From: an uncultured Bifidobacterium sp.
Lineage (GTDB): Bacteria; Verrucomicrobiota; Verrucomicrobiia; Limisphaerales; JADLHS01
Assembly: GCA_964561105.1 (NCBI GenBank)
Contig: CAZLOH010000009.1
Coordinates: 22,679-86,678, forward strand
Reading direction: 5' to 3'
DNA: 64,000 nucleotides
In this document: positions 1 through 64,000 of the stretch, piece by piece
Layout of the letters: each line of letters begins with the position of its first letter
Position numbering within the stretch: position 1 is the stretch's first letter
Program-made: the position numbers and the translations under genes
The notes under the pieces: model-generated
What the model was told of the DNA's origin: nothing
The model's database searches: none
The model's input: the letters and a program-made list of their open reading frames with translations, nothing else

Positions 1-64
1 ACGCGGGCGCTTTCAAAATGGAGGGTTTCTGTGGGCATGAGCGGTGCAGTGTGCCGGTCGGCGG

Positions 65-550
65 TCAGGAATTGAGCGCGGCGCGGAGTTGGGCGGCGAG
101 TTCGGCCAGCGCCTGCGGCACGACGGTGGTGTTGGCAATGACGGCCATGAAGTTCGTGTCCCCGTTCCAGCGCGGCACGATGTGGATGTGCAGGTGATCG
201 GCGACGCCGGCGCCGGCGACTTTGCCGAGATTGATGCCGACGTTGAATCCTTCGGGCTTCATCTCCTGCTGGAGCACGTTCAGGCAGCGACGGGTGAGTT
301 TCCAGAGATCGGCTAGTTCCTCATCGGTCAGGCCGTTGAGATCGGGCGATTGTTTGTAGGGCACGACCAGCACGTGGCCCCCGGTGTAGGGATAGCGATT
401 GAGCAACGCATAGCAGGTGCGGTCGCGCGCGATCACCAGATTGGCGACGTCGTCGCTCGACCGGGCGATGTCGGCAAAGAGGTTTCCGCCGTCGCAGTTT
501 TTGGGCGCGCGGATGTATTCGATTCGCCAGGGGGCGTGGAGTGGTTCCAT
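65..550 (-). CDS. HIT (histidine triad) family nucleotide hydrolase/phosphorylase
   Basis: ORF 65..586. Histidine-triad motif 'HLHIHIVPR' and N-terminal 'APWRIEYI'. The ORF-track start at 586 is TTG; the first ATG at 550 gives 'MEPLHAPWR'. Confidence 0.85.
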   Translation of the reverse strand: MEPLHAPWRIEYIRAPKNCDGGNLFADIARSSDDVANLVIARDRTCYALLNRYPYTGGHVLVVPYKQSPDLNGLTDEELADLWKLTRRCLNVLQQEMKPEGFNVGINLGKVAGAGVADHLHIHIVPRWNGDTNFMAVIANTTVVPQALAELAAQLRAALNS

Positions 551-602
551 GCGGGCGAGATTACGAACGGGCGGCGGGAATGTCAAAAGGGCGTACGCGC
601 GT

Positions 603-1796
603 TTACGCGGCTTTCTGCGCGGGGTATTTGCCGCGCAGTACGTACACCAGCGCTTTGACGGCGAGTTCGAGAAAATGAAACGGCTTGGCGATGAAATCGT
701 TGCCCCCGCTCATCATCGAACTGGTGCGATTCTCAAAGTCGTTGAGGCTGGTGACGAAGATGACGGGCGTGGTCTTGTAACGCGGCAAGGCGCGAAGTTT
801 CGAGCAGAGTTCAAAGCCATTCATCACGGGCATGTCCACGTCCAGAAAGATCAGGTCGTAGTTGCCTTCGGAGAGCAGCTTGAAGGCGAGTTGCGGGTCT
901 TCGATGCTGGTGGAGGTGAGCTTGGCGCGTTCGAGAGCGTGAGTGATGGCGCGTCGGGAAATGGCTTCATCGTCCACGACCAGGATGTTGGGCGGGGCGG
1001 AGGACTGGCGTTCGGGTGAGGCAACGTGGGTGAACAGATAGCCGAGAAAGTCCACGGCGGTGGCCACGGTGCGCAACGTCGAGGCGTTGATGGTGGCCGG
1101 CTTGGTGTGGAGTTCCTGAAGCAGCGCCTCAAGGGCTTCGCCCAGTTGGGCAATCACAAATAACCCCGCCAGATTGGCGTTGCCGGTGAGCGTATGCACG
1201 CGATGGTACAGGCTCTGTGCCTGATGGGCGCGAGCCGCTTCGGTATCGGCTTTGGACAGGGATTTCACGCCCGCGCGCAGGGCGGTCAGCGCCTCGGGAA
1301 GGGTTTTGACAAAGGAAAAAAGCAGCGCCGTCTGGAATTGTTCGTCGGCGGCTTGCACCGTATCCGGCAGGACCACGATCGGCGTGGCGCGGGGCGTGGA
1401 GGCGGCGGGTTGGGCGTGCGAATTGCCATTGATCCCGATGGTGCTGCGGATGGCTTCAATGACCTGTCGCGGCGAGCAATTCGCCTTGGAAAGACATTTG
1501 GTGGCGCCGGCCTTCCAGGCGTCCTGCACCATGTTGGTGAGGTAGGTGTTGGAAAAAACGATGAGCGGCAACGCCTGCCCACCCGGTTCGGCGCGCACAA
1601 CTTTCATCAACTCGACGCCGTTCATGCCGGGGAGCACCAGGTCCAGGAGGACGGCATCCGGTCCAAAACTTTTGATCAACTCCAGACCCCGCTCGCCCGT
1701 GTGGGCGATCTCCACCTGGAAGCCGTCCACCAACAACTTGTTCCGGTAGATGTTGGCAACAATCTGGTCGTCCTCGATGATCAGGACTTTTTTCAT
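603..1796 (-). CDS. REC-Hpt-REC phosphorelay protein (two receiver domains flanking a histidine phosphotransfer domain)
   Basis: REC1 'VLIIEDD...DAVLLDLVLPGMNG'. Central Hpt-like 'HRVHTLTGNANLAG'. REC2 'ILVVDDE...DLIFLDVDMPVMNG...IAKP'. ATG at 1796 lies 2 nt after the upstream stop. Confidence 0.85.
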   Translation of the reverse strand: MKKVLIIEDDQIVANIYRNKLLVDGFQVEIAHTGERGLELIKSFGPDAVLLDLVLPGMNGVELMKVVRAEPGGQALPLIVFSNTYLTNMVQDAWKAGATKCLSKANCSPRQVIEAIRSTIGINGNSHAQPAASTPRATPIVVLPDTVQAADEQFQTALLFSFVKTLPEALTALRAGVKSLSKADTEAARAHQAQSLYHRVHTLTGNANLAGLFVIAQLGEALEALLQELHTKPATINASTLRTVATAVDFLGYLFTHVASPERQSSAPPNILVVDDEAISRRAITHALERAKLTSTSIEDPQLAFKLLSEGNYDLIFLDVDMPVMNGFELCSKLRALPRYKTTPVIFVTSLNDFENRTSSMMSGGNDFIAKPFHFLELAVKALVYVLRGKYPAQKAA

Positions 1797-1798
1797 GT

Positions 1799-4255
1799 TC
1801 AAGTCGGACCGGCCGCGTTGGAAGTCGGAGCCAGATAAGGCGCCAGGATTGTCAGGATGGATTTGAATTCGCGGCTGGTCTGGTCAAAGAGCTCCGCCGC
1901 GTTGGTAAGTTTGCCCTCGTGCCCCTGACGTTCCAGTTCGCGCAAGGGCACGATGATGCGTTGCATGCCGCAAGTGGCGCTGGCGCCGGCGCAACTGTGG
2001 GCGATGCGGCGCACGCCGGCCGCGTCGTTCGCCTTGATGGCGGCGTCGAGTTGCGCGAGCTGCTCCGTGGTTTGTTTCGCGTACAGGGAGACGAGTTCGG
2101 TGAGATTCTCCGGATTGCCGTCGGTGAACTCGTGCAAACGGTCCATGTCAACCGGTGGTTTCTCGTTCATGGTTTTGTCGGTGCTAACCAGCACGTTGGC
2201 CGATTCCCGGACTGAATCCCGCGCCCCGGCCGCGTTGCCCAGCGTCGCCTTCGGCCCCCAGCGTTCGAGCACCGCGCGAATATCCTCCGGGCGCACGGGC
2301 TTGGCGAGATAATCGTCCATGCCGGCTTCGAGACATTTTTCCCGATCTCCCGCCATGGCGCTGGCGGTCATGGCCACGATCACCAGGTGCGGTTTGTAAT
2401 TGGGATGCCGGGCCGGTTCTTTTTGTCGCCGGCGGATTTGCCGCGTGGCTTCCAAGCCGTCCATTTCCGGCATCATCACGTCCATGAATATCAGGTCGTA
2501 GGGCGCGGAATCAATGGCAGAAAGCGCCTCCACGCCGTTGCCGGTGACCTTGGCGGCATAACCCATCTGGGTGAGCAGCCGGGCGGCGACCTTCTGGTTG
2601 ATGAGGTTGTCATCACAGAGCAGGACGCGCAGGGGCATCCGGGCGGCGAGTTGGGGATCGAGCTTGGTGGTGGCGGGTTTGGTTTTCTCCATGGTGCGAG
2701 TGCCTGAGAGGACACGGATGAGTGATTCGAAAAGTTGAACGGGTTTGATCGGCTTGGTCAGACAGGTGGCAAAGCCCGCCTGCACAAAATCGGCGCTGTC
2801 GCTGCGGATGCCCATTGAACTAAGCAAGACCAGGGGCAGTTGGGCGTGCGGGGGCAGCTTGCGAATCTCCGCCGCGAGCATGAAGCCATCCATGCCGGGC
2901 ATTTGCATGTCGAGCAGGGCGAGATCGAACGTCTCGCCGCGCCGCAACCATTCCAACGCCTGCAAGCCGGTTTGGGCGGCGCGGGTGTTCATGCCCCACT
3001 TGCTGGTTTGCAGAGACAGGATGCGGCAATTGGTGGGATTGTCGTCCACGATCAGCAGACGCAGATCGGCCAGCTCAGGTTGTTTGCGGTCCAGCGTGGA
3101 AGGAGTGTCGCCCGTGGCCGGCAGCAGCGCCAGCGTGAAATTGAAACTCGACCCCTTGCCGTGGCTGCTCTCCACCCACATTTCTCCGCCCATCAAAGCC
3201 ACGAGCCGATGACTGATGGCCAGACCCAATCCCGTGCCGCCAAAGCGCCGCGCCGTGGAGGCATCGGCCTGGGCGAACGGCCGGAACAATTTTGCGATTC
3301 GATCCGGCGGAATGCCGATGCCGGTATCCTGCACCGAGAACTGCAACTGCCACGGTTGCGTGACGTCGGTTCGGTCGGCCGGTGGCGCAATCACTTTCAC
3401 CGAGGCAACGATCTCGCCGTGCCGGGTGAACTTGACGGCGTTGCCCAGCAGATTGATCAGAATCTGACGCAGGCGCGTGACATCACCCAGGACGTGAGCC
3501 GGCACGCCATCTTCGAGTTGGTAGGCGAGTTCGAGTTTTTTCTCGGCCGCCGGCGCGGCGATCAGGTCAAAGGCCTCCTCGATGACGCTCCGCAGATTGA
3601 CCGGGCAGGATTCCAGTTCGAGCCGGCCGGATTCAATTTTCGAGAAATCGAGAATGTCGTTGATGATGGTGAGCAGGGATTCGCTGCTCGCGTAAATCGT
3701 ATCCACATAGCTGCGTTGGTCCGGCGTGAGCGGGGTTTCGAGCAACAGCCCGGCCATGGCGATCACGCCATTCATCGGCGTGCGAATCTCGTGGCTCATG
3801 TTGGCCAGGAATTCGGCCTTGGCGCGCCCGGCCTGTTCGGCGGCATTGCGCGCCGCGAGCAGGGCGTCATGGGTTAACTTCGCGCGCAACACGGCGCGAA
3901 CCCGCGCCCGCAGTTCGTCAGGTTCGCACGGATGCGTCAGGCAGTCGGCCGCGCCCAACTCCAATCCGCGCACCTTGCCGGCCGCATCCTCGGCGCGCCC
4001 CAGCAGGATCACCGGCACGCTGCCACCCGACGGCAAACTCTTGAGCTGGCCGAGTTGCTCCACTCCGTTCGCGTCGGACGGGCTGAGCGCCAGCAGAACG
4101 AGATCGTGCGACTCCTCCTGCAGCCGGGATAATGCGTTCGCCGTAGTGGGGACATGAGAAAAGGCGAAGTCATCGCCGGCAAAGGCGACGTTCATGGTTT
4201 CCGGCAGCGACGGATCATCGCCAACCAGCAGAACCCTCACAGCGGATGAATTCAT
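1799..4255 (-). CDS. Hybrid sensor histidine kinase (pseudo-REC, HisKA, HATPase, REC, REC, Hpt)
   Basis: H-box '[12 protein letters not shown]'. G-boxes 'DTGIGIP' and '[13 protein letters not shown]'. Two canonical receivers ('[13 protein letters not shown]', '[13 protein letters not shown]'). C-terminal Hpt '[11 protein letters not shown]'. ATG at 4255 ('[14 protein letters not shown]'). Confidence 0.9.
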
Positions 4256-4552
4256 GGCACGAGCAAAGTAAAACAATCGCGACGGCGCGGGCGCAGTTCA
4301 CGAATCGGTTGAGTTTTAGCACGTTCAACACCAACCGCCCGACGGCTGAACGCATCACCCGCGCGGTCAAGCAACCTTGGAAAATCGAGTCGGCCCGGGG
4401 GCGAAGTCGAAGCGGCCGGCACAGCCACCCGGCCGCAATCCAATCCGGTTGACCCGATTCAAGACAAATCCTCCGACGGACAAGACAGAAATGGGCTGCG
4501 GGAGTGGAAAGAATCGTTGCGTCGGCTCGTTGGCGCGGCTTACAGTTCGCGC

Positions 4553-5581
4553 ATGGTTCAACCCGCAATCGAACCCCAAACCGCCGATGCAACGTCTTCG
4601 CTGCGCGACCGGTATGTGAAAGCGTTTCGCACGATGCTGCTCGCGCGCCTGCTGGACGACAAACTCGCCAGCCTCTATCGCGCGGGAAAAATTCACGGCG
4701 GGGTTTTCCTCGGGCGCGGCCAGGAGGCGTTGAGCGTGTCCATTGGACTCGCCTTGCGCGAGGGGGATATTTTCGCCCCGTTGATTCGGGACCTGGCCGG
4801 ACGACTCGCGTTCAAGGAAACCATCCTCGACTCCGTGCGCACGTATTTTGGCTCGATGCTCGGCCCCATGCGCGGGCGCGACGGCAACATTCATCGCGGT
4901 CGGCCACGCGAGGGTTTGCACGCCATGATCAGCCACCTCGGCGCCATGATCTCGGTGGTCAACGGCGGTTTGTTCGCGCGCCGGATGAAGGGCATCACCG
5001 GCACCGTCGGGGTTGCCTGTTGCGGAGATGGCGCCACATCCACCGGCGCTTTCCACGAAGCCTTGAATCAGGCCGCGGTGGAAAAACTTCCCCTCGTGCT
5101 GGTGGTGGCTGACAACCAATACGCTTATTCCACCCCCACGTCGTTGCAGTTCGCCTGCAAATCCCTCTCGGACCGCGCGGCGGGCTACGGTGTGACGGGC
5201 CACGAAGTGGATGGCACGGACCTGGGTGACTGCCAGCGCGTTGTCGGCGATGCCATCGCGCGCGCGCGGACCGACCAGGGGCCGCAACTGGTCGTGGCGC
5301 GCTTGCTCCGGCTCTGCGGACACGGCGAGCACGATGACTCCAGTTACATCGAAGCCAGCTTGAAACTTTCCCGTCTCGGGCGCGACTGCCTCAAGGTGGC
5401 CGAGGATTTTGTGTTGCAACAGGAATGGGCCGATCCCACGCAGGTGGCGCGTTGGCGCGGCGAAATGGTGCAAAAAATCGAGGAAGCCGTCGCCATGGTG
5501 CAACGTGAGCCAGTGCCCGACCCCTTCGCGGAAACATGGCAGCCCTTGTCCACCGCGCAACTGACGGAAGGTCATGAGTAA
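4553..5581 (+). CDS. 2-oxoacid (pyruvate/branched-chain/acetoin type) dehydrogenase E1 alpha subunit, TPP-dependent
   Basis: TPP motif 'GDGATSTGAFHEALNQAAVEKLPLVLVVADNQYA'. ATG at 4553; the ORF-track start at 4517 is TTG. Confidence 0.85.
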   Translation: MVQPAIEPQTADATSSLRDRYVKAFRTMLLARLLDDKLASLYRAGKIHGGVFLGRGQEALSVSIGLALREGDIFAPLIRDLAGRLAFKETILDSVRTYFGSMLGPMRGRDGNIHRGRPREGLHAMISHLGAMISVVNGGLFARRMKGITGTVGVACCGDGATSTGAFHEALNQAAVEKLPLVLVVADNQYAYSTPTSLQFACKSLSDRAAGYGVTGHEVDGTDLGDCQRVVGDAIARARTDQGPQLVVARLLRLCGHGEHDDSSYIEASLKLSRLGRDCLKVAEDFVLQQEWADPTQVARWRGEMVQKIEEAVAMVQREPVPDPFAETWQPLSTAQLTEGHE

Positions 5582-5593
5582 GGCCGGGCGAGC

Positions 5594-6559
5594 ATGAGCA
5601 TCACCTACCTCGACGCCATTCGCGAGGCCCAGGCAAGAGCGCTGGCGGAGGATCCGCGCGTCTTCATTTATGGCCAGGACATCGGCGCGTTTGGCGGCGC
5701 CCACAAGGCCACGAAGAATCTCGCCCGCGATTTTCCGGGCCGGGTCTTGGATTCGCCCATCAGCGAGGACGCGATGATCGGTCTGGCCATCGGCGCGGCG
5801 ATTGAAGGGATGCGACCGATTGTGGAAATGCAGTTCGCCGACTTTTCCACGGTCGGTTTCAACCAGATCGTGAACCAGGCGGCGACCCTGTTCTGGCGCA
5901 CGAATGTGCCGTGTCCCATCACGGTCCGCCTGCCGTCCGGCGGCACTTCGGGCGGCGGCCCGTTCCATAGTCAAAGTCTCGAAACCATTTACGCGCATTA
6001 CCCCGGGCTGGTGGTGCTGACCCCGGCCACGGTGGAGGACGCCTACAGCATGTTGCTCGCGGCCGTGGCCATTGACGATCCGGTGATCTTTTGCGAACAC
6101 AAATTCCTGTACCGCCATCTCAAGGCCGAGAAACTGCCCAGCGAGGCGTTGCCGGTGGGCAAGGCCCGCATCGCGCGGGAAGGCCGGGACATCACCATCG
6201 TGGCGTACAGCGCCATGGTCCACGAAGCGCTCGAAGCGGCAACGGAGCTGGCGGCGGAAGGCTGGGAGGCGGAGGTGGTGGATTTGCGCTCCGTGAAACC
6301 GCTCGACACGGACACGATGGTCGCGAGCGTCGCGCGCACGGGAAGATTGCTTTGTGTCGGCGAAGCCTGGCCGTGGGGCGGGGTGACGGCGGAAATCATC
6401 GCCCGCGTCACCAGCGAGGGTTTCGGTCTGTTGGACACGCCACCCGAACGGCTCAATGCCAAGGACACGCCCGTGCCGTATCATCCGAATTTGTGGGCGG
6501 TGCATCGGCCGACCGCCCGGGCCATCGCCGCCGCCGCGCGCAAAGTTTTGAGGCGTTGA
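5594..6559 (+). CDS. 2-oxoacid dehydrogenase E1 beta subunit
   Basis: Transketolase-like 'DSPISEDAMIGLAIGAAIEGMRPIVEMQFADF'. Lies 12 nt after the E1 alpha stop. Confidence 0.9.
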   Translation: MSITYLDAIREAQARALAEDPRVFIYGQDIGAFGGAHKATKNLARDFPGRVLDSPISEDAMIGLAIGAAIEGMRPIVEMQFADFSTVGFNQIVNQAATLFWRTNVPCPITVRLPSGGTSGGGPFHSQSLETIYAHYPGLVVLTPATVEDAYSMLLAAVAIDDPVIFCEHKFLYRHLKAEKLPSEALPVGKARIAREGRDITIVAYSAMVHEALEAATELAAEGWEAEVVDLRSVKPLDTDTMVASVARTGRLLCVGEAWPWGGVTAEIIARVTSEGFGLLDTPPERLNAKDTPVPYHPNLWAVHRPTARAIAAAARKVLRR

Positions 6560-6565
6560 ATCGTT

Positions 6566-7759
6566 ATGCTGCAAATTCCCATCATCATGCCGCAGCTCGG
6601 TGAATCTATCGCCGAGGCCACCATCGTGAGCTTCCTCGTCCAACCGGGCGACGCTGTCGAGGCGGATCAAAACTTGTTCGAGGTCGAGACGGATAAAGCC
6701 ACCATGACCGTCGCCGCGCCCTGCAAAGGCCGGATCAAAAACCTCACCGCGCAATTGAACGAGAGTTATGCCGTCGGCGCGGTGCTCGGGGAGATCGAAG
6801 CGACCAAGGAGGAAGCCGCGCGGTCGGGGCTGGACGTTCCCGCGCCGACAAAATCGTCGGACACCGAACGACTGGCCGCCACTGATCCCAGCGCGCAGAA
6901 ACGTGGCGTTCAACCAACCGTGCGCGGTTTGCCCGTGCCGGCCCATGCCGCCGGCGCGAGTTATCTGTCACCCCGGCTCAAGGCGCGCATGGATGAACTC
7001 GGCTTGCACGCGGCGGATCTGGCCGGTGTGGCCGGGAGTGGCGCGGCGGGGCGCGTGACCATCGAGGATTTTGAGAAATACATCAACAACCTGGAGCAGC
7101 ACAAACTGACCCCCGCCTCCAGCATGCGCGTGGCGGTGGCGGATGCGATGCGCCGGAGTTGGTCGCGGCCGCTGGCGACGGTCGGCATGCCGGTGAACAT
7201 GGACCCGCTCCTCGCGCATCGCAAAGGGCAGACGGTGAAGCCGGGGCCCGCGCTCTACGGCCTGCGCGCCCTGGCCATCGCACTTTCCGAGAACAGCGCA
7301 CCTGCCGGGCGTTTGGTGGGGAGCCAGATCGTGCATCCGTCGGCGATTGATGTCGGCTTCGCGGTGGAAGCTGAAGATGGTGTCTTGGTGCCCGTGCTCC
7401 GCAATGCGGACAAGCAGAAGCTCACCGACCTCGTGGAGCGCTACGACGAGCTGGTGGAACTGGCCCGCCAACGAAAACTCCCCGCCGACGCCACGGGCGG
7501 TTCGATCGCCACCATCACGAATTACGGCACGTTCGGCCTCACGCTGGCGACGCCGATTCCTTTGCCGGAACAGACCCTGGTGCTCGGCATGGGCGCCGGG
7601 CGGAAAGCGGGACGATGGGACGATGCCCGGGCGCAGTTCGTGCCCGTCACCGAGGCGCACCTGACGTTGAGTTTCGACCACCGCGTGCTGGATGGCGGCG
7701 CGGCGGGACGGTTGCTGGGCCGCGTGGTGCATCTGATGATGCATCCGGACGAACTCTAA
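6566..7759 (+). CDS. Dihydrolipoamide acyltransferase E2 component
   Basis: Lipoyl domain 'EVETDKATMTV'. Catalytic 'SFDHRVLDGG'. Follows E1 beta directly. Confidence 0.9.
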   Translation: MLQIPIIMPQLGESIAEATIVSFLVQPGDAVEADQNLFEVETDKATMTVAAPCKGRIKNLTAQLNESYAVGAVLGEIEATKEEAARSGLDVPAPTKSSDTERLAATDPSAQKRGVQPTVRGLPVPAHAAGASYLSPRLKARMDELGLHAADLAGVAGSGAAGRVTIEDFEKYINNLEQHKLTPASSMRVAVADAMRRSWSRPLATVGMPVNMDPLLAHRKGQTVKPGPALYGLRALAIALSENSAPAGRLVGSQIVHPSAIDVGFAVEAEDGVLVPVLRNADKQKLTDLVERYDELVELARQRKLPADATGGSIATITNYGTFGLTLATPIPLPEQTLVLGMGAGRKAGRWDDARAQFVPVTEAHLTLSFDHRVLDGGAAGRLLGRVVHLMMHPDEL

Positions 7760-7784
7760 ACGCCGTCGCTGAACCGGTGGATTC

Positions 7785-8162
7785 ATGACTGACGAACTCC
7801 AGGTGGTGGCGGCGAAACTCGGACTGGAGAAATTCAAACGGCACATCTTTCTCTGCGCCGACCAGACCGAGCCGAATTGTTGCACGAAAGCGCAGGGGCT
7901 TGCGTCCTGGGAATTCTTGAAGCGCCGCCTGAAGGAGCTGGGGTTGGTCGGTCCACAGCCGCTGGTGTATCGCACCAAGGCCAACTGTCTGCGGGTCTGC
8001 ATCCGCGGCCCCATCGCCGTGGTTTATCCCGAGGGTGTTTGGTATCACTCCTGCACGCCCGAGGTCCTGGAACGCATTATTCAGGAACATCTGCTCGGGG
8101 GGCGGCCGCTCGCGGAATTCGCGTTCGCCCGGAATCCGTTGACCGAGCCGGGTAATAGTTAG
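7785..8162 (+). CDS. Thioredoxin-like [2Fe-2S] ferredoxin-like protein
   Basis: 125 aa. Cys pattern '[12 protein letters not shown]...ANCLRVC' and 'VVYPEGVWY', typical of thioredoxin-like ferredoxins. Confidence 0.6.
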
Positions 8163-8213
8163 ACAACCGACGCGGATGCTGCTACCAGTTGAACCAGACT
8201 TGATCGCGAACCC

Positions 8214-8891
8214 ATGGCCCGCTTGCTTCGTAAAAACGGGACGGATGAACCCGAGATTTTGGAACTAAACCTCGGCGTCAATCATTTCGGCCGCAATCCG
8301 GAGAATCATTTCCGCATCAACCACCCCACGGTGTCGTCGCGCCATTGCGATCTCACGCTCACGGCCGACGGCGTGTTGGTTCATGATCACGGCTCGACCA
8401 ACGGCACGTTCATCAATGGCGAGCCGGTCGAGCAGGGTGTCTTGCGGGCGGGCCAGATTCTGCGTCTGGGCGACGTGGAGTTGTTGGTGGAAACGATTGA
8501 CGTGCATATCGCCATTCCGGTGATCGAGCGCCCGATCCCGGCGCCGCCCGTGGTGTTGCCGGACGGCGACATTCTCTGTCCCCGCCACCCCGAAGCTCCT
8601 GTGGCGCATCGTTGCACGCACTGCCATTCCATTCTGTGCGACCGATGCGTCAAGCGCCTTCGCCGCCGGGGTGGTAAAACGCTCAAACTGTGCGCGCTTT
8701 GCAGCCATCCCGTCGAACTGCTGGGCCGGAGAAGCCAAAAAAGCGAACTCTGCTTTCGTTGCTCACCGCCACCATCAAGCTGCCGTTCTTGCGCGGCAAG
8801 AAGGAGGATTGAGCGGTTGAGGATCATTCGGCTCCAACTGGATGGAAAGGTCTGGAGGCATATCCTTGAGCGGAACGAGTGCGCCAATTAG
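8214..8891 (+). CDS. FHA domain protein with Cys-rich (zinc-ribbon-like) C-terminal region; 3' end probably frameshifted
   Basis: FHA core 'FGRNPENHFRINHPTVSSRHCDL...GSTNGTFING'. Cys cluster 'CPRH...CTHCHSILCDRC...CALC'. The tail after about 8727 has poor codon bias, and an alternative frame ends at 8812. Confidence 0.75.
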   Translation: MARLLRKNGTDEPEILELNLGVNHFGRNPENHFRINHPTVSSRHCDLTLTADGVLVHDHGSTNGTFINGEPVEQGVLRAGQILRLGDVELLVETIDVHIAIPVIERPIPAPPVVLPDGDILCPRHPEAPVAHRCTHCHSILCDRCVKRLRRRGGKTLKLCALCSHPVELLGRRSQKSELCFRCSPPPSSCRSCAARRRIERLRIIRLQLDGKVWRHILERNECAN

Positions 8892-8920
8892 TGGCGAGCG
8901 GTGAGGCCCGAGGCAGAATC

Positions 8921-8994
8921 CGTAGCCGCCGAGGTAACGAGGCGGAAACCTTCGTTTAAGCAAAGCCTTTCACCTCGTTATCGGGGTGGCTACG
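8921..8994. repeat. REP-like imperfect hairpin (22-nt arms, 30-nt loop) between convergent genes
   Basis: Arms 8921..8942 and 8973..8994 pair with 18 Watson-Crick pairs, 2 G-U pairs and 2 mismatches. 8923..8943 is identical to the reverse complement of 62912..62932. Confidence 0.7.
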
Positions 8995-9028
8995 AGGAGA
9001 ATGAATTTTGAGAGGCTCTCATGTCAGT

Positions 9029-9982
9029 TCAGTTCGAAGGATATGGCGACGCGCGGTCGCGACGGCGGGCCAGTTCATTTGCGTAGTGCCGGCCGAGGGT
9101 TGCTTGGTGTTGTTGCATCCATTCGGTCAATTTCACGCTGCCTTGCGGCGGGGCATCCACACAGAGCCGGCTCTCCATCAGGCCTTGAATCTCCTCGCGC
9201 GTGATGACCACATCCTGCAACCACCAACCGAGGACGCGCCCCGCCCAATACCCCGCCGTTGGGGAGACTCCAACAAGGAGACTGCGCGATTTGATAGTGC
9301 GTTTGAGCGCCAAGACCAACTCGCGATACGTAAACGTCTCGGGGCCGATCGCGTTGATGATCTCATTCTCGCGCCGCATGGCGGAGGCGACCGCGAGCGC
9401 CGCGAAGTCATCCACATGGATCGCTTGCAAGCGGTAATCACCGTTGCCGAACATCCCGAAGATCGGCAGATGCCGGAGCGACCAGGCAATGTTGTTGATC
9501 AGAATGTCCTCCCTTCCGAACAGCACGGCGGGTCGCAGGATGCCGTAGGACAAACCGAGCGCTTGCAGCGCGGACTCCAACTCGGCCTTGCCGGAAAAGT
9601 AGGGCAGGCTCGATTTGGCATCCGGGTTCGTAATGCTGACGTGAACAATGCGCTGCACTCCTGCGGCGCGAGCCGCCTCGAAAAGCACCTTGGTGTTGGC
9701 CACGGCGGTATCATGTGAGAAGAGGCGATGATCAAAGCGCACCCAGTAGGTGTTGATCAACACGTCCACGCCCCGAAGTGACTCCCGCAACCGGTCTGGC
9801 GACTTGAAATGAAACGGAAACACCCGGATGCGGTCGCCGAACGGATTGGGCCGATGGGGCGAGTTCGTCAGCGTGATCACCTCGAAATCTTGAGCCAGCA
9901 GGCGTTGCGTGATGTAGCGCCCCGAATAACCGAACGCACCGGTCACAGCAACCTTGAGTCGGGAAGTGGCCGGAGTTTTCAA
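9029..9982 (-). CDS. NAD(P)-binding SDR/NmrA-like epimerase-dehydratase family protein
   Basis: Rossmann motif 'VAVTGAFGYSGRYI'. TTG start overlaps the upstream TGA (TTGA at 9979..9982). Confidence 0.75.
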   Translation of the reverse strand: MKTPATSRLKVAVTGAFGYSGRYITQRLLAQDFEVITLTNSPHRPNPFGDRIRVFPFHFKSPDRLRESLRGVDVLINTYWVRFDHRLFSHDTAVANTKVLFEAARAAGVQRIVHVSITNPDAKSSLPYFSGKAELESALQALGLSYGILRPAVLFGREDILINNIAWSLRHLPIFGMFGNGDYRLQAIHVDDFAALAVASAMRRENEIINAIGPETFTYRELVLALKRTIKSRSLLVGVSPTAGYWAGRVLGWWLQDVVITREEIQGLMESRLCVDAPPQGSVKLTEWMQQHQATLGRHYANELARRRDRASPYPSN

Positions 9983-10944
9983 GCGCGCGACAGGTTTTCG
10001 AGGGCGGACTTGAAGTCTGGAAACTTGAATTCAAACCCGCTGGCCAGCAATCGGCCCGGCACAACACGGCGGCTCTTGAGGATCAATTCGGTCTCCGTGC
10101 GCAGAAAGAACGCGCCGATCTCCAGCATCCACTCGGTGGCCGGCAGGCCAAGTGGCATACCGCAAACCTCGCGGAAGATTTTCATCATTTCCCAATTCGG
10201 CAGCGGGTTTGGCGCGCATTGATTGATCGGTCCGGCCAGGTCGTCGTGTGCGATGATCCATTCAATCGCCCGACAAAAATCGGCGATGTGAATCCACGAG
10301 ACAAACTGATTGCCGCTGCCTTGGCGTCCGCCGAGGCCGAGCTTGGTCAAACGCCGCAGCACGGGGAATACGCTGTTGCGGCCAAGTCCCAGCACCATCG
10401 AAGTGCGCAAAGCGACCTTTCTGGTCCTGGTAGCCGCCGACGTGAGGAGGCCCTGACTTGATTCCGCGAATAAAGCCCGTTCCCAAGCCTGTGCGACCTT
10501 GACCGAAAAGGCATCCTTCGCATCCACCGCCGAATCCATGTCCTGGCTCGACTCGTCATGTGGCTGGCCGAACGTGTGCGTATAGACTGTCGCCGTGCTG
10601 GAATTGAGCCAGACGCGCGGCGGAACTTTGCATTGCGCGATGGCTGCGCCAACGACCCGTGTCGAGTTCACGCGCGAGTCCATGATGTCGCGCCGGTTCT
10701 TCGCAGTGTAACGGCAGTTCACCGAACGCCCGGTGAGGTTTACGACGGCAGTCGCGCCTTCCAATTCTTTCGCCCATTCGCCCAGTACCTTCGCATCCCA
10801 TGCGACTTCGCGAACTGAATCGGAGCGCGTTTTTGGCGTTCGGGTCAAAATGACAACCTCCCAACCCAGCGCGCCAAAGTGTTTCGCCAGTTCACCCCCA
10901 AGAAATCCCGAGCCGCCGGCGAGAATGATTTTGTTTGTGTTCAC
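9979..10944 (-). CDS. TIGR01777/YfcH-like epimerase family protein (SDR plus DUF1731 C-terminus)
   Basis: 'IILAGGSGFLGGEL' Rossmann motif. C-terminal 'KSRRVVPGRLLASGFEFKFPDF' is typical of DUF1731. GTG start. Confidence 0.75.
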   Translation of the reverse strand: MNTNKIILAGGSGFLGGELAKHFGALGWEVVILTRTPKTRSDSVREVAWDAKVLGEWAKELEGATAVVNLTGRSVNCRYTAKNRRDIMDSRVNSTRVVGAAIAQCKVPPRVWLNSSTATVYTHTFGQPHDESSQDMDSAVDAKDAFSVKVAQAWERALFAESSQGLLTSAATRTRKVALRTSMVLGLGRNSVFPVLRRLTKLGLGGRQGSGNQFVSWIHIADFCRAIEWIIAHDDLAGPINQCAPNPLPNWEMMKIFREVCGMPLGLPATEWMLEIGAFFLRTETELILKSRRVVPGRLLASGFEFKFPDFKSALENLSRA

Positions 10945-11095
10945 GGCAGTTCAAAAAAAGCAGTGGTGCGATGCGTCCGACGCTTTGGTTTTGTTGCAGA
11001 CTGTTTGGCCAGGCTGCTGGTTGTCGTGGTGTTGCCAGGAGTTAGCAGCAGTTTCAAGCGCAGCCAAAGGTTTCCGCGTTCGTGCGGGAGAGTAA

Positions 11096-11512
11096 TCATG
11101 GCCGGACTCCTTTCAACGCCGCGCAACCATAAATGAAGGGCAGGGCAGTGAAGACCAGATTGGCGGCGAACAATCCAATGCGGCGCCAGGTGCTGGTCAG
11201 ATACGGTCGCAGATCGAACACAAAAGTTCCGGCGATGAAACGTACCGTCCAGAAGATCGCGAGAAAGCCGCAAGCGGCCCGCGCCAACGGCGTGCCCGAG
11301 GCGAGTTCGTCGGCCAGAAAGAATGTGCCGAGGCCAAAGCTGATCAGACAGAGGCCGATGAAGGTGTAATAAACCCAGAACAGTTGCCGGATGAATTTCG
11401 GCAGTGTGCGGATGTTTTCATCGAGACCGACGACGCGCGGCATTAACAACCCGGCTGCGAGCAGGCCCAAGTAGGTGAGGGCGGCGAGTTTCAGAAGTAG
11501 CGTGATGTTCAT
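11096..11512 (-). CDS. Small integral membrane protein (about 4 TM), function unknown
   Basis: ATG at 11512 ('MNITLLLKLAALTYLGLLAAG'), 8 nt after the upstream stop. Four hydrophobic segments. Confidence 0.6.
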   Translation of the reverse strand: MNITLLLKLAALTYLGLLAAGLLMPRVVGLDENIRTLPKFIRQLFWVYYTFIGLCLISFGLGTFFLADELASGTPLARAACGFLAIFWTVRFIAGTFVFDLRPYLTSTWRRIGLFAANLVFTALPFIYGCAALKGVRP

Positions 11513-11519
11513 GGTGGAT

Positions 11520-12833
11520 TCAGGTTGCACCGATGGTTTGCAACATCGGCAGGATGACATTTTGGACGAAGGTGGGATGAAAGAGCCAATATGCGGGCGC
11601 GGCAGTGAAGCAGAACATGAACAACCAACCGCGCCAACCGTGACCAAGGCCCGAGGCGCGACCAGCACGGCTGCGTTCCATCAAGACACCGATGCCTTGC
11701 AACAGAAAATAGCCGAACGGCAATCCATACCCGCCCCGGGCGGGAAACGAAATTGCGAGTTCGTGGATGACTCCCGAAATGGCAAAGACGCCGAGTGTCG
11801 CCCAGGTGATACCGGCGCGGCGAGCCAGTGGTCGAAAGGTGAGATCGTGAACGAGTTTGTTGAATGCGGTATTCCAGTGTACGCCCCAGAAATCAGCGAG
11901 CGAGGTGGCGGTGGCGGGCGATTGCATCAACGGCTTGGCGGGAACTCCGGCACGTTGCCAGGCGAGAGCGGCAAGGTGAAAAGCGCCGAAGTGTAGAATC
12001 AAGGTGAGGCTGAACATGGCAAGCCAGGCGTTGGCAATGCTGTTGGGCGTGAATGTTGTATGAGCCGCCAGCCAGAGAAGTGCGATTCCAGCAACTAAAC
12101 GAGTCGTCGCAAACAGCCAATCGCGAGGTTTGGGAGTCGTGGCGTGATGGCCGGTCAAAAACAACTTTGCATCCATGCCCGGCCAGGCGAACAGATAGCC
12201 CAGCGTGCGCGTGAGTCCGGCTTGATCAATTGTTGTCCGAGCTCGTCGCCAGGTCAGCCATTTGCAACCGGCAAACATCGCGGTGACAAAGAGCCACATG
12301 AAGATCCAGTTCGGCAAGTGATTACGGAAGGGTAGCGTCGCGATGAGCAGGAGTGGAAGCGGCAGCCAGTCGAGCCACCGATTACGCGCGGTGACCGTGC
12401 AGTTGCCGCTGGCACAATTTCGATTCGCGGCGATGTGGCGATAAACAGCGCGGTAGATCGGCATCATGCCGGGGATGCGACTGAGCAGCCACAGCGGCCA
12501 AAGCCACCAGACGTGGCGGGCAATCTCCATTGCGGCATCGGCGCCGCCAAGTTCGCGTCCGTCGGGAAGTTCCAGAACCATCTCGGTGAAAACCGGGGCG
12601 GGGGTCCTCCCGGGAGCGCCGGCATCTTGCCGGCGTGTTTCTATTTTGGGTAATAACCTGCCGGCGAGACGCCGGCGCTCCCGGGCCTGCAGCGTTGTCA
12701 GTGTAAAACCGTGACCCACCAGCGTCCGTTCCATCCGTTGCGCCCACCCCACACAGAACGCGCACTCGCCGTCGTAACAAACCAAACCGGCGGCGGGTTG
12801 TCTGGCGTTGTTATCTGTTATTTCCGTATTCAC
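11520..12833 (-). CDS. Fusion protein: DCC-type thiol-disulfide oxidoreductase (DUF393) N-domain plus MBOAT_2/wax-synthase-like membrane O-acyltransferase C-domain
   Basis: 'YDGECAFCVGW' (DCC motif). C-terminal 'SLADFWGVHWNTAFNKLVHDL' and 'SGVIHELAISF' (MBOAT_2-like His). GTG start. Confidence 0.7.
   Translation of the reverse strand: MNTEITDNNARQPAAGLVCYDGECAFCVGWAQRMERTLVGHGFTLTTLQARERRRLAGRLLPKIETRRQDAGAPGRTPAPVFTEMVLELPDGRELGGADAAMEIARHVWWLWPLWLLSRIPGMMPIYRAVYRHIAANRNCASGNCTVTARNRWLDWLPLPLLLIATLPFRNHLPNWIFMWLFVTAMFAGCKWLTWRRARTTIDQAGLTRTLGYLFAWPGMDAKLFLTGHHATTPKPRDWLFATTRLVAGIALLWLAAHTTFTPNSIANAWLAMFSLTLILHFGAFHLAALAWQRAGVPAKPLMQSPATATSLADFWGVHWNTAFNKLVHDLTFRPLARRAGITWATLGVFAISGVIHELAISFPARGGYGLPFGYFLLQGIGVLMERSRAGRASGLGHGWRGWLFMFCFTAAPAYWLFHPTFVQNVILPMLQTIGAT
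12609..12685. repeat. REP-like palindromic element embedded in frame in the DCC domain
   Basis: Perfect 15-bp arms: cccgggagcgccggc (12609..12623) and gccggcgctcccggg (12671..12685). The inner arms pair imperfectly around an AT-rich loop. Translates on the coding strand as '...ETRRQDAGAPGRT...'. Confidence 0.85.
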
Positions 12834-12864
12834 AGAAATAGCTCTCGAAATAAAAAGGCGGGAG

Positions 12865-13398
12865 TCACCCGCTGATGCCCAACAGTTTCTTAATCTTGTC
12901 GGCCGCTTTCACAAATCGCGTTAAGGCTCCGGTCGGCCAGAGGCGGATTTGGCCATACCAAGCTGTGGTGGTATCGAAAAAGTCGGCCAGTTCTTTCAGC
13001 TTTTGCTCGGTGTATTCGTCGGTTTCCTTGTCCTTGTGCGCTTCGGTCGCGCAATCGCGCAGCATTGCGACCGTGGGATCAATCTCGCGCTTCTTCCGTT
13101 CGTCCAGCACCACGCGGAACATTTCCCAGACCTCCTTCATGCTCTCGAAATGATCGCGCGAATCACCGAGCACATGGACGCGCTTCACAATACCCCAGCC
13201 CTGAAGTTCCTTGAGGCTGTTGCTGACGTTCGAGCGGGCCACACTGAGGGTTTCCGTGATTTCCTCGGCATGAAGCGGTTTGGGCGAAATAAAAAGCAGG
13301 GCGTGAATTTGGGCCACGGTGCGGTTGATGCCCCAGCGCGTGCCCATCTCGCCCCAGTGGAGGATGAACTTCTGTTGGACTGGACTGAGTGTCGGCAT
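12865..13398 (-). CDS. GbsR/MarR-family winged-helix transcriptional regulator
   Basis: 'WGINRTVAQIHALLFISPKPLHAEEITETLSVARSNVSNSLKELQGWGIV', a typical GbsR-type wHTH. First gene of the minus-strand cluster. Confidence 0.8.
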   Translation of the reverse strand: MPTLSPVQQKFILHWGEMGTRWGINRTVAQIHALLFISPKPLHAEEITETLSVARSNVSNSLKELQGWGIVKRVHVLGDSRDHFESMKEVWEMFRVVLDERKKREIDPTVAMLRDCATEAHKDKETDEYTEQKLKELADFFDTTTAWYGQIRLWPTGALTRFVKAADKIKKLLGISG

Positions 13399-13404
13399 GT
13401 TTCC

Positions 13405-13430
13405 TTAATTTCTGTCTGGACAGAAATTAA
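13405..13430. promoter_or_regulatory. Perfect 12-bp inverted repeat (ttaatttctgtc-tg-gacagaaattaa); candidate GbsR-like operator
   Basis: Starts 7 nt upstream of the gbsR-like ATG, in the divergent intergenic region. An extra half-site 'gtttctgtc' lies at 13442..13450. Confidence 0.6.
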
Positions 13431-13512
13431 AGTCACGGCTGGTTTCTGTCAATCCATTTCTGGGGAGAGAATTAATCTTGAGCCGCAGTCGGGAAGATTG
13501 CATTGATGCGGC

Positions 13513-14931
13513 ATGCAAAGCCATTTTCCATCGGTTTGCGGAGCTATTATTTGCCTAGGGTTGCTGACCGGCCATTCAGGTTGGGCGGCGGAGTCCCTGG
13601 TGACCAATCAGGTGCATGGGGATTTTCATGAGCTGAACGACAATGGCGCGTGGTCATGGTTCATGGATGAGCGGGTGATCGTGGATCAAGACCGGTTGAT
13701 CGTCGGTTCAACGCGGGCGAACGGGGTTTTTCGCGACAAGGACAAGCCGGGTTGGGGCAATGTGGAACTGGCGATCTTGAATCTGAAGACTGGTGCGAAG
13801 CGGGTGGTGGTGCTGCACGAGAAGCTGGAGCAGGACGATCATAATAATCCCGGTTTGCTTGTCCTGCCGGATGGCCGATACCTCGCGGGATATTCCAAAC
13901 ATGGGCAGGAACCGCGCGTTTATTTCCGCATCTCGAAGCGCCCCGGCGATCCATCCGAATGGGAGGCGCGTACTGAATTCGTGACGCCCGGCGTGAAAAT
14001 CGAGGGTGGCGGTTTCGGGCGTGGCGACGTCTTCACTTATTGCAATCCCATCCGGCTTTCGCAGGAGCAGGGGCGGATCTATATGTTCCATCGCAGCGTC
14101 GGCCTCGACCCCAACTATCTTGTCTCGGATGATGCGGCGCGGACGTGGCGATATGGGGGGAAGCTTTACGAAGGATTGGATGGGTACAGTCCCTACACGA
14201 AATACATCTCGAACAATCGCGACACGATCCACTTCGTGGCAACGGAAGATCATCCGCGCAATTTTGACAATAGTCTCTATCACGCCTTCATCCGGGCCGG
14301 AAAAATTTATCGCAGTGATGGGACCGAAGTCGCGCCGCTTTCCACGACGACCAATTGCGCCGTGCATCCGTGGGATTTCACCCGGATCTACCAAGGCGGC
14401 ACGAATAACGTCGCGTGGATGACGGACATCCATCTCGACAAGGAAGAGCGCCCCGTCGTCTTGTTCACAGTGCAGGTGAATGGTGCTGGCTTGCCGCGCG
14501 GGAAAGGCGGCGATGACCATCGGTTCCATTATGCGCGTTGGGACGGGAAGAAATGGACGGAGCGCGAAATCGCTTATGCCGGCAAACGGCTTTATCCCGG
14601 TGAAGACGACTATACGGGCTTGGGCGCGATTGATCCGCAGAATCCGGATGTGGTTTATCTCTCCAGTAATGCCGATCTGAAAACCGGTCAGCCGCTCATC
14701 AGTGCGGCGGATGGCAGGCGGCATCATGAAATCTTCCGCGGCGAAACCAAGGACGGAGGCACGACCTGGACTTGGACGCCGATCACCCAAAACTCGACGA
14801 TGGACAACCTCCGCCCGCTCGTCCCCATCTGGAAGGATACCCGTACGGCCGTGGTCTGGATGCGGGGAACGTATCGCGCCAATCGCGGTGAGTGGGCCAC
14901 CAAGGTGGTGGCGACGGTGCTCAAACCCTGA
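13513..14931 (+). CDS. Secreted BNR/sialidase-fold (BNR-4-like) beta-propeller protein
   Basis: Signal peptide 'SVCGAIICLGLLTGHSGWA'. 'DNGAWSWFMDERVIVD' and repeated 'D.G.tW' motifs. Confidence 0.6.
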   Translation: MQSHFPSVCGAIICLGLLTGHSGWAAESLVTNQVHGDFHELNDNGAWSWFMDERVIVDQDRLIVGSTRANGVFRDKDKPGWGNVELAILNLKTGAKRVVVLHEKLEQDDHNNPGLLVLPDGRYLAGYSKHGQEPRVYFRISKRPGDPSEWEARTEFVTPGVKIEGGGFGRGDVFTYCNPIRLSQEQGRIYMFHRSVGLDPNYLVSDDAARTWRYGGKLYEGLDGYSPYTKYISNNRDTIHFVATEDHPRNFDNSLYHAFIRAGKIYRSDGTEVAPLSTTTNCAVHPWDFTRIYQGGTNNVAWMTDIHLDKEERPVVLFTVQVNGAGLPRGKGGDDHRFHYARWDGKKWTEREIAYAGKRLYPGEDDYTGLGAIDPQNPDVVYLSSNADLKTGQPLISAADGRRHHEIFRGETKDGGTTWTWTPITQNSTMDNLRPLVPIWKDTRTAVVWMRGTYRANRGEWATKVVATVLKP

Positions 14932-15013
14932 GTGCGCCGCCGGGGCTGGTTTTGCGAATTGCTACCGGGCGGTTTTCCCCTATGCTATGCGTCCGCTTTT
15001 AGCGGATGATTTA

Positions 15014-16576
15014 ATGAAACCTCAAGTCGAAATCTACGATACGACTCTGCGCGACGGGGCGCAGGGCGAAGGCATCAACTTCTCGGCCGTGGACAAGCTC
15101 CGCATTGCCGAAAAGCTCGATTCCTTTGGGATTCATTACATTGAAGGCGGCTGGCCGGGGAGCAATCCGAAGGACATGGAGTTCTTCCAACAGGCGGCCA
15201 AACGCAAATGGAAGAACGCGCAGATTGCGGCGTTCAGCATGACGCGGCGCAGAGGTGTGGCCGTGGAGCAAGACGAGTTGATGCGCCTGATTCTCGAAGC
15301 CAAGACGCCGGTCGTGACCATCGTGGGCAAGACGTGGTTATTGCATGTGACTGAAGTGTTGCGCGCCAAGCCGGATGAAAATCTTGCCATGATCGGCGAC
15401 ACGATCCGCTACCTGAAGGATCACGGCAAAAAGGTCATCTACGACGCGGAACACAGCTTTGATGGTTTTGCGGACGAACCCGAATACGCCCTTGCCACGT
15501 GGCAGGCGGCGGAGAAGGCGGGCGCGGATTGCATCGTGCTGTGCGAAACGAACGGCGGGCGGCTGCCGAGTGAAGTCGCGAAGACGGTCGCCTTCGCGAA
15601 GTCTAAATTGAATTGCCGCCTCGGGGTTCACACGCACAACGATTGTGGCTTCGGTGTGGCCAATGCCATCGCGGCGGTGGAAGCGGGCGCGACGCAGGTG
15701 CAGGGGACGATCAACGGGTTTGGCGAGCGCACGGGTAATTGCAATCTCATCAGCGTCATTCCAACGCTGGAATTGAAGATGAAATTGCGCAGTGTGCCGG
15801 TGAAATCGCTGCCGAAGCTCAAGGAACTTTCCGAGTTTGTGAACGAAGTGGCGAACATCCGGCACGACGTGCGGGCGCCGTGGGTGGGGCAGACGGCGTT
15901 TGCGCACAAGGGCGGGATGCACGTTCACGCGATTGACCGCGTGGGCCGCAGTTACGAACACATCAATCCCGAGGCGGTCGGCAATTTCCGCCGCGTGCTG
16001 GTGAGCGACATGTCCGGGCGCACAAACATCCTGATGAAGGCGAAGGAACTCGGTTTCAAGCTCACTCCCGATGCTCCTGAGACTCGTGAAATCACCGCCA
16101 AGGTCAAGGAACTCGAAGCAAGCGGCTATGAATACGAGGCGGCGGAAGCGTCGCTGGCGTTGCTCATCCGCGGCATCCTGGATCACAACCCGGAGTTGTT
16201 GTTCACGGTGGACACGTATCACGTCTCCATGCGCCGCGATAAAAAAGAATCCATCTGTGAAGCCACGGTGCGCGTGCGCGTCGGTGATGAAGTCGCGCAT
16301 ACCGTTGCTGAAGGTGATGGTCCGGTGAATGCGCTGGATGGCGCGCTGCGGCTCGCGCTGCGAAAGTTCTTTCCGAAGTTGAAGAGCATCGAGCTGACCG
16401 ACTACAAGGTCCGCATCATCAACGGCACGACCGGCACGGCCGCCAAGACACGGGTGTTGATCACGTCCAGCGATGGCAAACGCGAATGGGGCACTGTCGG
16501 CGTGAGCGAGAACATCATCGAGGCCAGCTTGCAGGCGCTGGTGGACTCGCTGGAATACGCGTTGTTGAAGAAATGA
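15014..16576 (+). CDS. cimA: (R)-citramalate synthase (LeuA/CimA family)
   Basis: 'VEIYDTTLRDGAQGEGINFS', 'HTHNDCGFGVANAIAAVEAGA', and a C-terminal LeuA-dimer-like regulatory domain. ATG at 15014 gives about 520 aa. The ORF-track N-extension overlaps the previous gene. Confidence 0.85.
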   Translation: MKPQVEIYDTTLRDGAQGEGINFSAVDKLRIAEKLDSFGIHYIEGGWPGSNPKDMEFFQQAAKRKWKNAQIAAFSMTRRRGVAVEQDELMRLILEAKTPVVTIVGKTWLLHVTEVLRAKPDENLAMIGDTIRYLKDHGKKVIYDAEHSFDGFADEPEYALATWQAAEKAGADCIVLCETNGGRLPSEVAKTVAFAKSKLNCRLGVHTHNDCGFGVANAIAAVEAGATQVQGTINGFGERTGNCNLISVIPTLELKMKLRSVPVKSLPKLKELSEFVNEVANIRHDVRAPWVGQTAFAHKGGMHVHAIDRVGRSYEHINPEAVGNFRRVLVSDMSGRTNILMKAKELGFKLTPDAPETREITAKVKELEASGYEYEAAEASLALLIRGILDHNPELLFTVDTYHVSMRRDKKESICEATVRVRVGDEVAHTVAEGDGPVNALDGALRLALRKFFPKLKSIELTDYKVRIINGTTGTAAKTRVLITSSDGKREWGTVGVSENIIEASLQALVDSLEYALLKK

Positions 16577-16581
16577 TTCTC

Positions 16582-16657
16582 AACGCAAAGCCGCAAAGCC
16601 GCAAAGATGCCACGAAAGAGTATTTTTGCGTCCTTCGCGCCTTTGCGTCTTTGCGTT
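16582..16657. repeat. REP-like hairpin built from tandem 8-mers (cgcaaagc x3 against ctttgcgt x2)
   Basis: Terminal 9-bp perfect stem aacgcaaag (16582..16590) / ctttgcgtt (16649..16657), with imperfect inner pairing. Lies between the cimA stop and the valS ATG and ends 7 nt before the ATG. Confidence 0.7.
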
Positions 16658-16664
16658 AATTGTC

Positions 16665-19600
16665 ATGATCGAAATTCCGAAGGCATACGAGCCACAATCT
16701 GTCGAAGATAAGTGGTATCAGTTCTGGTTGGAGAATTCGTGTTTTACCGCCGACCCGGCGCGCGTGAGCGGCAAGCGCCCGGCGTATTCCATCGTCATCC
16801 CGCCACCGAACGTCACGGGCATGCTCCACATGGGGCACGTGCTCAATAACACCATCCAGGACATTCTCAGTCGCAAGGCGCGCATGGACGGCAAGGAAGT
16901 CCTCTGGCTGCCGGGCACGGACCACGCGGGCATCGCCACGCAGGTGCAGGTCGAGAAGGCGCTGAAGAAAGGGGAAAAGAAAACCAAATACGATCTGGGC
17001 CGCGAAGAATTCCTCAAGCGCGTGTGGGCGTGGAAGGAAGAAAAAGGCGGCATCATCATCAACCAGCTCAAGAAGCTCGGGTGTTCGTGCGATTGGACGC
17101 GCGAACGCTTCACGATGGACCCGGAGTATTCGCGCTGTGTGCAAAAGGTGTTCGTCGAGCTTTACAAGCAGGGTCTCATCTATCGCGGCAAGCGCATGGT
17201 GAACTGGTGCCCGGTGTCGCAGACCGCGCTCTCGGACGAGGAGGTGGAAATGAAATCCCAGAAGGGTTTCATGTATCATTTTCGGGTGGAAGCGGTGGAG
17301 CAGGATGGAACGCCCGTGAAAGTTGCGGCGCGGCCCCTCACCCCATCCCTCTCCCCTTCGGAAGGGGAGAGGGTGGCCGATAGGCCGGGTGAGGGGAAAT
17401 CGGGTGGTCCGCAGATTGATTCCGACGGCCGTATCTGGCTCACCATCGCAACGACGCGACCGGAGACCATCCCGGGCGACACGGCGGTGGCGGTGAATCC
17501 AAGAGACCCGCGTTACGCGCACCTCATCGGCAAACACATCGTGCGACCGTTGCCGCCGGAATTGCCGCACGAACAGAAGCTCATCCCGATTATCGGCGAC
17601 GAGCACGTGGATTTTGAATTCGGAACGGGCGTGCTCAAGGTGACGCCGGCGCACGACAAGGCGGACTTCGACATCGGCCAGCGGCACAAGCTGAGCATCG
17701 TGGACATCATGAATCCCGACGGTTCCATGAACGAACTGGCCGGCACGGATTTGAAAGGACTGGATCGGTTCAAGGCGCGCAAGGTGGCGGAGGAAAAGCT
17801 CACCGAACTCGGCGCACTCGTTGAAGCGAAGCCGTACGAAAACAACGTGGGTTTCAGTCAGCGCGCGGATGTGCCGATCGAGCCGCGCCTGAGCGAGCAA
17901 TGGTTCTTGAAGTATCCGGCGGTGGAGCAATCCAAGGCGTGCGTGGAGCAGGAGGACGCGGGAGAACGGAGCGCCGATCTCCGATCCGGCGCGTTGGGAG
18001 AAGCTACAGGAACACGCCGGGTCGGAGACCGGCGCTCCGGCAAAATGCGTTTCCATCCGCAGCGGTGGGCGAAGGTTTATGACCACTGGCTGACGAACAT
18101 TCAGGACTGGTGCATCAGCCGTCAGCTTTGGTGGGGGCATCAAGTTCCGGTCTGGCGACCGCCCCAAGATTGGGGAACTAAGGAGCAAATAATGGACGCG
18201 CTCCATTATTTGCAGGATGTGAAGCGTTCAAAACGGCCTGATGTAGTTGTCAATTTTCCGGAAACGGGAAAAACATCGACAAACGAAAAAGGTGAGCCAC
18301 TAACCGGAATTACAATTGAAGTTTGTCTCGATTCGTCGGCAAGCGATGTTGCAAAAAAACTTGAAGAGTTTGGTTTGGTTCAAGACCTCGATGTGCTCGA
18401 CACGTGGTTCAGTTCTTGGCTCTGGCCGTTCGCCACGATGGGCTGGACGGGTGACAAATCCCAAGACTCCAACAATCCAACACTCCAGGCTTTCTACCCA
18501 ACCACCGACCTCGTCACCGGGCCGGACATCATCTTCTTCTGGGTCGCGCGCATGATCATGGCCGGCTACGAATACATGGGGGAGATGCCGTTCAAGAACG
18601 TGTATTTCACCGGCATCATCCGCGACAAGCAGGGTCGCAAGATGTCCAAGACGCTGGGCAACTCACCCGACCCGCTGGAACTCATCGCGAAGTATGGCGC
18701 GGATGCGTTGCGCTTCGGCACGATGCGCAGCGCGCCGCTCGGTCAGGACGTGTTGTTCGACGAGAAGGACGTCGAATTGGGCCGCAACTTTTGCAACAAG
18801 CTATGGAATGCGTGTCGTTTCCGCCAGATGCAAAGTGCTGCCGACTTGCAGTCGGCAGCAGGTGACACCTCCCGACAGAATGTCGGGAGCACATTCGAAG
18901 TGCAGGGGGAGATCAATCCCAGTCTGCTCACGTCCGATGACAAGTGGATTCTGCTCAAGCTGCACGAAGCGATTCGCGAAATCACCGAGGCACTGACCAC
19001 CTATAATTTCAGCACGGCGGCGCAGGCGTTGTATCGGTTTTTCTGGAGCGAGTATTGCGACTGGTATGTCGAGGCGAGCAAGGCAGTGTTGGTTAAACAA
19101 GTGATTGAGATAAATGAGTTAAATCAGTCTGGCGAGGCTCGAACGGCAACCTCTCATTTAACCAGTCACTCATTTAACGGTTCAACCTCGCGCCGCGCGA
19201 ACACCCTCGCCGTCATTGATTTCGTGCTCTCACACACGTTGCGCTTGTTCCACCCGTTCCTGCCGTTCATCACGGAGGAGTTGTGGCACGGGATGGGTTA
19301 CGCGACGGACATGCCGGAAAATCAGGGGGGCAAGACCATCATGAACGCCCCGTGGCCGAAGCCGTTCGAACTCGAGTTCCGGGACGCCTACAGTCTCGAC
19401 GAGTGCTACCTGGAATTTGCTAATCAGAAATATGAAGTCGTGACGCGGGGACGAGATCTGCGGCGGATTGGAAACATCCAAGCCGGCAAGAAGGTGAAGT
19501 ATGTCCTCAAGCCGAGTCGCGAGATTCTCCCGCACGATGCCGAGGTCATCAAAATCCTGCTCAACGCCGAGGCGCTTGAGATCAACGAGAGTTACGCGGC

Positions 19601-19871
19601 GAAGAAAGGCACGCCGACCGCACACACGCCACTGGGGGAACTATTCCTGCCCTTGGAAGGATTGATTGATGTCGCGGCCGAGAAGGTGCGGCTGACGAAG
19701 GAGAAGGAAAAGATCGAAGCCGAAATCGAGAAGGTGAAACAAAAACTGGCCAATCCAGCGTTCACGCAGAAGGTGCCGCCAGCGGTCTTGCGGGAGCACG
19801 AGCAACGTCTGGTGGACTGGCAGGCGAAGCTGGAACATGTGAAGGCGGCGTTGGAGGCGTTGGGAAGTTGA
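16665..19871 (+). CDS. valS: Valine--tRNA ligase, unusually long (about 1068 aa) because of multiple in-frame insertions
   Basis: HIGH motif 'PPPNVTGMLHMGH'. KMSKS motif 'KMSKTLGN'. 'ATTRPETIPGDTAVAVNP', 'DWCISRQLWWGH', and a C-terminal coiled coil. ATG at 16665. Confidence 0.95.
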   Translation: MIEIPKAYEPQSVEDKWYQFWLENSCFTADPARVSGKRPAYSIVIPPPNVTGMLHMGHVLNNTIQDILSRKARMDGKEVLWLPGTDHAGIATQVQVEKALKKGEKKTKYDLGREEFLKRVWAWKEEKGGIIINQLKKLGCSCDWTRERFTMDPEYSRCVQKVFVELYKQGLIYRGKRMVNWCPVSQTALSDEEVEMKSQKGFMYHFRVEAVEQDGTPVKVAARPLTPSLSPSEGERVADRPGEGKSGGPQIDSDGRIWLTIATTRPETIPGDTAVAVNPRDPRYAHLIGKHIVRPLPPELPHEQKLIPIIGDEHVDFEFGTGVLKVTPAHDKADFDIGQRHKLSIVDIMNPDGSMNELAGTDLKGLDRFKARKVAEEKLTELGALVEAKPYENNVGFSQRADVPIEPRLSEQWFLKYPAVEQSKACVEQEDAGERSADLRSGALGEATGTRRVGDRRSGKMRFHPQRWAKVYDHWLTNIQDWCISRQLWWGHQVPVWRPPQDWGTKEQIMDALHYLQDVKRSKRPDVVVNFPETGKTSTNEKGEPLTGITIEVCLDSSASDVAKKLEEFGLVQDLDVLDTWFSSWLWPFATMGWTGDKSQDSNNPTLQAFYPTTDLVTGPDIIFFWVARMIMAGYEYMGEMPFKNVYFTGIIRDKQGRKMSKTLGNSPDPLELIAKYGADALRFGTMRSAPLGQDVLFDEKDVELGRNFCNKLWNACRFRQMQSAADLQSAAGDTSRQNVGSTFEVQGEINPSLLTSDDKWILLKLHEAIREITEALTTYNFSTAAQALYRFFWSEYCDWYVEASKAVLVKQVIEINELNQSGEARTATSHLTSHSFNGSTSRRANTLAVIDFVLSHTLRLFHPFLPFITEELWHGMGYATDMPENQGGKTIMNAPWPKPFELEFRDAYSLDECYLEFANQKYEVVTRGRDLRRIGNIQAGKKVKYVLKPSREILPHDAEVIKILLNAEALEINESYAAKKGTPTAHTPLGELFLPLEGLIDVAAEKVRLTKEKEKIEAEIEKVKQKLANPAFTQKVPPAVLREHEQRLVDWQAKLEHVKAALEALGS
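17344..17406. repeat. 63-bp nested palindromic element, in frame within valS
   Basis: Outer arms cccctcacc / ggtgagggg. Inner 12-bp perfect stem ccctctcccctt (17357..17368) / aaggggagaggg (17372..17383). Translates as 'PLTPSLSPSEGERVADRPGEG'. Confidence 0.85.
17967..18039. repeat. Palindromic element with 25-nt arms (23/25 complementary), within valS
   Basis: Left arm cggagcgccgatctccgatccggcg (17967..17991). Right arm cgccgggtcggagaccggcgctccg (18015..18039). Same core (ggagcgccg...cggcgctcc) as the element at 12609..12685. Confidence 0.85.
18185..18213. repeat. Perfect 12-bp stem / 5-nt loop hairpin within an AT-rich valS insertion
   Basis: gcaaataatgga-cgcgc-tccattatttgc. Confidence 0.8.
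18836..18889. repeat. Two adjacent perfect hairpins within valS
   Basis: tgctgccgact-tgc-agtcggcagca (18836..18860, 11-bp stem). ctcccgac-agaat-gtcgggag (18869..18889, 8-bp stem). Together they translate as 'AADLQSAAGDTSRQNVGS'. Confidence 0.8.
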
Positions 19872-19942
19872 TACCGTGGTGACGCAAGGAAAGGTGGGAG
19901 GATGGGGTTGCCAGTCGCCTCTCGGGAGCGCAAACTCCATCT

Positions 19943-21397
19943 GTGAAACGGATCCTGTTGTTCACCTGGCTCGTCCTGCTGGCGGCCTTGCCTTGCCGGG
20001 CCGAACCTGATTGGCAGACTCGCGCGGCGTCCTTGGAACGCCAAGGTCAGTTCAAGCAAGCGGAGTCCGTCCTCTCGGCGGCGCTCGCGGTTCAATCCAT
20101 CACTGGCCCGGAGCGCAAGACCCTCGCCTTTGAACGCGACCGGTTGGAGCGCATCCGCAAGGATTACTCTTATTCCCAAGCCGAATTGTTCGCAGCATTG
20201 AAGAAGTCCGTGCGGGGATTGTCGGAGAAGGAATTCGAGCGCTGGATTGCCGAGGGCCGCTTCGACGTGCGCGAGATTGATGGCGAGCGGCGGTTCATGG
20301 GGTCGAGTGTCAGCAATCTCTTTTTTCGCTACCCGGAGTTGAATCCACGCCGGATGCCGGTCAAGGATACGACTCATCATGATCGAGCCAATTGGGAAAC
20401 ATGTGTGGCCATCAAAGCCGCAGCCCAACGGGAGAAGCGCCCGTACGTGTTGCCCAAACAGTTCGAGGCGGAAATGACGGTGTCGGTGGAGGCTGACACC
20501 GTGCCGGAAGGTAAAGTGATCCGGGCGTGGCTGCCCATTCCGCGACGCTATCCGTTTCAGAACGAGTTCTCGTTGCTGAAAACCTCGTCTCCCATCAAAC
20601 ACACTGATGACGAGTCGAGTCCCATACGCGCGATCGAACTGGAACAACCGGCCGTCAAGGGCGCACCGACGAAATTTTCGATTGCCTACGATTACACCGT
20701 GTACGGGGTCTGGTTCGACATCCGGCCCGAAGCAGTGACGCGAGCGAACGCCAATAATCCGGCGCTAAAACCATTTCTGGCGGAAGCGCCACACATCGTC
20801 TTCACGCCTGAGTTGCGGACTTTGTCCAAGCGAATCGCCGGGAGCGAAACCAATCCCGTGTTGAAGGCGAAAAAGTTCTACGACTGGATCGCGAGCAACA
20901 TCAAATACAGCTATGCGCTGGAATACTCGACGATTCCCAACCTGAGCGAATACTGCCTGACGAAGGGTTACGGCGACTGCGGGCAGGAGGCTTTGTTGTT
21001 TATGGCCCTGTGTCGGCTGAATGAGATTCCGGCGCGCTGGCAATCCGGCTGGAATACATTTCCCGGCGCCAAGTCCATCCACGACTGGTGCGAGATTTAC
21101 CTCGATCCGTATGGGTGGGTGCCGGTGGATCCCTACAAGGGCATCTGGGCGATGCAGTATGCGACCACGCTCACGCCGGCCCAACAACGCGAAGTCCGCG
21201 ATTTTTATTTTGGCGGGCTCGACTACTATCGAATGGCAGCGAACAGCGATCACAATCAAACGCTCACACCGGCCAAGAAATCCTTCCGCTCGGACAACGT
21301 GGATTTTCAACGAGGCGAACTGGAGTGGAGCACGAACAACATTTACTTTGACCAATACTCCTACGAGTTGAACGTGAAGGAAACCGAAGCACGGTAA
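19943..21397 (+). CDS. Secreted transglutaminase-like cysteine protease-fold protein
   Basis: Signal peptide 'LLFTWLVLLAALPCRA'. Transglutaminase core 'GYGDCGQEALLFMALCRLNEIPAR' with downstream 'HDWCEIYLDPYGWVPVD'. GTG start. Confidence 0.8.
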   Translation: MKRILLFTWLVLLAALPCRAEPDWQTRAASLERQGQFKQAESVLSAALAVQSITGPERKTLAFERDRLERIRKDYSYSQAELFAALKKSVRGLSEKEFERWIAEGRFDVREIDGERRFMGSSVSNLFFRYPELNPRRMPVKDTTHHDRANWETCVAIKAAAQREKRPYVLPKQFEAEMTVSVEADTVPEGKVIRAWLPIPRRYPFQNEFSLLKTSSPIKHTDDESSPIRAIELEQPAVKGAPTKFSIAYDYTVYGVWFDIRPEAVTRANANNPALKPFLAEAPHIVFTPELRTLSKRIAGSETNPVLKAKKFYDWIASNIKYSYALEYSTIPNLSEYCLTKGYGDCGQEALLFMALCRLNEIPARWQSGWNTFPGAKSIHDWCEIYLDPYGWVPVDPYKGIWAMQYATTLTPAQQREVRDFYFGGLDYYRMAANSDHNQTLTPAKKSFRSDNVDFQRGELEWSTNNIYFDQYSYELNVKETEAR

Positions 21398-21446
21398 TCA
21401 GGCTTCGCAAAACCAGCCACCTTCATGCCGTCGAGTCGGGTTGAAA

Positions 21447-22316
21447 TCAATTTTGCGCGGCCACCACATCCAGTTTTTGGAATGGTGGGAGCGCCGGAGG
21501 CCCGGATTCCCAAGCGAGCAGAGCGCGTTTGCGTTCGGCACCCCAACGATAGCCCTTGATCACTCCAGTTTCGCGAATGACGCGATGGCAAGGGATGAGA
21601 TAGGCAATGGCGTTGGTGGCGCAAGCGGTGCCAACGGCCCGCGCCGCTTTGGGCTGGCCGAGTGCGGAGGCAATGGAGCGGTAGCTCGCCACGCAACCTG
21701 GCGGAATACGCAGCAGCGCGCGCCAGATTTTCAGTTGAAACGGCGTGGCGCGAACGAACGCTTTCAGACCGCCGGGTGCTGAAGTCTCGGAATGGAAAAT
21801 GGTTTTTGCCTGGCGGCGCGCGGCGGAATCATTTCGGTGAAGCAGTGCGTGGGGCCAGTTTTCCCGTAGCGTCGCCGGCTCTACCAGTGACTCGGCCGGT
21901 TCGTGGAACGCCAGGTGACAAATCCCCCGCGTGTTCCAACCCAGGCTGCACCAACCAAAGGGGCTTTCCGCCCGTCCCCACTCGATCCGCAGTCCGCGGC
22001 CACCGTTCTTTACTTCACCAGGTGAAGCGGCTTCGATGCTCACCAACAAATCATGCAACCGCCCCGGCCCGGAGAGCCCCGTCTCCAACGCCGCCTCCAG
22101 CACACTCTTGGATTCGTGCAAACGCTGTTTGGCATGCTCGACAGTCAGGCATTGCAGAAAGTCCTTGGGCGTAATCCCGGCCCAACGATGAAACAATCGG
22201 TGAAAGTGCGATTCGCTCAATCCAGTGGCCGCCGCCAGATCGCGGAGTGCGGGCTGCCGGGCATGATGCGCGTCCAGATGACGGATCACAGCGGCAATAC
22301 GGTCGTAATCATTCAT
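21447..22316 (-). CDS. AraC-type HTH fused to methylated-DNA--protein-cysteine methyltransferase (Ada/Ogt-like)
   Basis: HTH 'LAAATGLSESHFHRLFHRWAGITPKDF'. MGMT active site 'IPCHRVI' near the C-terminus. Confidence 0.85.
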   Translation of the reverse strand: MNDYDRIAAVIRHLDAHHARQPALRDLAAATGLSESHFHRLFHRWAGITPKDFLQCLTVEHAKQRLHESKSVLEAALETGLSGPGRLHDLLVSIEAASPGEVKNGGRGLRIEWGRAESPFGWCSLGWNTRGICHLAFHEPAESLVEPATLRENWPHALLHRNDSAARRQAKTIFHSETSAPGGLKAFVRATPFQLKIWRALLRIPPGCVASYRSIASALGQPKAARAVGTACATNAIAYLIPCHRVIRETGVIKGYRWGAERKRALLAWESGPPALPPFQKLDVVAAQN

Positions 22317-22490
22317 GCCCGCAGCTTAATCGAAGCGTCGGCCGAACCCACCCGATTCTTGCTGCCGTTTTGCCGGGCTGGTTGGCTTGCCCGTCCTCTC
22401 CGAACGCGCTCACTTACGGTTGGCTCAAGTTGAACTTGATTAAAATTCCACGAAGGCTATTCCTCGTGCCGACTGGAAGCCCGCAAGCCT

Positions 22491-23777
22491 ATGAAACATG
22501 CAACCCGATTGTCCGTCGCGACCGCAATGCTGTGCCTGCTGTGTCTCGCGCTCCAACTCACCGCGACCATTCAAGCCGCCGACTGGCCGCAATGGCGCGG
22601 CCCGCATCGTGATGGGCAGTCAGCCGAATCGGGTTTGCTGCAATCGTGGCCCAAGGAAGGTCCGAAATTGCTCTGGCAGGCCAAGGACATCGGCTCGGGA
22701 TATTCGACGCCAGCCGTGGTCGGCGACCACATTTACCTGATCAGCAATGCGGGACTGGAAAACGAATTTGTGCTCGTGCTCTCGGCCAAGGACGGTCAGC
22801 GCGTGTGGAGTGCGAAACTTGGCGCGGTGGGAAATCCAAAACAGGAGCCGCATTATCCGGCCGCCCGTTCGACGCCGACGGTGGACGGTGATTCGGTTTA
22901 TGCGCTGAGCTCGGATGGCGATCTGGTCGCTCTCGCCACGGCGGACGGGCAGGTGCGCTGGCGGAAAAGTTTGCGCCGGGATTTCGGCGGACAACCGGGC
23001 GAATGGGCGTATGCGGAGTCTCCGTTGATTGATGGTGACGCGCTCATTTGCACCCCGGGCGGACCCAGCGCAACGATGGTTGCCCTGAACAAACGCTCAG
23101 GTGATGTGATTTGGAAATGCGCCTTGCCGGGAGGCAGTGACGCGAGTTATGCCAGTGCGATCCGTTTCGAAGCCGACGGCGTGAAACAATACGTGCAATT
23201 GTTGCCACGAGGGCTGATTGGTGTGGACGCCGGGGCGGGAAAGATTCTGTGGCAATATGAACGCAATACCAAGGGAAGTCCGGCCGTCATCATGACACCG
23301 CTCGCTGCGGATGGGTTGATATACAGTGGCGCCTTTCGCGCGGGTGGGGCGTTGGTGAAGCCGGTGAAAAAGAGCGATGGGTTCGTGCCCGAGGAGATTG
23401 ATTTCAACAACAAACTGCCCGTCGGCTTGGGTGGGGTCGTGAAGGTTGGCGATTATTTTTACGGTTCGAGCGGCACCTCGGTAATGTGCGTCGAGTTCAA
23501 GAACGGTGAGAAGCAATGGGAGGAGCGCGCGATTGGCCCGTCCTCCTGGCTGGCGGCGGATGGCCGGCTGTATTTGCACGCCGAGAAGGGCGATGTGGTT
23601 CTGCTCGAGCCGAATCCCAAAGCGTATCACGAGTTGGGTCACTTCATCCCGCCGGATAGTCCCGCCCGCCTCAATGAAATGGAGAAAGCGTGGGCGTATC
23701 CCGTCGTGGCCAACGGCCGGCTTTACATTCGCGACCAAACCTCGCTCTGGTGCTACGATGTGAAGGCAGGGCACTAA
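22491..23777 (+). CDS. PQQ-like (BamB-type) beta-propeller repeat protein, secreted
   Basis: Signal peptide, then 'ADWPQWRGPHRDGQS' and repeated 'G..YS.P.V..d.iy' blades. Confidence 0.8.
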   Translation: MKHATRLSVATAMLCLLCLALQLTATIQAADWPQWRGPHRDGQSAESGLLQSWPKEGPKLLWQAKDIGSGYSTPAVVGDHIYLISNAGLENEFVLVLSAKDGQRVWSAKLGAVGNPKQEPHYPAARSTPTVDGDSVYALSSDGDLVALATADGQVRWRKSLRRDFGGQPGEWAYAESPLIDGDALICTPGGPSATMVALNKRSGDVIWKCALPGGSDASYASAIRFEADGVKQYVQLLPRGLIGVDAGAGKILWQYERNTKGSPAVIMTPLAADGLIYSGAFRAGGALVKPVKKSDGFVPEEIDFNNKLPVGLGGVVKVGDYFYGSSGTSVMCVEFKNGEKQWEERAIGPSSWLAADGRLYLHAEKGDVVLLEPNPKAYHELGHFIPPDSPARLNEMEKAWAYPVVANGRLYIRDQTSLWCYDVKAGH

Positions 23778-24230
23778 CCGGCGCAAGCGCGGACTACCGA
23801 GCAACCACCGCACCACCTCGCATTGCGTTGGATAAAAATCACCGTGCGGTTTGCCGGGAACACGCTTTGATTCGGGGTGAATCCCATTCGTGCTGCGCTT
23901 CAACTCGGTGAGCGCTTCGAGACGTGTGCGGGCAAACTCCGGCCGCTGCACGATCGCTCAGATTCCGAGCTTGCCTTCAAGGTGCGCGTCAAGGATTTTG
24001 TGCCTCACCATGCACGAGCGCGTGAGTTACTCGCTGGATGCCATCAGGCAAACGGAACGAGCCGATACTGGGAATCATTGCCTGTTCACAATTTCCAGTG
24101 ACGTGGCGGGGCGATGGACGCTCGGAGGGGTCTCAATCACGCGGAGGCCCGATTCCCAATACAAAAGTATCATCGAGCTCATGTATGAGTCACCAAACCT
24201 CGTTGGCTTGACTCTAACCTGCTGACCACA

Positions 24231-25013
24231 ATGAAAATTACACGCAAAGCAAATCGAATGGATAGGGCCGACCCCCGCCCGGTGTTAGCGGCCGCCGTTG
24301 CGTTGGGGCTCGCCTTGTTGATCAGTCTCTCGCAAATCCAGGCGCAACAGCAACCCAAAGGCCCACCGGTGCCAAGCTTCGACGAAGTCATGCAACGTGC
24401 CTTGCGCGAAAAACAGAATGCCGCCAAGGCCGCCGCCACACCGCCGCAAACCAACCCTCCTCCCGTCGCCCTTACGCCGCCTACAACCAAGTCTGTAGTT
24501 CCGCCGCCAACGCCACCTTTCGTGCTTCCGCCTCCAACCGGCGGACAGAACGGCAAACAAGTTGCGCCGAAGGCCCCGGCGTCACCCGGGGCGACTACCA
24601 CCAAGAAGCCGACGAGCAAGGGACCGGTCTTTTCGGAATTGCCGCCGGATTTGCGCCCAGGTGCCGCGCCGGTTGCACAGCTGCCGCCTGACAGCAAAGT
24701 GACCTTGCCGGGCACAGTCACCAACGCCATGACGACCCTGGACGACCAGCATCGGCTGGCTATTGGAGATCATCTAACCTTCCGTATCATGGAGGACGAT
24801 GAAGCTCTAAAGCGGCTCGTTGTGACACCTTCCGGTGAAGTGGTGCTGCCTTATCTGGGACGCTTTCCAGCAGCCGGCAAGACTTGCAGAGCGCTGGCCA
24901 GCGAAGTTAAAGTTCGACTGGAAAAAGATTATTACTACCGGGCGACCGTGGTGATCGCCGTAGATTTGAAGAGCAAGAAGGGAGCTGAAGATTCATCCCG
25001 TCGGGCCCGTTAG
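24231..25013 (+). CDS. Polysaccharide export (Wza N-terminal Poly_export) domain protein with Pro-rich N-region; possibly 3'-truncated
   Basis: 'IGDHLTFRIMEDDE...PSGEVVLPYLGRFPAAGKTCRALASEVKVRLEKDYY'. No SLBB-type domains follow. Ends in the low-quality tail 'GAEDSSRRAR'. Confidence 0.5.
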   Translation: MKITRKANRMDRADPRPVLAAAVALGLALLISLSQIQAQQQPKGPPVPSFDEVMQRALREKQNAAKAAATPPQTNPPPVALTPPTTKSVVPPPTPPFVLPPPTGGQNGKQVAPKAPASPGATTTKKPTSKGPVFSELPPDLRPGAAPVAQLPPDSKVTLPGTVTNAMTTLDDQHRLAIGDHLTFRIMEDDEALKRLVVTPSGEVVLPYLGRFPAAGKTCRALASEVKVRLEKDYYYRATVVIAVDLKSKKGAEDSSRRAR

Positions 25014-25287
25014 CGTTTCAGTGCCGTTACCAAGGCAAGGTGTTACAAGGCCGTCTCAGGGACAGGCGAATCACCGAACTTGCCGTAAAACGAAAAATGG
25101 TCCGCGATCGCGAGGTTGGTGAGCACTCATTGTAAGAGAGATTCACGAACAGGGCGCGCCAAATCGCATGGTTGCAGTTCCCGCGCGTAGTGCTCGAATG
25201 AAAATCAACGTGGAGATAGTCAGCCTCGTAGCAGCTTGGCGAAGCAGGTAGTTCTTCGTAAGCGATACAGACCTTCGCTCATTGGAG

Positions 25288-27198
25288 TCACTGCGCGGGT
25301 GAGGAGCGGAGGAGTTCGGCGAGGTTGTAGTGGGTGTAACGGGTGTTGCTGGCCACGTTCTCGCTGTCGGCGTTGGCCACCCAGAAATCCAGGGTGTCCG
25401 GTTCGAACAGGACGGAGTGAATGTTCGACTTCATGCAGACCGGACGTTTCATCAGGTCACGCGAGCTCGCAGCATCCAGTTTCCCATAGCCAGCCTTTAC
25501 GCGCTCAACCAGTTTCTCGTAACGATCCCCGGCGGAAAGCAACACGGTGTCCTCAACCGGGTGAGGCAGCCGCGGGTGCGCGGTACCGGGCAACACGACT
25601 TCAAACGTGTCGGGCGTGGCCGCGATGCCCACGGCGGTGTGGGTTTTGCCGTCGGCAATGACATAGTAATACTCACAGGTGCGCGGGCCGCGCCGCATGA
25701 TCGCGACCGCCTCGTCGAGCGTGGAGGCCTTTTCCATGACTTCGCGGACGAGTTCCGCCATGGGTTTGCCCTGCCATTTGCCCTCGCCGCGTCCGCCCAT
25801 TTCACCAATGGAAATATGCTTCTCATTCATGGCGGTGACCGAGCCGATGAAGCCCGCATAGCTGACATTGGCCCAGGCGTAGCCGTAATTGGGCTGCTCG
25901 ATGATTACCACGGCGTTGGGCTCGAGTCCCACGCCTTTCATGTAATCGAGAATGCGGCCGTGGTAGATGTGGCCGTCCGCCGTGGCCTTGCCGAAGACCG
26001 CGAAGCCGCTGCAATGAAACAGTTCCGGGAAGATGTTTGCCAGGCGCGCTTCCTGCCGGTCCAGCCCGGCTGCCGCGCCCATTGCGTCCATCTCCGCCAG
26101 ATAACGCGGATCAATGAACGGTTCGACGGCCTGTTGCGCCCGTTCAATCTCGCCGAAGAACCACGTGCCTTTCTCGAAGGAACTGCCCACGCCAACGCCG
26201 TAGAGAATCCGGTTCACCAGGTTTTGCACGCCGGCGCGCATGAGGACTCCGTGCTGATGGCCCATTTCTTCGGGCGATCCTTTCAAGAAAAGCACACGCG
26301 TGTCGTCAATGAGTTCGAGCCGGCCCTGGCCTTCGGTGGCAACCACTTTGCGCTCACCCCGAGCCGGGCCGAGGGTGGGCGTCTTCAATTGCAGGAGTGA
26401 AAGGGCGGCTGGGATGAAACGGGTCAGGTGAGATAGCGCCACGGTTTCGATATGCTCTTCGGGTCGAGCGTTGAGTTTCCATCCCTGAGCCGGCGGGGTG
26501 GAGGCCAGCGACAAATCACGCAGTTCGGCGGTGACACTCAGTTTTGAGCCATTCGCGAACCGGACTCGGACGGGCAGGGCGTCGGAATCGCGCAGCCACA
26601 GTCGCAGTTCGCCGGGCGGGAGTTTGGCGGACTGGGCCAGCGCCGGTGATGCTTTTACGTTCAGCACGTGGCACGGCACATTGCCGATGGTTTCGGCGGG
26701 GAGCGCTTCCACGTTCAGCGAAAGCAGAGCGGCCACCAGTGCCCAGCGGGAAATGGGCAGGCGGAACGGTTGGAGTTTCGTGGTGTCCAACTGGTCGGGC
26801 GTGGCGCTGAAGCGTGGGACGCCGGCCTTGCCAATCACGCCGAAGTTTTTCGATGGTGAATGAATCCAGATTTCCTGTCCGTCGCGGGCCAGCGCGAGTG
26901 GCAGTTTGTCAATCTGCCCCGCCAGCTTGAGGTGGTCCGGCGCTTGGAACGCAAAGTCCACCGCCTGGTTGGCGATGCCTTTCGGCGCGCCTTCGGCGTC
27001 GGTGACGACGAGTTGTCCGGAGAGCACGGGCGGCTGGTTGGGATTCGCCGGCTCGACGACCGAGGCCAGCGTCAGCAGGGTGTGTCCCAGCAGGCGTTTG
27101 GGCGCGGGGAAGAGGACGGCGGCGGCGACCACCAGGATCACGGCGAGTCCGCTGAAGGCGATGAGAGTTCGGAGCAGCCACTTTTTTGCAGAGGTCAT
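25288..27198 (-). CDS. Peptidase C45 (acyl-CoA:6-APA acyltransferase-like) family protein with TM anchor and LolA-like N-terminal domain
   Basis: Autoprocessing-type motif 'LFHCSGFAVFGKATADGHIYHGRILDY'. ATG at 27198 ('MTSAKKWLLRTLIAFSGLAVILVV'). Confidence 0.7.
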   Translation of the reverse strand: MTSAKKWLLRTLIAFSGLAVILVVAAAVLFPAPKRLLGHTLLTLASVVEPANPNQPPVLSGQLVVTDAEGAPKGIANQAVDFAFQAPDHLKLAGQIDKLPLALARDGQEIWIHSPSKNFGVIGKAGVPRFSATPDQLDTTKLQPFRLPISRWALVAALLSLNVEALPAETIGNVPCHVLNVKASPALAQSAKLPPGELRLWLRDSDALPVRVRFANGSKLSVTAELRDLSLASTPPAQGWKLNARPEEHIETVALSHLTRFIPAALSLLQLKTPTLGPARGERKVVATEGQGRLELIDDTRVLFLKGSPEEMGHQHGVLMRAGVQNLVNRILYGVGVGSSFEKGTWFFGEIERAQQAVEPFIDPRYLAEMDAMGAAAGLDRQEARLANIFPELFHCSGFAVFGKATADGHIYHGRILDYMKGVGLEPNAVVIIEQPNYGYAWANVSYAGFIGSVTAMNEKHISIGEMGGRGEGKWQGKPMAELVREVMEKASTLDEAVAIMRRGPRTCEYYYVIADGKTHTAVGIAATPDTFEVVLPGTAHPRLPHPVEDTVLLSAGDRYEKLVERVKAGYGKLDAASSRDLMKRPVCMKSNIHSVLFEPDTLDFWVANADSENVASNTRYTHYNLAELLRSSPAQ

Positions 27199-27336
27199 AA
27201 CAAGGAATGTCGCGGGTTCATTTTGCCGGGCCGACAACGTGGATGCGCCTTCACCGTCGGCGGGGAAGACGTCCCGTTCGTCGGAGGGAACAGTGCGCCA
27301 GGTTTCGAGCACTGGCAAACCTATTCTGCGCGAAGC

Positions 27337-28809
27337 TTAAACGTTGTAAGTGCTGCTGCTGGTCGTGCCGCCGCGCCCGGTCCAGTTCGTATGGAAAAAC
27401 TCGCCGCGCGGTTTGTCCACGCGCTCGTAAGTGTGGGCGCCGAAGTAATCGCGCTGCGCCTGGAGCAAATTGGCCGGTAACACCGCGCTACGATACTGAT
27501 CGTAGAACGCCAGGGCCGTGCTGAAGGCGGGGGCGGGAATGCCCTTCTTGGCCGCAGTCGCCACAATGTTGCGCCAGCTTTTCTGCGCCCGCTTGATCTC
27601 GCCACGGAAGTAATCGTCGAGCATCAGGTTGGTGAGCTTGGGATTCCGGTCGTAGGCGTCCTTGATCTTGCCGAGGAAACGTGAACGAATGATGCAGCCG
27701 CCGCGCCACATGAGGGCGATGCCGCCGTAGTTCAGGTTCCAGCCGTATTCCCGGGCGGCGGCGCGCATGAGCATGTAGCCCTGCGCATAGCTGACGATCT
27801 TGGAGGCGTAAAGCGCGCTCCGGATGTCCTCGATGAATTTCTTCTTCCTCACCGGATTTGCAGCAATGGCCGAGAGGGCAGGGCGGGGACCTTTCAATTT
27901 CCGCGCGGCTTTCACCCGTTCATCCTTCAGCGCCGACACGCAGCGCGAATAAACCGCCTCCGCCATCAACGTGATTGGAATGCCGAGGTCCTGCGAATTG
28001 ATGACCGTCCACTTGCCCGTGCCTTTCTGGCCGGCGGTGTCGAGGATCTTGTCCACCAGTGGCGTGCCGTCGTCGTCCTTCTTGGCCAGGATATCGCGGG
28101 TGATTTCGATGAGATAGCTGTCGAGTTCGCCTTGATTCCACTCCGCGAAAACGTCGTGCATTTCCCCGGCGCTCAGGCCGAGGCCGTTCTTCAAAATGTT
28201 GTAGGCCTCGCAGATCAACTGCATGTCCCCGTATTCGATGCCGTTGTGAACCATCTTCACGTAATGGCCCGCGCCGCCTTCGCCCACCCAATCGCAGCAC
28301 GGCGTGCCGTCCTCGACTTTGGCGGCGACGCCTTGGAAAATGGCCTTCACGTGTGGCCAGGCGGCGGGGGAGCCGCCCGGCATGATGGAGGGGCCGTGGC
28401 GCGCGCCTTCCTCGCCGCCGCTTACGCCGGTGCCGATGTAGAGGAGGCCCTGGCTCTCGCACAGTTTTACCCGCCGGTTCGTGTCCTCAAATAACGAATT
28501 GCCGCCGTCAATAATGATGTCGCCTGGAGCAAGCAGGGGCAGGAGGTGCGAGATGAATTCGTCCACGGGCTTGCCGGCTTTGACGAGCATCATCACCCGG
28601 CGGGGGTGCTTGAGTTGAGCGATCATTTCTTCGAGCGAATGAGCGCCGAGGACTTTGGTGCCCTTGGCCTCGTGGGCGAGAAAATGATCCACCTTCTCGA
28701 CGGTGCGATTATAGGCCACCACGGTGAAGCCGTGGTCGTTCATGTTGAGGATCAAATTCTGGCCCATGACGGCCAGCCCGATGAGTGCGATGTCGCCTTT
28801 GGTTTCCAT
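27337..28809 (-). CDS. gnd: 6-phosphogluconate dehydrogenase, decarboxylating
   Basis: 'IALIGLAVMGQNLILNMNDHGF', 'GGNSLFEDT', 'HNGIEYGDMQLI'. ATG at 28809. Confidence 0.95.
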   Translation of the reverse strand: METKGDIALIGLAVMGQNLILNMNDHGFTVVAYNRTVEKVDHFLAHEAKGTKVLGAHSLEEMIAQLKHPRRVMMLVKAGKPVDEFISHLLPLLAPGDIIIDGGNSLFEDTNRRVKLCESQGLLYIGTGVSGGEEGARHGPSIMPGGSPAAWPHVKAIFQGVAAKVEDGTPCCDWVGEGGAGHYVKMVHNGIEYGDMQLICEAYNILKNGLGLSAGEMHDVFAEWNQGELDSYLIEITRDILAKKDDDGTPLVDKILDTAGQKGTGKWTVINSQDLGIPITLMAEAVYSRCVSALKDERVKAARKLKGPRPALSAIAANPVRKKKFIEDIRSALYASKIVSYAQGYMLMRAAAREYGWNLNYGGIALMWRGGCIIRSRFLGKIKDAYDRNPKLTNLMLDDYFRGEIKRAQKSWRNIVATAAKKGIPAPAFSTALAFYDQYRSAVLPANLLQAQRDYFGAHTYERVDKPRGEFFHTNWTGRGGTTSSSTYNV

Positions 28810-28816
28810 AGGGAAT

Positions 28817-29320
28817 TCAGTGTGCGCCGAGTTGCAACCGCGGTTCGTGTTCGAGGAGCACATTCAGATTTGGCCAGTTGGCTTCGTTCATGTCGTTGAA
28901 CGCATTCAGATAAACGGCCACGGCTTCGGGCGGATGCTTGGCCAGCAACGCATCCACGGCCGCCTTCAACTTCGCGTCGTCCACCGCGGCGGGCAGGTCC
29001 TCCACCACACCGTTCTCATTCGGGATGTCGAGCGCGTTCAGGAAGTCCACGAGCATGGCGCTTTGTTTTTTTACCAGCCAGGCGCGCAGCAACGTGCCGG
29101 CGGCAACGTCGAGGTGCGGACGGGCCAGGGTGGCGAGGATGATGGCATTGCGTTCGACCCGGGATTGCCGCTCCAGGAACACCGGGCGCAAGTGGCGCGC
29201 TTCCGCCACGGCCTTGAGCACGGCGCGGTAGGTGGGTTTTTCCTCCTCACCGGCAAAGGTGATGATCTCGTTCGCCAACGCGGGAGACATGAAGCCGAGC
29301 AATTCGTGCGACTTGAGCAT
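28817..29320 (-). CDS. Hypothetical protein (167 aa, helical)
   Basis: ATG start, good codon bias, packed between lpxI and gnd. No motif recognised. Confidence 0.55.
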   Translation of the reverse strand: MLKSHELLGFMSPALANEIITFAGEEEKPTYRAVLKAVAEARHLRPVFLERQSRVERNAIILATLARPHLDVAAGTLLRAWLVKKQSAMLVDFLNALDIPNENGVVEDLPAAVDDAKLKAAVDALLAKHPPEAVAVYLNAFNDMNEANWPNLNVLLEHEPRLQLGAH

Positions 29321-29364
29321 GGAATAATTTATATGTGAACGTGGCCTGGGCGGGTTGAACCGTT

Positions 29365-30183
29365 TCAGCCCACCGTGGCGACGGCAAGTTTGTGGCGGTC
29401 GGCCAGTTCAGTGCAAGTTTCTTGTTCGAGCAGCAGGCTCTTCCCGGATTCAAACGCCAGCACGGCGACTCCGGAGCGGGCGCAGGTTTCCAGGGTTTGC
29501 GGGCCCAGGCAGGGCACGTCAAAGCGCATGTCGTGATTGAGTTTGGAAACCTTCACCGCCACCGCGCCGCCGTCCTTCCCGGCGAGTTCGCCGCCGCGCG
29601 CCAGGCATTTATCCGTGCCTTCGAAGCCTTCCGCGGCCAGCACCGTGCCTTCCTTGACCACCACGAGCTGACCGATCTCGAGCCGGGAGACTTCCTTCGC
29701 GATGCGGAAACCGAACTCGACGTCCATCCGCTGCTCCTCGGTCAACTTGCGCCCGAGCCGGAAGCCGGCTCCCGGCATCAATGGCTGGAGCCACGGACCG
29801 GCTTCGATCAACTTCACGCCATCCTTCTGAAGCTCGTCGGCAATGGCGCCAAAGATCGTGTGCGCGTTCCGCTCCTTCAATTTGAACAACAGCCCCATCG
29901 CGCGCAGGTCGGGGCGGACCTCATAAAGATTTTTGGGCGCAATCTGCCCGAGCATGACACATTGCTTGACGCCCCGGTCGGTGAAGGCGGCGATCATTTT
30001 CGACAGTTGGCCGACTTTGATCCAGACCAACTCATCCACCAACGAAGCCAGCGTGGGATCGGTTTCGCCCACGAAAGCGACCGCCACGACGCGCTGACCA
30101 GCGGCCCGTGCTTGTTGGGCAAAGAGCAGTGGCAACGAGCGATTGCCCGCCAGGAGGCCGATGGGGTCGGAGGTCGGATTCAT
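29365..30183 (-). CDS. lpxI: UDP-2,3-diacylglucosamine pyrophosphatase LpxI (DUF1009)
   Basis: 'IGLLAGNRSLPLLFA' and 'EIGQLVVVKEGTVLAAEGFEGTDKCLARG' match the LpxI signature recalled from Caulobacter LpxI. ATG at 30183. Confidence 0.8.
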   Translation of the reverse strand: MNPTSDPIGLLAGNRSLPLLFAQQARAAGQRVVAVAFVGETDPTLASLVDELVWIKVGQLSKMIAAFTDRGVKQCVMLGQIAPKNLYEVRPDLRAMGLLFKLKERNAHTIFGAIADELQKDGVKLIEAGPWLQPLMPGAGFRLGRKLTEEQRMDVEFGFRIAKEVSRLEIGQLVVVKEGTVLAAEGFEGTDKCLARGGELAGKDGGAVAVKVSKLNHDMRFDVPCLGPQTLETCARSGVAVLAFESGKSLLLEQETCTELADRHKLAVATVG

Positions 30184-30285
30184 AATGATTCGTCCCGTTT
30201 GCGAACACGGGTGCTCATTAAATGACAAAGCGCGGGGGTTGTAAACCCGGCAGGGTGCGGCATTGCAAGTGATTGTCCGCCGAAG

Positions 30286-32097
30286 ATGCCTGCGAGATTG
30301 GTCTTTAAGGTGCTGATGGAGATGAGTCTTACCCGCCGTCCATCGGGCGTTTGCTGCGGTGAGAAGTCAATCAGCATGGTCGAAGCTCAGTCATTTACGA
30401 TAGCAGAGACATCGCCGGCTCCCTTGGTGAGCGACGATGCGAAAACTCCGTCGGAAGCCGCCCCGGCCCCGCATCAACATTGGCGCACTCTGGTGTTGGG
30501 CGCGATCATTGTCGTCAACGCCGCCGTCGCCGTCTGGCTGTGCCTGGAGGTGACGCAGGTTTCCCGCGGTCTGCTGACCGGTTCGGACGGAAATCTGTTG
30601 AACCGCGTGTCGCGGTGGCGCGATGTCGCGGTGCAAGCGATGGCAGGCGCGGGCTTGGTGCTGGCGTTGGTGACGTTCGCGGCCTTTCGCTTTACCGAGC
30701 TGGGTTGGGTGAAACGCTATACGGCCTCTCAACGAGAATGGGAATCCCAATGCAGCCGGTTGCGACTGTTGTTCGCGGAGAAAAAACGCGCCGAGGAACA
30801 TCTCCTCACCATCCGCACCGGACTCAACAGCCGGATCACCACGCTCACCGGCGAGATCAAGGAGCTGCAGGATGAATTGAATCGGCGGCGGCGAAATGAA
30901 CGCTCACTTTCAGACCAGCGCCAGCGGCTCGAGGCCACCAAGGACGTGCTGCAAGTGCATGTGCAGGCGCGGGCGCAGGAATTGCAAAAATTGCAGCGCC
31001 AGTACGAGTTGATCCTCAATTCGGCGGGCGAAGGCATCTGTGGCGTCGAACCCGGTGGGAAAATCACCTTCGTCAACCCGACGGCCGCGCGTCTCCTGGG
31101 CCTGGAAGTTTCCAAAATGGTCGGCTGTGCCGAAACGGAAATCTTCGGCGTTCCGGCGCAGCATGACACTGCCACTCTCTACCGGAACCAGGAAATCAAG
31201 CCATCCGAAGTCATCCTCAAGCGGGCCGATGGCACCACGTTCACTGCCGAGTTCGTGCGCTCGCAAATCCGGGAGAACGACCGCGTGGTCGGGCGCGTGG
31301 TGTTGTTCAAGGACATCACCGAGCGCAAGAAATCCGCCGAGGCCCTCGAGCACAAAGCGGCGGAACTGGCGCGCTCGAATGCCGAACTTGAACAGTTTGC
31401 CTTCGTCGCCTCGCACGATTTGCAGGAGCCGTTGCGAAAAATCCGCGCGTTCGGTGACCGACTGAAATCCAAATGTCACGCCACCTTGCCGGAGGAGGGG
31501 GCGGACTACCTGGACCGGATGCAAAACGCGTCCGCCCGGATGCAGACACTGATCAATGATTTGCTCACGTTCTCCCGCGTGATCAGCCGCAATGAGCCGT
31601 TTGTGGAAGTGGATTTGAACCAGATCACGCGCGAGGTGCTCGGCGATTTGGAAGTGCGCATCGAGAAAACACGCGCGCAGGTCGAAGTTGGCGATCTGCC
31701 CACGCTCGAAGGCGATCCTACGCAGATGCGCCAGTTACTCCAGAATCTGATTGGCAACGCGCTGAAATTCCACGCACCCGGTGCCAGTCCCCGGGTGCAG
31801 GTGCGCGCCACCTCCATCGAGGACGTCTATGCGGAGAATGACATTAGCCGGCTGACCGTGCAGGACAACGGCATTGGGTTCGACGAAAAGTATCTGGACC
31901 GGATTTTCGCCGTCTTCCAGCGGTTGCACGGCCGGCAGGAATACGAAGGCACAGGCATCGGCCTCGCCGTGTGCCGGCGAATTGTGGACCGGCACAAGGG
32001 CACGATCACGGCCAAGAGTAAGCCGGGCGAAGGCACGACTTTCATCATTGATCTGCCGCTGCCCCGGCGGCTCAAGGAGCGGCAACTCTTTGTATGA
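30286..32097 (+). CDS. Membrane sensor histidine kinase (TM, coiled coil, PAS, HisKA, HATPase)
   Basis: H-box 'FVASHDLQEPLRKI', 'NLIGNALKF', 'DNGIGFDEKY', 'GTGIGLAVCRRIV'. A PAS region precedes them. Confidence 0.9.
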   Translation: MPARLVFKVLMEMSLTRRPSGVCCGEKSISMVEAQSFTIAETSPAPLVSDDAKTPSEAAPAPHQHWRTLVLGAIIVVNAAVAVWLCLEVTQVSRGLLTGSDGNLLNRVSRWRDVAVQAMAGAGLVLALVTFAAFRFTELGWVKRYTASQREWESQCSRLRLLFAEKKRAEEHLLTIRTGLNSRITTLTGEIKELQDELNRRRRNERSLSDQRQRLEATKDVLQVHVQARAQELQKLQRQYELILNSAGEGICGVEPGGKITFVNPTAARLLGLEVSKMVGCAETEIFGVPAQHDTATLYRNQEIKPSEVILKRADGTTFTAEFVRSQIRENDRVVGRVVLFKDITERKKSAEALEHKAAELARSNAELEQFAFVASHDLQEPLRKIRAFGDRLKSKCHATLPEEGADYLDRMQNASARMQTLINDLLTFSRVISRNEPFVEVDLNQITREVLGDLEVRIEKTRAQVEVGDLPTLEGDPTQMRQLLQNLIGNALKFHAPGASPRVQVRATSIEDVYAENDISRLTVQDNGIGFDEKYLDRIFAVFQRLHGRQEYEGTGIGLAVCRRIVDRHKGTITAKSKPGEGTTFIIDLPLPRRLKERQLFV

Positions 32098-32558
32098 GCT
32101 TGATGCGGGATCATCTCATCTTGATGGCCGAGGACGACGCCGATGATCGGCTGCTCGTGCGCGAGGCGTTCAAAGAATGTAAATCCGGCGGCAACGTGCG
32201 GTTCGTGGCGGACGGCGAGGAACTCGTGGATTATCTCTTGCGCCGGGGCAAATACTCGAAAGCCAGCGAATCGCCCCGGCCGGATTTGATCCTGCTCGAT
32301 CTGAACATGCCGCGCAAAGACGGCAAGGAAGCTCTGAAGGAAATCCGGGCGCACAGCGAACTGCGGCGGGTGCCCGTCGTCGTGTTCACCACCTCGCGCG
32401 CCGACACGGATATCGCCCGGATGTATGAATTGGGGGCGAACTCATTCATTGCCAAGCCCGCCGGTTTCGACGCACTGGTCGCCACCGTCACCCACCTCAT
32501 GGGTTATTGGTTCGGCATCGTCGAACTGCCCGCCACCCTCAACAACGCCAAGCCATGA
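32094..32558 (+). CDS. Single-domain response regulator (CheY/Rcp-like)
   Basis: 'ILMAEDDADD...DLILLDLNMPRKDG...FIAKP'. ATGA overlap with the upstream kinase. Confidence 0.9.
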   Translation: MSLMRDHLILMAEDDADDRLLVREAFKECKSGGNVRFVADGEELVDYLLRRGKYSKASESPRPDLILLDLNMPRKDGKEALKEIRAHSELRRVPVVVFTTSRADTDIARMYELGANSFIAKPAGFDALVATVTHLMGYWFGIVELPATLNNAKP

Positions 32559-35317
32559 GCGACACGCAGATCACCCGCTTGCTGGTCGTCGAGGACGACG
32601 AGGAAGATTTCATGTTGACGCGCGATCTGGTGCGCGAAATCCCGGGCCGCCGGTTCACGATCGAGTGGGCGCGCACCTACGAGGATGGCATGAAGGCATT
32701 GCTCGCCAACACCCAGGAACTGGCATTGCTCGATTATCGGTTGGGGGCGCACGACGGGATCGAGCTTTTGCGCGCCGCCCGGGCGGCAGGCGCCGAGACG
32801 CCGGTGATCATGTTGACGGGCGTCGGCCATCAGGACGCCGATCTCGCAGCGATGAAGGCCGGCGCGGCGGATTACCTTGTCAAAGGCCAGGTCGAGTCCC
32901 AGCAGCTCGAGCGTGCGATCCGCTATGCGTTGGAGCGGCAACGGGCCGCATCCGAGGCGGCGTTTGAACAGGCGCGGCTGGCGGCGTTCGGCGCCCAGGT
33001 GGGTCTGGTGCTCACGCAGCGCGGGCCGTTGGCGGCGATTCTCGAAAAGTGCGCCAACGCGATGGTGCAATACCTGAGCGGGGCACTGGCTCAACTGTGG
33101 GTCTTCAATTCCGCCAAGGAAGCGTTCGAGTTGAAGGCCTGCGCGGGCACGGTGAACAGCCACGCGAATTCCGACACGGACCTGCTCGTCTCCGAAACCT
33201 TGCGCGGGGGCAAACCCGTGTTCATTCCCGAGGTCGGCAAGGACGCCAATCTGCAGGAGCGCACCTGGGTGCGGGGCGAGGGCTTTGTCTCTTTCGCCGC
33301 GTATCCCTTGACGCTGGAAGACCGGCTGGTCGGTTGCATGGCGCTGTTTTCGCGCGAGCCGCTGGTCGAGACCGTGCTCCAGGAACTTGCCTCCGTCGCC
33401 AACGGCGTGGCCGTCTGCATCCAGCGCAAACTGGCCGAAGACGCCCTCGATGCCAGCGAAAATCGCTATCAATCCGTCGTTAGCAGCATCAAGGAAGTCA
33501 TCTTTCAAATCAACGTGTCGGGGCAGTGGTCCTTCCTTAACCCCGCCTGGACCAAGATCACCGGTTTCCCCGTCAAGGATACCGTGGGCACCATGTTCCT
33601 GGATTATCTATCCACGGACACACGCGACTTGGTTAGCGAACCTTTCCTCAAACTGGCGCGGGGTGAAAGTGATCGCTACGACGTGGAGGCCAAACTCGCC
33701 ACCCAATTGGGTGACTTCCGTTGGGTGGAATTGTCGCTCCGCCTCACGAGCGATTCGGTGGATGGCGCGAAAAGCATTTCCGGCAGTTTGAACGACATCA
33801 CGGATCGCAAAAGCGCCGAGGCCCAGGTGCAAAAGCTCGCCGCCTTCCCGCGGGTCAGCCCCAACCCGGTCCTTGAATTTTCCCGGCGCGGCGAACTCAG
33901 TTACGCCAACGATGCCGCTTCCGACCTGATGCGCCTGCTCGGCAAGAAGCACATTCTGGAAACCATGCCCGCCGAAGTGCGCGCCATCGTTGCCGAGTGC
34001 CTTGAGTCCGGCCAAAAGAAATCGGGGGAGCAAGTCACCATCAACGGGCGCACCATCACCTGGTCGTTCTTCCCCGTGCCGAGCATTCAGGTCGTGCATT
34101 GCTATGGGGCGGACATCACCGAGATGTTGAGTCTGGAAGCCCAGTATCGGCACGCGCAAAAGCTCGAATCCGTAGGCCAGATGGCGGCCGGCATCGCGCA
34201 CGATTACAACAACATTCTCACCGTCATCCAGGGTTACGCGGATTGCGTGCTCGGCAGTGTGAAAGGCAACGAAGCGTTGACTGCTCCGCTCAAACAGATC
34301 GCCGGCGCCGCCCGGCGCGCCGCCACACTCACGCGAAAATTACTCACGTTCAGCCGCAAGCAAGTCGTCCAGGCGCGGCCGCTCGACATCGTCGCCGTGC
34401 TCGTGGACTTCGAGAAAATGCTTCCGCGCCTGCTGGGCGAAGACATCCTCCTCAAGACCGATTACCCCGAAGGCCTCCCGGCCATTGAAGCCGACGCCGG
34501 GATGGTTGAGCAGGTTGTGATGAACCTCTCCGTCAACGCCCGGGACGCCATGCCCAAGGGCGGTCAACTCACGATTTCGCTCGCACTGACGGAGGTTGAT
34601 GAAGCCTACGTTCGCCAGCGACCCGAGGCCCGCTTGGGGCCGTTCGTCGCCCTGTCCATTCAGGACACCGGCTGCGGCATGGACGAAAAAGTTTTGGCGC
34701 GTATCTTTGAGCCGTTCTTCTCCACGAAAGAAGTCGGCCGGGGCACGGGACTCGGACTGGCCACCGTGTACGGCATCATGAAACAGCATCGGGGCTGGGT
34801 CGAAGTCACCAGTGCCGTTGGCCGGGGCACAACCTTCCGCGCCTTCTTCCCGGCGCTGCCCAACGTCGTCGTGGAAACCGATGATCAGACTGAATCCCTC
34901 ATGTTGGCCCGGGGCGGACGCGAAACGATTTTGCTGGTGGAAGATGAACCCGTCCTGCGCGAGCTCGTGTGCAAGGTGCTGCGAGATTACGATTATCATG
35001 TGCTCGAAGCGGAGACGGGCGTCGCTGCCCTGAAAATTTGGGACGCACACAATGGCCAGGTGGACCTGCTGTTGACCGATATGGTCATGCCCGGCGGCGT
35101 CAGCGGCGCGGAACTCGCCCAACAACTGCGCAAGCGCAAGCCCGACCTCCGCGTCATTTACAGCAGCGGTTACAGTGCGGACATCGTCGGCAAGAATTTC
35201 AGCGAGCACGACCCCATCTTTCTGGCCAAACCCTATCGGCCGCCCCAGCTCGCCCAACGTGTCCGGCGGAGTCTCGACTCCCCGCCACAACCGATCCTTG
35301 AAGTGGACGGGTTGTGA
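32555..35317 (+). CDS. Hybrid histidine kinase (REC, GAF, PAS, PAS, HisKA, HATPase, REC)
   Basis: N-terminal REC 'LLVVEDDEED...LALLDYRLG'. H-box 'AAGIAHDYNNILTVI'. 'DTGCGMDEKV', 'GTGLGLATVYGI'. C-terminal REC 'LLLTDMVMPGGVSG'. ATGA overlap with the upstream gene. Confidence 0.9.
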   Translation: MSDTQITRLLVVEDDEEDFMLTRDLVREIPGRRFTIEWARTYEDGMKALLANTQELALLDYRLGAHDGIELLRAARAAGAETPVIMLTGVGHQDADLAAMKAGAADYLVKGQVESQQLERAIRYALERQRAASEAAFEQARLAAFGAQVGLVLTQRGPLAAILEKCANAMVQYLSGALAQLWVFNSAKEAFELKACAGTVNSHANSDTDLLVSETLRGGKPVFIPEVGKDANLQERTWVRGEGFVSFAAYPLTLEDRLVGCMALFSREPLVETVLQELASVANGVAVCIQRKLAEDALDASENRYQSVVSSIKEVIFQINVSGQWSFLNPAWTKITGFPVKDTVGTMFLDYLSTDTRDLVSEPFLKLARGESDRYDVEAKLATQLGDFRWVELSLRLTSDSVDGAKSISGSLNDITDRKSAEAQVQKLAAFPRVSPNPVLEFSRRGELSYANDAASDLMRLLGKKHILETMPAEVRAIVAECLESGQKKSGEQVTINGRTITWSFFPVPSIQVVHCYGADITEMLSLEAQYRHAQKLESVGQMAAGIAHDYNNILTVIQGYADCVLGSVKGNEALTAPLKQIAGAARRAATLTRKLLTFSRKQVVQARPLDIVAVLVDFEKMLPRLLGEDILLKTDYPEGLPAIEADAGMVEQVVMNLSVNARDAMPKGGQLTISLALTEVDEAYVRQRPEARLGPFVALSIQDTGCGMDEKVLARIFEPFFSTKEVGRGTGLGLATVYGIMKQHRGWVEVTSAVGRGTTFRAFFPALPNVVVETDDQTESLMLARGGRETILLVEDEPVLRELVCKVLRDYDYHVLEAETGVAALKIWDAHNGQVDLLLTDMVMPGGVSGAELAQQLRKRKPDLRVIYSSGYSADIVGKNFSEHDPIFLAKPYRPPQLAQRVRRSLDSPPQPILEVDGL

Positions 35318-35396
35318 CGCGGAGCGGCGAGACCGCTTATCCTGGCGGGCGGAACGGTTGACGACGAAGACTCCGCCGGGGCGTCGTTGGCCTGCT

Positions 35397-35521
35397 TATT
35401 TCACACACAGCTTGGAATGCTGACACTTCGCCGCGTGGGGGCACGCGGCCTACAAGCCTCGCTTGCGCGGTCCTGAAGGCCGGGTTCCCCAAACCGGCGT
35501 TACGAGTGCGAAGTGTTCGGG
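35397..35521 (+). repeat. Dispersed about 125-bp structured repeat, copy A
   Basis: Aligns over its whole length with 40472..40594. Shared core 'gccgcgtgggggcacgcggcctacaagcctcg...tcctgaaggccgggtt...ccggcgttacgagtgc'. Contains the hairpin ccgcgt-ggggc-acgcgg. Confidence 0.85.
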
Positions 35522-35544
35522 TTAGGCGTTTCAGTTTCCATCCC

Positions 35545-38079
35545 TCATTGCGAGCCGTCCGGAGCAGCTGCCTCCGGAGTCGCCGGAATCAAGATCACCT
35601 GGCCGACCCTCAGCCGGGTGGGGTCCAAACCCGGATTGGCTTCCAGAATTTGCTGCGGCGTCACTGGCGGGCCCAGTTGCTGAACAGCGCCGGCAATCTT
35701 GGCCACTGTATCTCCCGTGTGAATGACATATCTCTGGCCCGGCAGCGGATAGTCCGTCGGAGGTAGTGCGTTCTCACCTGTGGTGGCAGACGCGTCCGCC
35801 GGGGAGTTGGTGGAGTCCTCGGTTGCTTCCACCACCGGCGATTTCTTCGAGGGTGAGTGGTACGGCTTGGGATTTCCGTCGTCATCGAGCACGGGAAACC
35901 AGCGCATTCGATCCGCCTGGTCTCCGATCGCGGTCTTGCGGCAGCGCCGCACCAGCGCCTTGTAAAAAATATCCGCGGTCGTGGGGTCGCGCAGTTTCAG
36001 CCACGTGCCCGCCGTGCAAAGCACCCGGGCCGTCTCGTCCGAATTGTCCGGCATCAACTTCGCCGCTTCCCACGCGAGGAAGGCCGCCTGGTAACGGTAA
36101 TGAAACCGCGCCTCCGGGTCGGCGTGATTTTGTGCGGCCCGCTGCACCTCCGCCGCGCGGGCAAAGTTCAGTCGGTGGTTGGGCGCGTCGGAACTGCGAT
36201 CCGCCTCGGTCAATCCTGTCTCAAAATCGCCCTCGTGAATAAACCAGTCCGGCGCCAATTCCGTGCCGAGCAACTCCATCCCGCTCTCGCGCGCAATCCC
36301 GGCGGCGGCGAAGAATGACTTCGCCCGCTCGTCGGCGGGTTCGCTTTCGTTCCAGCCGTTGTCCAGCGCGACGATGAGTTCGTCAAGTTGCGGCTGCCAT
36401 TCGGCGGGAAAATACTCGCGCGCCTCCTTCATTCGCATTTCGCGCGCCAGCCGGCGGGCGAGTAGATAGCGAAGGTTCGTGACCAGCGAGTTGGTCGTTC
36501 CCGACTCCACGGTGGCGCTGGTTGCCAGCTCGTTCGTTCGCCCGGCTGACACCGGCCATTGCGTATCCACGTAATGCTTGAGTTCATCGCCGGTCAGCAC
36601 ACGTTCGGCAACGTACGCCGCGTCCTCCCAGAATCCCGCGCGCAGCAACGCATCCAGCGCTTCGACAAATTCGCCACGATTCAACTTCAATACGCCCAGT
36701 TCGCCCAGCATGGAGGCTCGCGCCGAGCTGTCCAAGTTCGCAATCTCACTGTAATTCACGCGCAGTTCGTCGGCGAACTCACCCGAATTCGTGGTCCCAA
36801 CCTCCGGCGGCATCGGCAAATTGCGTGTCAGTTGCGAGAGCAATCCGGCGGCTTGCGAAATTTTCCCGGCGCGCAGATACAACTTCGCCTGCACCCACTG
36901 GGTCACCGGCGTGCTGCGCGCCCGCTTCATCCAGCGTTGGGCGAGATCGAACTTGCCTGCCTGATACGCCGCCAACGCGAGTCGTTCGGCGGCGGCCATG
37001 TCCTTGACACCCGCCGCCTCCACGGCGTTGAGCCAGGCGGAAACGCAATCGCGTTCGGGCTGCGGCGGCGTCACCACATATCCGACATGATCGCCACAAA
37101 TCAGATAAGCCGTGATAACCGCCCGACAGTGGGCGTCCGTTGCCAGGGCTGCAAGTTCGTCGGTGCTCGCGTACAATGATTCCGCAGCCGTCCATTGCAG
37201 GGAAGCAGCCGCTGTCGGATCACCGGCGGCGTATTGCTCCAGATACAGTTCCATCGCGCGCTGGAAATGTTTCCGCCGCAATTCCACCCGCGCTTCCAGG
37301 CCGATCGCGGCCGTCGCCAGACCGATTGAATCCACGAAGCCATGCCTTGCCAATTCGTGCGTCTGCCGGAAGTAGGCCAGCGCCTTGTCGTCATCCTCCT
37401 TGTCCCAGGATTTGCCGAGCATGAACGCCGCCCAGGTGGATTTGTATTTTCGCTCCGCGGCCGGAAGCGCGAGCAGCCGGTTCCACGCTTCGCGTTCCTG
37501 CGTCGGGTCGGCCTTGGAAGAGTGATGCGCGACGGCGCCGGCAAAGTAGTCCGCGAACTCCGCCGGTAATCCCAGCACCGCATCGAAGGTGGGCGTAGCC
37601 GGCTGCGGTCCGCGCGCGGCGGTCGGATCTTCGCCGGGCGCCGCGGCGTGTTTGTAGGTCCAGTCCTCGCGGGCGTTGATGAAGTCGTCCAGCCGTTTTC
37701 GATTCAATCGTTGACTCTCAATGATGAAGGCGGCGTCCGCGTCGCTGACGTTCGCCCGTTTTAAGGCCCGCGCCAGGTCCGTCAGCTCGGCATCCGCAGT
37801 CGCTTGCGCGAAACCGTTCGTGGCCGGGACATAGTCAAACCGGCCCGGCTTGATATTCATCCGCTCAAGTTCCCGCCGGAAATCAGCGACGGGGGCCGCT
37901 AGGAGCGCATCGTCGCCACTGCCGAGCAGGTTGTTGGGAAAGAAGGGGCCGCACGCGTGCGCGTGCGAGGCGAGGGTGAGCAAGATCAAACCGAGCACCG
38001 CCAGTCGCAGCAAGGTCTCGATGAACGGCGAACGACTGAGAGTTGGTGGCCCCGACCGCGCCCGGACACCTGCTGTCAT
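35545..38079 (-). CDS. Large secreted/anchored helical-repeat (TPR-like) protein with C-terminal LysM domain
   Basis: ATG at 38079. Hydrophobic anchor 'LAVLGLILLTLASHAHACGPFFPN'. C-terminal LysM 'YVIHTGDTVAKIAG...ILEANPGLDPTRLRVGQVILIP'. Confidence 0.8.
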   Translation of the reverse strand: MTAGVRARSGPPTLSRSPFIETLLRLAVLGLILLTLASHAHACGPFFPNNLLGSGDDALLAAPVADFRRELERMNIKPGRFDYVPATNGFAQATADAELTDLARALKRANVSDADAAFIIESQRLNRKRLDDFINAREDWTYKHAAAPGEDPTAARGPQPATPTFDAVLGLPAEFADYFAGAVAHHSSKADPTQEREAWNRLLALPAAERKYKSTWAAFMLGKSWDKEDDDKALAYFRQTHELARHGFVDSIGLATAAIGLEARVELRRKHFQRAMELYLEQYAAGDPTAAASLQWTAAESLYASTDELAALATDAHCRAVITAYLICGDHVGYVVTPPQPERDCVSAWLNAVEAAGVKDMAAAERLALAAYQAGKFDLAQRWMKRARSTPVTQWVQAKLYLRAGKISQAAGLLSQLTRNLPMPPEVGTTNSGEFADELRVNYSEIANLDSSARASMLGELGVLKLNRGEFVEALDALLRAGFWEDAAYVAERVLTGDELKHYVDTQWPVSAGRTNELATSATVESGTTNSLVTNLRYLLARRLAREMRMKEAREYFPAEWQPQLDELIVALDNGWNESEPADERAKSFFAAAGIARESGMELLGTELAPDWFIHEGDFETGLTEADRSSDAPNHRLNFARAAEVQRAAQNHADPEARFHYRYQAAFLAWEAAKLMPDNSDETARVLCTAGTWLKLRDPTTADIFYKALVRRCRKTAIGDQADRMRWFPVLDDDGNPKPYHSPSKKSPVVEATEDSTNSPADASATTGENALPPTDYPLPGQRYVIHTGDTVAKIAGAVQQLGPPVTPQQILEANPGLDPTRLRVGQVILIPATPEAAAPDGSQ

Positions 38080-38203
38080 CTCGGCGGCCGCAACGGCGCG
38101 ACGTAGGGAGTGGAGAAGTGAACGACCCGGATCATTCAATCGCGGCGCCGATCGGCACTCATTTTGGGTTTTGGATTTTAGAATTCGGACCTGGGTTATT
38201 GTT

Positions 38204-39562
38204 TCATAATTTTTTAAGTTCACACCGCACCTCACAGTCTTGGTCAAAACGCAGCCAGCCCAGCACGAGCGTTTCGCCCGCGCGGATGCGACTGGGTTGC
38301 GACCTGGTTTGGATTCTCGCGGCGGACGCGCTTCTGTCCGCCAGTTCAAAGTCCCGCAGCGCGTCGCCCGCCACGAGACGGGCATTGCGCCAACGGACTT
38401 CCACAGCGAGCCGTGAGGAAACGTCGAGTTCGCCTTCGTTTGCGAGATTGATTTCCACCAACCCCGACTCGACCCGGCGCGTGCTCACCCGCAGCACTTC
38501 ACGGGGAACACGCGCGTCGAGAATCGCTCCAAGCGTCGCCCAACGCCAGTTAAATTTATCCACAATCGTCGGCAGCCGATACCAGATCACGCCGCGCAGC
38601 GGCGCGGGCCGGCTGGCCGTCCATTGCCGCACCAAGGCGGCCAGTTCAACCGGATCCGAGGCAACCTCGCGAAGCTGCGCATTGGTGGGCCAGTTCGGCC
38701 GTGCTCCCTCGGCGGACAGCCCGAGAAACTTCCCGTCCGTGGCGAATGCCAGCGTGTAGCCATAGGTCGGCAACGCCACCCGAAATGGAATCCCAATCCG
38801 TCCGGCCCGCTCCACCGCGCGGCTGGCTGCGCGCGGATCGCACAACGTGAACGGCGCGTCAAATCCGCGCGGCCGCTCGACCGAATGGACTTGCAGCACG
38901 TAATTGGTTGCCACTGCTGCCAGGCGTTTGAACGCCCGCGCATTCAACCAACTGGGCAGGGCGGTGATGGTGACGGGCAGGGGCGCGACGCGATGTTGCA
39001 AGGCCACCACCCACACGAGGTAGCCGTCCAGTTTCGACTCGGCGCAATCGAAATCAATCTGTAGTTCGGCCAGCGCCACACCGTTGGTGCGCGCTTCGGT
39101 CACCAGGCGATTTGCCGTATCCGCGATGAATTCACCGATGGCATCGTTGGTGAACGGCCCGGCGTACGGTCCAATCCGCAACGCGATACCGACCGGTCGC
39201 CGGGTGGCCGCCAGCGTGGCGTAATCCACCGACATCCGCGTGAGTTGCGGCCGCTTGTTTTTCCAGGAAATCTCAGCGGCGAGCGGAACAATCTCGGCGA
39301 AGTTCGTGCCGTGTTGCGCCACGGCCTCGCGCACCGGTTGTGCCCACGTCCGTTGCCAGACATAAACTTCCTGCCGCAACGGTCCACTCACCCGGGGTGC
39401 GTTTCGGAAAATAACCAACATCACCGCCCCAGCCGTCAACGCGGTGATGAGCAGGGCGGATAAAAAGACGAAGCGGTAATTCCTCACGCGCCGGAAGCAT
39501 GGGTGACATTCCGGGAACTGACAAGTGCCGGGCCGGGCGCGATACGCCAATGCCAGTCGCAT
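38204..39562 (-). CDS. Membrane-anchored hypothetical protein, DUF3142-like (family assignment from memory, unverified)
   Basis: N-terminal TM 'FVFLSALLITALTAGAVMLVIF'. 'VYVWQRTW' and 'ELQIDFDCAES' motifs. C-terminal beta-rich region of about 90 aa. Confidence 0.7.
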   Translation of the reverse strand: MRLALAYRARPGTCQFPECHPCFRRVRNYRFVFLSALLITALTAGAVMLVIFRNAPRVSGPLRQEVYVWQRTWAQPVREAVAQHGTNFAEIVPLAAEISWKNKRPQLTRMSVDYATLAATRRPVGIALRIGPYAGPFTNDAIGEFIADTANRLVTEARTNGVALAELQIDFDCAESKLDGYLVWVVALQHRVAPLPVTITALPSWLNARAFKRLAAVATNYVLQVHSVERPRGFDAPFTLCDPRAASRAVERAGRIGIPFRVALPTYGYTLAFATDGKFLGLSAEGARPNWPTNAQLREVASDPVELAALVRQWTASRPAPLRGVIWYRLPTIVDKFNWRWATLGAILDARVPREVLRVSTRRVESGLVEINLANEGELDVSSRLAVEVRWRNARLVAGDALRDFELADRSASAARIQTRSQPSRIRAGETLVLGWLRFDQDCEVRCELKKL

Positions 39563-40067
39563 CAGTTCTCCGATGGCTTCGACGTTGCGGTGCTTTCACT
39601 CGGACGGAAGCTTATTCCCGGTAGTCCGTGTGCGCGCTGGCGATGGCTCTGAAGCGCTCGAATCGCTCCGGCTCAGGCAGGTTGCGGAGTGGAATACAAC
39701 AAGCCTGGATGGGTGCCAGGAAAATGAATAGAAAGTGTTTTGAACGGCGAACGCGGAATTTGTTGTTGGCGCGCTCACGAGGAGTCAACAGTCACCCGTT
39801 GGTAATGGTCTCTGTCCAACTCTTTTCATCGGGCAATACTATTTTGGACGCAGCAGCCAGTCCAGCCCGGCCTTGCCATCGGCACGAGCGCGGAATGTTC
39901 GCGGCCCCGCTGGAGAATTCCGCCTGCAAGCAGCCTCTGTGACCAGGCTTGTCCGCACCTTCGGGAGGGAGGCCCGTGGGTGCGTGAGGCGTGTGGATTT
40001 TCTGGGTCCGAGCGATGCGATCGGCTGGCGGCGGGTTGGCTGGCATGTGGTTAGCTAAATCTGGCCT

Positions 40068-40310
40068 ATGCGAAAAACCGACCCCACTCAGATCGAAACG
40101 CTCGTGGAAAACTATTATCAACCGCTCTTCCGCTTTGCCGCCACGTTGTGCGGCAGTCCGGGCCGGGCCATGATCCTGACCCAGCGAACCTTCGTGCTGG
40201 CCCTGGACCGCAGCCGGAGTCTGCCGGTGCCAGCCAACGTCGGGGCCTGGCTCTTCGCGATCTTGTTCTCCAATTTTCTGGCGGACCGTTCGCGCAGTGC
40301 CCGCGCCTGA
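40068..40310 (+). pseudogene. ECF sigma-70 factor fragment (region 2 only, region 4 missing)
   Basis: 80 aa: 'LVENYYQPLFRFAATLCGSPGRAMILTQRTFVLAL...AWLFAILFSNFLADRSR', then a stop. No HTH region 4 in any downstream frame. Lies 160 nt upstream of repeat copy B. Confidence 0.55.
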
Positions 40311-40471
40311 TCGGCGGCCTGACGCCAAGGCGAGTTGCTGCGGCGGCCAAGCAGCGGAACAGTTTCGCGCACGTTGCGTCGAAACTGCGGTGAGCACGGG
40401 TTGAAGAATTGATCTCGATTTGTCAGTGAAGCGAGCAGCGCCCCTCGCTGTTGTGAAACACTTTGCCGGCG

Positions 40472-40594
40472 TATTTCACACGCAACTGAGAAAGCTGATG
40501 CCTGCCGCGTGGGGGCACGCGGCCTACAAGCCTCGTCCGCCCAGTCCTGAAGGCCGGGTTCTTCAACCCGGCGTTACGAGTGCAAGTGTCCGGG
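40472..40594 (+). repeat. Dispersed about 125-bp structured repeat, copy B
   Basis: Same orientation as copy A (35397..35521). Accounts for the spurious ORF 'MPAAWGHAAYKPRPPSPEGRV'. Confidence 0.85.
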
Positions 40595-40661
40595 TCAAGC
40601 TGAGTGAAGACTCTCACATGCCTGGCCGGACTGACGGAAAACCCGTCATTTGAGTTTCAGT

Positions 40662-42626
40662 TCACGGTCGCGCGGCGGTTCCGGATTTCCGGTCTGGTGG
40701 AGGCAGGCTGGCCAGGTGCTCGCGCAGAATCCGGCGCACTTCTTCGATGGTGGCGGGTTTGCTCTGGCAGGAATGTCCGCTGCGCACGATGTACTCGGAT
40801 TCCACATAATCCACGTGCGCGCTCCGATAGCTCACCACGCCATCCACACCGTCGGGCGGCTGGGCATCGCTGTTGATGGCGATGATGGAATGGGCCTGGA
40901 CGTTGGGGCTGACGGGAATGTCCGCGAGTTTGAGGAGGAAGGGATTCTCCGGCGACATGCCGTCCACGCTGGTGGGGATCTGGCCGCGATACGAGCGCGG
41001 TAATTTGATGCCCTGGTGGTGCAGCAGGAAGTCGGCGCTTCTTTGCACGGCGGTTTTCGGAAACGAGATGAGTTTGTAAATGATGCGCCGCACGAATTTG
41101 CTGGCCAGATAACTGCCGCGATGAGGCGTGCAGATGAAGACCACGTCGCGGACGAACGGCAACGGGGTGAAGAAAAGATTGGTGCGCACCCATCCCTGCT
41201 GAGCCGATGAGAGTTTCGATTCGTCCAGCGGTTTGTCACTCAGCACACGCCACAACTGGTCGCCGGTATCCGTGACGGTGAGTTTGGTCAGCAAACCACC
41301 CTGACTGTGGCCGATGACGACCATCTGCTGGAGGGCCGGGTCCTGACCATTCGGATCCAACTCATGAACCTTGGCGGTGAGGGCATCACGCAGCTCTTTG
41401 GCTGAAATGAAAATGGGGTTGCCGCTGCTGTAGAGGAACTGCCAGATCTGGCAGCGCTCGCGGATTTCCGGATCGGCATTGAGGGTGTTGACCATTTCGG
41501 CCCACCAGACTGGATTGGAAAAAGTGCCGTGAACAAATACCACCGGCACTCGTCCCCGTTGATACGGTCGCGAAAGAAGCAACTGGGACTTCAACACCTG
41601 GGCGGGGGAAAAGAACTGCAACCAATCCAATTGCCAGATGAAGGATTGGTTCAACATGTAGGCCGCCGGCGTGGTCAGGTCCATTTCCAGGGGCACGGTC
41701 GCCTGGCCGAGCGAGACCGTGGTTTGATCGAACGGAGAATACAATTCCAGCGAACCGGAGGCGTTGCCGGATTCGAGCGCGGCCAGGGAATCGGGACCAC
41801 GCAACAGCACGGTGGCCGGGGTGGCGCGTTTGATGTGCAGGGCGGCGTCGGTCTGACCAACCGCAATGAGCGGCGCGCCGATGCCGGCGGGGCGGTTGCG
41901 CATGCTGAAACCGCGCACCCGGAACTGATCGGCCACAAGAAATTGATGAAAATCCTTCAACGGCCAGGGGAAACCCGGCTGACTGAACTTCAACTCGATT
42001 TCGCCCACGGGCAGCCGCCGTCGTCCACCGGCGAACGATACCACGGCGTTGGTGCTGCGCGGATTGGTCAGACTCCAGCCAAGTCCGTAGTTGTAGAGAT
42101 CGCAGGCGACCCGGAAGCGCCGGTCGAAGGCATCGGGTCGCGCGCCCTTGCCCTCGCCAAACAGGAAGAGGTAAGCATAGATGGCCGAGCCGAGATAGTA
42201 ATCGCGCGGGTCCGACTGCCGCCAGGGTTTGACGTTGTGCCGTAATTCATCCCCGGCGACATAACTCACCTCCGCCAGCGCAAACAACAGATCGCGGTCG
42301 CCGGTGGACACGGCAATCGGGTAAAGCTGGCGAACGGCTTCGGCGGGCTGTTCCCGGGCCAGATGCTCCAGATTGTAGCGATGCAACAGCGATATGGTCG
42401 CGGCGCTCGGTTGTCCGGTGCTGAGCGCATTGGCCTCCACCTGGTCGTACGCCTGGCGCGGCAACACGCGGTCCGCCCCCATCGGTGCGGCGCAACCGGC
42501 CACCAGAAGCAAGGGCAGCACACAGGCGCAGAACGCAAGCCAATGGCCATGTTTCGCCGTGCGAGGCGACCGCGAGTTTTGGATTTGGGAGGTGAAATTC
42601 ATAAACTCATGCGGAAAGTTGATCAC
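40662..42626 (-). CDS. Lipoprotein with C-terminal alpha/beta-hydrolase (lipase/esterase-like) domain
   Basis: Lipobox 'LLLVAGC'. 'VVFVHGTFSNP' (oxyanion HG). Nucleophile elbow 'VIGHSQGG'. GTG at 42626 overlaps the upstream stop (GTGA); alternative ATG at 42602. Confidence 0.8.
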   Translation of the reverse strand: MINFPHEFMNFTSQIQNSRSPRTAKHGHWLAFCACVLPLLLVAGCAAPMGADRVLPRQAYDQVEANALSTGQPSAATISLLHRYNLEHLAREQPAEAVRQLYPIAVSTGDRDLLFALAEVSYVAGDELRHNVKPWRQSDPRDYYLGSAIYAYLFLFGEGKGARPDAFDRRFRVACDLYNYGLGWSLTNPRSTNAVVSFAGGRRRLPVGEIELKFSQPGFPWPLKDFHQFLVADQFRVRGFSMRNRPAGIGAPLIAVGQTDAALHIKRATPATVLLRGPDSLAALESGNASGSLELYSPFDQTTVSLGQATVPLEMDLTTPAAYMLNQSFIWQLDWLQFFSPAQVLKSQLLLSRPYQRGRVPVVFVHGTFSNPVWWAEMVNTLNADPEIRERCQIWQFLYSSGNPIFISAKELRDALTAKVHELDPNGQDPALQQMVVIGHSQGGLLTKLTVTDTGDQLWRVLSDKPLDESKLSSAQQGWVRTNLFFTPLPFVRDVVFICTPHRGSYLASKFVRRIIYKLISFPKTAVQRSADFLLHHQGIKLPRSYRGQIPTSVDGMSPENPFLLKLADIPVSPNVQAHSIIAINSDAQPPDGVDGVVSYRSAHVDYVESEYIVRSGHSCQSKPATIEEVRRILREHLASLPPPDRKSGTAARP

Positions 42627-43369
42627 GTTGGTTCCGAAGAATCGACGCCCGGGGGTGGATTGCGCGAATACAAGGCGACCAAGCGCGAGATCAGCACCGC
42701 CACGTAAAATGTGCCGGTCATTGCCTCCAGCACCGCCAACATGCGTGCGGACTGCGAAACCGGAATGAAGTCACCGTATCCGGTGGTGGTGAGAGTGACA
42801 AAGCTGAAATAGAAAAATCCCAGTTGGTCCAGAGTCTGAGCGGTGGTGGCCGTGCCATTTACGAGGAAGGATCCCGGGACGACCCGGGCCAGGATCATGT
42901 ACGCGAAAGCCCAGAGCAGCCCCAGCAGGAGATAGCCGGCAATGGCCGCGCACAGGACCTCGAAATTGACGCGGGGCGCCCGCAAAATGAAACGAAAAAG
43001 GTTGGCGACAATGAACAGCATGAAAACCAGCGTGGCACAAAGGTAAGCCTCCTGGGCGAACTGGCTTGGATTCAGATGATTGGTCCAGCGGAAGACCAGC
43101 GCCGGCAACACCAGCAGCGCGGCGATCAAGAGTGTCCGCTGACGCCCGCCCACCGCCAGGACGGCGGCGACCAGCACCAGCGTCATGAGGATGGCTTCCA
43201 GTAGATGGCCACCCGGAAATTCATCGAAGAACGGGGCGCTGACAAACAGCAGGATCAGGGCGACCAAAAGTTCGACCGTCGAAAAGCGAACCACGCCGGA
43301 ACGACTGGCCCGCTTCGCCTCCGATTCGGGCGATGCGCCGGTGGATTTTGGTTTTGGGGAATCTGACAC
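42623..43369 (-). CDS. Potassium channel (pore-loop ion transport protein)
   Basis: K+ selectivity filter 'LTTTGYGDFIP' between hydrophobic helices, with several upstream TM segments. GTG start. Confidence 0.85.
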   Translation of the reverse strand: MSDSPKPKSTGASPESEAKRASRSGVVRFSTVELLVALILLFVSAPFFDEFPGGHLLEAILMTLVLVAAVLAVGGRQRTLLIAALLVLPALVFRWTNHLNPSQFAQEAYLCATLVFMLFIVANLFRFILRAPRVNFEVLCAAIAGYLLLGLLWAFAYMILARVVPGSFLVNGTATTAQTLDQLGFFYFSFVTLTTTGYGDFIPVSQSARMLAVLEAMTGTFYVAVLISRLVALYSRNPPPGVDSSEPT

Positions 43370-43545
43370 GATGACGATACCGCTCAGCGCGGTTGTTCGA
43401 TCCGTTGAAAATTGGTGGTCATGTTAGCTGACGTATTTCCGTTGGCGCTTTCTTCGCATGATCGCGCCGAAGGCGCAAGCCAGCTTTTCTCGGTCACCCG
43501 CGCCGCTCTTGTTTCCCGTCCCGCCAACACCCCTGGGCGGGCTGA

Positions 43546-45057
43546 TTAAAAATCCACGCCGACCCGGGTTTGAAAGATGAACAGGTTGCCGTCGTTGGGG
43601 CCGCCGGACACATGGCCCATGCCGTAGTTGAACATCCATTTGATGTGCGAGTGTGGATACCAGTTCAGGCCGGCCATGAGTAGATTCAGCGTGCCGCCCT
43701 GCACCGACTCGTCGGAGAGATCCGTGTGGGAAAATCGGGCGGCGACTTCCCACGCGCCCCAACCACCACCGCTGAATCGGAAATTGTTGCGGGGAATCAG
43801 ACGTTGGAACGCTCCGGTGGCAGGATTGTAGGGACGACTCTCGCCGGTGAGATACCAGCCGACGAACGCGTAGAAACCACCGAAGTTCAGATTTTGCCCG
43901 TTCTCCTCCTGGACGACCGAGTAGATGCCCTCACCTTGGATGATCAGCGGCCCGTTCACCCAGGCAACTTCGCTGCCGAAGGTCGCCGCGCCGTTGGCCG
44001 CAATGTCACCCGTATCAATGATGTACGGTGCGAGATAACTCTCGGGCCGGGTCCGATAGCGTAACGTGCTGGTGGTCGAGTAGAGGATATTGGCGCTCAC
44101 GCCCAGGTGCAGAAGCTGGTTGGCGGTCGGGTTTTCCAGGTTCGGATGATAGATTGGCAGGCCGGTCAGCCGGAGCACCGCGCTCCCGTAGTCTTGAGCG
44201 GCGACGCCGTATTCCTGTCCGCCCGCACCGGGAGTAAAGAGTCCCAAGGCCCAGGTGGCGCGCTCCTGAAAGATCGGCTGGCCCAACTGAAAGCCCGCTT
44301 CCGTGCCCGGCGCAATGGCGGTAATCGGGGCGGATGGCTCCATGAACACGAGGTCACGACTGCTCGTAATCAGGTCCAGGCCCATCGGTGACTGGAATTG
44401 TCCGAGGCGGAGATTGCCGAGATAGTTAATGTGCGAAAACTGCAGGTAGCTTTTGTTGAGCGTGAACTGGCCGGCCGAGTAGCCCAGCTCAATAAAATAG
44501 CTCACGGGCAAAATCAGGACGCAATCGCCACCGGCGTTAAAGAGCAAGCGCCGCAACTGAATGCCATTGTCGAAACCGGTCAGATTGCCGTCGGTGACGA
44601 AAGCGGCGCCGTCCACTTCGAGTCGGGCACCGAATGTGCCGCTCATTTTGACCTGCTCCAAATCGAGGCGGAGGCGCTCGTTACCCGGGATCGGGCTGAG
44701 GCCGAGGAAACCCAGCGGATTGGTCAGGCTCGTGCTTTGGATGATCTGCACTTGCAAACCATCCCAGCCTTTCCAGGCGAAGTCCCATTGAAACTTGCTC
44801 GGCCGATTGGTCTGTCCGCTCGTGGCCGGCGGCGCGTTGGTATCCACGACGACCCGCATGGAGTGTTTCAATCGTTCGGGACCGGTGAGTTTGTCGGTGG
44901 TCGCCGGTTTATCGGTTTCGCCGACGGACAAAACGGGTGACGGGGTTGCGGTAACATTTGCTTCACCTTGAGCAGCGAACGCGCTCAGGAACAAATAACC
45001 CCACGTCAACGCCGCGCAAACCACCCGTAAAGCGCGACGCCGTTTTTTGGTTGCCAT
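43546..45057 (-). CDS. Phosphate-selective porin O/P (OprO/OprP) family outer-membrane porin
   Basis: Signal peptide 'LRVVCAALTWGYLFLSAFAAQG'. 'GLNWYPHSHIKWMFNYG'. C-terminal aromatic residue '...RVGVDF'. ATG at 45057. Confidence 0.75.
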   Translation of the reverse strand: MATKKRRRALRVVCAALTWGYLFLSAFAAQGEANVTATPSPVLSVGETDKPATTDKLTGPERLKHSMRVVVDTNAPPATSGQTNRPSKFQWDFAWKGWDGLQVQIIQSTSLTNPLGFLGLSPIPGNERLRLDLEQVKMSGTFGARLEVDGAAFVTDGNLTGFDNGIQLRRLLFNAGGDCVLILPVSYFIELGYSAGQFTLNKSYLQFSHINYLGNLRLGQFQSPMGLDLITSSRDLVFMEPSAPITAIAPGTEAGFQLGQPIFQERATWALGLFTPGAGGQEYGVAAQDYGSAVLRLTGLPIYHPNLENPTANQLLHLGVSANILYSTTSTLRYRTRPESYLAPYIIDTGDIAANGAATFGSEVAWVNGPLIIQGEGIYSVVQEENGQNLNFGGFYAFVGWYLTGESRPYNPATGAFQRLIPRNNFRFSGGGWGAWEVAARFSHTDLSDESVQGGTLNLLMAGLNWYPHSHIKWMFNYGMGHVSGGPNDGNLFIFQTRVGVDF

Positions 45058-45152
45058 GGGCGTCGCACTGCGAGTTCCAACCGGTTCACACGACCCCTCC
45101 GGCGTTGGCGAAAATTCGATCTGGCCTTTCACCGGGTGTTGGGTGCGTCCGA

Positions 45153-45590
45153 TCAGAAATCAAATCCGCCCAGATCATCGAACCCCGGGGTGCTGTTCCC
45201 GTCGCTGAACATCGGGTTCACGCCGCCATCCTGCCATACGTGGGTCAACTGATAGTCGGACACCGCCTGCGCGTCGCCGAGCAAGTTTTGAAAATTCTCG
45301 TACTGCGCCTGCTGCCCGACGAAGAGCCGGTTTCTAGCCCGGTCAGGATACACATAGAAGACCTGGCCTTTTCGTTTCACGCGCGAGAGCTGGCCCGGCG
45401 GCAATCGCTGGACCTGGCGTTCCTGGATGGCGTTGGTGGCGGACAGTTGTCGGAAGCCGGCAGCGGTCAGGTAGCTTTCCATCTGCTGGCCTTTGCTCGT
45501 GGCGCAACCCGGCGTCGTGAGCAGCAGGGCCATGGTCCCGAGGGCGAGGCCGAGGACGGAACATATCGTTATGGTTCTCATGGAGGACAT
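45153..45590 (-). CDS. Small lipoprotein, function unknown
   Basis: Lipobox 'LLTTPGC'. 145 aa. Upstream of the porin on the same strand. Confidence 0.65.
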   Translation of the reverse strand: MSSMRTITICSVLGLALGTMALLLTTPGCATSKGQQMESYLTAAGFRQLSATNAIQERQVQRLPPGQLSRVKRKGQVFYVYPDRARNRLFVGQQAQYENFQNLLGDAQAVSDYQLTHVWQDGGVNPMFSDGNSTPGFDDLGGFDF

Positions 45591-45624
45591 GCGTGGTGCT
45601 GGGGTGAAGAGTCTGCGGGGAAAC

Positions 45625-45984
45625 TTAATCGGCCTTCAACCATTGCCACGCGGCTTCACTTTGGGCGGCATCGAAGTAGCGCAGCTTCGCCATCGTGAAT
45701 GGCTGGCAGACTTTGGCCATCCATTCCTCCCATTTCTTGTCGCCGACCAGCGCAATGCGCTCGACGCTGGAGCAGTGTTGGGCGGCGAATTTCGTGTCGT
45801 CCCAAAGGGCGTGGAGGTCCCAGCCGTGAAAATCCTCGAACTGCGCAAGCAAACGGACCTTGCCGTGCGACGTGATGGCGGCATCCACCAGGGGGACAAA
45901 GAATTTGTAGTCGGCGTCATGCAGCTTGCCGCTTAGTTTGAAACCGAGAATGTTCGCATCGCGGGAGGGGAGTTGAGCAATCAT
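45625..45984 (-). CDS. STAS/SpoIIAA-like (DUF3478-type) domain protein
   Basis: 119 aa: 'ILGFKLSGKLHDADYKFFVPLVD...GKVRLLAQFEDFHGWD...ERIALVGDKKWEEWM', the pattern of the SpoIIAA-like family. Confidence 0.65.
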   Translation of the reverse strand: MIAQLPSRDANILGFKLSGKLHDADYKFFVPLVDAAITSHGKVRLLAQFEDFHGWDLHALWDDTKFAAQHCSSVERIALVGDKKWEEWMAKVCQPFTMAKLRYFDAAQSEAAWQWLKAD

Positions 45985-46210
45985 GATTCAATTTTGGTTT
46001 TCTGGTTAATGTTCCGGGCGGGCGGGTTTATCTCGGCCTGCCGTCCGATTAGTTTGCGCGCACAACCATCATGCGCCAGTGCGAACCCAGCCTACCTGAG
46101 CCAGCCGGTGACGGCAATCCAAGTTCCGGCGCGGGAGCGAATCCGGTCGCGACCGGAAACTCGACAGCGCGGACATTGCGGCACACCATGAGTGGGTTCG
46201 AGCAAAACCA

Positions 46211-47080
46211 ATGTCGTTCGATGCGAACTTGATTGTCCGGCTGCTGACCACCCTTTCCCTGGGTGGCCTGTTGTTTGGAGTGGGGTTGCGTTTGACCGGG
46301 GCGCAAATCCAGGAAGCGCTGCGCCGCAGCCGGCTCGGCTGGATTCTGCCGCTGAACTTTATCGCGATTCCGCTGCTCACCCTGGGACTGATTCGCGGCT
46401 TGTACGTCCCTCCGGCCATTGCGGTTGGCATGTTGCTGATGGCAGCCGCTCCGTTTGCGCCGGTTGTGCCGATTTTCACGCGCATGGCGCGAGGTGACCT
46501 GGCTCTGGCGGCGGGCTTGACGGCATTGTTTCCCTTCGTGTCGGCCTTTCTTACGCCGGTAATTTGCGAGTTCAGCCTCCAAGCCGTGCCGGGCGCGGCG
46601 GCGTTGCATTTCAACTTCCTCGGAATCCTCGGCATTCTCGTGGCCACCATCACAATGCCGATGACTGTGGGCGTCGCGCTTCGGCATTGGCGGCCGACAT
46701 TTGCGAATTGGATTTTGCGTCCGGTGGAAATCGTGGCCGAGGCCACTGGCGCGATCTCATTGGCGTTCGTAACCGTCGTCGAATTCAAAACCATCATGCA
46801 AACGGGCGAGAAGCCGCTGCTGGCGATGCTGCTGAATGGCGAAATTTCGTTGCTGCTCGGTTACCGGCTAAGTGGACCGACGCCGGAGATTCGGCGGGCG
46901 ACTGCGTTTGGCGCGAGCAATCGGAACATCGCGCTGGCGTTGCTGGTGGCGGTGGGAAGTTTCGCGAACACGCCCGTCGTCGGGGCAGTGGTGGCCAATG
47001 GACTCGTCGTGATTCTGCTCGGCCTGCTGCATGTGGCCTGGTGGCGGTTTGCGCCGTTGCGACAGCGCAAGGAGGCTTGA
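46211..47080 (+). CDS. Bile acid:sodium symporter (BASS/SBF-like) family transporter
   Basis: 289 aa, polytopic. 'GGLLFGVGLRLT' and 'MARGDLALAAGLTALF' resemble BASS signature regions. Confidence 0.55.
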   Translation: MSFDANLIVRLLTTLSLGGLLFGVGLRLTGAQIQEALRRSRLGWILPLNFIAIPLLTLGLIRGLYVPPAIAVGMLLMAAAPFAPVVPIFTRMARGDLALAAGLTALFPFVSAFLTPVICEFSLQAVPGAAALHFNFLGILGILVATITMPMTVGVALRHWRPTFANWILRPVEIVAEATGAISLAFVTVVEFKTIMQTGEKPLLAMLLNGEISLLLGYRLSGPTPEIRRATAFGASNRNIALALLVAVGSFANTPVVGAVVANGLVVILLGLLHVAWWRFAPLRQRKEA

Positions 47081-47126
47081 CGCTGCGTGTTTCCGACGCT
47101 CGGCTGCGCTGGAATGGTGCGATCGC

Positions 47127-48569
47127 TCAACGCGCCCGATTCGTCAGCACCATCTTGCCGATGTCGGAAACGACATCCCACGCCGGGCCGGGGAATTTGT
47201 GCATCTGCACCAGCACGTCCTCGAACGCGCTCAAGAACCAACGCACATCCTCTTCGTTGATCACCAGCGGCGGCAGCAACTTGATGACATCAATGTGGTG
47301 TCCGGCGACTTGTGTGATGATGTGGTGTTTATCCATCAATGGGATGATGGCCGCCTGTGGGAACAGACTCTTGTCCATCGTGTGCATCACCGACCACGCC
47401 GCTTTCAAGGTCAGCGATTTGGGTGGGCCAAACTCAATGCCCATCATTAGTCCCCGCCAGCGGATTTCCTTGAGAAACTCGAAGCGCGGGATCATCGCCT
47501 TCACGCCTTCGCCGATGAGGTTACCCATCTTTTCGGCGCGCTGAATCAGGTTCTCGCGCTCCAGCACATCGAGCGCGGCCAGCCCGGCGACCATGGCAAA
47601 GCTGCCCTGGCTGAAGGTGGAGCTATGCACCACCGAACGATTCATGCTGGAGAAAACCTTTTCGTGAATCCATTTCTTGCACAAGACCGCGCCCACGGGC
47701 ACGAAGCCGCCGGAAAGCGTCTTGGCCAGCACCACGATGTCCGGGTCCACGTCGCCGTCGTGCTCAATGGCCAGAAAACGGCCGGTGCGCCCCATGCCCG
47801 ATTGCACTTCGTCGTCAACAAACAGCGCGCCGTACTTGCGACAGAGCGCCGCCGCGTCGCGCAGGTAACCGGGTGACGGCAGATTTACGCCCTTGCCTTG
47901 GACCGGCTCGACGACAAAGGCCGCCACGTCCTTCTTGCGCAATTCCTGTTCGAGGGCTTCCAGATCGTTAAACGGAATTTTCCGGCAGTCGGGCAGGAAC
48001 GGCGCGAAGCCTTCGCGAAAACTCTCGTCGCCATTGACCGACAGCGAGCCGTAGCTCAGACCGTGAAAGGACTTCGCGCAATGAATGATCGCCGGCTTGC
48101 CGGTGGCGCAGCGAGCATACTTGAGCGCCGTTTCGACGCCTTCGGCTCCGGAGTTGGTGAAGAACACCATGTCGAGTTGATTCGGCATGCGCTTCTTCAA
48201 CTGCTCGGCGAGCAGGCCGGACAGCAACGGCGCTTCCATCTTCACCAGGCTCGGGTAGTTCAACTCCAGGAACTCCGTGAGGACCCGCTTTACTTCGGGA
48301 TGATTGCGGCCGAGGCCAAACACGCCGTAGCCAGAGAGCAGATCGAGATACTTCGTGCCTTCCGTGTCCCAGAGATACGCGCCCTCGGCGCGAACGTAGC
48401 AACGATCGAAACCAATCGTCTTGAGCGTGCGCACGTTGGCGGGGTTGATATGCGCGGATTGCAACTCATAGTTGCGGCCTTCGTGTTCCTCGATCAAGGC
48501 ACGGATGTCGAGGGCGGCCTTGGTGGTCGGGGTAGTCGCAGGAATCTCAGTTTCAAGCACAGTTGACAT
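47127..48569 (-). CDS. Class-III PLP-dependent aminotransferase (acetylornithine/GABA aminotransferase family)
   Basis: 'FFTNSGAEGVETALK', 'DEVQSGMGRTGRFLAIEH', and the PLP lysine context 'VLAKTLSGG'. Confidence 0.85.
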   Translation of the reverse strand: MSTVLETEIPATTPTTKAALDIRALIEEHEGRNYELQSAHINPANVRTLKTIGFDRCYVRAEGAYLWDTEGTKYLDLLSGYGVFGLGRNHPEVKRVLTEFLELNYPSLVKMEAPLLSGLLAEQLKKRMPNQLDMVFFTNSGAEGVETALKYARCATGKPAIIHCAKSFHGLSYGSLSVNGDESFREGFAPFLPDCRKIPFNDLEALEQELRKKDVAAFVVEPVQGKGVNLPSPGYLRDAAALCRKYGALFVDDEVQSGMGRTGRFLAIEHDGDVDPDIVVLAKTLSGGFVPVGAVLCKKWIHEKVFSSMNRSVVHSSTFSQGSFAMVAGLAALDVLERENLIQRAEKMGNLIGEGVKAMIPRFEFLKEIRWRGLMMGIEFGPPKSLTLKAAWSVMHTMDKSLFPQAAIIPLMDKHHIITQVAGHHIDVIKLLPPLVINEEDVRWFLSAFEDVLVQMHKFPGPAWDVVSDIGKMVLTNRAR

Positions 48570-48706
48570 GCAATTTCATGGTAGGTCAGTTGGCCGTGCC
48601 CGCAAGGGAAATTCAGGCTGCGGCGACTTCGATTCCACCCGGCGGAAAACTCACTGTGATCGGAGCGCTGTCGGAGTTTCGCGAGCGGAGACTGCCTCGC
48701 AATCAA

Positions 48707-49837
48707 TCACCGCTCCAGCTTGTAGTAGTCGAGCACTTCGCCGAGTTCCTCCTGGATCCATTGTTCCGACAAGCCGAACTCTTCCAGCGTGTATTCGTGC
48801 TGGCTCTTGAACTCACCCTGTCGGCGTGTCGCTTCCTTCAGTCGCGAGCGCAGGGCATCGCTTACCGGCCAGCCGAAATGAGCGTAGGTCTGTTCAATGG
48901 CTGCGCCGGGATCGCGCACCAGTTCGCGGTAATCAATGCAATGATAGCGCGCCGGGTCGGGCTTCGTCCGAAACTGAAACAGGTGCTTGTACCACTCCAC
49001 GGCGAGTTGGCCGTAGGCTTTGGCCACCGGACCATCCTTGGCAATGTCCGGCGAGTGCGCCCGCCAGACCGGAACAAACAGGCTGACGTGCGAGGCGACG
49101 GATTTGTAGGGATGCCGGATGATGGTGATGAAGCGGGCGTCGGGAAATTCCTCCAGCAAGGATTCGACCGTGCCCGAGGATTGCGTGGCTTTGGAGAGCA
49201 AGGTCTGGGTCGGCCCATTCGCGTAGAGATGACGTTGCAGGCAACTTCGGTAATAGCGCATCAACTTCCGGCGTTTGGCGGCGGGCAGCGCGTCAGGAAA
49301 CCCGGCTTCCCACAATTCTTTCACGAACGGAAACAGCAGGAAGATGGCTTCCGACTCGAAGGCGTACAGAAATAGCGCGTCGTCTTCCTCGGGCTGATTG
49401 AGCCGCATCTTGTGCATCGTGTCCCAGCCGCCGAACCATCGCTTTTCGCACCAGCCCAGCAATTTCATCACCGGATGGCCGAACACGCCATCCAGCCAAC
49501 CCAACGCATCGAAGACTCGTTGGAAGCAGACGGCAGGGAAAATGGTTTGGTACATTTTCAGGTGGACGAATCGCTCCTCGTCGAGGCTGAACAGGTTTTG
49601 CACGAGCGTGGTGCCACTGCGGGGCGGCGCGATGATGAACACCGGTTGATTCACTGGCTGGCGCTTGAATCCGGGGAAGAGGAGGTGATCCAAAGCCCGC
49701 CCCACCATCACGAAAAACAGGAAGAGCAGAAACAACGCACTGAAGAAAATGACGTAAAGCCAGCGCCGCACGCTGAAGCGCGACGTGAACAAGGAGAGCC
49801 GCAAGGCCCGGCCGAACATTCCCCAATTGAAAAACAT
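48707..49837 (-). CDS. Membrane-anchored PAPS-dependent sulfotransferase
   Basis: N-terminal TM 'WLYVIFFSALFLLFLFFVMV'. 5'-PSB loop 'IIAPPRSGTTLVQN'. 3'-PB-like 'ITIIRHPYKSVAS'. ATG at 49837 lies 1 nt after the cysC stop; the ORF-track start at 49858 is TTG. Confidence 0.8.
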   Translation of the reverse strand: MFFNWGMFGRALRLSLFTSRFSVRRWLYVIFFSALFLLFLFFVMVGRALDHLLFPGFKRQPVNQPVFIIAPPRSGTTLVQNLFSLDEERFVHLKMYQTIFPAVCFQRVFDALGWLDGVFGHPVMKLLGWCEKRWFGGWDTMHKMRLNQPEEDDALFLYAFESEAIFLLFPFVKELWEAGFPDALPAAKRRKLMRYYRSCLQRHLYANGPTQTLLSKATQSSGTVESLLEEFPDARFITIIRHPYKSVASHVSLFVPVWRAHSPDIAKDGPVAKAYGQLAVEWYKHLFQFRTKPDPARYHCIDYRELVRDPGAAIEQTYAHFGWPVSDALRSRLKEATRRQGEFKSQHEYTLEEFGLSEQWIQEELGEVLDYYKLER

Positions 49838-49838
49838 C

Positions 49839-50459
49839 CTAGACCCTCGCCGCGGCAATCCGGGAAGCGGGTTTCCCCAAAATTTTCTCCCGTCGTTCCA
49901 GTTCGCTTACGATGGCGGCGAGACAGTCGGCCACGGAGAGTTGATCCGTGTGCAACTCCAGTTCCGGGTGGGTGGGCGGTTCATACGGCGCGGAGATGCC
50001 GGTAAAATCCTTGATGAGTCCGGCACGGGCGCGCGCATACAACCCTTTGGGATCGCGGTGCTCGCACACGGCTAACGGCGCGTTGACGAAAACTTCGATG
50101 AATCCGCCGGCGGGAAGAATGCCGCGCACCAGGTCGCGGTCCGAGCGATAGGGCGAAATAAAAGCCGTGACGCAAATGATCCCGGCATCGGCGAAAAGCT
50201 TGGCCACTTCACCGACCCGGCGGATGTTTTCCTTCCGGCTTTCGGGTGAAAAATCGAGATCGGAGCAAAGGCCCTGGCGCATCTTATCCCCATCGAGCAC
50301 ATAAACCTGCCGGCCTTGCTCAAATAACTCGCGCTCCAGTGCGTTGGCGAGGGTAGTTTTGCCGGCGGCGCTCAAGCCGGTCAGCCAGACCACCACCCCG
50401 GTATGTTCGTCGCGACGCGCGCGCTCTTCGGCGCTGACAGGTTTTGGCATTTGATTCAT
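49839..50459 (-). CDS. cysC: Adenylyl-sulfate (APS) kinase
   Basis: P-loop 'WLTGLSAAGKTTLA', 'LDGDKMRQGL', 'FISPYRSDR'. ATG at 50459. Confidence 0.9.
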   Translation of the reverse strand: MNQMPKPVSAEERARRDEHTGVVVWLTGLSAAGKTTLANALERELFEQGRQVYVLDGDKMRQGLCSDLDFSPESRKENIRRVGEVAKLFADAGIICVTAFISPYRSDRDLVRGILPAGGFIEVFVNAPLAVCEHRDPKGLYARARAGLIKDFTGISAPYEPPTHPELELHTDQLSVADCLAAIVSELERREKILGKPASRIAAARV

Positions 50460-50865
50460 GAGTTGGGGTTGGTCCGTTCGGTCAACCGGCCGCCAGACTA
50501 CAAATTCGCGCTGCGATTGGCTATTCCGATTCTCAGCCTGAAAGAGAATCTCCGACGCAGTGAGGGCGGAAACATTTTTATCCTGTCGGTTGCATCGCGC
50601 GTTTCGCTTGTGGATTTTCAAGACAAAGCTTGTCTCGCCACTTCTTCAGAAGCGAACAGCTCCCGCAGTACATCACCAAGGATCGTCAAGCGGGCCGGGC
50701 GCAATTGTGGGCGTGGCCTCCCGGGATGCAGTCATTTGCGCGGAGCAAGCCACTCCAAATTGATCACAGCCGACTCGCATCACACGCCCCCGGGATTATC
50801 CCGGGAGCCGCTTGGCAACGATGTTGCATCAGGCGATCCTGATGTGTTGTAAAGGAGTGTTTCGT

Positions 50866-53800
50866 GTGGTGAGACGCAAGGTTCGCATTGCCATGGCAGT
50901 GAGCTGTCTCATGATTTTTCCGCAAATCCCGTCGTTTGCCGCCGGCAGCGTTGTGCTCGCTTGGGATGCCAGCCCGGATGCCACGGCGGTGGGCTATCGC
51001 ATCTATTACGGCGTGGCCAGTGGCAACTACACGAATTCAGCGACGGTGGGCAATGTGACCAACGCTACACTCACCGGCCTGGCGGATGGTGTTACTTACT
51101 ACTTTGCGGCGAAGGCGTATAACTCGATCGGTGACGAAAGCATTTTCTCCAATGAAACCAGCTACAGCGTGCCGGGCGCGAATGTGCCGCCGACGTTGAA
51201 CGCGATCTCCGCGTTGTCGTTGAACGAAGACGCTGGGCTGCAGACGGTGAACCTCGCCGGCATTTCCTCGGGTTCGGTGAATGAAACGCAAACTTTGACG
51301 GTGACGGCCACGTCGAGCAATCCCAGCTTGATTCCGAATCCGACGGTGAACTACACCAGCCCGAACGCCGCCGGCAGTTTGAGCTTTACCCCCGTGACGG
51401 GCGCTAACGGCAGTGCCACCGTTACGGTGACGGTCAATGACGGCCAGGCCGCAAACAACACCTTCACGCGAACTTTCGTTGTGACGGTGAATGCGGTGAA
51501 CAACGCACCGACACTGGCGGCGGTCAATGATGTGACCGTCGCGGAAGATGCCGGAGCGCAAACCGTCAACTTGAGCGGCATTTCCTCCGGTGCGGCCAAC
51601 GAAGCACAGACGTTGAACATTACGGCGACTTCGAGCAATCCTGGTTTGATTCCGAATCCCTCCGTCAATTACACAAGTCCGAATGGGACGGGCAGTTTGC
51701 GTTTCACCCCGGTTGCCAATCAGAATGGGACGGCAGTGATCACCGTCACGGTCAATGACGGCCAGTCGTTGAACAACACGGTGAGCCGGATCTTCACGGT
51801 AACAGTCAACCCGGTGAACGACGCGCCGACACTGAACGTTTTGAACAATTTGTCCATCGCTCAAAATGCCGGCAATCAGATTGTGGATCTTGCGGGCATC
51901 ACTTCGGGCGCGGCCAACGAGGCGCAGACTTTGGCGGTGACGGTGAGTTCCTCCAATCCTGGTTTGATTCCCACGCCGACGGTGACTTACCTTAGCCCGA
52001 ACGCCACCGGCAGTTTGAGTTTTACGCCCGTAGCCAACGCCAACGGCACGGCGACGATCACGGTGACGGTCAACGACGGCCAGGCACAGAACAATACCTT
52101 CACGCGCACGTTCACCGTAAACGTGGCGGTGGTGAATGTCGCGCCGACTCTGGCCGCAATTGGCAATGTGACTGTCAATGAGGATGCGGGTGTCCAGACG
52201 GTGAACCTGTCCGGCATCGGCACGGGGTCAGGCACGGAGGTGCAAACACTCACCGTTACCGCCACGTCGAGCGATCCGAGTGTGATCCCGAATCCAACTG
52301 TCAATTACACCAGCCCGAATGCCAGTGGCAGCTTGACCTTCACGCCTGCGGCCAATGCCAACGGCACCGCCACAATCACGGTGACGGTGGATGATGGTCA
52401 ATCCGCCAACAACACCGTTTCGCGGACGTTCCAAGTGACGGTCAATCCGGTGAACGACGCCCCGACGTTGAACGCGCTTAACCCGCTGAATATCGCGGAG
52501 AGCGCGGGCCTCCAGACCGTGCCGCTGGCCGGCATCAGTTCCGGCGCGGCGAACGAATCCCAGACCTTGACGATCACCGCAGTCTCGTCCGACCCGAGCG
52601 TAGTTCCGAACCCGGCTGTGAGTTACTCCAGCCCCAACTCCACCGGCAATCTGACGTTCACCCCCGTGGCAAACGTCAGCGGCACGGCCACCATCACGGT
52701 CACGGTCAACGATGGTCAGACGGCAAACAACACGATCAGTCGCAGCTTCACTGTGAGCGTGAGCGAAGTGAACAACGCTCCGACCCTGGCCGCGATCAGC
52801 AATCTCTCCATCAATGAGGACGCCGGAGTGCAAACGGTCAATCTTGCCGGCATCGGCACAGGCGCCGCCGGTGAAGCCCAGACCTTGACCGTCACGGCAA
52901 CTTCGAGCAATCCCGGTTTGATCCCGAATCCCGCCGTGAATTACACGAGTCCAAACGCGACGGGCAGTTTGAGTCTGACCGCGGCGGCCAATTCCAATGG
53001 CACGGCGATCATCACGGTGACCGTCAACGACGGCCAGGCGTTGAACAACACGGTGAGCCGGACCTTCACGGTCTCGGTGAATGCGGTGAACGACGCACCG
53101 ACGCTCTCGCCAATCAGCAACGTGACGATCAACGAAGATGCGGGGGCGCAGACGGTGAACTTTGGCGGGATCAGCACGGGCGCCGCGAATGAGAGTCAGA
53201 CGTTGACCGTCACGGCCACTTCCAGCAATCCGGGTTTGATCCCGAATCCGACGGTGAATTACTCCAGCCCCAACGGCGCCGGCAGTTTGAACTTCACGCC
53301 GGTCGCAAATGGAAATGGCCCGGCGGTTATCACCGTCACCGTCCATGACGGCCAGGCGGCCAACAACAGCGTGACACAGACCTTTACCGTGACGGTCACT
53401 CCGGTCAACGACGCGCCGACGTTGAATAACATCAATCCGCTGACCATCGCCGAAAATGCCGGACTGCAGACGGTGAGCCTGACTGGCATCGGCACGGGTG
53501 CGGCCAATGAAACGCAGACGCTGACGATTACCGCCACTTCCAGCGATCCGGGCAAAGTTCCCAATCCCACGGTCAATTACACCAGCCCGAACGCCAGCGG
53601 CAGTCTGACCTTCACGCCGGCATCAAATGCCAATGGCAACGTGACGATCACCGTCACCGTCAACGATAGCCAGTCAGCAAACAACACCATCACGCGGACA
53701 TTTGGGGTGACAATCACTTCGGTCAACAGCGCCCCGACAATTTCTTCGGTGGCCAACCAGACCGTGGTCTCCGGCACGAGCAGTGCGCCGCTCAACGTCA

Positions 53801-55239
53801 CCATTGGAGATGTCGAGACTCCGGCGGCTTCGCTGGCGCTCACGGCCACGTCCAGCGCCCCGGGACTGTTGCCGGTGGCCAATATCGTGTTTGGCGGTAG
53901 CAGTAGTAATCGCACCGTCCGGGTTACCCCCGCCTCCGGTCAGACCGGCACGGCCACCGTTACCCTGACCGTTAATGACGGCCAGACCACGGCGTCCACG
54001 AGTTTTGTGGTGACTGTGCAACAAGCGACTTCGCAACTGTCCGTCACCAAGACCGGTGAAGGAACCGTCACGCCCGATCTGAACACCATGACCCTGGTGG
54101 TTGGCCAGAGCTACACGGTGACGGCCACACCGGCGACCGGCTATGAGTTCAAGGGCTGGACCGGGGGCATCATCTCCTCCGCGCCGACGTTGACCTTCGT
54201 CATGGCGAGCAATCTGGTGTTGCAAGCCAACTTCGTGGCCAGCCCCTATCTCGCGGCTTCGGCTACCTACAATGGATTGTTTAACGAAACCGCCGAGGTG
54301 CGGCTCAACAGTTCCGGCGCTTTTAATGTCTATGTGGGCACAAGCGGTGATTATTCCGGTTGGCTGCAGACGGGGTTCACGCGGTTTCCCTTCTCCGGCA
54401 AACTGGATTTGAACCTGCGGGGCACGAACGCCATCGCGCGCTGGAATTCCACAACGCTGACCGTGGAACTGGACTTCAGCAACGCAGGCCAATCCGGGTG
54501 GGTGGCGGGGCGTGTGACGGATGGAACTTGGAGCGCACCGTTGTCGGGTAGTCGCGCCACCGTTGCTTCGCCTTTCGCGGGTCAATACACCGTGGCGATT
54601 CCGGGATGGGTGGGCAGTGCGCGAATTCCGGCCGGAGATGGTTACGCCACCTTGTCGGTGGCGACGGATGGGTCGGCGACTCTGAGCGGCACGCTGGCCG
54701 ACGGGGCGCAGTTCATGCAAAGCGCCATCGTGTCGGACACTGGCAATCTGCCGGTGTATGTGTCGCTGTATTCGGCGCAAGGCGTAGTGATGAGCTGGTT
54801 GAACTTTGCCAATGTGAGCAGCAGCGATGTGAGCGGGCAATTGGTCTGGATCAAACAAGCGGGCGCGAGCGCGGCGAGTTATCCACTCGGATTCACCAAC
54901 TCGACCAAGGCGGTGGGTTCGTTGTACGTGGCGCCGGCGGCGTCCGACAAGGCGGTGAATCTCTCCTCCGCTTCCGTGGGCTTCTTCGGCGGCGAACTCG
55001 CCGCCAACTTCAGCAACGCCGTGAGCGTGAACGCGGGCAGTCAGGTGGTGAACCTGAGTCCGAGCGCGATGACCCTCGGCATCACGACGGGTGCGGGGAC
55101 ATTTGCGGGGCAGGTGGTGGATCCGGCGACCGGCGTGACGCATAACTTTGGCGGCGTGTTGTTGCAAAAGCAAAATACCGGTTATGGCTTCATGTCCGGA
55201 GTCAGTGCCAGCAGCCGGGTAGTTTTCGGCGCACCGTAA
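50866..55239 (+). CDS. Giant secreted repeat protein: FN3, 9 cadherin-like 106-aa repeats, InlB-B-repeat-like domain, and a C-terminal region of about 370 aa
   Basis: FN3 'VVLAWDASPDATAVGYRIYYG...TYYFAAKAYN'. Repeats 'N.APTL..I....I.EDAG.QTVNL.GI..GAANE.QTL.VTATSSNP.LIPNP.VNYTSPN..GSL.FTP.AN.NGTA.ITVTVNDGQ..NNT..R.F.V.V..V'. 'TATPATGYEFKGWTGG'. Likely GTG start at 50866, 8 nt after 'aaaggag'; the ORF is open from 50812. Confidence 0.85.
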   Translation: MVRRKVRIAMAVSCLMIFPQIPSFAAGSVVLAWDASPDATAVGYRIYYGVASGNYTNSATVGNVTNATLTGLADGVTYYFAAKAYNSIGDESIFSNETSYSVPGANVPPTLNAISALSLNEDAGLQTVNLAGISSGSVNETQTLTVTATSSNPSLIPNPTVNYTSPNAAGSLSFTPVTGANGSATVTVTVNDGQAANNTFTRTFVVTVNAVNNAPTLAAVNDVTVAEDAGAQTVNLSGISSGAANEAQTLNITATSSNPGLIPNPSVNYTSPNGTGSLRFTPVANQNGTAVITVTVNDGQSLNNTVSRIFTVTVNPVNDAPTLNVLNNLSIAQNAGNQIVDLAGITSGAANEAQTLAVTVSSSNPGLIPTPTVTYLSPNATGSLSFTPVANANGTATITVTVNDGQAQNNTFTRTFTVNVAVVNVAPTLAAIGNVTVNEDAGVQTVNLSGIGTGSGTEVQTLTVTATSSDPSVIPNPTVNYTSPNASGSLTFTPAANANGTATITVTVDDGQSANNTVSRTFQVTVNPVNDAPTLNALNPLNIAESAGLQTVPLAGISSGAANESQTLTITAVSSDPSVVPNPAVSYSSPNSTGNLTFTPVANVSGTATITVTVNDGQTANNTISRSFTVSVSEVNNAPTLAAISNLSINEDAGVQTVNLAGIGTGAAGEAQTLTVTATSSNPGLIPNPAVNYTSPNATGSLSLTAAANSNGTAIITVTVNDGQALNNTVSRTFTVSVNAVNDAPTLSPISNVTINEDAGAQTVNFGGISTGAANESQTLTVTATSSNPGLIPNPTVNYSSPNGAGSLNFTPVANGNGPAVITVTVHDGQAANNSVTQTFTVTVTPVNDAPTLNNINPLTIAENAGLQTVSLTGIGTGAANETQTLTITATSSDPGKVPNPTVNYTSPNASGSLTFTPASNANGNVTITVTVNDSQSANNTITRTFGVTITSVNSAPTISSVANQTVVSGTSSAPLNVTIGDVETPAASLALTATSSAPGLLPVANIVFGGSSSNRTVRVTPASGQTGTATVTLTVNDGQTTASTSFVVTVQQATSQLSVTKTGEGTVTPDLNTMTLVVGQSYTVTATPATGYEFKGWTGGIISSAPTLTFVMASNLVLQANFVASPYLAASATYNGLFNETAEVRLNSSGAFNVYVGTSGDYSGWLQTGFTRFPFSGKLDLNLRGTNAIARWNSTTLTVELDFSNAGQSGWVAGRVTDGTWSAPLSGSRATVASPFAGQYTVAIPGWVGSARIPAGDGYATLSVATDGSATLSGTLADGAQFMQSAIVSDTGNLPVYVSLYSAQGVVMSWLNFANVSSSDVSGQLVWIKQAGASAASYPLGFTNSTKAVGSLYVAPAASDKAVNLSSASVGFFGGELAANFSNAVSVNAGSQVVNLSPSAMTLGITTGAGTFAGQVVDPATGVTHNFGGVLLQKQNTGYGFMSGVSASSRVVFGAP
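51181..54042 (+). repeat. Nine tandem 318-bp coding repeats (8 close copies plus 1 divergent), with a 636-bp super-period
   Basis: Repeat unit boundaries fall exactly every 318 nt (51181, 51499, ... 53725). Antisense ORFs recur every 636 nt (51351, 51987, 53259). Confidence 0.9.
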
Positions 55240-55293
55240 ATTCAGATTTTCGGCTCAATTTCCTAAATCGTTGTATGACCTAGAGGACGCGAC

Positions 55294-58200
55294 GTGACAG
55301 TCACCAAGTGGCGGACAACGGGAGCGCTTCGCGCCAGACAGGCCGGGGGCTTCCGCAAAAGGGTGAGGTGCCGACGGTCGGGTAAAGTTTGCCTGGCCGT
55401 TGCGCTTTTTGCTTGCCTGGTCGCGAGCGCAGCGCGGACGGAGTCTCAAAAACTCCGGGTCAACGACCCGCAACTGACAAAGGAGTTGATCGGTCGTGGC
55501 GGCAAACTCGTGGCCGACTACGGCGGCTTTCAGGTGGTTGAAATGGAAGCGTCGGCGGACACGGCGCGCGGGGCGAAGTTGCAAGTCACGCAGGACGCGG
55601 ATGTACTCGAACTCAACGCGACGAAGCTCAACACCCGCTCCACCTTCGCGCGAAGTTTGCGCCGGCCCGTCGGCAATTTCGTCGGTCGTAAATTGCACCT
55701 GATCCAGTTCGCCGGGCCGATCAAACCAGAATGGCGGACGATGCTCGAAACGGCGGGCGCGCGAATTATCAGTTACATCCCCAACAACGCCTACCTGATC
55801 TACGCCCGGGCGGGCGCGTTGGCAAAAATCCAATCTTGGGCGGCGGTGACGAACTCGGTGCAGTGGGAGGGCGAGTATGCCAACGAATTCAAGCTTGATC
55901 CTGCGGCAAGACTGACCGATGCCAACGGTCTGCCGCAGACCCCGGATTCGGACCTCTTTGCCGTCCAAATCGTAACTGATCCGTCCGCCAACTCGAATAC
56001 TGTGGCGCTGATTGAACAGTGGAAACGGGAACCGATTCGGCGCGATTTCCGCGTATTGCAGTATCGCAATTTCATCGTTCGGTTGCCCGCCGAACGATTG
56101 CCGGACATCGCCGCGCAACCGGATGTTGTTTCCATCCAGCCATACGTGGACCCGCAAAAGCGCGATGAACGTCAGGATCAAATCATCGCCGGCAATCTGA
56201 CCGGCGCGCTGCCCAGCACCCCCGGCTATCTGTCGTGGCTCGCCGACAAGGGATTTACCCAGGAGCAGTTTGATGCCTCGGGGTTTGTCGTGGACGTGAC
56301 CGATAGCGGTATTGACAACGGGACGTTGGCTCCCGGTCACTTCGGCTTGTATCGGCTCGGTAATCCGGCGTCGGCCAGCCGGGTGGCCTATAATCGCGTG
56401 ATCGGAACACCGCACCCGGGGAGTACTGCGGCGGGGTTGGATGGTCATGGCAATCTTAACGCTCACATCGTGGCCGGCTACAATAATTACGATGGCTTTC
56501 CGCACGCGGATGCGGCCGGATTCCGTTACGGATTGGGCGTGTGCCCGTTTGTGCGGATTGGAGCGTCGGTGGTCTTCGATCCCGATGCGTTCACAAGTCC
56601 GGATTACGCCGACCTGCAATCACGCGCTTACGCCGACGGTGCGCGAATCAGCGCGAACAGTTGGGGTATGAGCAACAATACTTACACGGTGGACGCGCAG
56701 GCGTTCGACGCCCTGGTCCGTGACGCGCAACCGGACGGGTCAGCCTTTGCGTCGCCGGGCAATCAGCAAATGGTACTTCTCTTCGCTGCCGGCAATCAGG
56801 GGTCCACTCCGAATTCAGTCGGCGCGCCCGGCACGGCCAAGAACGTCATCACGGTTGGCGCTTCCGAAAATGTCCGTTCCTTGAACTCGGCAAATGGCGG
56901 CAGTGGTTCGATGGGAAATGACGGGTGCGGTTTCAGCGACGCCATCGCGGATGGCGCGCTGGACCTCGCGGCGTTTTCCAGCCGCGGTCCGTGCAGCGAT
57001 GGCCGGCAGAAACCGGACCTAGTGGCGCCCGGTTCGCACGTCACCGGCGGTGTGGCGCAGAGCGCAACCGGCACGAATGGCAGCGGGACGGCCCTGGCAG
57101 GGTTCAAAGCTTCCAGTCTCTGTGCTTTGAAGGACAGCGGCATCGCGGGCAGTGAGTACAATTTCTTCCCTCTGGGCCAGCAGTTCTACACCGTGTCCTC
57201 GGGAACCAGCCATGCGGTGCCCGCCGTTGCGGGAGCGTGTGCGTTGCTCCGGCAGTATTTTCTCAATCACGGTCTGGCTGCGCCGAGTCCCGCCATGACA
57301 AAGGCGTTCTTGATGAACTCGACGCGTTATCTCACCGGTGCGGGAGCGAACGACCCGCTCTGGTCGCCCGGGCAGGGCATGGGCGAATTGAACCTGGGCC
57401 GGTCGTTCGACGGCCTTGCGCGCATCTTGCGCGATCAACTCGCGGAGGACTTGTTCACCGCCTCGGGCCAGATGCGCGTTTTCACCGGGCGAATTTCCGA
57501 CCTGAGTCAGCCGGTTCGCATCACACTCGCCTGGACCGACGCCCCGGGCAGCACGACGGGCAACGCGTTCAACAACGATCTGGACTTGACTGTCACCTGC
57601 GGCACGAACACTTATCTCGGGAATAATTTCGGCGGTAAATTCTCCGTGCCGGGCGGCGATGCCGACGCGCGCAACAATGTCGAAAGCGTCTTTCTGCCGG
57701 CGGGCACATCCGGCGACCTCGTCGTGACGGTCACGGCCGCGAACATCAATTCCGATGGCGTGCCGAATTTTGGCACAAGCCTGGATCAGGATTTCGCGCT
57801 GGTGGTTTACAATGTGGCGGCCACAGCCACGCCGATCATTTCGACCGGCGGCAGCGCCGTGGTGGCGGAAACGTACTTTCCTACGAACGGCGTCGTGGAT
57901 GACGGCGAGACCGTGAGTGTCCGCGTCGCGCTGCAAAACACCGGCACGGCCTCCACGACGAACTTGATGGTGACCTTGCTCGCCACCAATGGTGTGAGCG
58001 CACCCAACGCGGCACAGAATTACGGCGTGCTGACGACCGCCGGCGAGACGGTGAGCCGGGTGTTCACTTTTATCGCCAGCGGAACCTGCGGCAGCAGCCT
58101 CCATCCGGTGCTGTCGCTCGTAGATGGGACAAACAGCCTCGGCTCGCTGACCTTGAGTCTGTCGGTGGGATTGACGACCTTGCAAACTACGGATTTCACC

Positions 58201-59625
58201 AACGCGGCGACAATCACGATTCCGGATAGCGGCCCGGCGCCGCTGTATCCCTCCATTCTCAACGTGAGCGGCCTCACTGGCGTGGTGACAAAGGTTACTG
58301 CCACGCTGCGGGGATACAGTCACTCGTGGCCGGATGACGTGGATGTGCTGCTGGTCGGTCCGGATGGTCAGAAAGTGCTGCTGATGTCCGATTGCGGCGG
58401 CGGTGGCGAGGTGAATGAGCTGACTTTGACTTTCGACGATGGCGCGCTGTCACCATTGTTGGATACCAGCACCTTTGCCGCCGGCAGCTACAAGCCCACA
58501 AATTTCGACACCGCGAGTGACAATTTTCCGTCGCCGGCGCCGGGTGCGCCCTTTGGTTCGACAATGTCGCTGTTCAACGGCAGAAACCCGAACGGCAACT
58601 GGTCGCTCTACGTGCAAGACGATGGATCATTGGATTCGGGCAGCATCACTCAAGGCTGGATTTTGAGCATCACCACCTCAAACCTCGTTTGCGCCAGCAG
58701 CGCGGGGAATGTCGCTGACCTTGGGGTAGCGCAAACCTTCAATCCCGTGACTGCTGCCGTCGGCAGTAATGTGACAGTGAGCATCAACTTGACGAACCAC
58801 GGGCCAAGCCCGGCCGCATTCGTGACGCTGACCAATGTTCTCCCCACGGGCCTGAGCTTTCTGTCCGCGAGCGCGTCATCGGGAATCGTGAGTCACACTG
58901 CGGGCGTGGTGTTTGACTCGCTCGGCCTCATCAATCCGGGCGAATCCATCAGCCTGACGATTCAAACGCTCGTCACCACTGCGGGCGTGTTGACCAACCA
59001 GATCCTGGCCGGGGCCGTCACCCTCGACCCGAACCTTGCGAACAACGTCGCGTTCCACTCTCTGGCGGTGGACGATCCGTCCAGTCAGGTCACGACGCAG
59101 CATGTGGCCTCCGTGACCAACACGGCGCCGCTGCTGCTGCCGATCCCGGATCGCATCGTACACGCGGGCAGCCTGGTGCTCGTAACCAATATCGTCACCG
59201 ATACGGATGCGACCAACGCGCTTACGTTCACCCTGGAGCCAGGCGCGCCTCCGGGCGCGACGATTGATGTGACGAACGGACTGTTTGCCTGGCTGACTTC
59301 GGATGCCATGGTCAACACCACCAATCTGATCGGCGTGCGCGTTACCGACGATGGCTCGCCGCCCTTGTCGGACGCGCGATCGTTTCTCGTCACGGTGGTT
59401 TCGCGACCTCTCATTGCGGGGATTGCGGTGAACAACGGACAGGTTTTCGTGGCGTGGAACTCGTTACCGGGGCAGATGTACCGGCTGGAGTACACCACCA
59501 ATCTGTTGCAGGGAAACTGGAGCGCCGCCTCGCCCGATCTCACGGCAACTGGCGCGGTGACGACGCAGACCAACGCGTTGACCTCCGCCGCGTGGCAGTT
59601 CTATCGTGTCCGAGTCCTGCCCTGA
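55294..59625 (+). CDS. Multidomain secreted subtilisin-like (S8) serine protease with P-domain, DUF11-type repeat, cadherin-like domain and a conserved C-terminal beta domain
   Basis: Catalytic triad contexts 'VVDVTDSGID', 'DGHGNLNAHIVAG', 'SGTSHAVPAVAGACALL'. P-domain 'WPDDVDVLLVGPDGQKVLL...NPNGNWSLYVQDD'. DUF11-like 'ADLGV...VTVSINLTNHGPSPA'. GTG start; signal 'VCLAVALFACLVASAA'. Confidence 0.9.
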   Translation: MTVTKWRTTGALRARQAGGFRKRVRCRRSGKVCLAVALFACLVASAARTESQKLRVNDPQLTKELIGRGGKLVADYGGFQVVEMEASADTARGAKLQVTQDADVLELNATKLNTRSTFARSLRRPVGNFVGRKLHLIQFAGPIKPEWRTMLETAGARIISYIPNNAYLIYARAGALAKIQSWAAVTNSVQWEGEYANEFKLDPAARLTDANGLPQTPDSDLFAVQIVTDPSANSNTVALIEQWKREPIRRDFRVLQYRNFIVRLPAERLPDIAAQPDVVSIQPYVDPQKRDERQDQIIAGNLTGALPSTPGYLSWLADKGFTQEQFDASGFVVDVTDSGIDNGTLAPGHFGLYRLGNPASASRVAYNRVIGTPHPGSTAAGLDGHGNLNAHIVAGYNNYDGFPHADAAGFRYGLGVCPFVRIGASVVFDPDAFTSPDYADLQSRAYADGARISANSWGMSNNTYTVDAQAFDALVRDAQPDGSAFASPGNQQMVLLFAAGNQGSTPNSVGAPGTAKNVITVGASENVRSLNSANGGSGSMGNDGCGFSDAIADGALDLAAFSSRGPCSDGRQKPDLVAPGSHVTGGVAQSATGTNGSGTALAGFKASSLCALKDSGIAGSEYNFFPLGQQFYTVSSGTSHAVPAVAGACALLRQYFLNHGLAAPSPAMTKAFLMNSTRYLTGAGANDPLWSPGQGMGELNLGRSFDGLARILRDQLAEDLFTASGQMRVFTGRISDLSQPVRITLAWTDAPGSTTGNAFNNDLDLTVTCGTNTYLGNNFGGKFSVPGGDADARNNVESVFLPAGTSGDLVVTVTAANINSDGVPNFGTSLDQDFALVVYNVAATATPIISTGGSAVVAETYFPTNGVVDDGETVSVRVALQNTGTASTTNLMVTLLATNGVSAPNAAQNYGVLTTAGETVSRVFTFIASGTCGSSLHPVLSLVDGTNSLGSLTLSLSVGLTTLQTTDFTNAATITIPDSGPAPLYPSILNVSGLTGVVTKVTATLRGYSHSWPDDVDVLLVGPDGQKVLLMSDCGGGGEVNELTLTFDDGALSPLLDTSTFAAGSYKPTNFDTASDNFPSPAPGAPFGSTMSLFNGRNPNGNWSLYVQDDGSLDSGSITQGWILSITTSNLVCASSAGNVADLGVAQTFNPVTAAVGSNVTVSINLTNHGPSPAAFVTLTNVLPTGLSFLSASASSGIVSHTAGVVFDSLGLINPGESISLTIQTLVTTAGVLTNQILAGAVTLDPNLANNVAFHSLAVDDPSSQVTTQHVASVTNTAPLLLPIPDRIVHAGSLVLVTNIVTDTDATNALTFTLEPGAPPGATIDVTNGLFAWLTSDAMVNTTNLIGVRVTDDGSPPLSDARSFLVTVVSRPLIAGIAVNNGQVFVAWNSLPGQMYRLEYTTNLLQGNWSAASPDLTATGAVTTQTNALTSAAWQFYRVRVLP

Positions 59626-59724
59626 AACCGCTGGAGTGCCCGCTACGCGCTCCCGTGTAATCCGGTGCGGTATTATCTGCCAGCTTGCCTCGTTGGCCGG
59701 GCTGCCTCCAAACCATCCAACAGT

Positions 59725-61191
59725 TCACGCCATCAATTCCTCCACCACTTTTCCATGCACGTCGGTCAGCCGGAAATGGCGACCTTGATGGAAGTAGGTC
59801 AGCCGTTCGTGATCCACGCCCAGCAAGCGCAACATGGTGGCGTGTAGATCGTGAACATGAACGCCATCCTTGGCGATGTTGTAGCTGAACTCATCCGTCT
59901 CGCCATAAACCAAACCCGGCTTTGCGCCGCCGCCGGCCATCCAGGTGGTGAAGCAGCGCGGATGGTGGTCGCGCCCGTAATTGTCCGCCGTCAGTTTGCC
60001 TTGGGAATAGCTGGTGCGCCCAAACTCGCCGCCCCATACCACCAGCGTGTCGTCGAGCAGCCCGCGCTGCTTGAGGTCGGTGATGAGCGCGGCGCTCGCT
60101 TGGTCGGTTTCGTTGCACTGAACCTTGATCGCCCGGGGCAGGTCGCCGTGTTGATCCCAGCCCTGATGATAAAGCTGGATGAACTTTACGCCCTTTTCCG
60201 CGAGCCGCCGGGCCAGCAGACAGTTCGCCGCGAACGTGCCCGGCTTGCGCGAGTCCGGCCCGTAGAGATCAAAAGTCTCCGGTCGCTCCTGGCTCAAATC
60301 CATCACGCCCGGCACGCTCGATTGCATCCGATACGACATCTCGTATTGCGCGATGCGCGCGTCAATCTCCGTATCACCCAGTTTGTCCGCAGCGTGTTGA
60401 TGCAATTCATTCAACCGATCCAGCAGCAAACGCCGGCTCTCGGAGGTGACGCCGTCTGGATTGTTGAGATACAACACCGGTTCCTTGCCGCTGCGGAACT
60501 GCACGCCTTGATATTCCGAGGGAAGAAATCCGCTGCCCCACAACCGCGCGTAGAGCGGTTGATCCACCTTGCCCGGAGTGATGAGCACGACGAACGCCGG
60601 GAGATTTTCATTATCGCTGCCCAAACCATAGTGAATCCACGAGCCCATGCTGGGCCGGCCGGAAATCTGCGAGCCGGTCTGGAAGAACGTGATCGCCGGA
60701 TCGTGATTGATGGCTTCGGTGTACATCGAACGCACGAGACATAAATCGTCCACGACCCTCGCGGTGTGGGGCAACAGCTCGCTGACCCACGCGCCACTCC
60801 TGCCATGCTGCGCGAATTTATAGACCGAGCCCGCCAGCGGCAGGGAGGATTGATTGCCCGACATGCCAGTGAGCCGCTGACCTTGCCGGACTGAGTCCGG
60901 CAACTGCTCGCCGTTGCGTTGATTCAGGAGCGGCTTGTAGTCAAACGTCTCCAACTGCGATGGCCCGCCCGCCATGAAGAGATAAATCACGCGCCGGGCC
61001 TTCGCCGGGAAATGGAGCTGGCCGTTGAGTATGCCGCGATCGGGATTGTCATTGGCTGCCGCCGCGAAGAGGCGGGTGGGGTTCATCAGGCTGGCGAGCG
61101 CGACGCCGCCCAGCCCCATGCCAAAGCGATTCAGAAAACCACGCCGCGAAAGTCCTGCGGCGGGGATTGGGCCAGTGCAGATGGAGTTCAT
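59725..61191 (-). CDS. DUF1501 domain protein (sulfatase-fold, Tat signal)
   Basis: Tat-like '[21 protein letters not shown]'. '[17 protein letters not shown]', 'GGEFGRT', 'GRDHHP'. Confidence 0.85.
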
Positions 61192-61192
61192 T

Positions 61193-61654
61193 TTAGTTCG
61201 TTTTTGTTGATCCTAACGAATTGACTGAGGCCTTAATCAGCGATAGGTCTCGAACCAATCTTCCGTCTGAATTACCGTCATACCATCCTTGATAGAGTGC
61301 TTGCGCAACCAATGGTTCATCTTCCCGATAGACTTGGTCTCGCAACCACCCTTGGCCGGTCACTTGCACGTAAGCATAACCAACTTGATACCAATGCACG
61401 TATACTTTGCGCGCTTCCAAATGCTTTTCGAACCAATGATTCGTCGGTTCAGGGGACGTCTCAGCAGCCAAGAGAATGTCATCGCACATTCTCGGCGGAA
61501 CATTTGATAACAGCAGAGTGGGGGTGAACGGAGGTGGACTTTCGGTGGCGCGCTGCTGTGTTGGTAGCGTACACCCCAAATGAAGAATCGCCGCAGTCAA
61601 GCTCAGGCATAACCAGACCAACGGACCGATCGGTTGTTTTGCAGAGTGCCTCAT
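61193..61654 (-). CDS. Small low-GC lipoprotein, function unknown
   Basis: Lipobox 'AAILHLGC'. ATGA overlap with the DUF1553 stop, and its own stop lies 1 nt before the DUF1501 ATG. Hand count of 61193..61292 gives about 42% GC, against about 61% for 60971..61070. Confidence 0.65.
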
Positions 61655-64000
61655 CGTTCCACAATGAATTCGTCAAAGTTCATGATCGCATTTACCAGCG
61701 TCGTCATCGCGGCAGACTCAGCGGGCGGCAGGGTTTCGTCAGGTTTCGATTCCCCCACGGTGAGCAAGCGCTTCGCACCGTCGGTGTCCTTGGCGAACAC
61801 GGCGGTTTGTTCAGCAAAAAGCTGCGCGAGGATCCTAGCTTCGGTTTCATCCGGAGCACGGCCGATCAGCGCACGGAACGCATCCCGATTGCGCGCCGTT
61901 TCGTCGTGCGGATATTGTTTCAGCAATCTCTCACCCAGCACGCGCGACGCTTCGATGAATTGCGGGTCGTTCAGCAACACGAGCGATTGCAACGGGGTGG
62001 CCGTGGTTTCGCGTTTGGCGGTGCAGACTTCGCGTGTGACGGCGTCGAACGTCAACATCGAGGGCGGCGGCGAGGTGCGGCGCCAGAAGGTGTAGAGGCT
62101 GCGGCGATACAACTTGGCTCCGTGATCCTGCGTGTAGGTCTTGCCCGTGCCCGATTGCTCCCAAAGCCCGGCGGGTTGATACGGTTTCACGCTTGGGCCA
62201 CCGAGGGTGCGATTCAGCAACCCGCTCGCAGCGAGCGCCTCGTCCCGAATCTCCTCGGCCAGCAGCCGATGCTTCGGACCGCGCGCGAGCAGGGAGTTGT
62301 CGGGATCGCGCGCCACCAGTTCGTGTGGGGCTTGGGAAGACTGTTGATAGGTCGCCGAGTTGACGATGAGTTTATGCAGCGCCTTGACATCCCAGCCATG
62401 GTCCATGAACCAGCCGGCGAGCCAGTCGAGCAGATGAGGATGCGTGGGCAGGCTGCCCTGGCTGCCAAAGTCTTCCGGCGTCGCCACGAGACCGCGCCCA
62501 AAGTGCATGGCCCAGATGCGATTGACGACGACACGCGCGGTGAGCGGATTCTGCCGCTCGGTCATCCAGTGCGCCAGGCCAAGGCGGTTGCGTGGTTGAT
62601 CTTTGGGAAACGGGAGGATTGCCTCGGGAGTATCGCGTCCGACCAGTTCGGCGGGCGCATCGTAGGCGCCGCGATTGAGGCGGTGCGTGGGACGCGGGTG
62701 CGCCATCTCTTCCATGACCATGATTTCGGGGATGTCATTGACGAGGTCGTTTTGCTGCTCGCGAAGCTTTTTGAGTTCGGCGGCTGCGTCGCGGTACGGT
62801 TCGTACTGTCGAGCAAGGAAATATGCGAGCAACACGGTTCTGTCGCCGGGAGACTGTGCGTGGTCGGCGCTGGCGTGCGGAGACGGCGAAGACGTTTGCC
62901 CAGTGGCGTCTGCCTCGTTACCTCGGCGGCTATGGCGGGTAGTTTCGTGGGAAGCGAGTACCGTCTGCCGCTTGCCCGAGAATGTTGAAGCTTCAGTCTG
63001 TTGAACTGCTTTTGCATGGCCGATAGCGGATGATTGTTGTTCCCGCTGTCTTGGCGGAGGAGTCAGGGTGAGTGGTCCGTCCGGCCGGCCAATCGCCTTC
63101 ACTTCCGGTGCAGTCAACGCCACATCGAACACCTGCAAGTCATCAATTGCTCCATCCTTGAATCCATGATCGCGAAAGCGGCCGGCGAGCTGGAGGTGAA
63201 TGTTGCCGACCTCGGCATCGCCCCACTGGCTGCGGTGGATGATGTCTTTGTAGAGATGATCGCGCACCACGTCGGTCTCCATCCGCGCGCCATTGAGATA
63301 AAGTTGAATGCCCGCCGCACGACTGGAACCATCGTAGGTCACGGTAATGTGCGACCACTCGTTGGTGGGCAAGGCCTGTCGGGCGCGAACGGCCATGGCG
63401 TTGCCGGGCCAGAAATGGATCAGACCAAAGAAGGGCTGGCCGTGTTCCAGCACCAGTTCCAATCCGCGACTGCCGGAATCGGTCCAGGCCCGGGACTGAT
63501 GCAGGATCACGGCGCGATCCGACCTGACCGCAGGCTTGAGCCAGAGACTGAAGGAGAACGGGTCGGTGCGTTTGAAATTGGGGACGGTTTCGCACACGAC
63601 TTCATTGTCGCCGCTGAATTGCAGGGCAAAGTTCGTTGTACCGGCTTCCTGGGTGGCGCGGGGAGACTGGACTGTTCGTGCAGCTTCGGAAATCGACGCT
63701 CCCGTAATCAACCGGGGGCCATCCACCAGTTGCGCGGAATTTGTCCGGTGGGCACTGTCGGGCGTGGTGTTGTTCGTTACGGTATCAAAAGCGAAGTGAG
63801 CGATGGGCGGGGGCAGGACAATTTTTCCGCCGGACGTCAGCCAGGCGGGAAATTCCTTTGCCCCATCAGCTGCCGTTTGTTTCAACTTCGCCTCGGCGGT
63901 GGAAATCTTTTCCTTGAGCGCCGCGGCTTCGGCGGCTTTGTCGTCCGGCCAAAGTAAGAGCGTGGGGGTGGGGGTGGCGCGCGTGAAGTGTGAATACAAA
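61651..64000 (-). CDS. DUF1553/PSD1-containing protein with LamG-like domain (PSCyt/DUF1549 family), N-terminus outside the window
   Basis: C-terminal 'VVNRIWAMHFGRGLVATPEDFGSQG..PTHPHLLDWLA' and 'NSATYQQSS' (DUF1553). Upstream LamG-like 'WSHITVTYDGS...LYLNGARM'. The ORF is open to the window edge. Confidence 0.85.
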   Translation of the reverse strand, partial: LYSHFTRATPTPTLLLWPDDKAAEAAALKEKISTAEAKLKQTAADGAKEFPAWLTSGGKIVLPPPIAHFAFDTVTNNTTPDSAHRTNSAQLVDGPRLITGASISEAARTVQSPRATQEAGTTNFALQFSGDNEVVCETVPNFKRTDPFSFSLWLKPAVRSDRAVILHQSRAWTDSGSRGLELVLEHGQPFFGLIHFWPGNAMAVRARQALPTNEWSHITVTYDGSSRAAGIQLYLNGARMETDVVRDHLYKDIIHRSQWGDAEVGNIHLQLAGRFRDHGFKDGAIDDLQVFDVALTAPEVKAIGRPDGPLTLTPPPRQREQQSSAIGHAKAVQQTEASTFSGKRQTVLASHETTRHSRRGNEADATGQTSSPSPHASADHAQSPGDRTVLLAYFLARQYEPYRDAAAELKKLREQQNDLVNDIPEIMVMEEMAHPRPTHRLNRGAYDAPAELVGRDTPEAILPFPKDQPRNRLGLAHWMTERQNPLTARVVVNRIWAMHFGRGLVATPEDFGSQGSLPTHPHLLDWLAGWFMDHGWDVKALHKLIVNSATYQQSSQAPHELVARDPDNSLLARGPKHRLLAEEIRDEALAASGLLNRTLGGPSVKPYQPAGLWEQSGTGKTYTQDHGAKLYRRSLYTFWRRTSPPPSMLTFDAVTREVCTAKRETTATPLQSLVLLNDPQFIEASRVLGERLLKQYPHDETARNRDAFRALIGRAPDETEARILAQLFAEQTAVFAKDTDGAKRLLTVGESKPDETLPPAESAAMTTLVNAIMNFDEFIVER

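Follow-up and report, generated by a model that had tools for sequence, protein, structure and literature searches.

A BoxC-like palindromic repeat in the reading frame of a verrucomicrobial valyl-tRNA synthetase gene

Introduction

BoxC repeats, also described as PIT or TMECO ('intrastrand triplex motif'), follow a strict pattern that was described from 262 proteobacterial genomes; in E. coli (K-12), all copies are reported to be intergenic, with a second loop of 3 nt, and no mobility mechanism is described in the literature for motifs of this type (PMC4666352). A single-stranded E. coli oligonucleotide of a related motif formed a stable triplex in vitro, but no triplex was detected in vivo and no activity as a promoter or terminator was seen for BoxC/PIT (PMC4666352). 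The BoxC-type motif has also been read as a G-quadruplex-hairpin switch (bioRxiv 10.1101/032615).

Other palindromic repeats are found inside genes. Rickettsia palindromic elements (RPEs) are 'protein-coding palindromes' located in unrelated housekeeping genes (reviewed in PMC10969869; cited in PMC3733652). Intragenic GTAG/CGTC REPs are stem-loop repeats or dimers encoding 20-30 residues inside known proteins; they occur in tRNA synthetase genes of X. oryzae, E. litoralis and S. alaskensis, and some genes were hit twice (Di Nocera et al. 2013, PMC3733652).

Here, we describe a 63-bp nested palindrome, element A, within the valyl-tRNA synthetase (ValRS) gene valS. The window is the whole stretch of DNA that was analysed, 64,000 nucleotides long. 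An earlier sequence-only reading of this DNA had considered such an insertion in an essential aminoacyl-tRNA synthetase unusual. This was overstated, as in-frame palindromic repeats are documented in Rickettsia (RPEs), in the verrucomicrobium Opitutus terrae (intragenic REPs) and in tRNA synthetase genes (PMC3733652, PMC10969869); it is the hotspot pattern in valS that is notable.

Results

Element A is a nested palindrome in frame with valS

The product of the host gene matched the T. thermophilus ValRS (1GAX) with E = 3e-180 and is identical to database protein P0001. Its ATG at 16665 agrees with the orthologue consensus start MSEIPKAYEP, and the closest valS among GTDB representatives is 70% identical. 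The gene and the parts of element A are as follows.

16665..19871, plus strand: valS (valyl-tRNA synthetase), host gene, 1068 aa; Pfam tRNA-synt_1, Anticodon_1 and Val_tRNA-synt_C
17334..17396, plus strand: element A, 63-bp nested palindrome (21 codons) encoding PLTPSLSPSEGERVADRPGEG, ValRS residues 224-244
17334..17343, plus strand: left outer arm CCCCTCACCC; on the minus strand GGGTGAGGGG, third G-block of the canonical triplex motif
17347..17373, plus strand: inner hairpin CCCTCTCCCCTTC g GAAGGGGAGAGGG, common to the plus- and minus-strand triplex motifs
17375..17386, plus strand: mini-hairpin GGCC GATA GGCC, 4 bp; long second loop of the plus-strand motif and mark of the subfamily
17387..17396, plus strand: right outer arm GGGTGAGGGG, third-strand block of the plus-strand motif, with 10/10 purine-motif triads allowed
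17335..17373, minus strand: BoxC/PIT/TMECO-type motif CCCTCTCCC-N9-GGGAGAGGG-ATG-GGGTGAGGG, assigned by pattern match and by alignment with the E. coli phnK-phnL BoxC

The sequence-only reading had placed the palindrome at 17344-17406, which is off by +10, while the size it gave (63 bp, exactly 21 codons) and the peptide it quoted were borne out. The first base of the element falls on a codon boundary of valS, (17334-16665)/3 = 223. Two concentric stems had been described. The inner one was confirmed: its arms (17347-17359 and 17361-17373) are 13 nt long around 1 nt, which amounts to 12 bp with a loop of 3 nt. The outer one measured 10 bp, all perfectly paired, and not 9 bp as claimed. The 4-bp mini-hairpin was absent from that description. 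The predicted RNA fold of element A (-51.3 kcal/mol, z = -5.2) was not equalled by any of 200 shuffles, which led us to reject a chance palindrome as its origin; no match to its core pattern is expected in shuffles of the window.

The ATTRPET editing motif (17448-17468) lies 17 codons 3' of element A, in line with the 'just upstream' of the earlier reading. The insertion point corresponds to the position between residues 204 and 205 of 1GAX, at the start of the CP1/editing domain. An AF2 model of ValRS built from 52 close relatives predicted a beta-hairpin turn at this position, between strands E194-211 and E257-263, with pLDDT values below 50 for residues 223-245 against 85-90 in the surrounding editing domain. 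This model is poor overall (mean pLDDT 60.5, pTM 0.40); its use was limited to local contrast within the editing domain, and the reading of element A as a disordered loop is weak for this reason.

Element A resembles the BoxC/PIT/TMECO family

On the minus strand, positions 17335-17373 fit the triplex-motif pattern CCCTCNCCC-N-GGGNGAGGG-N3-GGGNGAGGG, taken from PMC4666352, as CCCTCTCCC CTTCCGAAG GGGAGAGGG ATG GGGTGAGGG, with 0 matches expected by chance. The first loop is 9 nt long and exceeds the 3-6 nt of the published pattern; three nucleotides on each side of it pair, leaving a real loop of 1-3 nt on a longer stem, so that it departs from the letter of the pattern and not from its architecture. 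The same motif contains a canonical G-quadruplex sequence, GGGGAGAGGGATGGGGTGAGGGG, identified by a G4 regular expression. With GGGTGAGGGG antiparallel to GGGGAGAGGG, all 10 purine-motif triads (G·G:C, A·A:T, T·A:T) are allowed on both strands, and element A holds two triplex motifs on opposite strands that have one hairpin in common.

Comparison with E. coli by blastn returned 8411 places in 3639 of 5426 genomes. The best match (81.6% over 49 nt) is intergenic and lies under no annotated feature, and element A aligns with the BoxC copy of the E. coli phnK-phnL spacer. At the level of sequence, these data place element A in the BoxC/PIT/TMECO family, in a subfamily marked by a TGGCC-N-GGCC mini-hairpin. 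A search of the whole window against Rfam found no family at the gathering score and two chance-level matches in valS, at E up to 1.

The family is dispersed and found mostly outside genes

The subfamily core was detected in at least 120 metagenome contigs, mostly in intergenic positions, and 1.5 Mb of related loci contained 49 family unit hits; many family copies have no left arm. Copies outside valS were present in loci L024, L030 and L088. Members of the family also occur in frame in MutL (in the linker) and in DUF1015, in other frames and in the opposite orientation, and in a GT4 glycosyltransferase in the same frame as in valS. As this DNA is found in other frames, in opposite orientation and in unrelated proteins, it does not appear to be a peptide-level feature. 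A doubled 42-aa query of the PLTPSLSPSEGERVADRPGEG peptide matched only 26 tiny hypothetical ORFs; it did not even return ValRS proteins and says little about in-frame hosts for that reason.

The sequence-only reading had made its case depend on other copies of the DNA. These exist in the metagenome contigs, in several related genomes and as BoxC in E. coli, but a second family A copy was not found in the 64-kb window; judging by the relatives, the family is probably multi-copy in the source genome. The suggestion that such elements insert into reading frames, or are selected to persist in them, fared less well. About 70% of testable copies lie outside a long frame, full-length copies (54-63 bp as matched) fall into all three length classes modulo 3, and coding copies use different frames and both orientations. 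The more general description of a REP-like dispersed DNA repeat translated in frame as a peptide inside valS is supported, in the sense of a repeat that would be read through by the frame.

Site A is empty or variously filled in orthologues

Of 120 Limisphaerales-type orthologues, about 45 have an empty site A and about 13 contain element A; in the remainder, no fewer than 8 unrelated peptides encoded by repeats were found. A site length of 27 aa was recorded for about 45 of the 120 orthologues and for 43 of 74 loci. The segment, also absent from T. thermophilus ValRS, is therefore an indel, as the earlier reading had anticipated; neither outcome that it had named as fatal (a segment conserved in distant ValRS sequences, or a lack of other DNA copies) was encountered. 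The position and frame of element A are unchanged in L081-L087, and in at least 9 independent assemblies (ENA, JGI, NCBI, Logan) with normally diverged flanks; L089 and L088 display partial deletions of the segment. No target-site duplication was visible at the valS inserts examined; older extra sequence surrounds site A and would obscure a duplication there. In a neighbour-joining tree of the 120 orthologues, carriers of element A were scattered among carriers of an empty site, and the flanks co-varied with the state of the site. This scatter may be due to recombination or to poor resolution of the tree.

valS contains further palindromic inserts

Three or four further palindromic inserts in valS had been missed by the sequence-only reading. 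They are listed below together with a related copy in a neighbouring gene.

17967..18039, plus strand: element B, REPIN-like inverted dimer, in frame (ERSADLRSGALGE..TRRVGDRRSG), with 29-nt arms 90% complementary and a 15-nt loop
18834..18896, plus strand: element C, two hairpins, 63 bp, in frame (SAADLQSAAGDTSRQNVGSTF), in place of GGCGGC of the closest orthologues
19090..19178, plus strand: element D, A+T-rich imperfect palindrome with approximate boundaries, in frame (VKQVIEINELNQSGEARTATSHLTSHSFNGS)
18185..18213, plus strand: possible fifth element, a perfect 12-bp A+T-rich hairpin in a hypervariable region (residues 499-570)
12609..12685, minus strand: second copy of the element-B family, in frame in a DCC1-like/MBOAT_2 gene (11520-12833, minus strand)

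Element B folds with -56.3 kcal/mol (z = -8.2). Its arms are nearly invariant, differing from L081 at 1 of 63 positions, while its loop is divergent, and the site is empty in L083 and L084. The second copy of this family (z = -7.4) adds about 17 aa to its host protein relative to orthologues. For element C (z = -5.6), the comparison of filled and empty sites, the cleanest available, revealed no target-site duplication. Element D has a fold z of -2.6; its site is empty in L082 and L084, and its family occupies the same site in P0026, P0036, P0068 and P0082. All four valS inserts are located at loops or domain junctions, and the three further sites behave like site A, being empty or variously filled by repeats.

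Across 90 loci, the 113 inserts at the four sites had a median fold z of -4.3, with 65% below -3, whereas control segments of the same length from the same genes had a median of -0.04, with 0.9% below -3 (Mann-Whitney P = 7e-28). Relatives outside valS were found for 41 of the 113 inserts within only 1.7 Mb. Perfect hairpins were denser in valS than in its flanks (0.22/kb vs 0.09/kb, P = 3e-7). The hairpin count of the 64-kb window as a whole (12) was not above chance (7-13 in shuffles), and the signal was restricted to valS and one neighbouring gene. A single open frame runs through all inserts in each of the 73 valS loci examined; the net lengths of the inserts are all multiples of three, without stops. 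ValRS orthologues sharing 66-78% identity are between 934 and 1250 aa long, a spread that is purely repeat cargo. A whole LPD3 protein domain is found at the insert loops in some lineages.

Element A evolves slowly at the DNA level

Copies of element A differ at 1-6 positions per 63 bp, against a gene-wide divergence of 18-28% (P from 6e-6 to 2e-2). The element thus evolves 4-10 times more slowly than valS, about as slowly as the catalytic motifs, and ranks 10th lowest of 924 sliding windows at third codon positions; its synonymous sites are as frozen as its non-synonymous ones. Variable columns were more frequent among unpaired (5/11) than among paired positions (6/52; Fisher P = 0.017). One stem pair changed in a compensatory manner (U-A to A-U), the pairing being kept at the cost of an E-to-D replacement. 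The number of pairs with a change on both sides was not significant in the shuffle control (414 of 500).

We infer that a force exerted at the nucleic-acid level, and not on the peptide, has preserved the DNA of element A almost without change. We think that this force is most likely homogenisation with other copies in the genome and/or correction of the arms that depends on their pairing; an alternative is direct selection for a hairpin, triplex or G4. Support for homogenisation comes from one genome, L088, where the valS copy and a neighbouring intergenic copy have CCCTCGCCCC and an ATCCGAT loop in common. The GATA loop retained specifically in valS argues for vertical descent with true constraint.

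Discussion

Collectively, the data indicate that element A is probably a copy of a dispersed repeat that was acquired within valS by a Limisphaerales ancestor and has since been tolerated as read-through, with its DNA conserved. An ancestor of this group of Limisphaerales-type Verrucomicrobiota would have received it where the first beta-hairpin of the CP1/editing domain turns. The ribosome would then read through it, adding to ValRS a loop of 21 residues that is probably disordered and presumably harmless. The copy would survive because its length is a multiple of three, its frame contains no stop and it landed in a surface loop. The same selective filter would account for the three or four further palindromic inserts at other loops and domain junctions, as well as for other repeat families at exactly those sites in orthologues.

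An alternative is that the palindrome was kept in valS as a nucleic-acid structure (an mRNA hairpin, or a transient DNA triplex or G-quadruplex), the peptide being a by-product. Such a structure may modulate the stability of the mRNA, or it may slow the ribosome or the polymerase where the Rossmann fold passes into the editing domain. This idea is consistent with nucleotide conservation equal to that of catalytic motifs, synonymous sites included, with substitutions mostly at unpaired positions and one compensatory pair, with the contrast between the arms and the loop of element B, with the placement of all four inserts at loops or domain junctions, and with the stable triplex formed in vitro by the single-stranded oligonucleotide of the E. 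coli relative (PMC4666352). However, only one compensatory event was seen and the both-side-change control was not significant; for BoxC/PIT, neither a triplex in vivo nor promoter or terminator activity was detected (PMC4666352), and ribosomes unwind hairpins in coding regions. Since about a third of close orthologues have nothing at site A and others carry unrelated repeats there, no specific structure is needed at this position. We regard this alternative as unlikely. It is much less probable again that the 21 residues form a lineage-specific functional loop of ValRS, for instance one binding tRNA or a partner near the editing site, in which the palindrome is a coincidence. The peptide is well conserved in about 13 orthologues and adjoins the threonine-rich motif of the editing site, but the same DNA is found in intergenic regions and, with different frames and orientations, in unrelated proteins, and it matches E. 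coli BoxC. Its frozen synonymous sites, the stem change that remained paired despite an E-to-D replacement, the pLDDT below 50 and the partial deletions in L089 and L088 also speak against a functional peptide, a reading we consider close to refuted.

Programmed translational bypassing is exemplified by the GC-rich 'byp' hairpins of Magnusiomyces mitochondria and by phage T4 gene 60. The valS inserts, being GC-rich hairpins inside coding sequence, might be likened to 'byp' elements, and they could be skipped in this way or removed from the RNA and never translated. We rejected this as highly improbable for element A, since the frame is open through the inserts in 73 of 73 valS loci and neither a take-off/landing codon pair nor a stop codon flanks the element; skipped segments would not need lengths in multiples of three or freedom from stops. 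The least credible proposal is an artefact of assembly or binning. The source and most of its relatives are metagenome-assembled genomes and some records are clearly mislabelled, but at least 9 independent assemblies agree on the site and frame of the element, which led us to reject it.

Beyond the origin of element A, valS of Limisphaerales-type Verrucomicrobiota might be a preferred landing pad and not just a passive target, four or five of its junction loops between domains being repeatedly colonised, replaced and stacked by at least 8 families of palindromic repeats, with arms that would be held constant by a constraint on the nucleic acid; we put this forward tentatively, as a possibility on the doubtful side. 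If true, it would imply a site- or structure-directed mechanism of insertion or replacement for BoxC/REP-like repeats, or else a selected role of coding-region hairpins, such as pacing translation between ValRS domains. Repeat cargo in ValRS can cause errors in alignment, domain annotation and structure prediction, and in phylogenetic marker sets, for this phylum. The orthologous in-frame copies provide a natural experiment in which coding and nucleic-acid constraints are separable site by site.

With BoxC/PIT/TMECO (Holder et al. 2015, PMC4666352), element A shares the blocks CCCTC(T/G)CCC, GGGAGAGGG and GGGTGAGGG, the common 'mm' variant CCCTCGCCCC seen in its relatives, conserved stems with variable loops, frequent inverted pairs and dispersed copies without a linked transposase. 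It differs in being in frame inside an essential gene, whereas E. coli copies are intergenic, and in its host, a member of the Verrucomicrobiota, the strict pattern coming from proteobacterial genomes. Its first loop has 9 nt (the extra bases pair) instead of 3-6 nt, the second loop of its plus-strand motif measures 13 nt, against 3 nt, and includes a mini-hairpin, and it combines two motifs on opposite strands around one common hairpin. RAYT-mobilised REPINs (PMC8049555) likewise consist of two inverted units forming a long hairpin, and their copies persist for long; they are described as extragenic, unlike the intragenic valS inserts, and no transposase or RAYT was found among the 20 window genes scanned with Pfam. 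The perfect 10-bp outer arms of element A are terminal inverted repeats of the kind that MITEs have.

Similarly to intragenic REPs, element A is a short stem-loop repeat encoding a peptide inside a tRNA synthetase, and element B resembles REP dimers more than element A does. None of GTAG, CTAC, CGTC and GACG occurs in the 63-mer, so that element A, unlike intragenic REPs, carries no GTAG or CGTC tag, and it has no known RAYT link. Like RPEs, it is a repeat lying in frame in a conserved housekeeping gene, absent from orthologues and presumably at a permissive site. RPEs are longer (~100-150 bp against 63 bp) and their host is an A+T-rich obligate intracellular alphaproteobacterium; in view of length and composition, homology between them and element A would not be expected. 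The re-use of the same sites by several families, as in valS, is not described for them in the passages on RPEs of PMC10969869 and PMC3733652. Element A joins two separate literatures, that of enterobacterial BoxC/triplex repeats, thought to be intergenic, and that of in-frame coding palindromes.

Palindromic inserts in valS

The open reading frame hosting element A was identified as valS by Pfam matches (tRNA-synt_1, Anticodon_1, Val_tRNA-synt_C) and by alignment of its product with Thermus thermophilus ValRS (1GAX, E = 3e-180); counted from its true start codon, an ATG at 16665, the protein has 1068 residues. Query residues 211-253 were extra in this comparison. They lie between T. thermophilus residues 204 and 205, where the first beta-hairpin of the CP1/editing domain turns. 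The conserved ATTRPET block, which we take to be the threonine-rich editing-site motif of ValRS, follows 17 residues later. Three more stretches of the query were unmatched, each containing a palindrome (elements B, C and D).

Palindromic features in valS and a neighbouring gene
17334-17396, + strand: element A, nested palindrome of exactly 63 bp, in frame in valS
Outer arms of element A: CCCCTCACCC and GGGTGAGGGG, 10 bp, perfect
Inner arms of element A: CCCTCTCCCCTTC and GAAGGGGAGAGGG, 13 nt, one base between them
Mini-hairpin of element A: GGCC GATA GGCC, 4 bp, separating the inner hairpin from the right outer arm
17967-18039: element B, 29-nt arms, fold z = -8.2
18185-18213: perfect 12-bp A+T-rich hairpin, GCAAATAATGGA cgcgc TCCATTATTTGC, in the hypervariable part of valS (residues 499-570)
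18834-18896: element C, two hairpins, fold z = -5.6
About 19090-19178: element D, A+T-rich, fold z = -2.6
12609-12685: REPIN-like inverted dimer related to element B, in frame in gene 11520-12833, minus strand

Element A starts at a codon boundary of the long plus-strand frame and encodes PLTPSLSPSEGERVADRPGEG; its RNA has a folding energy of -51.3 kcal/mol (z = -5.2 relative to dinucleotide shuffles). The sequence-only reading had the length, the two concentric stems, this peptide and the location just upstream of ATTRPET right, but placed the element 10 bases too high (17344-17406) and gave its outer stem as 9 bp. The hairpin at 18185-18213 may be a fifth valS insert; Thermus ValRS is approximately 40 residues shorter in the matching region. 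Compared with orthologues at two loci of relatives (L082, L083), the dimer at 12609-12685 added approximately 17 residues to a DCC1-like/MBOAT_2 fusion protein and replaced approximately 12.

An AlphaFold2 model of ValRS built from 52 relatives was poor overall (mean pLDDT 60.5). The editing domain was modelled at a pLDDT of approximately 85-90, and residues 223-245, exactly the peptide encoded by element A between strands 194-211 and 257-263, fell below 50, as did residues 726-747 and 823-837 (elements C and D). These low values fit a disordered loop for the element A peptide, although the evidence is weak.

Two further features were noted near valS. An A+T-rich palindrome of 12-14 bp (13403-13432, TTAATTTCTGTC tg GACAGAAATTAA), in the spacer that separates a MarR_2-like gene (12865-13398, minus strand) from gene 13513-14931, looks like an operator. 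In several relatives, valS is immediately preceded by a small PDDEXK_3 gene (L082:9541-9951, L084:9579-9953, L086:9474-9890, L088:9341-9757), in the first three placed between an HMGL-like/LeuA_dimer gene and valS; the window has no such gene, and its gap there measures just 50 nt (16576-16626).

Insertion sites among orthologues

The top 120 ValRS homologues belong to MAGs of Verrucomicrobiota labelled Limisphaerales, Pedosphaera or Verrucomicrobiia; they showed 66-78% identity to the query and lengths of 934 to 1250 residues. Measured from anchor GFMYHF to anchor ATTRPET, site A comprised 27 residues in approximately 45 of them (e.g. GFMYHFKVQVAEEPNTWLTIATTRPET) and 40-111 in the others. The window's peptide was present in about 13 of the 120, so that the segment behaves as the indel that had been anticipated. 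Some homologues carried an extended version of this family with two hairpins (PLTPALSP...SPLPLGGGEGQGEG), and the remaining filled sites at least seven other repeat-like peptides, including GSSGRESAQTS..SRLTSAATEE, GQASSLSQT..GDRRDACPT, DATPSSH..GDGGVAAT, CSGAVSAPGSAVTDRRY and GSAGVSPA..AGGTPALPG. The other three sites (B, C and D) gave the same picture. The four closest orthologues lack element C and have GGCGGC in its place; no target duplication was visible between these filled and empty forms.

In a set of 80 GTDB species representatives and nine closer relatives, the 113 inserts at the four sites had a median fold z of -4.3, with 65% below -3; control segments of the same length from the same genes had a median of -0.04, with 0.9% below -3 (P = 7e-28). 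Relatives outside valS were found for 41 of the 113 in a search space of only 1.7 Mb, and perfect hairpins of at least 10 bp were denser in valS than in its flanks (0.22 vs 0.09 per kb, P = 3e-7). A single uninterrupted frame was kept in all 73 valS loci examined, which favours translation over skipping of the inserts.

Repeats were also seen stacked at these hotspots, as two tandem copies or two adjacent families (homologues P0047 and P0088 at site C, P0064 at site D), resembling REP clustering in intergenic arrays. In 7 of the 120 homologues, ValRS contained an entire LPD3 domain (PF18798, large polyvalent protein-associated domain 3), located at two different hotspots: site B (P0102, residues 458-570) and the variable region after WWGHQVPVW (P0116, L087:10001-13477, residues 533-644; P0088, residues 544-651). 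Neighbour joining on the conserved core left element A carriers interspersed with empty-site carriers, and residues flanking each site co-varied with its filled or empty state (e.g. CVEQ...KMRFHPQRWAKV vs CVAEGRMKFHPERWAKT), a hint that lineages have exchanged allelic segments of the gene. Limisphaerales-type valS also occurred in GTDB/GenBank records (L004, L022, L023, L029, L031, L038, L063 and others) titled Klebsiella pneumoniae, Akkermansia muciniphila, Bifidobacteriaceae, Haliangiales, Pseudomonadales, etc.; these MAGs are probably mislabelled or mis-binned.

Slow evolution of element A

Element A occupies the same site and frame in the window and in loci L081-L087 of relatives; the L088 copy lacks the left arm and the L089 copy part of the inner hairpin. 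Orthologous copies had 1-6 differences from the window over 63 positions, whereas divergence along the same genes was 18-28% overall and 31-48% when counted at third codon positions (binomial P = 6e-6 to 2e-2). At third positions, element A ranked 10th lowest among 924 sliding windows of 21 codons, beside the HIGH-motif and WCISRQLWWGH regions. Variable columns comprised 5 of 11 unpaired and 6 of 52 paired positions (P = 0.017). One pair had both members altered (CCT..GAA in the window clade, CCA..GAT in L085-L087), synonymously at CCT/CCA and with an E-to-D replacement at GAA/GAT. This is a single event, and the shuffle control for pairs altered on both sides was non-significant (414/500). 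On these comparisons, the constraint acts on the DNA or RNA rather than on the peptide. Homogenisation against other copies, pairing-dependent correction or selection on structure could each produce it. The L088 valS copy has CCCTCGCCCC and an ATCCGAT loop in common with an intergenic copy at a distance of 2.9 kb, yet retains the valS-specific GATA mini-loop, suggesting partial conversion. The arms of element B showed a single difference in 63 positions when the window was compared with L081, while its loop and flanks had diverged.

Dispersed copies and relation to known repeats

The right half of element A (GGGAGAGGGTGGCC-N2-6-GGCCGGGTGAGGG) was found in at least 120 contigs of a metagenome scan which, with the indel among orthologues, bears out the earlier view of a dispersed REP-like repeat read as peptide in valS. 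Most listed copies consist of a CCCTC(T/G)CCC / GGGAGAGGG hairpin, a TGGCC-N-GGCC mini-hairpin and GGGTGAGGG; a left outer arm is seen in only some. The further suggestion that such elements favour reading frames found no support. Among the matches listed, 18 of the 61 copies with enough context lay inside a long frame, several of them looking like spacer read-through, and full nested copies (54-63 bp as matched) fell into all three length classes modulo 3. The family is therefore not built for reading frames, and its coding copies are survivors of a filter. Pfam-confirmed in-frame hosts were a MutL linker (L092), a DUF1015 protein (L137) and a GT4 glycosyltransferase (L095), the last read in the same frame as valS. 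Targeted insertion, or selection of structure in coding regions, is the minority reading; if true, it would be considerably more interesting.

The motif CCCTCNCCC-N3-6-GGGNGAGGG-N3-GGGNGAGGG goes by the names BoxC, PIT or TMECO, with 3610 occurrences in 262 proteobacterial genomes (Holder et al. 2015, PMC4666352). It is intergenic without exception in E. coli K-12, has no transposon linkage and is associated with local genome instability; its single-stranded DNA forms a stable purine-motif triplex in vitro, none being detected in vivo (PMC4666352). The minus strand at 17335-17373 matched this pattern, departing only in a first loop of 9 nt with paired outer bases. Relatives were found by blastn in 3639 of 5426 E. 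coli genomes, at sites under no annotated feature, and the phnK-phnL spacer copy aligned with element A block for block. On either strand, 10 of 10 purine-motif triads were allowed. The nested palindrome therefore comprises two opposite-strand triplex-type motifs with one common hairpin; in the plus-strand motif the second loop is unusually long. The minus strand also fits a canonical G-quadruplex motif (compare bioRxiv 10.1101/032615).

In-frame palindromic repeats are established: Rickettsia has its RPEs (see the review PMC10969869), and Opitutus terrae, a verrucomicrobium, has the largest number of intragenic GTAG/CGTC REPs, which three proteobacteria also carry in tRNA synthetase genes (PMC3733652). 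Unlike these REPs, element A lacks GTAG and CGTC tags. Because the tags are absent and no transposase was found among the 20 window genes scanned, we file it as a BoxC/TM-type repeat in an RPE-like situation rather than a RAYT-mobilised REP. Four aspects are new: the family is found in coding sequence and in Verrucomicrobiota; its architecture is double-sided and includes a mini-hairpin; many repeat families have used the same four or five sites within one essential gene; and the valS copy has evolved very slowly.

Follow-up and report, generated by a model that had tools for sequence, protein, structure and literature searches.

A palindromic insertion with REPIN-like architecture in a variable slot of a verrucomicrobial valS gene

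The valyl-tRNA synthetase gene (valS) in the 64-kb window, by which we mean the whole stretch of DNA analyzed, is interrupted by a 73-nt palindrome at 17967-18039. We think it probable that this segment belongs to a REPIN-like palindromic family, as a resident copy that sits in frame in a tolerant ValRS linker and is constrained at the nucleotide level.

The palindrome and its slot in valS

The host gene (16665-19871, plus strand) encodes 1068 amino acids and is identical to P0001. An earlier note had described 25-nt arms in it (17967-17991 and 18015-18039) with 23 of 25 positions complementary and 23 nt between them, and these coordinates proved correct. The inverted repeat extends to 29-nt arms, 17967-17995 and 18011-18039, in which 26 of 29 positions (90%) pair around a loop of 15 nt. 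The left arm, CGGAGCGCCGATCTCCGATCCGGCGCGTT on the plus strand, contains a small stem-loop unit of its own (GCGCCG..CGGCGC) with a GGAG "tag" in front. The right arm, AACACGCCGGGTCGGAGACCGGCGCTCCG, is the left arm inverted; read as its reverse complement, GGAGCGCCGGTCTCCGACCCGGCG, it reappears unaltered in other species and at other loci. The loop between them (17996-18010, plus strand), GGGAGAAGCTACAGG, is translated as G-E-A-T-G and drifts like weakly constrained coding sequence. In its verrucomicrobial host the palindrome has about 70% G+C, and stop codons are absent from all of its sense frames.

Folding of the segment as RNA gave predicted energies of -56.3 kcal/mol for the plus and -58.0 kcal/mol for the minus strand (z = -7.9 and -9.4), a stability that none of 200 shuffles matched. 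DNA folding parameters agreed with this, z ranging from -7.4 to -9.4 over both parameter sets. Only one other inverted repeat in the window, at 12609-12685, is of comparable size. Rfam, searched at gathering and at permissive thresholds, contained no relevant family, the best match being a generic long hairpin with 27.6 bits against a threshold of 89. A promoter and terminator scan of the palindrome found nothing promoter-like or terminator-like on either strand.

The slot as a whole (17946-18044, plus strand) comprises 99 nt, or 33 codons EQ...K, and reads EQEDAGERSADLRSGALGEATGTRRVGDRRSGK. It consists of an acidic left linker, GAGCAGGAGGACGCGGGAGAA, the palindrome and the right linker GGCAAA, whereas empty alleles hold 12 nt (AEGR). 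The site of insertion, flanked by ...SKACV and MRFHPQRWAK..., corresponds in the alignment to residues 364/375 of Thermus thermophilus ValRS. The slot is empty in 29 of 113 orthologues (26%), the insert adding about 29 residues, and the T. thermophilus enzyme (1GAX) has 10 residues where the product of the present gene has 38. Both comparisons bear out the earlier view that a palindromic element was inserted into a short ValRS linker. In agreement with the further proposal that the segment is no conserved protein sequence, slot peptides differ completely between species. Mapping onto 1GAX places the insert next to the point where the editing domain rejoins the catalytic core; this sequence mapping was used to place the loop, as an AlphaFold2 model from the 113-sequence alignment was too poor (pLDDT 65.8, pTM 0.47, positions 397-494 wholly under 50).

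Relatives of the slot were gathered from genome contigs by a clade-specific flank query. This was used instead of a metagenome scan with the full ValRS alignment, in which the matches listed were mostly distant ValRS sequences and generic motifs. At the slot junctions of 76 species, left linkers measure 0 to 21 nt and are consistently acidic, right linkers measure 3 to 9 nt, and we saw no fixed target nucleotide. No direct repeat of the kind left by target-site duplication was found at these junctions or beside either window copy. An intein or intron was ruled out, the segment being too short, always in frame and lacking the motifs; so was an integron attC site, since the GTT/AAC motifs point to the loop and not to the outer ends.

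A dispersed family and a slot with changing contents

The second large inverted repeat of the window (12609-12685) has 31-nt arms, 87% complementary, and likewise a 15-nt loop. Its host gene (11520-12833, minus strand) encodes a DCC1-like thiol-disulfide oxidoreductase fused to MBOAT_2. The copy is translated from the minus strand, in another frame than the valS copy, as ...ERRRLAGRLLPKIETRRQDAGAPG... within the DCC1-like domain. That the two inserts belong to one family, as the earlier note had it, is supported by the shared blocks GGAGCGCCGG..CCGGCGyGTT-[15]-AACrCGCCGG..CCGGCGCTCC and by covariance-model scores of 84 and 68 bits for the two window copies. The pattern common to both (GAGCGCCG-N4-14-CGGCG) occurs four times, with 0.24 occurrences expected. 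A protein search gave nine orthologues of the DCC gene with the insert and eight without, and relative to these eight the DCC-gene copy is itself an in-frame insertion. A tblastn search for syntenic DCC orthologues in the loci gathered from relatives found none.

In 1.25 Mb from related genomes, beyond the window, the covariance model R1 had about 50 matches. Outside valS, about 15 matches fell in roughly 1 Mb from 80 related genomes, or about one per 70 kb; the source window itself holds two copies in 64 kb. Arms of 24 nt are identical across species and non-orthologous loci, and the arm GGAGCGCCGGTCTCCGACCCGGCG is found identically in the slot of six species and at non-orthologous sites (L116, L138, L158, L109). 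Copies with near-identical arms elsewhere in related genomes are both intergenic and in frame, and some arm copies outside the slot lie 38-47 nt past the valS stop codon. Sister families have in-frame copies in Ham1/RdgB (L117, L124) and in LeuRS (L146), the latter near the editing-domain junction. An exact-arm search of viral contigs returned 0 matches, and a RAYT motif scan of 1.8 Mb likewise gave 0 matches, a sample into which a single-copy gene is unlikely to fall. As no RAYT or other transposase was found in the DNA scanned, we infer mobility from the distribution of the copies only.

Across Limisphaerales-type Verrucomicrobiota, roughly a dozen palindrome families, unrelated to one another, share the valS slot. 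Even valS genes of about 97% identity can differ in what it holds, and proteins with an empty slot are as close as 96.6-96.9% identity to filled ones. The turnover rate was recalibrated with pairs at 97-98% identity; one pair (L138/L158) considered as a case of very fast turnover was dropped, its overall identity being just 86%. Some occupants of the 17946-18044 slot other than the present one carry the tags GTAG...CTAC (families D and L: GGTAGGGCTCGC..., TGTAGCGGCG...) or GTGG...CCAC (family B), and the units of the window copy begin with GGAG (CGGAGCGCC...), not with GTAG or CGTC. Nearly all slot occupants fold strongly, with exceptions in family H (z about 0), L126, L152 and L132. Some are compound, with hairpins nested in loops.

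At least three such slots exist in valS. The upstream one (17334-17396, plus strand) carries a different, nested palindrome, CCCCTCACCC..CCCTCTCCCCTTC-G-GAAGGGGAGAGGG..GGGTGAGGGG, whose family is found in the same slot in L093, L120 and L163; GGAG-type doublets occur there in other species. The third, clade-variable slot ("SAADLQSAAGDTSRQNVGS", 18836-18889, plus strand) contains two short perfect hairpins, TGCTGCCGACT-TGC-AGTCGGCAGCA and CTCCCGACA-GAA-TGTCGGGAG. Several occupant families turn up in more than one valS slot and in other genes. Hairpin density in valS is 2.5-fold that of the flanks, with the hairpins clustered at three positions, an enrichment that would be surprising if insertion into an essential gene were random. 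The element that was noticed at the outset is thus one part of a larger pattern of several valS slots, many families and fast turnover.

Constraint on the stems and its possible causes

Compensatory changes that maintain the stem, which the earlier note had suggested looking for among copies, are present. In family A, 96.2% of the stem cells are paired, both partners have changed in 5 of 22 pairs, and none of 500 shuffles scores as high. Stem identity is 0.81 versus 0.63 at flanking third-codon positions (p = 2e-11) and 0.55 in the loop. Variability within the stem is flat over codon positions (0.13/0.11/0.12), and loop and flanks show a third-position excess. Changes in the left arm, paired with changes in the right, are non-synonymous. 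Because the stems vary less than the synonymous sites beside them, and do so without codon periodicity, the constraint acts on nucleotides and not on the peptide. The 12 family-A copies in the slot share a spacer that is alignable yet drifted; they hence go back to one old insertion in which the stems were conserved in place. Pure selfish-element theory does not predict this; a role at the host level, or gene conversion, may have contributed.

On the REPIN-like reading, the segment consists of a pair of inverted hairpin units joined by a short spacer, each unit with its GGAG tag. As valS is essential, only in-frame, stop-free occupants survive, and the element is therefore translated into a hydrophilic loop of about 29 residues, the loop's own sequence being unselected. 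Arm sequence and pairing would then be kept by constraint at the level of the element rather than by service to valS, for example by recognition through a hairpin-specific single-strand DNA enzyme (e.g., a RAYT/HUH transposase) and/or by homogenization against other copies. Judged from the orthologous sequences, valS appears not to need the hairpin, with 26% of orthologues empty and some occupants, such as family H, predicted to be unfolded. The missing target-site duplication supports the REPIN-like reading, as it is expected for HUH-type but not for DDE-type mobility. The family may be selfish and moved by such an enzyme, and slot contents might be exchanged either by REP-type insertion and replacement or by homologous exchange of alleles. 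Some observations speak against a REPIN-like element. Its copy number looks low (2 in 64 kb; about 1 per 70 kb outside valS), the window copy does not carry the GTAG/CGTC tag by which the described REP superfamilies are marked, and young transposition products should keep the spacer too, whereas the family-A spacers have drifted.

We consider it rather unlikely that the host itself selects a hairpin at domain junctions, in the sense valS mRNA or in single-stranded DNA, with the repeat family being incidental. The benefit would lie in slowing the ribosome for co-translational folding of a large multidomain enzyme, or in stabilization or processing of the mRNA. Such selection would account for the unrelated palindromes that share one slot and nearly all fold strongly, for stems conserved in place beyond the synonymous rate without codon periodicity, and for valS hairpins 2.5 times denser than in the flanks at three positions. 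The flanking codons GTGGAR and TTCCAY can moreover pair and lengthen the stem in many predicted folds, and the LeuRS element of L146 also lies near an editing-domain junction. Yet 29 of 113 orthologues do without any insert, some of them 96.6-96.9% identical to filled proteins, and hairpin potential has been lost in family H, L126, L152 and L132. The same arms also stand in intergenic DNA and in unrelated genes, which fits a repeat family and not a valS-specific device, and no sense-strand bias in stability or G.U usage was found. The identity of 24-nt arms across species and non-orthologous loci speaks against a local origin, in which template switching or fold-back replication would have made an immobile palindrome and the likeness among copies would be GC-rich convergence. 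Self-correction of quasi-palindromes could indeed produce paired changes on both arms without selection; the window copy resembles a half-converted intermediate (GATC..GATC vs GGTC..GACC variants), and the compound occupants with hairpins nested in loops would fit as well. We nevertheless regard this origin as improbable, because the window copies, which lie in unrelated genes, agree in tag, stem blocks and spacer length (15 nt), because several families are shared among valS slots and with other genes, and because it does not predict the canonical GTAG tags on other slot occupants.

Even less probable, in our estimate, is that the peptide matters and the hairpin is a side effect, the roughly 29 residues being a selected protein module, for example a flexible acidic/basic loop with an influence on tRNA binding or editing. 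Slot peptides are unrelated between families and missing from 26% of orthologues, stem codons lack periodicity, paired changes are non-synonymous on one arm, and the DCC gene translates the same DNA family in a different frame. The structure model, poor overall, gave no confident fold for the segment. On the other side, the spacer has codon-like periodicity and in every family-A copy encodes mainly G/E/D/A/T residues, the left linkers are acidic throughout, and the insert adjoins the editing-domain junction. The earlier note had hinted that the native strand is antisense to valS, with minus-strand RNA turning A.C mismatches into G.U. Of the two mismatches in the 25-nt arms, which it had read as both favoring the minus strand, position 11 does so (A.C on plus, G.U on minus); position 19 is U.G on plus and A.C on minus and thus favors the sense strand. 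The minus strand of this copy, with two G.U and one A.C to the reverse on plus, is better by only 1.7 kcal/mol, and the antisense orientation was not sustained. Of 77 slot inserts, 34 were more stable on the sense and 43 on the antisense strand (Wilcoxon p = 0.19), and the 12 closest orthologous copies favor sense 8 to 4. Minus-strand folds of slot inserts do contain slightly more G.U (202/2689 vs 143/2650), an excess that results from base composition, as there is more T on the minus strand. The family-A alignment has 7 A.C-type cells versus 4 G.U cells, which is not significant, and the sibling copy is oppositely oriented relative to its own host gene. With promoter-like site and terminator-like tail absent from both strands and no Rfam match, we find an antisense element hardly credible.

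The valS slots could also be landing pads, though in our opinion this is unlikely. Hairpin cassettes of different families would then be put in or swapped time and again, in a site-directed manner, at a few codon positions of this essential class-I tRNA synthetase gene, apparently in LeuRS too, and their stems would be held by nucleotide-level selection. A candidate mechanism would be an HUH enzyme that replaces one REP unit by another at the cleavage tag. If so, this would be a previously undescribed targeted exchange of in-frame cassettes inside essential genes, possibly with a host-level role of the hairpin.

Relation to known palindromic repeats

The closest known kind are intragenic REP dimers, with a likeness to the Rickettsia palindromic elements (RPEs). 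REPINs are REP doublets that form hairpins and are mobilized by RAYT tyrosine transposases (PMC3116915; PMC3337134); they have conserved ends and a less conserved spacer, and compensatory changes in their hairpins are common (Bertels & Rainey 2011; PMC3116915). The window element shares their architecture of two inverted short palindromic units plus spacer, about 70 nt overall. In the valS family, too, ends are conserved and the spacer is variable (0.81 vs 0.55), with compensatory changes in 5 of 22 pairs, and both kinds persist vertically at a locus for long and lack a target-site duplication. In contrast, REPINs are extragenic by definition, whereas the valS and DCC-gene copies are intragenic and in frame. 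REPINs also reach hundreds of copies per genome, each population with its cognate RAYT, whereas the valS family looks low-copy in the DNA covered.

Intragenic GTAG- and CGTC-tagged REPs lie wholly inside ORFs as singles and dimers, the dimers encoding 20-30 residues (Di Nocera et al. 2013; PMC3733652). Intragenic dimers are most numerous in the verrucomicrobium Opitutus terrae, with tRNA synthetase genes among the cases, and two Xanthomonas species carry different REPs at about the same recB site (PMC3733652). The valS insert, adding 29 residues, matches such dimers in length, and other occupants of its slot have GTAG...CTAC or GTGG...CCAC ends. The valS family itself starts with GGAG and thus differs from the tagged superfamilies. 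One coding slot with a dozen families and turnover between near-identical genes is not described in that work (PMC3733652). Intragenic palindromes are hence already known; unlike them, the present slot holds a dozen unrelated families that change between near-identical genes.

RPEs were reportedly described by Ogata et al. in 2000. These in-frame palindromic repeats lie in unrelated, often essential genes, where they are translated and tolerated, and are seen as selfish DNA (PMC10969869). They measure about 100-150 bp, are AT-rich and Rickettsia-specific, encode a conserved peptide per family and stem from mostly old, stable insertions (PMC10969869). One family in frame in unrelated genes is also what we observe (valS and the DCC gene, with sister families in Ham1/RdgB and LeuRS). 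By description, however, the valS element is set apart from RPEs, having 73 nt, about 70% G+C, an unconserved peptide and a slot whose content turns over. MITEs such as Correia, ERIC and BOX are small, non-autonomous repeats with inverted, foldable ends that are occasionally intragenic, and those of DDE transposons have terminal inverted repeats with target-site duplications alongside. The valS element resembles MITEs as a small foldable repeat with inverted ends but differs from the DDE type, with no target-site duplication at the window copies or slot junctions.

In-frame palindromic DNA in essential genes is a rare, documented route by which selfish repeats add protein segments. Hundreds of uncultivated Verrucomicrobiota have this codon-precise slot, empty in about a quarter of them, which makes a good natural experiment. 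Should an enzyme prove to mediate the swaps, target choice by REP-type elements could be read from the slot; if the swaps are recombinational, it shows how mosaic an essential gene can be. Such inserts furthermore inflate and fragment protein families, and they yield low-complexity peptides of the "AGKMPALP / RRQDAGAP" type, which are common in annotations of PVC-group bacteria.

A REPIN-like palindrome in the ValRS linker

In valS (16665–19871; 1068 aa, product identical to database protein P0001), 29-nt arms at 17967–17995 and 18011–18039 enclose a 15-nt loop with 90% complementarity. The 25-nt inverted arms described in the earlier note indeed lie there and are complementary at 23 of 25 positions. 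RNA folding of the palindrome yielded −56.3 and −58.0 kcal/mol on the two strands (z = −7.9 and −9.4 versus dinucleotide shuffles), folding with DNA parameters had a similar outcome on both strands, and stop codons are absent from every sense frame of the element. Each arm is a small stem-loop, GCGCCG...CGGCGC, with GGAG ahead, so that the element represents a head-out doublet of hairpin units, as do REPINs, the inverted doublets of REP hairpins (PMC3116915). In our best reading, a REPIN-like palindromic repeat occupies a linker in which an essential enzyme tolerates additional residues, and it would be translated there as a loop whose amino-acid sequence is immaterial. Intragenic REP dimers, to which the valS element is alike in kind, reach their highest count in the verrucomicrobium Opitutus terrae, and tRNA synthetase genes are among their hosts (Di Nocera et al., PMC3733652); Rickettsia palindromic elements are likewise comparable (PMC10969869). 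The element qualifies as a REPIN only in part: anatomy and covariation are those of a REPIN, but the valS element is not extragenic and, unlike tagged REPs, its copy has no GTAG/CGTC tag. A motif scan of 1.8 Mb of related DNA, a sample in which a single-copy gene would be unlikely to fall, brought up no RAYT, the cognate transposase of REPINs.

The palindromic segment had been proposed to be an insertion into ValRS, and the orthologues bear this out. In an alignment of 113 ValRS orthologues, all Verrucomicrobiota and of Pedosphaera/Limisphaerales type by source names, 29 have the empty form ...SKACV-AEGR-MKFHP..., and 84 carry 19–73 additional residues at precisely this position, here called the slot. 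The window's slot content (17946–18044) comprises 33 codons, EQ...K, or 29 residues more than empty alleles. In Thermus thermophilus ValRS (1GAX), the flanks match residues 309–364 and 375–416, leaving 10 residues there versus 38 in the window protein. The predicted ValRS structure model was of too low quality for placing the inserted loop. Another lineage-specific valS addition, Pfam domain PF18798, is found in ValRS proteins of 1158–1250 aa (P0007, P0008, P0080, P0088, P0091, P0102 and P0116) and is absent from the window ValRS.

Only one other inverted repeat of comparable size occurs in the window, at 12609–12685 in the minus-strand DCC gene (11520–12833; DCC1-like domain fused to MBOAT_2). 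That both belong to one family, as had been claimed, is supported by their common blocks, GGAGCGCCGG..CCGGCGyGTT-[15 nt]-AACrCGCCGG..CCGGCGCTCC, a pattern with 4 occurrences versus 0.24 expected by chance. The 7–9 nt between these blocks differ in the two copies, and the differences are complementary across the arms. The DCC copy is translated in a frame other than that of the valS copy (...ERRRLAGRLLPKIETRRQDAGAPG...); nine DCC-gene orthologues have the segment and eight lack it, so this copy is likewise an in-frame insertion. The window contains five perfect stems of 11 bp or more, three within valS and one in the DCC gene, versus about 1.3 in shuffles.

Dispersal of copies and turnover at the slot

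A census of copies, as suggested earlier, was made with R1, a covariance model from the element's family, across the window and 80 related species (1.25 Mb). It gave about 50 distinct places: 26 at the valS slot, about 7 at a second valS slot ~600 nt upstream, 5 at the valS 3′ end or just past it, and about 15 at other sites. Four of the 3′ copies lie 38–47 nt beyond the stop codon of related valS loci (L116 12060–12203; L138 11922–12079; L158 11910–12081; L097 12381–12551) and have identical arms and a 92–106-nt loop; downstream of the window valS stop there is no such copy. Their arms equal the window element's right arm, and the loop is rich in short GATGTT/CATCCAA-like repeats. Exactly the same arm, GGAGCGCCGGTCTCCGACCCGGCG, is present at the slot in six species; four others carry it at non-orthologous loci. 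Palindromes related to further slot families (A2, B, C, F and G) turned up at other slots of valS, between genes and, in frame, within other genes. Of the two Pfam-confirmed hosts, Ham1/RdgB contains B-type palindromes in frame at the same position in two species (L117 5583–5635 and L124 15086–15137; domain of 219 residues versus a 186-position profile), and LeuRS a C-type unit in frame between catalytic core and editing domain (L146 19052–19077). No target-site duplication was found beside any copy (window copies, slot junctions), and an exact-arm scan of viral contigs gave no match. We infer mobility of the element family only from this distribution.

At the slot, we compared 85 loci with DNA, with relatives all metagenome-assembled; 76 are filled and 9 empty, at one codon position. 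Records of six of these genomes (L083, L085, L096, L110, L122 and L123) are titled Klebsiella, Bifidobacterium or Bifidobacteriaceae, yet their valS loci are clearly verrucomicrobial; they appear to be mislabelled metagenome-assembled genomes. Nearly all occupants form strong folds, with z mostly between −3 and −10, and a few no longer do so (family H, z about 0). The occupants represent about a dozen unrelated sequence types, many of which have only the outer stem GGGAGCGC...GCGCTCCC in common. Some are compound, with sub-hairpins nested within the loop, and some have canonical REP-like ends, namely GTAG...CTAC (families D and L) or GTGG...CCAC (family B). Left linkers of the palindromes measure 0–21 nt and consist mostly of acidic codons, and right linkers measure 3–9 nt; the left context GAGCAGGAAGATGATTCGG is identical before one A-type and several B-type palindromes. 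Where a filled allele was compared with an empty one, 12 nt give way to a GTAG-tagged dimer with its linkers. Codons beside the slot differ consistently (empty AEGR...M-K...E/D versus filled EQ...K-M-R/H/Q...Q), a linkage that fades within ~7 residues. Just 5′ of the slot, two 9-mers 21 nt apart (17919–17954; GTGGAGCAA ... GTGGAGCAG) covary with occupancy, reading VEQ...VEQ in filled and VAE...VAE in empty alleles (L161 versus L162).

Slot content is scattered across the ValRS tree, and even pairs 96–99% identical over 842 conserved columns have the same content in 55% only. The most informative pair of related loci, L163 and L164, differs by 0–9 substitutions per 100 nt outside hot spots, and three blocks are wholly different. 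Upstream, one has the CCTCACCCC...GGGTGAGGGG type, as in the window, and the other a GGAG doublet; at the main slot, a GGAG-type palindrome faces a GTGG-type one between identical flanks (left up to GTGGAGCAGGAGG, right from AAR-ATG-CGT). The third block is ~300 nt, non-palindromic and only distantly homologous (alignment columns 1800–2100; genes ~97% identical elsewhere), and corresponds to about 18160–18310 in the window, between ...HRIPVW and TQDPDVLDTWF.... Its divergence suggests that valS is also subject to exchange of allele segments, or possibly to assembly chimerism, so that slot swaps could be assigned either to REP-type insertion or replacement or to homologous recombination.

Constraint on the arms and the question of strand

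Alignment A5 contains the clearly homologous slot copies of family A, the window element's type, from twelve species. Of its stem cells, 96.2% are paired, and pairing falls to 25–48% in shifted registers. The stem is upheld by compensatory change, a point the earlier note had left to such a comparison: 5 of 22 pairs (13 cells) are altered on both sides, and none of 500 shuffles matched the covariation score. Mean identity is 81% in stems versus 63% at flanking valS third-codon positions (p = 2e-11), and 55% in the spacer. Variability by codon position is flat in stems (0.13/0.11/0.12), with a third-position excess in spacer (0.13/0.29/0.54) and flanks (0.10/0.05/0.24), and paired changes in the left arm are non-synonymous (D/G and S/P/I). 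Together, the flat stem profile, stem identity above that of third positions and these non-synonymous changes indicate that the constraint is on the arm nucleotides, not on the encoded peptide. GATC..GATC and GGTC..GACC arm variants occur among relatives; with its two A.C mismatches, the window copy resembles an intermediate, half converted from one variant to the other.

Stems conserved in place next to a drifted yet alignable spacer imply that the family-A slot copies all descend from one old insertion. A selfish-copy model does not by itself predict such conservation, which leaves a minority possibility of a host function for the hairpin or of arms homogenised by conversion. The proposal that the element is natively antisense to valS fails. 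Both mismatches of the 25-nt arms had been said to favour the minus strand; on the sense strand, we found one A.C and one U.G. Moreover, the 77 slot inserts show no significant preference (sense stabler in 34, antisense in 43; p = 0.19), family A itself divides into 8 sense and 4 antisense, and its alignment contains 7 A.C-type versus 4 G.U cells, a difference that is not significant. A site scan found no promoter-like site or terminator-like tail at the element, and Rfam gave no match.

Further hairpins

Hairpin density is 0.58 per kb in valS versus 0.23 in its flanks (2.5 times; p = 2e-11), with clusters at about −600, 0 and +900 to +1050 nt from the slot. At the second clade-variable slot, the window has a nested palindrome (17334–17396; CCCCTCACCC..CCCTCTCCCCTTC-G-GAAGGGGAGAGGG..GGGTGAGGGG, translated PLTPSLSPSEGERVADRPGEG) of a family other than the main element's; L093, L120 and L163 have members of that family in this slot, with 90–91% identity. 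Further clade-variable positions hold a pair of short perfect hairpins (18836–18889; fold z −5.2) and an AT-rich imperfect inverted repeat (19090–19178; z −2.1), neither with relatives in 1.8 Mb of related DNA. Outside valS, a perfect 12-bp palindrome, TTAATTTCTGTC-AA-GACAGAAATTAA (13405–13430), lies just upstream of a minus-strand MarR-family gene (12865–13398) and looks like an operator.
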